A DNA stretch of 24,377 nucleotides from a virus (lineage: Duplodnaviria; Caudoviricetes): positions 1 to 24,377 of the IMG/VR virus record IMGVR_UViG_3300025016_000030. One strand, given 5' to 3'. The notes beneath the pieces were generated by a model that searched no databases, was not told where the DNA came from, and saw only the letters and a program-made list of their open reading frames with translations. The position numbers and the translations under genes were made by a program. This document shows positions 1 through 24,377 of this stretch, one piece after another; position 1 is the stretch's first letter; each line of letters opens with the position of its first letter.

Positions 1-249
1 GTTACTCCAGATAAATTTAAGACACCAGAAGAACTAAAGAGTAAATTTCTTTGGGTTACTGGATCAGATGCTCCAAAAAATAATTCGGCCGGTGATTATG
101 ATAAAGAACTTGATGAATTAACTAAAATTGCTGCTGAAGTTCCAGTTAAAGCACCTCCAACGAAGACAGAAACTAAAGCAAAACCTCCAGCGGTTGTCGC
201 AGATGATGAAGATGATTCAAAATTTTTCCAGTCACTAATTGATGACTAA
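1..249 (+). CDS. 32: Single-stranded DNA-binding protein gp32, C-terminal part (truncated by window start)
   Basis: Frame 1 is open from base 1: VTPDKFKTPEELKSKF...DDEDDSKFFQSLIDD*. It matches the FK.xELK motif and acidic DDD..FF..L tail of T4-like gp32. Confidence 0.8.
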   Translation, partial: VTPDKFKTPEELKSKFLWVTGSDAPKNNSAGDYDKELDELTKIAAEVPVKAPPTKTETKAKPPAVVADDEDDSKFFQSLIDD

Positions 250-277
250 TCTTCGTAATTATTAAAAGGAATTTAAA

Positions 278-514
278 ATGACACAAGAAAATATGATTCT
301 TAAGCTCTTGTCTAATGGCTTAAGTGTGACACCAGCTAAACTTCGTACTCTTGGTATTGCTTCACCTTCAAAAGTAGTGTCTCGGCTCCGGCGCAAAGGC
401 AACTGTATCTATACAAAAAGTACCGGCAACGGCACAACGTATAGGTTTGGTACCCCAAGCGCCCGGATGATTGCCATGGCGTTCTTGGTTGCTGGACCTC
501 GTGCTTACATGTAA
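278..514 (+). CDS. Small winged-helix/HTH-like protein
   Basis: SD AAGGA; basic 78 aa with HTH-like pattern (SPSKVVSRLRRKGNCI...YRFGTPS). Confidence 0.6.
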   Translation: MTQENMILKLLSNGLSVTPAKLRTLGIASPSKVVSRLRRKGNCIYTKSTGNGTTYRFGTPSARMIAMAFLVAGPRAYM

Positions 515-543
515 GCATAAATAGTTTTGTCAATCGAAACTCT

Positions 544-574
544 AAGGGAACGGATTGACTTCTGTTCCCTTTTT
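544..574 (+). terminator. Rho-independent terminator
   Basis: aagggaacgga-ttgact-tctgttccctt stem followed by a T run. Confidence 0.6.
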
Positions 575-577
575 AGT

Positions 578-739
578 ATGAAAAAACTGATCCACAAAAT
601 TTTACACATATTCAGACAAAATAAAGTTGATGTCGTCACCTGGAAGGAAGACGGTTTTCTTTGTTTCGGTCTGAAATGTAAAAAATGTGAGGACATAAAG
701 CTAGTAGATAAAATCCTCTATAATGAAAGTGAGAAATAA
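578..739 (+). CDS. Hypothetical small protein with CxxC
   Basis: ATG at 578 (MKKLIHK...CKKC); stop abuts the next gene. Confidence 0.5.
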   Translation: MKKLIHKILHIFRQNKVDVVTWKEDGFLCFGLKCKKCEDIKLVDKILYNESEK

Positions 740-740
740 C

Positions 741-1040
741 ATGAAACAACAAGTTGTAATTTTAAAATTAATTGATGGCACCGAAATTTTGGCCGCGGTG
801 ACCGAAAATGCAGGTTCATATTTTTGCCGAGATATTCTACAGTTAGTAACGGACGTCGATGAACGGGGTCAAGGTCGAATGGGTTTGATGGAATTCATGC
901 CATATGCAGACAAAGAAGCTGGCTTTGCAGTACCTTCTGGAGTAACGTCAATCGCGTTCCCCAACGAAGATTTGCTAAATCATTATAATGAACGCTTTAA
1001 AAAGATCATTACACCCTCATCTAAACTTACTTTAGTTTAA
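741..1040 (+). CDS. Conserved T4-like hypothetical protein (possible Sm-like fold)
   Basis: N-terminal ILKLIDGTEILA and C-terminal IITP patterns typical of small T4-like phage proteins; ATG 741 preferred. Confidence 0.6.
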   Translation: MKQQVVILKLIDGTEILAAVTENAGSYFCRDILQLVTDVDERGQGRMGLMEFMPYADKEAGFAVPSGVTSIAFPNEDLLNHYNERFKKIITPSSKLTLV

Positions 1041-1041
1041 G

Positions 1042-1200
1042 ATGCAATTCAAAATCATAGCAAAAACTATATTATTAATACCAATTGCTGTATTAGCACA
1101 TTTGTTTGGATCTATTGTAGTTTTAATTTTAATACCAAACACAGTTTATGATTTAATAGTATCAGCTGAAAAGAAAAGAGTTCCAAATGGCAATTTATGA
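1042..1200 (+). CDS. Small putative membrane protein (52 aa, below ORF-track cutoff)
   Basis: MQFKIIAKTILLIPIAVLAHLFGSIVVLILIPNTVYDLIVSAEKKRVPNGNL*. Hydrophobic, and it fills the gap between neighbouring genes. Confidence 0.5.
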   Translation: MQFKIIAKTILLIPIAVLAHLFGSIVVLILIPNTVYDLIVSAEKKRVPNGNL

Positions 1201-1462
1201 TTATATGTGTTCTGAGTGTAAGCAAGTTTCAGAACTAACTAAAAAGATTGATGAACGAGATGCCGTAGAAGCTGATGCCTGCGTAAACTGTAGTTCTGTT
1301 GGTAAACTAACAAGGTTGCTTTCTTCACCGCTTATCGGCTATTCTACAGTCGTTAGCGGCAGCTATGGGTCTAAAGTGCCCGCCGGGTTTAGAGAAGTAC
1401 TCAAAAAAATCCATAAAGCTGCGCCAGGATCCCATCTAGATAAAACTTCTAGCTTCATGTAA
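1187..1462 (+). CDS. FmdB-family zinc-ribbon protein
   Basis: MAIYDYMCSEC...CVNC; two CxxC motifs in FmdB spacing. Confidence 0.75.
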   Translation: MAIYDYMCSECKQVSELTKKIDERDAVEADACVNCSSVGKLTRLLSSPLIGYSTVVSGSYGSKVPAGFREVLKKIHKAAPGSHLDKTSSFM

Positions 1463-1542
1463 TGAAAGCATTAAATCGGTAAGGAAGGACCAAATCGTAT
1501 TTTGTATTCTCAATTCTAAAATAACTCTAAGGGAAATTACTA

Positions 1543-2361
1543 ATGGCACGTGCTCCTGCAACACCAAGAAAATCAACACCTTCAACTCAATCTGAGCGTA
1601 CAGCTAAAAGATTGGCAAGACAACAAAAACAACTAGAAAAAGAACTCATCAATGAAATGACCGTTAAGGTAACTCCAAATGCAGGAAAGATGGTCAAAAT
1701 AAGCGATATAAAGAAATTATCCCCCCTTACAGAAACACAGAAACATTTCTTTGAAGCATGGGAGAATGCAGATGCGGATGGATATATTCTTCATGGGACA
1801 GTAGGAACTGGCAAAAGTTTTATGGCCGTATACTTCGCATTACTTGAAATTCTGCAACAAGAAGCAAAGTACAAAAAATTAATAATCATTAGATCATCTG
1901 TTCCGACTAGAGACATGGGATTTTTACCTGGTGATCTAGATGAAAAGATGGCTGTATATGAAATGCCATATGTTCAGATTTGTTCGGAACTTACAAATAA
2001 TAAATCCGCATACGAAAAGTTAAAAGAAACTGGTAAGATTGAGTTTATATCATCTTCGTTTCTTCGTGGTACTACATTCCGGGACTGTATTGTATTAGTT
2101 GATGAAATTCAAGATTTGAATTGGCATGAGCTTTCTACTGTTGTTTCGCGTGTCGGTGATAACACAATTCTTATCTGTTGCGGTGATGGTAAACAGGATG
2201 ACTTGATCAAATCTAAAAATGACGTTTCTGGGTTCAGAGATTTTCTTGGTGTAACTCGACTTATGCCAGAATTTAGATCATTCCAATTCACAACGGATGA
2301 TATAGTAAGAAGCAGCTTCGTTAAGAGCTGGATTCTTGCTTGTGAACGTTTGGGTCTCTAA
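1543..2361 (+). CDS. phoH: PhoH-family ATPase
   Basis: GTVGTGKS Walker A, MGFLPG, FLRGTTF, LVDEIQD, GDGKQDD, DIVRS. Confidence 0.95.
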   Translation: MARAPATPRKSTPSTQSERTAKRLARQQKQLEKELINEMTVKVTPNAGKMVKISDIKKLSPLTETQKHFFEAWENADADGYILHGTVGTGKSFMAVYFALLEILQQEAKYKKLIIIRSSVPTRDMGFLPGDLDEKMAVYEMPYVQICSELTNNKSAYEKLKETGKIEFISSSFLRGTTFRDCIVLVDEIQDLNWHELSTVVSRVGDNTILICCGDGKQDDLIKSKNDVSGFRDFLGVTRLMPEFRSFQFTTDDIVRSSFVKSWILACERLGL

Positions 2362-2363
2362 TT

Positions 2364-2945
2364 GTGACAAATTTTAAAACTTATTTAGAAAAAATAAATG
2401 AAGCTTCAGCACTATTAGAATCTTTTGATGCTCCTCATGAAAAGAAAGAAATTTTCCCGGAATTAGATCATGAAGCAATGAAAGCACAAGGTGTTACTGA
2501 TCATAGAACTTATGAATTAGGTGGAAACCCAGAAAAGTATGGTCATCTTACTTCTTTCAAAAGAAATGGAGCATATGAAATTCATCATGCAGTAGGTGAA
2601 ATTTCAGGAGAAATGATTCATTCTGACAAGCCAAACCCAAAATTTGTTGCAACTATGTTACATCATGCTAAAGGTTTATTAGATCAAGGACACTCAGTTA
2701 GAATAGTCGGGCGCAAAGAAAACGGAATGTTTGATCACTATAGAAAAATTGCTAAAGCTTTAGCAAGGAAACACGGCTATAATGTTTCGGCACCAACCGA
2801 ATACAAACATACTTCTAGTTCACCAGAAGCACACAAATTTGGAGAAATTACGGTAAAAAAAGATCTGATGGAATGCAGGATTTTTCCTTCTGGGAGAGGT
2901 GGTCCATTAGAAGATATTTGGAAAATGTTAACATTTTCGGACTAA
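2364..2945 (+). CDS. Hypothetical protein
   Basis: 193-aa ORF (GTG start) tightly packed between phoH and the exonuclease. Confidence 0.7.
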   Translation: MTNFKTYLEKINEASALLESFDAPHEKKEIFPELDHEAMKAQGVTDHRTYELGGNPEKYGHLTSFKRNGAYEIHHAVGEISGEMIHSDKPNPKFVATMLHHAKGLLDQGHSVRIVGRKENGMFDHYRKIAKALARKHGYNVSAPTEYKHTSSSPEAHKFGEITVKKDLMECRIFPSGRGGPLEDIWKMLTFSD

Positions 2946-2949
2946 TTAC

Positions 2950-3627
2950 ATGAAAAACTTTATTCGTTATGCAGATGTGAAACCCCAGAATTTTGAGCTT
3001 TTCAGAGATGATTCTGGGCCCATAAGATATTATATTGATCCAGAAGGAAATAAGTACAGATCGGTTACTTCTTTTGTGGGTCAATTCTCTTCTGGAAAGG
3101 AAGATATTAAGAAATGGCAAGAAGCTGTAGGTAAAGTAGAGTCAGACAAAGTACTTAAGGCTGCAGGCACGAGAGGGACTGCAATCCATCTGGCATGTGA
3201 GAATCTTCTCCTAAATAGGGAATGGAAAGACATATCAATGTTTTATAAACAAGATTTTCTTACTATGAAAAAACATCTTGAGGAACATGTAGATAAAGTT
3301 TTTGTTTTAGAACATCAAATGTATTCCAAAAAACTTGGATTAGCGGGTACTGTAGATTGTATTGCCGAATATGATGGTAAACTTTGTATTATTGACTTCA
3401 AGACTTCATCAAAGTTAAAATACAGAGAACAAATTAATTCTTATTTTTTACAGTGTGCTGCTTATGCTATTATGGTTTGGGAAAGATATGGAGTAAAGAT
3501 TTCAGAACTTGTTATCTTGATGGTAGTCGAAGGTGGAGCTAACATAGAAGTTTTCAAAGAACCACTAACTAAGTGGGGCAAAGAACTAATAAAATTAACA
3601 GACAAGGCTAAAGATGAAAAAAAATAG
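2950..3627 (+). CDS. PD-(D/E)XK exonuclease (Cas4-like phage exonuclease)
   Basis: SVTS, RGTAIH, AGTVDCIAEYDGKLCIIDFKTS, YFLQCAAYA motifs. Confidence 0.9.
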   Translation: MKNFIRYADVKPQNFELFRDDSGPIRYYIDPEGNKYRSVTSFVGQFSSGKEDIKKWQEAVGKVESDKVLKAAGTRGTAIHLACENLLLNREWKDISMFYKQDFLTMKKHLEEHVDKVFVLEHQMYSKKLGLAGTVDCIAEYDGKLCIIDFKTSSKLKYREQINSYFLQCAAYAIMVWERYGVKISELVILMVVEGGANIEVFKEPLTKWGKELIKLTDKAKDEKK

Positions 3628-4300
3628 AACAAATGAAACCGAGCAAACAATTGAACTGATTCAGCAAGAAAACTTTTCTTCTATGATCAAAACACACAAG
3701 CAACCAGTTTCGGTTCATACTGTGTTTTTTGATGAGGATATTGGATCTCCTTCTACGTACAGAGAATTAATTCATCTTTTATATTTGGCAGAAGAGTTCG
3801 ATCAATTTATTTTTATTATTAATTCTTCTGGGGGAGATTTAGATGGTGCATTATCTATCATTGAAGCATGTAAAGCAACTAATGCTAATGTCAGAGCAAT
3901 TATCACTGGAAAATGTCATTCTGCTGCATCAATCATTGCTTTGAATTGTAACAATGTAATGGTTACCGAATCTGCTCATTCGCTTATCCATACAGCAAGT
4001 TACGGTGCCTACGGTTCCACAGGCCAAGTAAAATCAAATGTTGACTTCTCTACTAAGCAGATTAAGCAGATTTTAGAAAACACATATGGTGGATTCTTAA
4101 CACCAACAGAAATTCTTGATGTTCATAAGGGTGTTGAATTTTGGTTTGATGCAAAAGAAATAAAGAAACGGTTAGAAAATAAAAGTAAATTTTTACAACT
4201 TACAGTAAATTCGAAGAAAAGAAAACGGCCGGTGGCTGAAGTCAATTCCGATAAACCTGTAGATTTAAATCTTCCATCTTCACAGAAAACTTCTACATAA
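3614..4300 (+). CDS. ClpP-like serine protease
   Basis: INSSGG (cf. INSPGG), CHSAASII catalytic Ser, LIH catalytic His, WFDAKE. Confidence 0.85.
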   Translation: MKKNRTNETEQTIELIQQENFSSMIKTHKQPVSVHTVFFDEDIGSPSTYRELIHLLYLAEEFDQFIFIINSSGGDLDGALSIIEACKATNANVRAIITGKCHSAASIIALNCNNVMVTESAHSLIHTASYGAYGSTGQVKSNVDFSTKQIKQILENTYGGFLTPTEILDVHKGVEFWFDAKEIKKRLENKSKFLQLTVNSKKRKRPVAEVNSDKPVDLNLPSSQKTST

Positions 4301-4315
4301 TTTTACTCTGCTTTT

Positions 4316-4338
4316 AAAGCCCCGCGATGGGGCTTTTT
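4316..4338. terminator. Bidirectional intrinsic terminator between convergent genes
   Basis: aaagcccc-gcgat-ggggcttttt. Confidence 0.8.
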
Positions 4339-4390
4339 AAGTAATAGCAGCTTGTAAAATCTTTAAAACATTTAAAACATAGTAAGAAAA

Positions 4391-6046
4391 TTACGTTTTA
4401 ATTTCATATCTATCTTTCCAAATATTGAGATTGGATTTAAAAATTATTTCTGATGATTTATCAAGACAATATGTGACTGCCGTATCTTCTGCACTTCTAA
4501 TGCTTCTACCTATACCCTGTAAGATTTTATATAGAGTCATTTCTCTGTAAATATTCCCATAAGAGTCTGCAATTTTTTTGATTCTCAAATCTCCTAAACT
4601 GGCGTATGGAGTTTTGCAAATTATCTGATACCGAGATTGATCATTGGCAAAATCCAAGCCTTCAAATATAGAAGGTGATATCAAAACTCCAGAACCTTTG
4701 TACTTTTTAAACTCTTCTACGATCTCCCCCGAATTGGATCCTTGTTCGTGTATGAACAATCGGACAGACTTCGGAAGCGCAGCCGACAGCGATCTAGACG
4801 CATAGAACGACGGTACTAGAATAATACCCTTTTCATCTTTGTGATGTTCGACAATAAATTGAATTACCTTTGCCATATCTTTAAATGTGTTTGGATCTTT
4901 CATGAGTTGATAATTTAGATTTTGTTTCCCAATGAAAAAAAGCGGCTTATTTTCTTTTGGGAATACCTCAGCCGGGTTAATATACGCAGTCGATGCTGGA
5001 TCTAAATTGAATGTAATCTCTGCAAAACTCTTGGAGATCGTGGCCGACATAAACAAATTAAATCTACCAAGAAGTAAATCCATCATATCAGATACAAAAA
5101 TTGGCTTAATGCTAATTTGCTTATCAACTGTATCATCAAAAACGTGATCATAATTGTGTTCTAAGAAAGATGTAATTAAGCCTGCAAGCCGAGAGAACCG
5201 CGAACCTACTTTCCGTACTTTATTCTTTGCCTTTAGATCTGGTATAAGTGCAGCTTGATGAGAACATATATCAACGATCGATTGATATATGTTCAACAAT
5301 TCTTTGATCTTTGTTTTATAGTTTCCGATGTTAATTGCTTTTCGTTCGATTTCTTTTCTAAACAAAATTAATTCTGCTTTTCGATTATCTGCTTTGCCGT
5401 TCAGATCATTTAGAAGTACACAAAGTTTTTCAATAAGTTCTACCGATGCATCAATAGAAACTTGAGTGCAAAATGTTTCATTAAGCAAATGAGCTTCATC
5501 GAATACTTGTAGATTTCTATCCATCAAATGCTCAGACTTAAGCTTTGAAATCATAAAGTAAGAATAGTTTGTGATCAAGTTTTCAGTCTTGTTAATAATC
5601 TTCTTATTCTGATCATACTTACACTGTGTGCAATACTTGGCGGTTTCCATGTCTGAGAGTTCAGTCTTGACACAATCCTCCCCTGTTGCAAATTTGTTGC
5701 CTTTATCCTGAAAGTATTGACATGGGTAGTTACGAGCACCTTTAACCCGGAAAAACTTCATTTCTGGAAGATGTTTAAACGAATCTCCATACTGATCAAT
5801 TAGCTGATTAGTTGAAGATAGATAGATTCCAGATAAATTAGAATCAGCTACAGTTTTTAGAACTTCCGCAACGACTGCGGCAATAATAGATTTACCGATA
5901 CCAGTTCCTGCACAAAGAATTACATTCCTCTTTTTATCATCCAAGAATGCCGATACTATCTCATTGATGATTTCTACTTGATTATTCCTGGGTTTAAACC
6001 CAAGAACTTTAAATGCCATAAGAATTTCTTGATCACGGTTAAGCAT
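4391..6046 (-). CDS. DinG/XPD-family SF2 helicase with Fe-S cysteines
   Basis: Q motif PRNNQ, AGTGIGKS, four Cys (NYPC..DC..CTQC), DEAH, MSATI, EGLDF, QGIGRSIRS. ATG at 6046 with SD AAAGGA is preferred over 6112. Confidence 0.9.
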   Translation of the reverse strand: MLNRDQEILMAFKVLGFKPRNNQVEIINEIVSAFLDDKKRNVILCAGTGIGKSIIAAVVAEVLKTVADSNLSGIYLSSTNQLIDQYGDSFKHLPEMKFFRVKGARNYPCQYFQDKGNKFATGEDCVKTELSDMETAKYCTQCKYDQNKKIINKTENLITNYSYFMISKLKSEHLMDRNLQVFDEAHLLNETFCTQVSIDASVELIEKLCVLLNDLNGKADNRKAELILFRKEIERKAINIGNYKTKIKELLNIYQSIVDICSHQAALIPDLKAKNKVRKVGSRFSRLAGLITSFLEHNYDHVFDDTVDKQISIKPIFVSDMMDLLLGRFNLFMSATISKSFAEITFNLDPASTAYINPAEVFPKENKPLFFIGKQNLNYQLMKDPNTFKDMAKVIQFIVEHHKDEKGIILVPSFYASRSLSAALPKSVRLFIHEQGSNSGEIVEEFKKYKGSGVLISPSIFEGLDFANDQSRYQIICKTPYASLGDLRIKKIADSYGNIYREMTLYKILQGIGRSIRSAEDTAVTYCLDKSSEIIFKSNLNIWKDRYEIKT

Positions 6047-6071
6047 AATATCCTTTGTTTGATTACAATTA

Positions 6072-6099
6072 ATTGTAAACCGTTTTGATCTAAAGTAAA
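6072..6099 (-). promoter_or_regulatory. T4 early-type promoter for dinG
   Basis: Minus strand TTTACT-N16-TACAAT. Confidence 0.65.
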
Positions 6100-6255
6100 A
6101 TTTTAGAATCAATAATCCTACCGATGTGAAGCAACGGCTACTTAGATTAACACAATTAGATTTAAATCTCGGCTAAACTCAAAAACTGAATTGTAACAGA
6201 ATATAACAATTCTAAAACCCTTTATAGATCAACAACGTAGTAGATCAAAAAAGAT

Positions 6256-6284
6256 TTTACAAGATAAGAAACCGATGGTATAAT
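6256..6284 (+). promoter_or_regulatory. Strong sigma70/early-type promoter firing into an ORF-free region
   Basis: TTTACA-N17-TATAAT with extended -10 TG. Confidence 0.7.
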
Positions 6285-6289
6285 TACCA

Positions 6290-6672
6290 TAGAAACGCCT
6301 TAGAGTGTTCACGGCTCTCCCCTCTGTACGCCTACAGGCATGCGGAAGAAGATCTTTAAAGGTTTCCGAAAGGTCTTTAAACTAAACTACAAAGTTAATA
6401 GAGAATTAAAGCTATGGAGCTAGCTTTAGCTAGTGTAATAGCTTACCCTGAATGTAATGAAGGGTTACTACTAAGTGGACTAACTTTAAAGCTTATTAAT
6501 ACTTATTGCTAAGTTATCTAGAAGCTGTAGCAACGGCAGTAACCAGGGCATTCGGTTCCACCTCAGCACCTATAGCCTCACGGCTATAACTTCAAGGTTG
6601 GCTCTATACGGTAATACATATAGCCCTGCTTAGATCGTCGTAGAATGAATCTAATATACACCAAGGTATGGT
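6290..6672 (+). other. ORF-free, hairpin-rich region (candidate ncRNA or replication origin)
   Basis: No ORF of 60 aa or more; several stems (tttaaag/ctttaaa, ctagct/agctag, accct/agggt, tatagcc/ggctata, cagggc/gccctg, ttagat/atctaa). Confidence 0.4.
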
Positions 6673-6721
6673 AAAATAAACAATTGACTACAAATGTACT
6701 ATAGACGATACTAAAAATAAT

Positions 6722-6749
6722 TTTACTTCGGTTCTATTTTTATTAAAAT
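6722..6749 (+). promoter_or_regulatory. T4 early-type promoter
   Basis: TTTACT-N16-TAAAAT. A second candidate, TTGACT-N17-GATACT, lies at 6684-6712. Confidence 0.6.
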
Positions 6750-6775
6750 AAAGAATAAACTTTTAAGGAATTTAT

Positions 6776-7285
6776 ATGGCTAAATATGATCTAATGTTGG
6801 ATCTTGAAACATTTTCCACCAACAAAAATGCTGCAATAGCATCTATTGGTGCTGTAAAGTTTAACGATAAAGAAATTATAGATAAATTCTACATTAACAT
6901 AGATCCTCTTTCTTCTAAAGAAGCTGGTCTGCACTTTAGTCAGTCGACAATCACTTGGTGGAAAACCAATAAACCCGAAGCATTTGCAGCTTTAAAAACA
7001 AATAGAGTTCCCCTAAATACTGGGTTAGAAATGTTCTCTGAGTGGTATGGACCAAAATCTGTTCCTACTTGGGCTTGTTCTCCAAGTTTTGATTGTCTGA
7101 TTATGAATTCTAGTTATGAAGCACTAGGTAAAATTCTACCCTGGAAATATTTCGATGAGAGATGCTTTAGAACATTCAAGGCACTTTTTAAAGCGGACAC
7201 GGTACGTGAAGGTGTCTATCATAACTCACTCGACGACGCAATTTATCAGGCACAGTATATTATAGATGTAATGAAAAGGAAATAA
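6776..7285 (+). CDS. DEDDh 3'-5' exonuclease (DexA/Rv2179c-like)
   Basis: MLDLET, SIGAV, TITWW, SFD, PWKY..RCFRT, HNSLDDAIYQA. Confidence 0.9.
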   Translation: MAKYDLMLDLETFSTNKNAAIASIGAVKFNDKEIIDKFYINIDPLSSKEAGLHFSQSTITWWKTNKPEAFAALKTNRVPLNTGLEMFSEWYGPKSVPTWACSPSFDCLIMNSSYEALGKILPWKYFDERCFRTFKALFKADTVREGVYHNSLDDAIYQAQYIIDVMKRK

Positions 7286-7286
7286 A

Positions 7287-7730
7287 ATGAGAAATTTTGA
7301 CCGCGTTAGTAATTGGCTTAAGGTTGCAGGTAAAGTACCTTCAACCGAAACATTCTCGGTCCAATCTGGAGTTATGATTGAAGAAATGGCCGAATTTTTT
7401 GAATCGGTTTATTTTATCGATCGCCCAGACGGCAATGGTGCTTTTGCCACGATAACAGAGATGTTGCACAAGATCGGAAATGAACTCAAGAAAAATGGTA
7501 GACAACTTGGTATAATTGATCGTGTTGCTTGTCTAGACGCTCTATGTGATATTGACGTTACTTTGAACGGTGTAGCATTCCTTGCTGGCTTTGATAAGAA
7601 TAGTGCAGACGATGAAGTTCTAAATTCTAACGATTCTAAATTCGAAGATGGTAAGGCAGTTATTTTACCTGGGGGTAAAATATCTAAAGGAAAATATTAT
7701 GTTCCCCCGGATTTAACTAAATACATCTAA
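7287..7730 (+). CDS. MazG-like all-alpha NTP pyrophosphohydrolase
   Basis: EEMAEF, DALCD, EVLNSNDSK, DGK..KGKYY.PPDL. Confidence 0.85.
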   Translation: MRNFDRVSNWLKVAGKVPSTETFSVQSGVMIEEMAEFFESVYFIDRPDGNGAFATITEMLHKIGNELKKNGRQLGIIDRVACLDALCDIDVTLNGVAFLAGFDKNSADDEVLNSNDSKFEDGKAVILPGGKISKGKYYVPPDLTKYI

Positions 7731-7732
7731 TC

Positions 7733-8029
7733 ATGAATTTTAAGAAATCAGATAAACAATACACTCATATCTTTTTTTCGGATAAAGGTTCCCGAGGTGT
7801 TTATAACCTAAGTACTGGCAAGATTAAAGAGTTTGAAATGTCAGATAAAAATTTTAAAAATCCGGCGAAACTACTTGGTATCACTGGAATGAATTGCCAA
7901 CTTTATGTGACTATTGATGGTTCTGATATGACTGTTAAAGACATGTACTATCTTGATGGTGATAGATTTTTTACAGAAGAAGAAATTACTAAATATTGTA
8001 CCGGTATGAAATGGAAGTACGAAGCATGA
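7733..8029 (+). CDS. Hypothetical protein
   Basis: 98-aa ORF; ATGA overlap with the glycosyltransferase gene. Confidence 0.65.
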   Translation: MNFKKSDKQYTHIFFSDKGSRGVYNLSTGKIKEFEMSDKNFKNPAKLLGITGMNCQLYVTIDGSDMTVKDMYYLDGDRFFTEEEITKYCTGMKWKYEA

Positions 8030-8967
8030 AACAAACCAGAGCAAAGATTTTTATCCTGTCTAAGGGTCGCTGGGAATCCCGGATGACTTCAAAGACTTTA
8101 GAAGAAATTGGTGCTGATTATCAAATTGTGATTGAAGAACAAGAATATGATCAGTATGCAGCAGTAATTGATCCTAAGAAAATTTTGGTGCTTCCATTCT
8201 CCAACATGGGTCTTGGTGGTATTCCTGCTCGTAATTGGATTTGGGAATATTCAACCGCCCGTGGTGATGATGCTCACTTTGTGCTAGATGACAATATTCG
8301 TTACTTCTACCGGAGTTTGCATAATACAAAACTCCGTGTAAATTCTACTGTACCATTACGTGCAGTAGAAGATCTGGCAGAACGATATACAAATGTAAAA
8401 ATGGCTGGCTTGAATTATCACTTCTTCCAACCAACATTTGTTAAGAAAGAACCTCTGTACATTAATACTCGAGTCTATTCTTGTATTTGGTTGACAAATA
8501 AAACTACCAAGCGCTGGCGTGTTCTTGAATGGGATGGCAATCCTGCGCCATACAATGAGGATACAGATTTAAGTCTGCAATTTTTAGAGGACGGTGATTG
8601 TACATTCCTTCTAAATCACTTCAGTTGTGGTAAAGCAGATTCTGGTGCCGTCAAGGGTGGCAATAATGATACGGTCTATAAGTATGCTTCGGCAGAATAT
8701 GATAACCGTTTTAAGTTTGCCGCATCACTCGCTAAAGCTCATCCAGAGTTTGTTGAGGTAACTCAGAAACATCGCAGATACCATCACCAAGTGAATTATT
8801 CTAAATTCCAAAATTTCAGTGTGCCGCGCCTTAAACCGGGTATTGTTATTCCAACGGAACCGAATAATTACGGTCTTAAATTGGTGAAACTAGATGACCC
8901 AAAAAATATTTGTGGAACACATACTGTACTAAATACAGACAATTACTTGGAGTTGGAAAATGAATAA
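8026..8967 (+). CDS. TAGT/GREB1-like GT-A glycosyltransferase
   Basis: IFILSKGR, IVIEEQEYDQY, ARNWIWE, VLDDNI, RVYSC, YNEDTDLSL, GGN, HHQVNY. Start ATG 8026 overlaps the upstream stop. Confidence 0.8.
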   Translation: MKQTRAKIFILSKGRWESRMTSKTLEEIGADYQIVIEEQEYDQYAAVIDPKKILVLPFSNMGLGGIPARNWIWEYSTARGDDAHFVLDDNIRYFYRSLHNTKLRVNSTVPLRAVEDLAERYTNVKMAGLNYHFFQPTFVKKEPLYINTRVYSCIWLTNKTTKRWRVLEWDGNPAPYNEDTDLSLQFLEDGDCTFLLNHFSCGKADSGAVKGGNNDTVYKYASAEYDNRFKFAASLAKAHPEFVEVTQKHRRYHHQVNYSKFQNFSVPRLKPGIVIPTEPNNYGLKLVKLDDPKNICGTHTVLNTDNYLELENE

Positions 8968-9238
8968 AAATCTATTTGAGATGCTCGGTGTTGATACAGA
9001 TGTTCCTATCTGGTCTGGAATGCCATTTCATAAACAAGATCAAGCAGAAGCAGAATACGTACTGATCATAAATGTAGATTCTAAAGAAAATTTAGATAAA
9101 CTTGCAGATCTTATTGACCAAAAACAAATCAAAGTAAAAGCCAAAACAAATGTAAAATCTATATGGTATCCGAAATTGGTCAGAGGAGAACGGGGCTCAA
9201 ATAGTTGGTATGTCTGGAAAGAAATTGACGAGGAATAA
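8960..9238 (+). CDS. Small glycosyltransferase-associated protein 1
   Basis: WSGMP..Q, LADLIDQ, KSIWYPK; overlaps the GT stop. Confidence 0.7.
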   Translation: MNKNLFEMLGVDTDVPIWSGMPFHKQDQAEAEYVLIINVDSKENLDKLADLIDQKQIKVKAKTNVKSIWYPKLVRGERGSNSWYVWKEIDEE

Positions 9239-9242
9239 GATA

Positions 9243-9482
9243 ATGACAGATGAAGAACTAGAAGAATTTTCTACACCAGATGTAGAATCTGATATTCAAA
9301 AATTTAAATTAGAAGATAGATATGGCACTGGATTTCAAGTAGTTGTTAGATTTAGAAATCAAAAAGATTATTTTGAGTTTGCAGATCTCATTAAGCAACC
9401 AAAGTTGAAAGTTTATTCAAAAGTCAAAATGCGAGAGACAGATTGGCCCCTTAAAGAACCAGAAAATTCTCTCTTTGATTAG
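9243..9482 (+). CDS. Small glycosyltransferase-associated protein 2 (apparent paralog of protein 1)
   Basis: VVVRF..QKDY.EFADLIKQ...DWP aligns by eye with the previous ORF; SD GAGGA before ATG 9243. Confidence 0.65.
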   Translation: MTDEELEEFSTPDVESDIQKFKLEDRYGTGFQVVVRFRNQKDYFEFADLIKQPKLKVYSKVKMRETDWPLKEPENSLFD

Positions 9483-9484
9483 AT

Positions 9485-9512
9485 TTTACTTTTCTTTCTA
9501 ATGATTTATAAT
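9485..9512 (+). promoter_or_regulatory. T4 early-type promoter
   Basis: TTTACT-N16-TATAAT. Confidence 0.65.
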
Positions 9513-9529
9513 TAATTTTTGGGGTAAAA

Positions 9530-10477
9530 ATGAATAAACGCACATTGATTACTGGTGCTGCAGGATTTCTTGGTTCACATTTGGTTGAATCATTATTAAA
9601 TGACGGTCATTCGGTTATTGCTATGGATGATTTATCTACCGGTAGATTATCTAATTTAGAAAAATTTAAATTTAATAAAAATTTTGAGTTTGTAAGACAT
9701 GATGTAATTCAGCCTTATCATTATGATGTAGATCAATTGTGGAATCTTGCATGTCCTGCTTCTCCCCCAGCATATCAAAAAAATAGATATAAAACATTAA
9801 TGACTTCTATCAAGGGTGTAGAAAATGCATTAAACTGTGCTCGGAAAAACGGAAAGACGTGTAAAGTTTTTCAGGCTTCAACGTCCGAAGTATATGGTGA
9901 TCCGATCGTACATCCCCAAGTAGAATCTTACTGGGGTAATGTTAATACTATCGGACCAAGATCGTGTTATGATGAAGGCAAACGTGTAGCAGAAACTATG
10001 CTTACAGACTTTTCTCACGAATTTAATATACCTGTTAAAATTGTTCGTATCTTTAATACGTACGGACCGAACATGGATCCAAATGATGGTAGAGTAGTTT
10101 CTAATTTTATTATGCAAGCTCTCCTACACGAACCATTTACTGTGTACGGTACTGGTAAACAAACAAGATCATTTTGTTATGTATCTGATCTTATTTCTGG
10201 TTTTAGAAAACTTATGGATGAAACACCAGATTCATTCATTGAACCTATCAACATTGGAAATCCTAATGAATTTACTCTGATGGAATTAATTGATAAGGTT
10301 AAAGAACAAACTGGTTCTAAATCCGCTCTGATGTTTAAAGATCTTCCGGGTGATGATCCAAAACAACGATGCCCAGATATTACCAAAGCAAAAGAAATTC
10401 TTGGGTGGGAACCAAAAATTATGTTGGATGAAGGACTGGAAAAGACGATTACATACTTTAAATCGTTAACTAAATAG
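9530..10477 (+). CDS. uxs: UDP-glucuronate decarboxylase (UDP-xylose synthase), extended SDR
   Basis: TGAAGFLG, LACPASP, ASTSEVYGDP, YWGNVNTIGPRSCYDEGKR, RIFNTYGP, DGRVVSNF, QTRSFCYVSD, DDPKQRCPDI. Confidence 0.92.
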   Translation: MNKRTLITGAAGFLGSHLVESLLNDGHSVIAMDDLSTGRLSNLEKFKFNKNFEFVRHDVIQPYHYDVDQLWNLACPASPPAYQKNRYKTLMTSIKGVENALNCARKNGKTCKVFQASTSEVYGDPIVHPQVESYWGNVNTIGPRSCYDEGKRVAETMLTDFSHEFNIPVKIVRIFNTYGPNMDPNDGRVVSNFIMQALLHEPFTVYGTGKQTRSFCYVSDLISGFRKLMDETPDSFIEPINIGNPNEFTLMELIDKVKEQTGSKSALMFKDLPGDDPKQRCPDITKAKEILGWEPKIMLDEGLEKTITYFKSLTK

Positions 10478-10513
10478 ATGTGTAACTAAACTTTAAAAGG
10501 AAAAAAAATAATT

Positions 10514-11344
10514 ATGGGTAAATTGAATATTGGTATTGTTGGTCTCGGTTTTGTAGGGTCTGCGGTTGCACATGGATTCCAGAATAATAATTTATTTCTC
10601 GTAGATCCAAATCTGGGTACTGATACTTCATTGTTAAAGAAACAGAAGATGGATGCCGTGTTTATTTGCGTGCCGACACCTATGGGTGAAAATGGTGCTG
10701 TTGATATTTCCATTGTTATTAAAGTTCTTTCTGAACTCAAAGATGTAGATACTTTGTTAGTTTTGAAATCTACGGTACCACCAAATCTTGTTGATGAATT
10801 TTCTAAATTTTATGACAAGTTTGTATACAATCCAGAATTTCTTACTGAACGTAATGCACTGTGGGATTTTGAAAATCCAATCTCTAATGTTTATGGTGGT
10901 CAAATTGAACACACTAAGCAGCTCGAACAGATTTATAAAAATCACTCCATCTGTAAAGAGGCAAATACTTTCCACATGACAGCTCAGGAAGCATCATTTG
11001 TCAAATATGGTATGAATTCTTTTCTATCTGCTAAGGTGTTATTCTGGAATCAATTCTATGATCTGACTCAAATCGCCGGTGCAGATTTTAATATAATTAA
11101 ACGAGCAATCGCGAATGATGTTAGAATTGGTCCAAGTCATATGAATGTACCTGGTGAAGATGGTCACAGAGGATTTAGTGGCTCGTGTTTTCCCAAAGAT
11201 GTCCCTGCGTTTGTGAATTACTCATTCCAAATGGGTGAACCATTTACAGTACTTAAAGAAGTTTGGAACAAGAATTGTGATTATCGCTCGGCAAATCTTC
11301 TACCACGTGAACTTCAACAACACATTAAGTTTAACAAAATATGA
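10514..11344 (+). CDS. ugd: UDP-glucose 6-dehydrogenase family (short form)
   Basis: GLGFVG, FICVPTP, KSTVPP, NPEFL, KY..N, DVRIG, GFSGSCFPKD. Confidence 0.88.
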   Translation: MGKLNIGIVGLGFVGSAVAHGFQNNNLFLVDPNLGTDTSLLKKQKMDAVFICVPTPMGENGAVDISIVIKVLSELKDVDTLLVLKSTVPPNLVDEFSKFYDKFVYNPEFLTERNALWDFENPISNVYGGQIEHTKQLEQIYKNHSICKEANTFHMTAQEASFVKYGMNSFLSAKVLFWNQFYDLTQIAGADFNIIKRAIANDVRIGPSHMNVPGEDGHRGFSGSCFPKDVPAFVNYSFQMGEPFTVLKEVWNKNCDYRSANLLPRELQQHIKFNKI

Positions 11345-11517
11345 CTGAAATCGAACAACTCAGAAAAGAAGTGAATGAACTTAGAGAAAGATTAGTTCAA
11401 CTTGAATGTATGGTTAGACCAATTGGGCCCGGAGTTTCTACTCAGCCAGTTTTTATTCAGCAGCCGCCCAGTAACCCATATCAGCCACCTTATGTAGTTA
11501 CTTGCCAAGCTAAATAA
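11341..11517 (+). CDS. Small hypothetical protein (58 aa; coiled coil then Pro-rich tail)
   Basis: MTEIEQLRKEVNELRERLVQLE...PYQPPYVVTCQAK*; ATGA overlap with ugd. Confidence 0.6.
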   Translation: MTEIEQLRKEVNELRERLVQLECMVRPIGPGVSTQPVFIQQPPSNPYQPPYVVTCQAK

Positions 11518-11545
11518 TTTACACATATTGTTTTGTTGTTATAAT
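11518..11545 (+). promoter_or_regulatory. T4 early-type promoter
   Basis: TTTACA-N16-TATAAT with extended -10 TG. Confidence 0.7.
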
Positions 11546-11551
11546 TCAAAA

Positions 11552-12097
11552 ATGAATATTTTTGCACTATCTCCTGACCCGGTCATTGCCGCACAATTTA
11601 ACTGTGATAAGCACGTAGTGAAGATGATACTTGAGCTTTCACAAGTTCTTTCTACTGCACACAGAGTACTTGACGGCAAATTAGCCGATGGACTAAGCCC
11701 AAAAGGTCGTAAACAAAAACAATATGTGCATCCAAACGAGTTGCTCTACAAAGCAACTCACGTTAATCACCCTTCGGCTAAATACTGCAGAGATTCAAAA
11801 GAACAATATTATTGGGCTGCAGAGCATCTTAATGCACTTTGTTCTGAGTATACATACCGTTACGGTAATGTGCATAAGGCTCAGAGAGATGGATTGGTTG
11901 CTTGGTTATGTTCAAATGTACCCAAGAACATCGGCACTAAAACTACATTTGATCTTCCATATCCAGCAATGCCAGATGAATGTATTTCTTCTGATGTGGT
12001 AGAATCATACCGAAAATATTATATGACACACAAACGTCACTTGGCAAACTGGTCTGGTAAAGTTAATTCTAGACAGGCGCCATCATGGTACAAATAA
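11552..12097 (+). CDS. Pyrimidine dimer DNA glycosylase / endonuclease V-like protein
   Basis: MNIF...CDKHVVKMILE..Q.LSTAH, YKATHVNHPS, EYTYRYG..H, AMPD, YR.YY. Confidence 0.8.
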   Translation: MNIFALSPDPVIAAQFNCDKHVVKMILELSQVLSTAHRVLDGKLADGLSPKGRKQKQYVHPNELLYKATHVNHPSAKYCRDSKEQYYWAAEHLNALCSEYTYRYGNVHKAQRDGLVAWLCSNVPKNIGTKTTFDLPYPAMPDECISSDVVESYRKYYMTHKRHLANWSGKVNSRQAPSWYK

Positions 12098-12099
12098 AT

Positions 12100-12127
12100 T
12101 TTACTTCTTAATCTATTGTTATAAAAT
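12100..12127 (+). promoter_or_regulatory. T4 early-type promoter for gp45
   Basis: TTTACT-N16-TAAAAT. Confidence 0.65.
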
Positions 12128-12159
12128 AGATTAATCTTCAACTTAAAGGATATATTATA

Positions 12160-12819
12160 ATGAAATTATCTCGTGATACCTTGGATATTTTGCGTAACTT
12201 CTCCGCTATTAACCAAAACATTTTGATCAAAGCTGGCAATATTCTTACTACACGGACTGTAGCCAAGAATATTTTTGTGACCGCGACAGTCAAAGATGAA
12301 TTCCCCCAAGAATTTGGTGTATACAATGCTCCAGAATTGCTTGGGGTGATTTCTCTATTCACAGATCCAGAGTTTACTTTTAATGACAATTCTCTGACAA
12401 TTTCTCAGGGTAAGAATAAAGTTCAGTATGTCTTTGCCTCGCCTGAGGTTCTGGATTATCCAGACAAGGCTATTAAAATGCCAAAGACCGATGCTTCTTT
12501 TGAATTGCCCGAAGAAGATCTTAAATCTCTGTTAAAGGCCGGTTCAGTTCTTTCCGCTACCGATTTGCTTATTCAAGGTGATGGTTCAACGATTACTTGT
12601 ACTGTTTTGGACCCCAAGAATCCTTCTTCTAATACATTTGCGATTGAAGTCGGTGATACAGATCAAACCTTTTCATCTTACATCAAGTTGGAAAATTTGA
12701 AAATGCCTCCATCAATCTACACTGTGAATCTTAGTTCCAAGAAAATTGCACAGTTTGTTTCTAAAACGATTAGCTATGAATTCTTTGCTGCTTGCGAAAA
12801 GAATTCTACCTGGGCGTAA
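12160..12819 (+). CDS. 45: Sliding clamp gp45
   Basis: MKLSRDTLDILRNFSAINQNI, F.VY...LL, KLENLK; position upstream of gp44. Confidence 0.95.
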   Translation: MKLSRDTLDILRNFSAINQNILIKAGNILTTRTVAKNIFVTATVKDEFPQEFGVYNAPELLGVISLFTDPEFTFNDNSLTISQGKNKVQYVFASPEVLDYPDKAIKMPKTDASFELPEEDLKSLLKAGSVLSATDLLIQGDGSTITCTVLDPKNPSSNTFAIEVGDTDQTFSSYIKLENLKMPPSIYTVNLSSKKIAQFVSKTISYEFFAACEKNSTWA

Positions 12820-12918
12820 TTATACTCATAGATGATTACATAATAGGTACAAAAGTACCTATCTATGTGTACAAATTATACCTAGGTATAGGATCCAATA
12901 CATATTTGAAAGTTTATT

Positions 12919-13536
12919 ATGAGTTTTGAAGATCTAGTTTGGGAACAAAAATTCCGGCCGAAGACCATTGATGATACGGTACTTCCCAGTAATGTTAAAA
13001 AGATGTTGAAGGAACAATTAGAATCTGGTAAGCTTCCAAATTATTTGTTCTGTGGACCTCCAGGTACAGGTAAAACTACATGTGCCTATGCTATTTCAAG
13101 TTTTCTAGATGCAGATGTTCTTTTTATTAATGCTAGTTTAGAATCTGGAATCGATACACTGAGAACTAAAATTACTCAGTTCGTTTCTACGGTTTCTTTT
13201 ACAGATTCCAAGAAAATCGTTGTACTTGATGAGGCAGATTATTTAAATTGCTTTTCTGCTTTTCAAGAAATAATGTTAATTGATCAAACCGGAGAAACTA
13301 TTTCTAAACCGATTGGAGAGCTTTGCGGCAAAGAAATAGATTTACTTTCGGTTGAAAATGGAAAAAATACAATTGATTCTGGAATTGTATTTCAGTCAGG
13401 GGAAGCAGAAATTTTTAAAGTAGAATTTGAAGATGGAAGTTCTATGTATTGTACAAAAGATCATAAGTTTTTTGATGAAAAAATGAATGAAGTTTGTATT
13501 GACGAGGGTGTTTATTTAAAAGCCGTACATTTCTAA
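12919..13536 (+). CDS. 44: Clamp loader large subunit gp44, N-extein (110 aa) fused to split intein IntN (13249-13533)
   Basis: WEQKFRP, GPPGTGKTT, INAS, DEADYLN, then CFSAFQEI (intein block A) and CTKDHKF (block B). Confidence 0.93.
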   Translation: MSFEDLVWEQKFRPKTIDDTVLPSNVKKMLKEQLESGKLPNYLFCGPPGTGKTTCAYAISSFLDADVLFINASLESGIDTLRTKITQFVSTVSFTDSKKIVVLDEADYLNCFSAFQEIMLIDQTGETISKPIGELCGKEIDLLSVENGKNTIDSGIVFQSGEAEIFKVEFEDGSSMYCTKDHKFFDEKMNEVCIDEGVYLKAVHF

Positions 13537-13577
13537 TTTTATTAAATATATTTAGATAAACTCATTCATCTAAATAT

Positions 13578-14651
13578 ATGCAAAGTCAAACTATTCCGTT
13601 TACGTATTCAATAAAACAAAAATCTACAGGGAAATGGTATTATGGTGTAAAATATGCAGACAATCAGACGCCAGAATGTCTTGGTATCACATATTTTTCA
13701 TCATCCAAAACCGTCAAAGATTTGATAAAGATTTATGGCATAGATGATTTTGAATTTAAAGTAAGAAAAATTTTTTCCGATAAATTATTAGCCATTCAGC
13801 ATGAATCTAAGTTTCTAAAGAGAGTTTGTAGGTATAAGAAATTAAGATTAAAATTTTTGAATAAAACATATGGGGCTCCAGCTTTTTGGCCTATTATGTA
13901 TGGTGATCTAAATCCATCTAAAAGACCAGAGATCAAACATAGACTATCTATTGGTGCCAAAAATAGAACCAAAGAAACATTGTTCAAAATAGGAAAAAAT
14001 GGTTCTGCTACTAAATTAAAAAAAAATATTTTGTTTTTATTGAGTAAAATTAAACCTCATAGAAAATCTTTATCAATTCAAACAATAATAGATAATAAAA
14101 TAACAAATTTAGCTATGGTTTCGAGACACATAGATTTTCTTAAAAACCATAAAAAATGCTATAACAATATAATAAATTTATACAAAAAAATTTTTGAATT
14201 AATAATATCGATTCCAAACAAACCGTATCCAAAAAATAGAAAACCAAAAGTAATGTCTCCTGAAGCTTCCAAACTAAAAGGTGAAAAAATAAGAGAAACA
14301 AAGTTAGGAAAAGTCTATGCGAAAAATATTTTTACAAATGAAACTAAAATGGTTAAAATAGAAGAAATTGGGGATATTTGGAAAAAGGAAAAAATGCACA
14401 CAGAAGAAGCCTTAATTAAAATTTCAAATACAGCAAAAAATTGTTCGGATGAAACAAGAGAAAAAATATCAGAATCCGTTAAAAGATCTAGATCTAATTC
14501 AAAATATTATACCTCCCCTGACAAATCTTACTATAAATCGTTCAAAGATAATGAAATTGTTCCAGATGGGTGGTTACCGGGAATTAAAGTTGAATCTCGA
14601 AACAATAAAATAGGTGAGAATAATAGATGGTCAAAGAAAGACAAAAAATGA
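13578..14651 (+). mobile_element. Free-standing GIY-YIG (Seg-like) homing endonuclease with NUMOD3-like repeats, between the split-intein halves
   Basis: FTYSI..K.TGKWYYG...YFSSS...G...F...E catalytic domain; MYGDLNPSKRPE, HTEEALIKIS, SDETREKIS; very Lys- and AT-rich. Confidence 0.85.
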
Positions 14652-15364
14652 AAAAAATAGTTAAAATTACTAGTTGTGGTATACAACCTGTGTATGATGT
14701 TACCACTAACAGAACACAGAAATTTGTTCTTTCAAACGGAATTATTGCACATAATTGTAATTCTGTGCAACCCGCGCTTCGTGGATTTTTAGATGAATTT
14801 AGTTCAAATGCTATTTTTATTTTTACATGTAATTTCCCAGAACGTATTATTTCTCCGCTACAGTCACGTCTGACTCGGATTGACTTTAAATTCTCCAAGG
14901 AAGAAAAACAATCTGCTATGTCGCAGATGTTTAAATCTACATGCAAAATTCTTGACACCGAAACTGTTAAGTATGATAAAAAGACTGTGGCCGCGCTGGT
15001 ACAGAAAAACTTTCCAGACTTTCGTAAAACAATTGTAGAACTTCAACGATATTCTTCATCGGGTGAAATTGATTCTGGTATTTTAGCTACGATTGATGAT
15101 ACTGGTATTAATGATCTTGCAACTCATCTGAAGGAAAAATCCTTTACTAAGGTGCGTCAATGGATTGCAAATAACCAGATGGATGCATCTCAGTTCTATC
15201 GGTTATTTTATGATAAGATTTCAACAATGCTTATCCCACAATCTGTACCGCAGTTAATTCTTCTGATTGGTGAAGCACAATTCAAAGCTGCATTCTCAAT
15301 TGATCTTGAGATAAATGCCGCGGCATTTTGTGTGCAAGTGATGCGTGATTGTCAGTTTCAATGA
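14648..15364 (+). CDS. 44: Split intein IntC (36 aa) fused to gp44 C-extein
   Basis: MKKIVKITSCGIQPVYDVT...FVLSNGIIAHN|CNSVQPALRGF...FIFTCN...PLQSR...FPDFR; ATG 14648 overlaps the HEG stop. Confidence 0.93.
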   Translation: MKKIVKITSCGIQPVYDVTTNRTQKFVLSNGIIAHNCNSVQPALRGFLDEFSSNAIFIFTCNFPERIISPLQSRLTRIDFKFSKEEKQSAMSQMFKSTCKILDTETVKYDKKTVAALVQKNFPDFRKTIVELQRYSSSGEIDSGILATIDDTGINDLATHLKEKSFTKVRQWIANNQMDASQFYRLFYDKISTMLIPQSVPQLILLIGEAQFKAAFSIDLEINAAAFCVQVMRDCQFQ

Positions 15365-16146
15365 ATTATGAATTACACCAAGGTGATTGTCTTGAAGTAA
15401 TGAAGATGATTCCTGGTTCTTCTGTTGATATGATTCTGTGCGATCTTCCATATGGGACAACTGCATGTGCCTGGGATACAGTAATTCCGTTCGACCAATT
15501 ATGGGAACAATATTCCAGAATAGCAAAAGATACAGCACCAATAGTATTAATGGCGGCACAACCTTTTACTACAGCTTTAATTTCCTCTAATATGTCTCTG
15601 TATAGATATTGTTGGATTTGGTTAAAAGAAAGAGGCACTGGATTTCCTATTAGTAAATTACAACCTCTTCGAATGACGGAAGATGTAGTAGTTTTTTATA
15701 AAAAACAACCAAAGTATAAGTATCAAGGAGAAAAACTCAGCAAACCATATAGTCATGTTTTGCCGATAACAAAGAGCGATTCGTCAAGAGTATCTGGTAC
15801 TGGGTATGATGAAGACGGTAATAGGATTAGAGCATATTATACTCATAGTACAAAAAATAATCTAATTAGTATTCCAAGAGATAATAATAAAAATAACAAT
15901 CACCCTACACAAAAGCCAGTAAGATTGATGGAATTTTTAATAGAAACTTATACGGATGAATTAGATACAATTTTAGATAATTGTATGGGTTCTGGAACAA
16001 CTGGTGTGGCATGTGCAAATCTCAATAGAAATTTTATAGGTATTGAAATGAATCAAAAATACTTTGATATAGCGAAAACTCGGATTACAGACGCACGCGA
16101 AACTGTTGAAAACATTGCAGAATTTGAATCTAATCTTTTTGAATAA
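15361..16146 (+). CDS. N6-adenine/N4-cytosine DNA methyltransferase (beta class)
   Basis: GDCLE, DLPYG (motif IV), HPTQKP, LDNCMGSGTTG (motif I). Confidence 0.92.
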   Translation: MNYELHQGDCLEVMKMIPGSSVDMILCDLPYGTTACAWDTVIPFDQLWEQYSRIAKDTAPIVLMAAQPFTTALISSNMSLYRYCWIWLKERGTGFPISKLQPLRMTEDVVVFYKKQPKYKYQGEKLSKPYSHVLPITKSDSSRVSGTGYDEDGNRIRAYYTHSTKNNLISIPRDNNKNNNHPTQKPVRLMEFLIETYTDELDTILDNCMGSGTTGVACANLNRNFIGIEMNQKYFDIAKTRITDARETVENIAEFESNLFE

Positions 16147-16148
16147 TT

Positions 16149-16559
16149 ATGTCGCCATTTGATATCGCCAAAAGTATTCTACAGACAAAAGAGAATTTGT
16201 TCACTACGGATGAATTCTTCAATAAAGAATACACACCATTTATGGTGAATCGCATTTTTTCTAATTCAGAGCGAACTGTTTTGTTTGCCGAATGTATGGA
16301 TAAATATTTTGGGCTTGATAAAAAAATCCAATATGATTTTTATCTAAAAGGTGTCCCTCGGAATAGATCATTCCAAAAAATGTGGTCAAAGAAAGAATCT
16401 TCCTCCTTAAATACTGATCATGTAGAGTATATTTGTTCAAGATTGAACGTTTCTACTAAGCGTGGTACAGAAATTTATAAATTACTTGGCTCGGAAGTTA
16501 TTGAAGCCGAACTGAGAAAACATGGTGGAAAAAATAATAATGAAAGAACAAAAACCTAG
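16149..16559 (+). CDS. 62: Clamp loader small subunit gp62
   Basis: SPFD, EYTPFMVNR, QYDFY; position before regA. Confidence 0.88.
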   Translation: MSPFDIAKSILQTKENLFTTDEFFNKEYTPFMVNRIFSNSERTVLFAECMDKYFGLDKKIQYDFYLKGVPRNRSFQKMWSKKESSSLNTDHVEYICSRLNVSTKRGTEIYKLLGSEVIEAELRKHGGKNNNERTKT

Positions 16560-16953
16560 TATCGGAGTAGAAATTTTACTTGATAAACCAGATTCCTTTC
16601 TATTGATTAAAGAAACTCTAACTAGAATAGGTATACCTTCTAAAAAGAATAAAACTTTATTTCAGACATGTCATATTCTACATAAACAGGGTCACTATTC
16701 GATAGTACATTTTAAAGAATTATTTTTGCTTGATGGAAAAGAGGCAGATATATCGGAAGATGATTATAGACGTAGAAATACAATTACAAAATTTTTAGAT
16801 CAATGGAAGTTGTGTTCTATATTAAATAGATCTGATATTGAGTTTTTGACGGAAGCATCCGAAATTAAGATTATTCCGTTTAAAGAGAAAAAAGAATGGT
16901 CACTTATTGCAAAATATACACTAGGTAACCGACCAAAGAATTTACAGCAATAA
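16540..16953 (+). CDS. regA: Translational repressor RegA
   Basis: FLLIKETLTRIGI, LFQTCHILHKQG.Y.IVHFKELF.LDG, RRNTI, KEK.EW.L..KY. Confidence 0.96.
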   Translation: MKEQKPSIGVEILLDKPDSFLLIKETLTRIGIPSKKNKTLFQTCHILHKQGHYSIVHFKELFLLDGKEADISEDDYRRRNTITKFLDQWKLCSILNRSDIEFLTEASEIKIIPFKEKKEWSLIAKYTLGNRPKNLQQ

Positions 16954-16964
16954 TGCTGTGAATC

Positions 16965-17020
16965 CATAGATGCCTTAGGGGTCTGTGGTAATAAAACTAA
17001 ACTTGCTTAAGGAGTTTAAA
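16965..17020 (+). promoter_or_regulatory. Structured hsp20 5' UTR, ROSE-like RNA thermometer candidate
   Basis: Hairpin ccataga...tctgtgg followed by aaacTTGCTtaAGGAgttt, which pairs over the SD. Confidence 0.45.
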
Positions 17021-17467
17021 ATGGCTTATATTAATCCCGACGTTCTCAACAATCTTTATAAAGATTTTATTGGTGCTAGCAGACTTGCTGACCAACTGAA
17101 TTATTTTTATGAAGGTAAGAGTTCAGCATCCGGCTCACAAACATTCCCTCCGTATAATATCATTGAGGTGGAGCCTGATCAATTTATGATTCAGCTTGCT
17201 GTTGCTGGGTATGATAAATCTGACATCACAATTGAGGTGAAAGATAATCAACTTATTGTGTCAGGTAAGAAAGATGATAAACGAGATGCGCGCGCCAACA
17301 AAAAATGGATTTGGAATGGCATTGCCTCTCGTAATTTTGAACGCAAATTCATGCTTTCAGAGAACATTGTGATCGGTTCTGCTGATTATACTAATGGAAT
17401 TTTGTCTATTAGTATGGAACGAATTGTTCCAGAAGAACGGAAACCAAAGATGATTGCTATTAGGTAA
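17021..17467 (+). CDS. Small heat shock protein Hsp20 (IbpA-like)
   Basis: FPPYNI, LAVAGY, GIASRNFERKF, NGILSI, PEERKPKMI; SD AAGGAG before ATG 17021. Confidence 0.95.
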   Translation: MAYINPDVLNNLYKDFIGASRLADQLNYFYEGKSSASGSQTFPPYNIIEVEPDQFMIQLAVAGYDKSDITIEVKDNQLIVSGKKDDKRDARANKKWIWNGIASRNFERKFMLSENIVIGSADYTNGILSISMERIVPEERKPKMIAIR

Positions 17468-17504
17468 TCTCATTAAATATTGGGTAACTTAATGTGTGCC
17501 CAAT

Positions 17505-17735
17505 ATGGAAAAGAAACCTAAAAATAATCAAGATAAAATCCAAGAACTTATTAAATCTAAGAAATTTCTTATAAACAATAGGTTCTTGGTTAAATTATCT
17601 ATGGTGGATACTGGTGTCACAGAGAAAACATTTCTTGTTGTGATACAGGATCTTCTTGAACAAAATTTTAAAATGGTTTTTCATACAGATGAAGAAGAAG
17701 TGAACAAATTAATAAAGATGTTATATCTTTTGTAA
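17505..17735 (+). CDS. Hypothetical protein
   Basis: Open frame; ATG 17505 preferred. Confidence 0.6.
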   Translation: MEKKPKNNQDKIQELIKSKKFLINNRFLVKLSMVDTGVTEKTFLVVIQDLLEQNFKMVFHTDEEEVNKLIKMLYLL

Positions 17736-17753
17736 CCAAAGAAAGTAAATATT

Positions 17754-18035
17754 ATGAGCATTATTGACACAAACCAAATCGTCATGCCAAATGATCCAGT
17801 CGTTTTGAAAGCAATTAAGGATGCTATGCAAGAGGCATCTGCTGCATACACTCGCATCGAAGGCGAACGTGATTTTCTTAAAGAGCTTTTTGCTAATCTT
17901 GCTGAAGGTTCTGAACTCCCAGCTAAATATCTGAAGAAAATGTCGCGGATTTATCATGCGCAGAATTTGGATGCAGTTTCAATCGACCAAGAAAACATCG
18001 TTGAATTGTACCAAAAAGTATTCCCAACCGAATAA
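17754..18035 (+). CDS. dsDNA-binding protein, T4 DsbA-like
   Basis: Helical 93 aa, EAS...RIEGERDFLKE...KMSRIYH pattern. Confidence 0.55.
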   Translation: MSIIDTNQIVMPNDPVVLKAIKDAMQEASAAYTRIEGERDFLKELFANLAEGSELPAKYLKKMSRIYHAQNLDAVSIDQENIVELYQKVFPTE

Positions 18036-18197
18036 ATGAAAATTATGAATGAAGTAAATTTTAATGTTGAAAAAAATGACGGTGGATTCGTTGTCTATGT
18101 TGCTAATGTAGATGGATCCACCCGGAAAATTGTGCGAAAACTTTCTGAAGTTATTGCTCTGCTAAAAACCACATTGGCAGATAAAGTAGAAGAATAA
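18036..18197 (+). CDS. Small hypothetical protein (53 aa)
   Basis: MKIMNEVNFNVEKNDGGFVVYV...EE*; abuts the previous stop and precedes a terminator. Confidence 0.55.
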   Translation: MKIMNEVNFNVEKNDGGFVVYVANVDGSTRKIVRKLSEVIALLKTTLADKVEE

Positions 18198-18214
18198 CTA
18201 CTTGATAAAACAAG

Positions 18215-18237
18215 AATGGCTTCGCGAAGCCATTTTT
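18215..18237 (+). terminator. Rho-independent terminator
   Basis: aatggcttc-gc-gaagccatt-ttt. Confidence 0.75.
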
Positions 18238-18238
18238 A

Positions 18239-18267
18239 GTTTACAAAGCATTCTATTGTGATAGAAT
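18239..18267 (+). promoter_or_regulatory. T4 early-type promoter for gp43A
   Basis: GTTTACA-N16-TAGAAT. Confidence 0.7.
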
Positions 18268-18290
18268 TAATTATTAATACGTGAAAATAT

Positions 18291-19751
18291 ATGGCCTTAA
18301 TTTATACATCAGTCGAACAAAGATTTAATAAGATTTACTTCCGTGGATATAAAGACGGAAAACGTGTGCAAACTGCAGATGCGCAGCATAAACCAACTCT
18401 ATATGTTCCCGGTCAATCAACCGAATACAAATCTCTGTTTGGTGAAAGTTTAACCGAGATTCAATTTAGTGACATTCGAGAAGCCCGAGATTATGTAAAA
18501 TCTTATTCTGATGTTATGAAAATTCACGGCAATGACCGATATGAATATGACTTTATACATCGGAATTTCAGAGGTGAACTTAATGTAGAATTATCAGCTC
18601 TTTCACTTCTATATTTGGATATTGAAACGACTACGGGTCATGGGGCAATTGACACTAGAAACGCTCCAGAGACTGTTCTTCTTATCTCATGTTATTCCAA
18701 TAAGCAGGCAAAAATGGTGACGTTTGGCATCGAACCAAGCAATGCCAAGGGTACTGAGTACATTCAATGTACAGATGAAAAGGATTTACTGCTTAAATGG
18801 ATTAATTATTGCATTGAAGTTGATTTTGACATTATGTCTGGTTGGAATGTCGTTCAGTTTGATATGGCATATTTGGGTTCTCGAATCATCAAACTGCTTG
18901 GTCAACGAGCACTTGATCGTCTGAGTCCGTTTGGTCACGTAGATGCTAAATTGGAAACAATTATGGACCGTGAATATCTTAGATATGAAATTTCTGGTCG
19001 TACGGTACTTGACATGTTGGATCTTTACAAGAAGTTCAGATTCATTAATCGTCCAAGTTATAAACTTGGCTATATTGGCCAGGTTGAAATTGGTGAAAGT
19101 AAAACCGAGAACAAATACAAGTCGTTCAAAGAACATTATGAACTTGGTTGGAATGACACGGCCGAAGGCCCTGATGGTTTTGTTTCTTATAATATTCAGG
19201 ACGTAAATCTTCTTGTTAAACTTGAGGACAAACTTGGCCTAATTTATTTGGCTGTAACTCTGGCATATTTGACTAAAGTAAATTACTCGGATGTTTATTC
19301 ACCTGTGAAAACTTGGGAATCATATATTCTTTCTACTCTATATGAGGAAAATGTATTCTGTCCAATAAAAAAGCATCATTCGTCTGATCACCAAATTGTT
19401 GGAGGTTTTGTGAAAGATGTTGTTCCAGGCTTGTATAAGTGGACCGGTGTATTGGATGCTACATCACTATATCCAAGTTTTATTATGTCACTGAATATGT
19501 CGCCAGAAACTATTGTTGACATGGTGGATGGAATTTCTATTGATACACTTCTCAACACAGATATTAGTAATGAATCTGATTATGCTCTTGCTGCTAATGG
19601 TTCTCGTTATCGAAGAGATATTCGGGGTGTGATGCCACGGCTTACTGAATCTATGTTCGGTAAACGCAAGGCAGCAAAGGATGAAATGCTACGTTTGAAA
19701 CGTGAATATGAAAAAGTTCATACAGAAATGGTTAAAAGAGGTTTAGCGTAA
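18291..19751 (+). CDS. 43: DNA polymerase gp43, part A (N-terminal and exonuclease domains, motif A, first fingers helix)
   Basis: DIET (ExoI), GWNVVQFD (ExoII), YNIQDV (ExoIII), GGFV, DATSLYPS (motif A), KRKAAK; stops in the fingers domain. Confidence 0.95.
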   Translation: MALIYTSVEQRFNKIYFRGYKDGKRVQTADAQHKPTLYVPGQSTEYKSLFGESLTEIQFSDIREARDYVKSYSDVMKIHGNDRYEYDFIHRNFRGELNVELSALSLLYLDIETTTGHGAIDTRNAPETVLLISCYSNKQAKMVTFGIEPSNAKGTEYIQCTDEKDLLLKWINYCIEVDFDIMSGWNVVQFDMAYLGSRIIKLLGQRALDRLSPFGHVDAKLETIMDREYLRYEISGRTVLDMLDLYKKFRFINRPSYKLGYIGQVEIGESKTENKYKSFKEHYELGWNDTAEGPDGFVSYNIQDVNLLVKLEDKLGLIYLAVTLAYLTKVNYSDVYSPVKTWESYILSTLYEENVFCPIKKHHSSDHQIVGGFVKDVVPGLYKWTGVLDATSLYPSFIMSLNMSPETIVDMVDGISIDTLLNTDISNESDYALAANGSRYRRDIRGVMPRLTESMFGKRKAAKDEMLRLKREYEKVHTEMVKRGLA

Positions 19752-19763
19752 TAGTCATATTAT

Positions 19764-19792
19764 TTTACATTCAACATCTTTTGGTTTAAAAT
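19764..19792 (+). promoter_or_regulatory. T4 early-type promoter for the second gp43 ORF
   Basis: TTTACA-N17-TAAAAT, followed by SD GAGGT at ~19803. Confidence 0.65.
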
Positions 19793-19815
19793 AGTCCTAA
19801 TAGAGGTAATAAATT

Positions 19816-19933
19816 ATGAATAGTAATTCTAGCGAGTTTTCATCATTGACTGATGAGCAGTTAATGCAGTTAGCTCATAAACTAAAATCCGATTCAGCTA
19901 GATTCGGGGTTCTTCAGTTAGCAATTAAAGTGT
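19816..19933 (+). CDS. 43: gp43 part B, exon 1 (not in ORF track)
   Basis: MNSNSSEFSSLTDEQLMQLAHKLKSDSARFGVLQLAIKV: first half of motif B (Q.A.K); SD GAGGT. Confidence 0.88.
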
Positions 19934-20179
19934 AAACAACTGCACCTTTATGTGGCGACACATAAAGCAAACCATGTGAATTCGGTGAAACTCCAGAACG
20001 GACAATACCGAGCCAAGCCCAGCAATGGGAAGGTGTAACGACTATTCCGAAAGGAAGTACAGACAAGTGTCTGGAAGTGCATGGCATCTCTATGAGATGA
20101 TGAGATAGTCTGATCTATATGGGAACATATAGCTGGGTCTTCCCGGAGTTAGAATAACAAACTAATTCGAACACATATG
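19934..20179 (+). ncRNA. Group I self-splicing intron, 246 nt, ORF-less, IA2-like
   Basis: 5' exon ends in U pairing with G in P1 (GUGU|A...UGCAC); P2 ctttatgtg-GCGA-cacataaag; P aattcggtgaaa; Q aataccgagc; P7 GACTA(20040)/TAGTC(20106); P3 ccatg/catgg; P7.1, P7.2, P8 and P9 hairpins; terminal G. Removal restores KVSLNSLFG in frame. Confidence 0.93.
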
Positions 20180-20724
20180 CGTTAAACAGCCTCTTTGGTG
20201 CTATGGCCAATAAATATTTTCTATTCTTTGATAATCGAATTGCAGAAGGTATTACGACCACCGGCCAATATGCAATTCAAGCAGTATCACGAACAGCAAA
20301 TGCTTACATGTCTAAAATCTGTAAGAAGGAAATGGATTATGTTGTCTATAATGATACCGATAGTTGCGTCGGGTCTAGTCTTGTCTATGTAAACGACAAA
20401 CAGATCCCAATCGAAAAATTATATGATATGTTTTCAGATTATACTAAATATGATCCAGAAAATCAAAATTTTGTTAAACCTACTGTTGGCATTACTACGA
20501 AATCATTCAATACAGAAAAAGAACAAATAGAAACAAAACAAATAAAATATGTTATGAAACATAAGGTTAAAAAAGAAATGTTTCGTATTACTTCGGAAGA
20601 TGGAAATTCCGTTGTAGTTACAGGTGATCACTCAGTTATCGTTCGTAGAAATAATGCTTATACTTCTATTAAACCAAAATATATAGTTGAAGATGACATT
20701 ATAATTACGGCGCAATTAAAATAA
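20180..20724 (+). CDS. 43: gp43 part B, exon 2, ending in split intein IntN (20362-20721, 120 aa)
   Basis: LNSLFGAMANKYF...AEGITTTGQ...YNDTD|SCVGSSLV (block A)...VTGDHS (block B). Confidence 0.92.
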
Positions 20725-20728
20725 AAAC

Positions 20729-20758
20729 TTTACAAAATGGTGAGAATCTGATTATAAG
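20729..20758 (+). promoter_or_regulatory. Possible promoter between the split-intein halves
   Basis: TTTACA-N18-TATAAG; weaker match than the others. Confidence 0.4.
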
Positions 20759-20801
20759 AAAGATAAACTTTCTACAATTTTAAAATGTACGGACAAAATA
20801 A

Positions 20802-21731
20802 ATGAATTATATAACAGGAAAATGCAAAGTTGAATCTCTTGGTATTCAAGAATTAGATGTATATGATATTGAAGTAGAAGACAATCATAATTTCTTTGCA
20901 AATAATATTCTGATCCACAATTCTCTCTGTGTCTGTTTTGATAATCTAGTTAAACTTTCACCTAAGAAAATGGACGACAATGCCTCAGCCGATTATATTC
21001 TTAAATTTATTAAGGATTTCCTTGGTAAGGAATTAAACAAATCTACTGAGGCTATATCGGCTCGGCTAAATTTTTATGAAAACAAACTTTACTTCAAACC
21101 AGAAGCTATTTCTTCAACTACTGTGGTTCTCGCCAAAAAGAGAAACTGTCAGAAAGTCATTGATAATGAAGGTGTTAGATATGCAGAACCAGAATACAAA
21201 ATTACTGGTATTGAAACTAACAGATCATCAACACCAGACTTAGTTCGTGAATGGCTTACTAAGGCAATTCAGATTATTTTAGATACAACCGACCGAGATA
21301 CTCTGTTAGCATATGTAGATGAATGTCACAAAAACTTCCATTCATATTCTGTAGAGGAAATTTCATTCCCCCGTGGTGTGAATAATATGAAAGAATATTC
21401 CGATGTAAATGCAATTTATGCAAAGGGTTGTCCAATTGCAGTCCGAGCTGCTCTTTTATATAACAACCAGATCACAAAGTTGAATCTGACAAATAAGTAT
21501 GAATTAATTAAAGAGGGTGACAAAATCAAATATGTAGCACTCATCGAACCCAATACACTTCGGGAAAATATTATCGGATTCACGGACAAACTACCAGAAG
21601 AGTTTAATCTTCATCGGTACGTTGATTATGAGACTCAATTTTCCAAGGCTTTTTTAGATCCATTAGTAAAAATAATGGATGCTCTGAACTGGAAGTTAGA
21701 GGAAGAGAACAGCTTAGATTCATTCTTTTGA
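20802..21731 (+). CDS. 43: Split intein IntC (40 aa) fused to gp43 C-terminal palm/thumb
   Basis: VYDIEVEDNHNFFANNILIHN|SLCV, AKKR, GIETNRSSTP, GDKIK, C-terminal clamp-binding SLDSFF. Confidence 0.94.
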   Translation: MNYITGKCKVESLGIQELDVYDIEVEDNHNFFANNILIHNSLCVCFDNLVKLSPKKMDDNASADYILKFIKDFLGKELNKSTEAISARLNFYENKLYFKPEAISSTTVVLAKKRNCQKVIDNEGVRYAEPEYKITGIETNRSSTPDLVREWLTKAIQIILDTTDRDTLLAYVDECHKNFHSYSVEEISFPRGVNNMKEYSDVNAIYAKGCPIAVRAALLYNNQITKLNLTNKYELIKEGDKIKYVALIEPNTLRENIIGFTDKLPEEFNLHRYVDYETQFSKAFLDPLVKIMDALNWKLEEENSLDSFF

Positions 21732-21759
21732 TTAAGGAATATGATATGAATATAGTTTT

Positions 21760-21870
21760 ATGACTCAAACACAAAAAATTCTCTTCATGGAAGTATTGGA
21801 ACTTTTGCATGAAAGAAGAATGCTTACAAAAGATCTTTATGTGCTAAGACTTGGCACCCCAGCAATTTAA
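21760..21870 (+). CDS. Possible 36-aa ORF
   Basis: MTQTQKILFMEVLELLHERRMLTKDLYVLRLGTPAI* fills the gap before uvsX; no well-placed SD. Confidence 0.25.
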   Translation: MTQTQKILFMEVLELLHERRMLTKDLYVLRLGTPAI

Positions 21871-21884
21871 CTAAGGAAACTAAA

Positions 21885-22958
21885 ATGGCTACTAATTCAT
21901 TAATGAAAAAATTATTAAAATCTACTAAGATTAAAGACGCAGCAATTTTTTCTGATTCAATTCTGTTCAATGAGAAAGAAATTATTCAAACCGAGGTGCC
22001 AGCAATCAATATTGCTTTATCGGGAGATGTGGATGGTGGACTGCGCCCAGGTCTTACTAGTATTGCTGGTTTTAGTAGGCACTTTAAAACTAGTTACGCC
22101 CTACTGATGGCCTCGGCATATCTCAAAAAGCATGAAGATGCTACTTTGCTTTATTATGATTCGGAATACGGAGGAGAAACAATGCTTAAGTCTTTTAACA
22201 TTGATCCAACTCGTGTTCTGCATATTCCAATTATGAATATTGAAGAATTTAAATTCGATATTATGCAAAAATTGGATAATGGGAACGAAGATGGTATTAA
22301 ACGTGGTGATAAAGTTTTTATTTTAGTCGACTCTATTGGAAATTTAGCATCAGTGCGCGAGGCAAAAAATGCAGTAGAAGAAAACTCTGCTCAGGACATG
22401 ACGAGGGCAAAAGAATTAAAATCAGTTTGGAGACTTATCACACCTCATTTATTGACAAAGAATATTCCCATGGTCGTGGTCCAGCACGTATATGAAGAAA
22501 TGAAAATGTTTGGGAAAACTATTATGAGCGGCGGCCAAGGTGGTTTGCTTTCTTCCGATAATGTTTGGATTATTGGTAGATCTCAAGATAAAGAAGGAAC
22601 AGAATTATTGGGGTACAATTTTACTATCAACGTAGAAAAATCTCGGTATGTAAAAGAAAAATCAAAAATACCAATTACTGTTAGATTTGATGGCGGCATT
22701 TCTAAGTACACAGCAATTTTAGATATGGCGCTGCTCGCAGGAGAAGTAATAAAGCCCAAAAATGCTTGGTACCAATTGGTAGATAAATCAACCGGTGAAC
22801 TTATTGGTAAAGCCGTAAGAGAAAAAGATACTCAGTCCGAAGAATTTCTTGGTGTGGTATTAAAACGAGATTCATTTAAAACGTGGGTTCGAGAAAAATA
22901 TCAACTGGGTGCAATGCAAGGCTTACAAGAAGCAGAAGAAGAACTAGCAGCCGAATAA
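21885..22958 (+). CDS. uvsX: UvsX RecA-like recombinase
   Basis: INIALSG, AGFSRHFKT, YDSEYG, DSIGNLAS, DMTRAK, MSGG, NVEKSRYVKEKSKIP. Confidence 0.96.
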   Translation: MATNSLMKKLLKSTKIKDAAIFSDSILFNEKEIIQTEVPAINIALSGDVDGGLRPGLTSIAGFSRHFKTSYALLMASAYLKKHEDATLLYYDSEYGGETMLKSFNIDPTRVLHIPIMNIEEFKFDIMQKLDNGNEDGIKRGDKVFILVDSIGNLASVREAKNAVEENSAQDMTRAKELKSVWRLITPHLLTKNIPMVVVQHVYEEMKMFGKTIMSGGQGGLLSSDNVWIIGRSQDKEGTELLGYNFTINVEKSRYVKEKSKIPITVRFDGGISKYTAILDMALLAGEVIKPKNAWYQLVDKSTGELIGKAVREKDTQSEEFLGVVLKRDSFKTWVREKYQLGAMQGLQEAEEELAAE

Positions 22959-22971
22959 GATTGTACTTCCT

Positions 22972-23004
22972 GGGCCGGTATGTTATAATATAACATACCG
23001 GCCC
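22972..23004. repeat. Perfect 16-bp inverted repeat centred on a -10 box
   Basis: gggccggtatgttata-a-tataacataccggccc; TTGTAC(22961)-N17-TATAAT(22984). Confidence 0.9.
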
Positions 23005-23020
23005 TTATTAGCTTTAATAC

Positions 23021-24377
23021 ATGAAACCAGAACAATTAATCTTTTCTCAATTACTCTCTAATGAAGAATACGTAAGAAAAACGTTTCCGCACATCAAGGA
23101 AGAGTATTTTTCGTCCCCCGAGGATAAGAATCTATTTAAAATCTATACTCGGTATTTTCAGAAATACAACAAAATACCAAGCAAACAAGCAATGAGAATT
23201 GAGATTGAGAATCTCAAAGGATCAAAGTCGGTATATGATGCACTTATAAGTGTATTAGATTCTACGGAAGAATTTAAAGAAGATTTAGAATATCTGGTAG
23301 AAGAAACAGAGAAATTCTGTAAACAGCGAGCAATTTTTAATGCACTGAGAGAATCAGTTCTTATTGTAGACGGGCAGGATAAGAATAAGACTACAGATGC
23401 TATTCCTTCTATACTGCAAGAAGCACTTTCAATCTGCTTTAATACTTCGGTTGGACACGATTATATCGAAGAAGCAGATGCACGTTATGATTACTATCAT
23501 TTGAATGAAGCAAGAATCCCGACTGGGTTTAAAATCTTTGATGAGATTACACGAGGTGGATTTCCTCGTAAAACTTTAAATGTTCTATTGGCGCCACCTC
23601 ACGGCGGCAAATCTTTAATCATGACCAACTTTGCCGCAGGCGCACTTACCGCTGGCTATAATGTGCTGTATATAACGATGGAGATGGCCGAGTTTGAAAT
23701 TGCCAAACGGATTGACGTTAACCTAATGAATGTTGATTTTGATACGCTTGAGTCGATTTCTAAACCGGTGTTTGATAACAAATTCTCTCAGGTAATTACT
23801 TCATCAAAGGGTAAACTTCGCATTAAAGAATATCCAACCGAAGGTGCGCATGCTGGACACTTCAGGGCTCTACTTGAAGAATATAAGACAAAACAAAACT
23901 TCGTCCCAGATTTAGTGATTGTTGACTATATGTCAATTTGTTTATCTGAACGACAAAAAGCAGGATCCGGAGCAAATTCTTATACTATTGTAAAAAGTAT
24001 TGGTGCCGAACTTCGCGCTTTGGCTATTGTCAATAATTTTGCATGTATTTCTGCTATTCAGACAAACAGAGCCGGTATTTCAAATAGTGACGTTGGGATG
24101 GAAAATGTTTCAGAAAGTATTGGTGTAGCGGCTATAGCAGATTGGCTTTGCGCAATTATTAATACAGATGAACTCAAGCAACTTAAACAGATTATGTGTA
24201 AGCAGATTAAAAATAGGTATCGAAATGTAGATGAACCAAATAAGTTTCTCGTTGGAGTTGATTATGGCAAAATGCGCTTGTTTGAATTAGAAGAAAATAA
24301 TTCTAAAGTAAAACCACAGACACAACTTATGAAGAAACCCCCAAGGATCGAGACGGCAAACGACACATTATCTGATG
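23021..24377 (+). CDS. 41: Replicative DNA helicase gp41 (runs off window end)
   Basis: MKPEQLIFSQLLSNEEYVRK..EYF, APPHGGKS Walker A, YITMEMAE, IKEYP, VDY, QTNR, SES, KNRY; absent from the ORF track because no stop is in the window. Confidence 0.95.
   Translation, partial: MKPEQLIFSQLLSNEEYVRKTFPHIKEEYFSSPEDKNLFKIYTRYFQKYNKIPSKQAMRIEIENLKGSKSVYDALISVLDSTEEFKEDLEYLVEETEKFCKQRAIFNALRESVLIVDGQDKNKTTDAIPSILQEALSICFNTSVGHDYIEEADARYDYYHLNEARIPTGFKIFDEITRGGFPRKTLNVLLAPPHGGKSLIMTNFAAGALTAGYNVLYITMEMAEFEIAKRIDVNLMNVDFDTLESISKPVFDNKFSQVITSSKGKLRIKEYPTEGAHAGHFRALLEEYKTKQNFVPDLVIVDYMSICLSERQKAGSGANSYTIVKSIGAELRALAIVNNFACISAIQTNRAGISNSDVGMENVSESIGVAAIADWLCAIINTDELKQLKQIMCKQIKNRYRNVDEPNKFLVGVDYGKMRLFELEENNSKVKPQTQLMKKPPRIETANDTLSD

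Follow-up and report, generated by a model that had tools for sequence, protein, structure and literature searches.

Several described systems come close to the locus analysed here. The DNA enzyme of T2 and T6, a beta-glucosyl-HMC-alpha-glucosyltransferase, is taken into the family PF20691, and of 753 phage genomes that bear a glycosyltransferase 288 have solitary TAGTs, whose function is stated there as open (PMC13216743). In the 5mYOX/C5-MT subclass II clusters of Pyle et al. a glycosyltransferase accompanies a sugar epimerase; a hexuronate product was seen and the pathways were expressed in E. coli (bioRxiv 2023.12.21.572611). Neither hexuronate on phage cytosine nor the existence of orphan TAGTs is new to the literature. 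The arabinosyl-5-hydroxycytosine systems of RB69 and DLP3 use an NDP-arabinofuranose made from ribulose-5-phosphate together with a ThyA-family acceptor enzyme, and a route through UDP-xylose synthase (UXS) was raised for them merely as a possibility (PMC13326640, PMC6024577). Phage T-dioxygenases, in turn, are described as activated on DNA by ParB-type proteins, the ParB-like partner carrying a C-terminal dimerisation domain (PMC13229309).

The locus lies in a T4-like aquifer phage, of which we analysed one stretch of 24,377 nucleotides, called the window. All six genes of the cluster named in the preliminary description are present on one strand (Table 1). A 98-aa ORF sits between the MazG-like gene and the transferase, and the MazG-like gene is not fixed: it is missing before the transferase in locus L051 and split from it by inserted ORFs in loci L008 and L009. 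The order transferase, small protein A, small protein B, UXS and UDP-glucose dehydrogenase (Ugd) is common to three related phages (54–79% identity) and to the more distant L051, and a comparison of two relatives gives dN/dS values no higher than about 0.11 in any of the five genes. The module is real, conserved and under purifying selection. PADLOC matched 0 of 7 proteins and no NCBIfam model exceeded its cut-off. For the 98-aa ORF, Pfam, PHROG and NCBIfam searches all came back empty, and the ESM Atlas gave no usable match. Contigs from RNA libraries of two aquifer studies cover parts of the transferase, small A, UXS and Ugd genes; such contigs do not equal transcription.

Table 1. Features of the module and its surroundings in the window.
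Feature	Position	Strand	Basis
Replication-class promoter-like site TTTACT-16-TAAAAT, before exonuclease/MazG/transferase run	6722..6749	+	consensus match only
MazG-like nucleotide pyrophosphohydrolase; neighbour, not fixed module part	7287..7730	+	phrog_671 E 2.8e-23
98-aa ORF, variable neighbour	7733..8029	+	65–67% in L008/L009; absent in L052
TAGT-family GT-A glycosyltransferase, 313 aa	8026..8967	+	PF20691 E 2.8e-34
Small protein A (WxxMP...KSIWYP), 92 aa, predicted transferase subunit	8960..9238	+	fusion, adjacency, complex score
Small protein B, 79 aa, paralogue of A without WxxMP transferase-contact segment	9243..9482	+	hhalign 97.1, E 5e-11
Replication-class promoter-like site TTTACT-16-TATAAT, before UXS-Ugd	9485..9512	+	motif class; counterpart in G001 between small A and small B
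UDP-glucuronate decarboxylase (UDP-xylose synthase)	9530..10477	+	human UXS1 4gll E 3.7e-106
Short-form UDP-glucose dehydrogenase, 276 aa	10514..11344	+	N-terminal and central Pfam domains only

The earlier TAGT call is supported by both profile and structure. The transferase scores 119.3 bits against PF20691 (curated cut-off 27.5), its AlphaFold model is one soluble domain (pLDDT 88), and a PDB fold search with this model returned GT-A matches (VIA: Z 13.9, rmsd 3.8, 202 aligned), which are generic, with Z 10–14 at about 10% identity. TAGT models were matched in a BFVD structure search, down to E 2.7e-20, and phmmer against PDB sequences gave 0 matches at E 1. In an alignment of 29 sequences K13-G14-R15, D88-D89-N90, N177/D179, G211-G212, R251 and H254 are invariant; the active-site motifs keep R15, D88-D89 and E178-D179, with DDN and EDT variants instead of DDD and EDY/F. 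With the T2/T6 enzyme the transferase shares the PF20691 match above cut-off, the GT-A fold and the T4-like replication region. It differs from that enzyme in belonging to a separate clade, with no T-even record among 27 tblastn matches in 50,697 phage records, and in that the module needs no alpha-glucosyltransferase partner in the complete relative G001 and has a predicted small subunit and its own donor pathway. From the PKO111 enzyme it is distant as well (13% identity, TM 0.58). Its clade, with 21 members and SH-aLRT 99 in a quick tree, consists mostly of T4-like phage loci, 15 of the 21 carrying Ugd and/or an SDR. The placement of a GT-A enzyme beside a donor-making SDR and the R...DD...ED motifs recall the clusters described by Pyle et al. 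(bioRxiv 2023.12.21.572611), but here the SDR is a decarboxylase and neither the cluster nor G001 holds a 5mYOX or C5-MT. The string "xylos" is absent from the main text of that source, whose Table S4 or Fig. S10 may list these loci.

For the donor, a UDP-xylose route from Ugd to UXS had been proposed, and the decarboxylase is indeed clearly nearest to human UXS1 in the PDB (E 3.7e-106, the next family following at E 1.5e-37), while ArnA and AXS models match it merely at E 1e-22 to 1e-25. Its motifs GAAGFLG, ASTSEVYG, YDEGK, DGRVVSNF and DDPKQRCPD are intact and its dN/dS is 0.06. Ugd keeps GLGFVG, KSTVP, PEFLTE, K164/N168 and C225-K228-D229 (dN 0.037 vs dS 0.549). Both enzymes align in their catalytic motifs with human UXS1 and bacterial Ugd, from which the phage dehydrogenase differs in having no C-terminal domain: it has 47 aa beyond CxPKD, compared with 132–175 in full-length enzymes, and no third Pfam domain. 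In full-length Ugd this domain helps to bind UDP. The form without it is common in phages and makes up 10 of the 13 Ugd genes adjoining related glycosyltransferases, and the enzyme is predicted to act on UDP-glucose. Phage SP-15, whose DNA carries phosphoglucuronate, offers no precedent for the short form, since its Ugd is full length.

A functional tie between transferase and synthase is supported across viruses. A related transferase lies within 1.5 kb of UXS at 23 of 80 loci. When the viral synthases are clustered at 90% identity this corresponds to 17 of 65 clusters, and at 70% to 8 of 37; four clusters have both the transferase and Ugd, and the transferase–UXS pairs fall on several separate branches of the quick tree. 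Because of this adjacency in 17 of 65 clusters, UDP-xylose is the likely donor, and we consider it quite probable that xylose is the sugar transferred. The module would then resemble RB69 and DLP3 in using a phage-made pentose donor for DNA glycosylation, and differ from them in having no ThyA-family enzyme (PMC13326640, PMC6024577).

The two small partner proteins noticed earlier are present and are paralogues (hhalign probability 97.1, E 5e-11). Modelling predicts that small A is a subunit of the transferase. Its domain is fused to the transferase or lies within 2.5 kb in 59 of 62 transferase clusters, with fusions in Aeh1, Kuja, GD1, L063, POP12 and phage 65, and elsewhere it is joined to the transferase or to ParB-like proteins. 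The predicted complex scored 0.88, compared with 0.00 for the best of three controls, on a scale whose mark is reached by 116 of 157 solved pairs and 2 of 215 mismatched pairs; contacts agreed to at least 71% between runs, the partner pLDDT was at least 83, and the conserved W18 and P22 of small A lie at the modelled interface. On its own, small A is poorly modelled (pLDDT 62). No Pfam domain was seen among the 120 listed of its 1075 relatives, and the ESM Atlas returned viral clusters without names only. In many small phages the small domain forms the C-terminal part of ParB_N proteins adjoining the transferase, which by description is like the ParB-dependent T-dioxygenase systems of PMC13229309; here, unlike there, the enzyme is a glycosyltransferase, and this phage no longer has the N-terminal domain of ParB.

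Small B ends in ENSLFD, resembling the phage's own polymerase tail ENSLDSFF. As T4 alpha-glucosyltransferase is reported to bind gp45 (PMC13216743), a tether of the module to the sliding clamp through this tail is conceivable, and we give it an even chance. The evidence for a clamp-like tail on small B is moderate. The tail ranks 3, 7 or 20 of 239 depending on the training set, the lower ranks (7/239 or 20/239), a weak signal, being obtained when the phage's own clamp clients are left out of training, with a matrix that misses gp55. Polymerase-like tails on a module protein occur at 4 of 20 T4-like loci and 0 of 42 others (Fisher p 0.009, with a test threshold that sits just below the score of small B), or at 2 of 20 and 0 of 42 with a stricter pattern. 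Of the four matches, two come from the lineage of the window itself and the other two are on a second TAGT that is more distantly related. Clamp-like tails are seen on the partners in POP12 (GLDDFM) and Aeh1 and on the GD1 transferase; L051, L064 and phage 65 have none.

The class of the two promoter-like sites precedes gp45, gp55, uvsY, primase and gp43 in G001, where the counterpart of the second site sits between small A and small B. The window holds 8 matches with 0.25 expected, a comparison that is partly circular because the pattern was picked after the window sites had been seen; the 41 copies in G001 give independent support. No late-promoter motif TATAAATA was found within the window.

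The preliminary description had the sugar added to DNA bases as armour, which we read as a T4-style, genome-wide modification of HMC or HMU made by a hydroxymethylase or TET enzyme encoded elsewhere. All characterised phage TAGTs that the two sources treat do use a hydroxymethyl-pyrimidine or its glucoside (PMC13216743, bioRxiv 2023.12.21.572611). Only a 24-kb fragment represents this phage itself, and we therefore infer the absence of an acceptor-making gene from G001 (192 kb, 100% complete), in whose many unannotated ORFs a very divergent enzyme could hide. Searched in six frames with PF00303, PF12851 and PF00145 and with a phage TET, G001 gave no hit, so that no ThyA-family, Tet_JBP or C5-methylase match supplies the proposed acceptor. 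There is no match to dCTPase gp56, DenB or Alc in G001 and no other glycosyltransferase among the 212 of 238 ORFs scanned. Its thymidylate comes from an ordinary ThyX (phrog_85 E 2e-90), which on its family score we rejected as a hidden hydroxymethylase; Aeh1 and GD1 use ThyA, though the RHRx7S pattern was unmatched. GTGCAC is depleted in G001 (3 sites vs 23 expected, corrected p about 1e-5), which does not fit a genome-wide shield; general palindrome avoidance, considered as an explanation, is not seen in that one genome (mean ratio 0.99–1.01). Around the transferases more widely, Tet_JBP occurs in 1 of 62 neighbourhoods and the ThyA family in none (96 neighbours scanned). Aeh1, GD1, Kuja, phage 65 and POP12 have a single full ThyA-family gene each and 1.076.O has none; the DNA of T4 relatives without gene 42, among them Aeh1 and 65, is described as probably lacking modification, and type II enzymes cut that of some (PMC2993671). 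With all this, the HMC/HMU proposal has become very unlikely. Because the complete relative encodes no known acceptor-making enzyme, the target may be new chemistry.

Our preferred reading, held tentatively and at a little less than even probability, is a partial, replication-coupled xylosylation of DNA whose acceptor is not HMC or HMU by any known route. The short dehydrogenase and the decarboxylase would convert UDP-glucose of the host to UDP-xylose; the TAGT-family transferase, completed by small A and possibly clamp-tied through small B, would attach xylose at a restricted number of sites in newly synthesised phage DNA, which may protect it from host DNA-targeting defences. The signs of DNA as the target are the replication-class promoters, the clamp-like tail, the partners of ParB type and one relative linked to TET; in this last case (L190) a 50%-identical transferase and the same small partner lie inside a cluster of TET, amino-acid:DNA transferase and kinase. 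We lean slightly towards DNA as the acceptor. The main rival, to which we assign a clearly smaller share, is that the module xylosylates protein, either of the host or of the phage (for replication, packaging or the virion), with the small domain and ParB partner positioning the enzyme. This would remove the main gap because protein hydroxyls need no acceptor-making enzyme, and GREB1, a relative of the TAGT family from the same superfamily, is described as glycosylating Ser/Thr of protein (PMC7968844). Protein glycosyltransferases are among the best PDB folds, all at about 10% identity, and modules of small phages adjoin terminase and portal genes, the largest terminase family being found at 15 of 62 loci. 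Mycobacteriophage capsid glycosylation, which is known, also counts for this rival. Virion decoration in this phage is, however, opposed by the promoter class and the missing late motif, and the TET-linked relative, the ParB partners, clamp tails confined to T4-like loci and the charge of the family (62 of 73 relatives are net basic, with the window's transferase at only +1) fit DNA better.

That the sugar is glucuronate or a 4-keto-pentose instead, or that the short Ugd uses another nucleotide sugar, we regard as improbable. In the nearest transferase clade the partner of Ugd is mostly an SDR other than UXS (11 of the 15 neighbouring SDRs share 22–25% identity with UXS), which makes a uronate the probable ancestral donor, and Ugd has no third domain. 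Against this, UXS is intact, conserved and at most loci paired with the transferase without Ugd, which argues that the decarboxylated product travels with the transferase. Of the two adducts proposed earlier, xylose has a supported donor route, and glucuronate would not be new, as hexuronic-acid cytosine is reported in bioRxiv 2023.12.21.572611. A last reading, which we consider very improbable, has the module acting on LPS or capsule at the host surface, or on a small signalling molecule, so as to exclude superinfection or to counter defences: the GT-A fold is common to TarP and polysaccharide synthases and no DNA acceptor was found, but the model is one soluble domain with generic fold matches, and the module is surrounded by genes for DNA replication, ParB proteins and packaging.

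In the literature searched we found no report of xylose on DNA, though the gene arrangement may have been described by Iyer et al. 2013 or in the work on virion glycosylation of mycobacteriophages. UDP-xylose is absent from E. coli to the knowledge of the authors of PMC6024577, and a missing UDP-xylose or a missing subunit could each make a bare transferase look inactive in E. coli screens. The naming of a likely donor and a likely missing subunit makes the question of the solitary TAGTs testable. With protein as the target, the DNA-modifying annotation that this family carries in thousands of phages would be wrong. With DNA as the target, both the sugar, xylose, and the chemistry of its acceptor would be new for DNA. 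One may speculate, with a rather low probability, that the clade (estimated at about 3,200 stored stretches in IMG/VR) glycosylates ordinary DNA directly at an exocyclic amine, at the backbone or at a strand end, the base needing no hydroxylation beforehand, and here does so with xylose via the sliding clamp. If true, this would open a new way of modifying DNA and account for the hundreds of orphan TAGTs in phages.

The window is a T4-like replication region (gp32 end, phoH, gp45, gp44, gp62, regA, gp43, uvsX, gp41), and its DNA occurs mainly in aquifer metagenomes. As the preliminary description stated, the sugar genes form a single-strand cluster inside this replication module. The order of the five-gene core, namely the glycosyltransferase (GT), the small proteins A and B, the SDR and the nucleotide-sugar dehydrogenase (Ugd), is shared with three related phages and with locus L051, which is more distant, and all five genes show dN of 0.00–0.04 against dS of 0.15–0.55 in the two relatives compared. 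The block is real and conserved. The MazG-like gene and the 98-aa ORF next to the core are variable among relatives and not constant neighbours. These and further features are listed in the table.

Features of the window, of its complete relative G001 and of related loci
Location	Feature	Remarks
Window (GT at 8026-8967)	MazG-like gene, 98-aa ORF, PF20691 glycosyltransferase, two small ORFs, SDR, nucleotide-sugar dehydrogenase	One strand, between exonuclease and gp45
Window 6112-6776	660-base stretch without ORFs, short inverted repeats	Between divergent helicase and exonuclease genes; reads vary by strain; may be an origin or a regulatory region
Window 12919-15364	Clamp loader gp44 fractured by split intein	Free-standing GIY-YIG (SegE-like) ORF 13578-14651 between halves; unbroken in G001
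Window 15361-16146	N6/N4 DNA methyltransferase	Insertion separating gp44 from gp62; lacking there in related loci L008/L009
Window 18291-21731	Fragmented DNA polymerase gene	gp43A ends 19751, gp43B restarts near 19810; G001 has an unbroken 828-aa gene
Window 19924-20132	Group I intron (RF00028, E 1.7e-22)	Interrupts gp43B
Window, 3' of the intron	Apparently naturally split intein in gp43B	N part up to 20724, C part from 20802
G001 L046:1210-5677	GH5 glycosyl hydrolase and two genes of no known function	Insertion directly 5' of the helicase gene that lies close to the sugar module; missing from window
G001 L043:9466-15201	Radical SAM gene, then C39-peptidase ABC transporter and CBM9-like protein	Bacteriocin-export-like block in a T4-like phage
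G001 L039:2533-5511, L044:3059-3634, L044:8069-10936	NAD salvage set (NAMPT, NadM-Nudix, NADAR, PnuC, NadR-like) and CBASS inhibitor Acb3	
L190:20-3982	TET/JBP, amino-acid:DNA transferase, P-loop kinase, small partner and a transferase of the GT clade; suitable as a positive control for DNA activity	
L047:3611-5786 (Microbacterium phage Smarties)	ParB-like gene, glycosyltransferase, short Ugd, consecutively	Same logic, other transferase
L142, L162, L165	Tandem pair of TAGTs in T4-like loci	More distant second copy bears polymerase-like tail

Consensus sites, read as candidate promoters, would group the block with replication genes, not virion genes. The motif TTTAC(A/T)-16/17-TA(T/A)AAT has 41 copies in G001, where its TTTTACT form lies upstream of gp55, uvsY, primase, dCMP deaminase, small B and the helicase. 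The window has this form, again as a consensus match only, ahead of the run that starts with the exonuclease, ahead of UXS and ahead of gp45; no TATAAATA site occurs anywhere in the window.

The SDR matches human UXS1 with E 3.7e-106, the next family following at 1.5e-37, and the catalytic motifs align. From its sequence we assign it as a UDP-xylose synthase (UXS), which supports the UDP-xylose route proposed earlier. Ugd keeps its catalytic residues and ends 47 residues past CxPKD, without the third domain; such truncation is frequent in phages (10 of the 13 Ugd genes adjoining related transferases) and is a selected form rather than decay, its substrate being a prediction. Of 142 viral UXS loci the 80 best were compared, and 23 of these have this transferase within 1.5 kb of UXS; clustering at 90% identity leaves 17 such clusters out of 65 (3 of the 17 being the window's own lineage), and clustering at 70% leaves 8 out of 37; Ugd is also present in only 4 clusters. 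The UXS-linked members are spread over several branches of a quick tree of 80 transferases. UDP-xylose is accordingly the likely donor.

The preliminary call of a TAGT-like enzyme is supported by the PF20691 match and a confident GT-A fold in the predicted structure. In sequence this GT is far from the T-even enzyme: T-even records are absent among its 27 matches, and identity to the PKO111 protein is 13%. The clade is large; the search tool estimates some 3,200 stored stretches for it. The domain shared by small A and small B, which are paralogues, is fused to the transferase or lies within 2.5 kb in 59 of 62 clusters (best 80 of 570 confirmed loci), with fusions in Aeh1, Kuja, GD1, POP12 and phage 65. 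ParB_N proteins of many small phages also end in it, followed by terminase and portal. The predicted complex scored 0.88 (best control 0.00), with contact agreement of at least 71% and partner pLDDT of at least 83; among solved pairs 116 of 157 attain the score mark, among mismatched pairs 2 of 215, counts only approximate for this three-chain job. Small A forms the interface with its C-terminal strand and the conserved WxxMP segment, and small B barely contacts the transferase. As a prediction, the model supports binding of GT to small A, probably a previously unrecognised transferase subunit.

Small B ends in ENSLFD and the phage polymerase in ENSLDSFF, aligned to T4 SLDFLF; tails of this polymerase kind bind gp45 (PMC2988020). 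Among 239 proteins, small B is the top untrained one when the matrix includes the phage's own clients, rank 7 with 14 other-phage polymerase tails (a matrix that misses gp55) and rank 20 with three distant tails. Clamp-like tails occur in 4 of 20 T4-like loci versus 0 of 42 others (p 0.009), two of the four on a second TAGT; they are also present in POP12, Aeh1 and GD1, and absent from L051, L064 (a related-transferase locus) and phage 65. On moderate evidence, small B's tail may dock on the sliding clamp.

What would accept the sugar was approached through G001, a 192-kb, 100%-complete relative (identity 79% to the window's transferase, 88% to its polymerase). No gene for making the hydroxymethyl-pyrimidine acceptor of the preliminary description was found there: in all six frames its sequence matched neither the ThyA family nor Tet_JBP, and neither a phage TET nor a C5 methylase. 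Its ORFs of 80 aa or more number 238; the Pfam scan covered 212 of them, 26 being set aside as likely shadow ORFs, and the PHROG scan covered 103. These scans detected ThyX and dCMP deaminase, left many ORFs without annotation and found no second glycosyltransferase. GTGCAC is avoided in G001 (3 sites versus 23 expected), palindromes in general not. Since no known acceptor-making gene was found in G001 and GTGCAC is avoided, T4-style base replacement is unlikely, and classical hydroxymethyl armour is quite improbable. Around 62 transferases, 96 of 640 neighbour ORFs were scanned, made up of 26 of the 48 representatives of recurrent families and 70 of the 75 singletons close by; none was a ThyA-family gene, and TET appeared in a single locus, L190, with an amino-acid:DNA transferase and a kinase. 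This TET-linked transferase shares 50% identity with the GT of the window, so members of the clade can take part in DNA hypermodification. In cultured carriers a single, ordinary thymidylate synthase is the rule, and PTm1 shows an additional, divergent match.

Our leading reading, held at a little under even confidence, is that the module would xylosylate phage DNA partially and in step with replication, at an acceptor made by none of the known routes. That the xylose goes to a protein instead is unlikely, yet the most serious alternative; transfer of a sugar other than xylose appears less probable again. Host surface or small molecules as the target we rate lowest, marginally below the hydroxymethyl armour.

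Orphan TAGTs (PMC13216743) and hexuronate on cytosine (bioRxiv 2023.12.21.572611) are already known, and a published listing has an Aeh1 transferase, which may differ from the Aeh1 gene matched here, presumed to act on an unknown base. Our literature search, of incomplete coverage and drawing also on PMC13390438, PMC13326640, PMC13229309, PMC7968844, PMC2993671, PMC8056088 and PMC6024577, found no report of xylosylated phage DNA, TAGT-UXS pairing or the small subunit. The module adds to phage TAGT-type glycosylation a firm donor prediction and a probable, unrecognised subunit.

Follow-up and report, generated by a model that had tools for sequence, protein, structure and literature searches.

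The gp43 DNA polymerase gene of an uncultured T4-like phage lies in three ORFs, with a finger-tip split, a group I intron and a predicted split intein

The gp43 DNA polymerase gene of an uncultured T4-like phage consists of three ORFs in the analyzed window, which denotes the whole 24,377-nt stretch of phage DNA. We consider it probable (roughly 0.85) that an intron is spliced from the second mRNA, that a split intein, as predicted, joins the products of the second and third ORFs into a 369-aa 43B, that 43B likely pairs non-covalently with 43A, and that the breaks are likely successive selfish insertions. The features of the locus are as follows.

18240..18267, + strand: promoter-like site before 43A, TTTACA-16-TAGAAT (consensus match only)
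18291..19751, + strand: gp43A, 486 aa; N-terminal domain, exonuclease, motif A and finger helix O
19716..19893, + strand: 178-nt finger-tip cassette; 43A tail, stop, promoter-like site, RBS and 26-aa 43B head
19764..19792, + strand: promoter-like site before 43B1, TTTACA-17-TAAAAT, followed by AGAGG at 19802-19806
19816..19933, + strand: 43B1 exon 1; head helix L-T-D-E-Q-L, then helix P as far as the lysine of motif B
19934..20179, + strand: ORF-less group I intron, 246 nt, in phase 1 of the codon corresponding to T4 codon 559
20180..20361, + strand: 43B1 exon 2 extein; remainder of motif B to D-T-D of motif C
20362..20724, + strand: IntN, 120 aa; Ser1, motif NX His67 and motif N3 T-G-D-H
20729..20758, + strand: promoter-like site in the 77-nt intein gap, TTTACA-18-TATAAG (pattern match)
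20802..20921, + strand: IntC, 40 aa; motif C2 Asp and terminal His-Asn
20922..21731, + strand: C-extein from Ser+1, 269 aa; remaining palm, thumb and C-terminal tail

The layout given in the preliminary description, namely 43A of 486 aa, a second ORF of 100 + 120 aa after splicing, and a third of 40 + 269 aa, was found at the same coordinates. The ORF at 19816-19935 encodes 39 aa, and its TAA overlaps the 5′ splice site. Removal of 19934-20179 gives a 220-aa frame, which is composed of a 100-aa extein ending in DTD and the 120-aa IntN. The ORF at 20802-21731 (309 aa) is composed of the 40-aa IntC and the 269-aa extein, and the two exteins make up the 369 aa of the mature 43B. When the exteins were joined in silico, as the same description had advised, the product was colinear with T4 gp43 and the intact relatives in the alignment, with ExoI-III and motifs A-C in order. 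The ATG at 20203, from which gene callers begin a 173-aa ORF (P0124), was rejected as the real start, since this ORF lacks motif B. The locus is in its canonical place, with regA/dsbA on one side and uvsX/gp41 on the other. The gp43 segments are under purifying selection, the synonymous and replacement codon changes against the intact relative L013 being 187:46, 22:2, and 115:23 in the three segments.

Positions 19924-20132 match Rfam RF00028 with 91.2 bits (gathering 50, E 1.7e-22). The intron is preceded by U and ends in a terminal G, and the end of the exon is base-paired in P1, where a U-G pair marks the splice site. The insert in the RF00028 alignment folds into two hairpins between P7 and P3, which is IA2-like; subgroup IA2 is defined by two hairpins (P7.1 and P7.2) at this position. 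Membership of the family suggests that the intron may be self-splicing. In X20, one of the four RNA runs, a contig joins 19933 to 20180 exactly, and an unspliced contig is also present. Precise removal of the intron from RNA in vivo is observed here on thin support, the spliced contig having a depth of 3.3 and 30 nt on its short side and coming from a sample different from those of the DNA runs; an intron-less DNA allele may be present in the X20 sample. The joint was found in none of the four DNA runs, and the exon-exon junction has no exact match in IMG/VR. RNA runs X21-X23 give no joint either, but they cover the region in patches and are not evidence against splicing. When the intron region was compared with named phages by blastn, no record covered 80% of it, and Aeromonas phages accounted for 3 of the 122 records. 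Exon 1 near the intron has only 65% DNA identity to the relatives, which could reflect donor DNA or adaptation to P1.

The two intein halves (120 and 40 aa) fit the typical split sizes at the motif C site, given as 100-120 aa for IntN and 35-40 aa for IntC in the consulted part of PMC12707363. IntN matches Pfam Intein_splicing with 35.9 bits (cut-off 35.8), and IntC, with 25.6 bits, is under the cut-off. The class 1 Ser1/Ser+1 motif set, as defined in excerpts of PMC10189870 and PMC13014065, is complete: Ser1, the NX His after Lys, N3 T-x-x-H, the C2 Asp, and His-Asn followed by Ser+1. The net charges of IntN and IntC are +2 and −5, respectively. The intein-less allele (L089 and L012), which is present in two of the four DNA runs, reads D-T-D-S-L-C with one Ser. 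Because this allele holds a single Ser after D-T-D, Ser is assigned as intein residue 1, and Cys2 was rejected as the first residue on the same ground. Trans-splicing is predicted because the motifs are complete and the halves share 37% (IntN) and 66% (IntC, residues 9-40) identity with those of Aes123 PolB1, which splice in vitro. The 77-nt gap between IntN and IntC contains no ORF and no endonuclease gene. The gp44 gene in the window also carries a split intein, with an endonuclease ORF between its halves.

At the finger tip, the 178-nt cassette replaces a 27-nt turn of the intact relatives. The cassette tail adds 11 aa to 43A and ends in E-x3-R-G, and the head motif is L[ST]DxEL. Both motifs are shared by dozens of unrelated split polymerases, many of which have an endonuclease gene between the two parts, e.g., L151, L152, and L188. 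The head is borne by roughly 260 stretches of IMG/VR. The E-x3-R ending is found in 60 of 64 split loci, and none of 85 intact loci has the head or tail motif. Searching with the tail region of 43A gave 4 close proteins among 7 candidates, a set too narrow for judging spread. The break has the stop and new start at the finger tip by which bicistronic gp43 is recognized; the excerpt of PMC3014915 contains nothing on this split. In phage 25, 43A and 43B co-purify and are active (Petrov et al. 2006, 2010, as cited in portions of PMC2988022 and PMC3061061). Since the segments align to the long finger tip of T4 and the phage 25 subunits co-purify, the 43A tail and the 43B head likely extend helices O and P of the fingers and hold the severed tip together. 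We tentatively suggest, at somewhat less than even odds, that the split itself is a mobile element. Such an element would be a tail-stop-(endonuclease)-start-head cassette, with two conserved helices that clasp the severed fingers so that no splicing is needed. It would spread from one T4-like lineage to another, shed its endonuclease, and alternate with the intact state, and the long finger tip of T4 itself would descend from a cassette that had fused again. If this is true, the cassette represents a third way, besides introns and inteins, to house an endonuclease harmlessly in an essential gene, and in the window all three kinds of element have entered one gene recently, without endonucleases.

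A TTTACA element lies upstream of each ORF, as had been claimed, and the three sites match a post hoc pattern. The pattern TTTAC[AT]-N16-18-TA[ATG]AA[TG], picked after the sites had been inspected, has nine matches on the + strand (including 18240, 19764, and 20729), and 200 shuffled sequences give 0.3 on average. A generic sigma-70 scan gave 65 matches against 53.5 ± 7.3, which is mildly over chance and not discriminating.

In the proposed assembly, the intron would exit between 19933 and 20180 to restore motif B. IntN (+2) and IntC (−5) would then capture each other and splice via Ser1/Ser+1 esters, which would rebuild motif C as D-T-D-S. The three-step assembly put forward in the preliminary description is supported by the RNA junction, by the complete intein motifs, and by a finger-tip split of a type known to yield active enzyme (in the consulted part of PMC2988022), while the joining, the pairing, and the activity are predicted from sequence and analogy.

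Relatives at 86-91% identity carry an intact 828-aa polymerase gene. The finger tip, motif B, and motif C are all uninterrupted in L013, L014, L015, and L092 (C-extein identity 81-91%), and likewise in L017, L019, and L095. In G001, a relative that is complete at 192 kb, a single PolB frame is present. A tree of the C-extein only (LG+G4) places the window inside the intact group (support 100/98), and AU tests reject grouping of the window with the nearest head-bearing proteins (p 2e-6) as well as the intact kin as one clade excluding the window (p 4e-8). Alleles 98-99% identical to the window lack the intein, and one of them, L089, is a split + intron intermediate. The history would begin with an intact short-tip gene as the local ancestral state; the split and the intron would have come first, and the intein is still polymorphic, or is in the course of being lost. 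No endonuclease gene is left in any of the three inserts, and none is present at the locus to move them. The window copy likely arose separately from the Aeromonas copies, and recently. Polymorphism (0 intron and 3 intein changes versus 57 changed codons in 43A and 35 in the C-extein) was not used as a sweep signal, because structural constraint and uneven coverage also fit.

The piece order, the intein site, the 120-aa IntN, and the finger-tip position are shared with Aes508/516, as would be expected if the whole three-break block had been transferred at once from a donor of this Aeromonas type. Such a transfer is largely refuted and highly improbable, since the exteins are 28-48% identical to Aes123 and 90-97% to the intact kin, with the AU test rejecting a window + Aes123 grouping (p 1e-73). 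Moreover, the intron site is displaced by 8 codons, the match to the Aeromonas introns is confined to short core pieces, and the intermediate allele L089 exists. As for the split alone, it is unlikely that it is old in the clade and that the intact relatives re-fused or regained an intact tip by recombination. The proteins branching next outside the intact group (P0010, P0018, P0013, P0015, and P0020) bear the head motif, suggesting that a deeper ancestor may have been split, and change counts give no direction. However, several separate restorations would be needed among L013, L014, L092, L015, L019, L017, and L095 versus one gain, and distant intact polymerases, e.g., L020, share the length and the T-x-D turn of the intact tip.

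The stack might instead be kept as a control switch, with replication allowed only after RNA and protein splicing, e.g., under stress. A promoter-like site precedes each piece, motifs B and C need both splicing steps, and the phage has a further split intein in gp44. The claim that replication is conditional on two splicing steps thus stands as anatomy. Against a switch stand the near-identical alleles without the intein, the 86-91% relatives with none of the three breaks and without the gp44 intein, and the location of the inserts at conserved active-site codons, as described for selfish elements in an excerpt of PMC2988022; we regard a switch as very unlikely. A decaying copy or an assembly artefact is scarcely credible, even with the genome known as a 24-kb fragment only, elsewhere in which a second, intact polymerase may exist. 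Assembly error at the breaks, a risk named at the outset, is refuted: the triple layout occurs in six further contigs (L009, L010, L011, L069, L090, and L091; 98.4-100% nt identity, some of which may share one community), and single DNA contigs cross all three breaks in runs X17 and X19. Against decay, all the motifs are intact, selection is purifying, the RNA is spliced, and the gene is in its canonical place. The best reading is that selfish elements hit shared hot spots, rather than that a regulatory switch is maintained.

These observations indicate that the triple-broken gene 43 of Aeromonas phages is not a one-off. A third lineage, L080-82, also stacks all three breaks, and the intron occupies a different motif B codon in each of the three lineages (T4 codon 559 in the window, 563 in L080, and 567 in the Aeromonas phages). 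The intact 90%-identical relatives and the intein-less allele in the same population provide a series of 0, 2, and 3 breaks for costing each break. The conserved tail/head pair bears on the assembly of split phage polymerases, which is called an open question in the consulted part of PMC2988022. The intein of the window adds to the natural Ser1 split inteins, which are sought for protein engineering.

The stacking of three mechanisms in one gene had been taken as novel. This does not hold, as GenBank already annotates 43A, the intron/IntN ORF, and the IntC ORF in Aeromonas phages Aes508, Aes512, Aes516, Aes517, and Aes144, and the triple stack is present, unannotated, in AS-gz. Gene 43 of these Aeromonas salmonicida phages (Aes516, JN377905; Aes508, JN377894) has the same order of 43A, 43B1 (intron, N-intein), and 43B2 (C-intein), the finger-tip split, the intein between the Asp and Ser of motif C, and an IntN of ~120 aa. 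Aes516, like the window, has an endonuclease gene at neither gap. In contrast, Aes508/512/517 retain a GIY-YIG gene at the split, and Aes508/512/517/144 retain a VSR-like gene within the intein. The introns differ in sequence as well as in position, and, judging from the extein identities and the AU test, the copies are not of common descent.

The window intein resembles those of Aes123 PolB1 (PDB 9HTH; PMC11923092) and CP21 PolB1 (PMC12707363), as far as the excerpts describe them, in the site, Ser1/Ser+1, the NX His, the N3 His, His-Asn, the basic IntN, and the acidic IntC. Its charge contrast is weaker (+2/−5 versus +8/−11), and, unlike the Aes123 PolB1 type, it is not cysteine-free, having Cys at position 2 and in IntC. 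The finger-tip break with two separately translated subunits is like the bicistronic gp43 of phages 44RR, 25, 31, 65, and 133 (portions of PMC2988022 and PMC3061061), but here 178 nt have replaced the turn in a lineage of short tips, 90%-identical members of which are intact, and 43B has two more breaks. As in the split NrdA of phage Aeh1 (PMC3045599), the break comes with a tail at one C-terminus and a head at the next N-terminus, both missing in the intact homologues. The Aeh1 tails were tested as essential and their sequence is expected to vary, whereas the tail and head motifs here, whose role is predicted, recur in distant polymerases. As in fractured genes (PMC2677866), the intein is split at the usual endonuclease site; the full form with the endonuclease is found in L080-82 and in gp44 of the window, and the polymerase intein represents the endonuclease-less stage, with a 77-nt gap containing a promoter-like site.

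The gp43 DNA polymerase of the window is encoded in three ORFs, with the sizes given in the preliminary description.

18291-19751: 43A, 486 aa
Start at 19816: second ORF (43B1), which unspliced meets a stop after 39 codons; after removal of 19934-20179 it encodes 220 aa, a 100-aa extein ending in D-T-D and a 120-aa IntN
Third ORF (43B2): a 40-aa IntC followed by 269 aa of polymerase

Since the 100-aa extein and the 269 aa of polymerase remain, mature 43B would be 369 aa long. The exteins joined in silico are colinear with T4 gp43 and intact relatives, and all six catalytic motifs are present. The same breaks are found in six other contigs (98.4-100% identity to the window), and single contigs span all three in the DNA runs X17 and X19. 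Codon changes relative to the related locus L013 are mostly synonymous in each of the three segments. The TTTACA elements described earlier are also real, their pattern class giving 9 plus-strand matches versus 0.3 in shuffles, with a pattern picked after the sites had been viewed.

The window carries a replication block of the T4-like kind (gp45, gp44, gp62, regA, Hsp20, dsbA, gp43, uvsX, and gp41). The phage genome is known from this single 24,377-base contig, and most public runs containing the stretch are labeled as aquifer or groundwater metagenomes. The nearest relatives of 43A in named phages are cyanophage polymerases (37-42%), which leaves the lineage without a close cultured member. 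Glycosyltransferase, nucleotide-sugar epimerase, UDP-glucose dehydrogenase, and DNA methylase genes at 7996-11344 and 15349-16146 suggest DNA modification. Near-identical alleles and L013 have a 105-160-aa ORF between gp43 and uvsX, which is absent from the window (21732-21884); a P-loop-like stretch is seen in this ORF (L012 1005-1400, L090, L091, and L013).

The group I intron is matched by Rfam at 19924-20132 (91.2 bits, cut-off 50). A U-G pair marks the splice site in P1, the terminal base of the intron is G, and P7 and P3 are separated by two hairpins, as in subgroup IA2. The intron contains no ORF. In one of the four RNA runs (X20), a contig of depth 3.3 with 30 bases on the short side joins 19933 to 20180, skipping exactly 246 bases, while a second contig is unspliced. 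The joint appears in none of the four DNA runs, and no IMG/VR sequence matches the exon-exon junction exactly. Intron removal from RNA was thus seen directly, if thinly, the RNA and DNA runs being different samples.

In seven other loci (L153, L160, L203, L217, L237, L212, and L243), 43B is interrupted by a TAG with a 5-8-base insert just past N-S-x-Y-G-A-L, right after motif B and near the Aeromonas phage intron site. No Rfam intron was found at the four tested (L153, L160, L203, and L212), and the codon after the TAG is matching or synonymous in L243 and L212. The insert looks like a tiny ribosomal stop-hop. A permuted tmRNA was also observed on a viral contig (L084 1800-2048) near an intein-containing polymerase.

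The intein site lies between the residues equivalent to RB69 D623 and S624 in the PDB alignment. By the motif definitions in PMC10189870 and PMC13014065, the intein has Ser1, His67 of motif NX, T-G-D-H, the C2 Asp, and His-Asn before Ser+1. His67 equals His68 of the Aeromonas phage Aes123 PolB1 intein, whose structure (9HTH) matches the window intein with an E of 7e-20 and whose in vitro splicing reaches about 30%, according to PMC11923092. Two alleles with flanking DNA 98-99% identical to the window (L089 and L012) have the intron but no intein, and the finger-tip split is also visible in L089. Since this intein-less allele is present in two of the four DNA runs as well, the population is polymorphic for the intein. 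The four synonymous codon differences between these alleles and the window at the intein site fit co-conversion during homing; intein loss, instead of gain, could also lie behind the intein-less alleles.

The gp44 clamp loader is encoded by a fractured gene.

12919-15364: in order, gp44-N with a Cys1 IntN (95 aa); a 357-aa homing endonuclease-like ORF (phrog_314); IntC with gp44-C

Relatives L070, L071, L073, and L074 (86-90%) have intact gp44. The charges of the gp44 intein (N -11, C +4) are opposite in polarity to those of the polymerase intein (N +2, C -5), a contrast that may prevent cross-reaction between the two split inteins.

At the finger tip, helices O and P are linked by a 9-residue turn (27 nt) in L013, L014, L015, and L092. 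The window has 178 nt instead: an 11-residue tail ending 43A, a stop, a promoter-like site, an RBS, and a 26-residue head starting 43B. The tail and head align with the 43A and 43B ends of Aes123 and with the long T4 finger tip. The head pattern, L[ST]DxEL placed 29 residues ahead of the motif B Asn, matched 120 of an estimated 260 or so IMG/VR loci: 64 split, 1 fused, and 55 without 43A in the available DNA, flanks being short in 40 of the 120. The 43A C-terminus has E-x3-R in 60 of the 64 split loci (E-x3-R-G in 52), and tail spacing equals that of the window in 39 of 49 measurable distinct tails. Neither head nor tail occurs in the 85 intact polymerase loci among 106 control loci fetched by similarity. 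Because the pattern was derived from split examples, these counts indicate specificity, not frequency. In 48 of the first 80 head loci, the nearest ORF upstream of the head is not 43A; 38 of these ORFs were scanned (the 10 omitted being mostly near-duplicates), and 11 match homing or HNH endonuclease families. Many head-bearing loci have unrelated cargo in the gap or a 43A lying over 2.6 kb away. A head-bearing 43B fused to IntN, with no intron, is seen in L133, L143, L169, and L187.

On the C-extein tree (99 rows), tail/head state, labeled for the P proteins from their N-termini without contig context, switches no fewer than 12 times, compared with a shuffled-label mean of 28; it is clustered, but not of one origin. 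The window falls inside seven intact relatives with support of 100/98. AU tests (27 rows, LG+G4) reject grouping the window with Aes123 (p 1e-73) or with the nearest head-bearing proteins (p 2e-6), and reject an intact-kin clade that leaves the window out (p 4e-8). A single gain of the split is simpler than several re-fusions; weighing against it, the head is present in the next branches outside the intact group, so the state may cycle. The complete 192-kb relative G001 has one PolB frame only. An 87%-identical relative (L092 4090-5110) carries an insert of roughly 1 kb within the 43A region near residue 262-280.

An active enzyme would be formed by removal of the intron from 43B1 RNA, the step seen once, followed by presumed protein trans-splicing of the IntN and IntC halves and putative pairing of 43A with 43B. 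The proposal that replication is conditional on two splicing steps holds insofar as the enzyme needs both; the breaks might possibly act as a regulatory switch, but no support for one was found. Selfish elements are the simplest cause of the three breaks: motif B, motif C, and the finger tip would be hot spots where the lineage gained three, with a fourth in gp44, all probably since its split from 86-91%-identical kin.

The stack of three mechanisms, earlier thought to be new, is already known from records, because GenBank entries of Aeromonas phages annotate all three breaks. The Aes508 entry lists gp43A, an "N-terminal fragment including group I intron and N-intein," and a "C-terminal fragment including C-intein"; the set recurs in Aes512, Aes516, Aes144, and Aes517, and also, without annotation, in AS-gz. 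Rfam recovers the introns of these phages. Aes516, like the window, has no endonuclease gene at either gap. Aes123 has the finger-tip split and intein but no intron. In a third lineage, roughly 30% identical (L080 3863-8393, also L081 and L082), the finger-tip split occurs together with a group I intron (118.9 bits) and a split intein whose halves flank a 356-aa ORF. The intron site corresponds to T4 codon 559 in the window, 563 in L080-L082, and 567 in the Aeromonas phages. Petrov et al. in 2010 reportedly placed an intron in 43B of phage 25 as well. Published work describes co-purification and activity of split 43A/43B of phage 25 (PMC2988022), finger-tip splits in five T4-like phages and their tolerance in Pfu (PMC3061061), essential tails in split Aeh1 NrdA (PMC3045599), and fractured genes (PMC2677866). 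Literature searches, limited to openly available text, found no description of the triple layout or the conserved tail/head pair, and subscription papers of the Karam and Mootz groups may cover both. The window polymerase represents a genuine and independent version of an already recorded layout, and its split cassette with conserved tail and head is the part most worth following.
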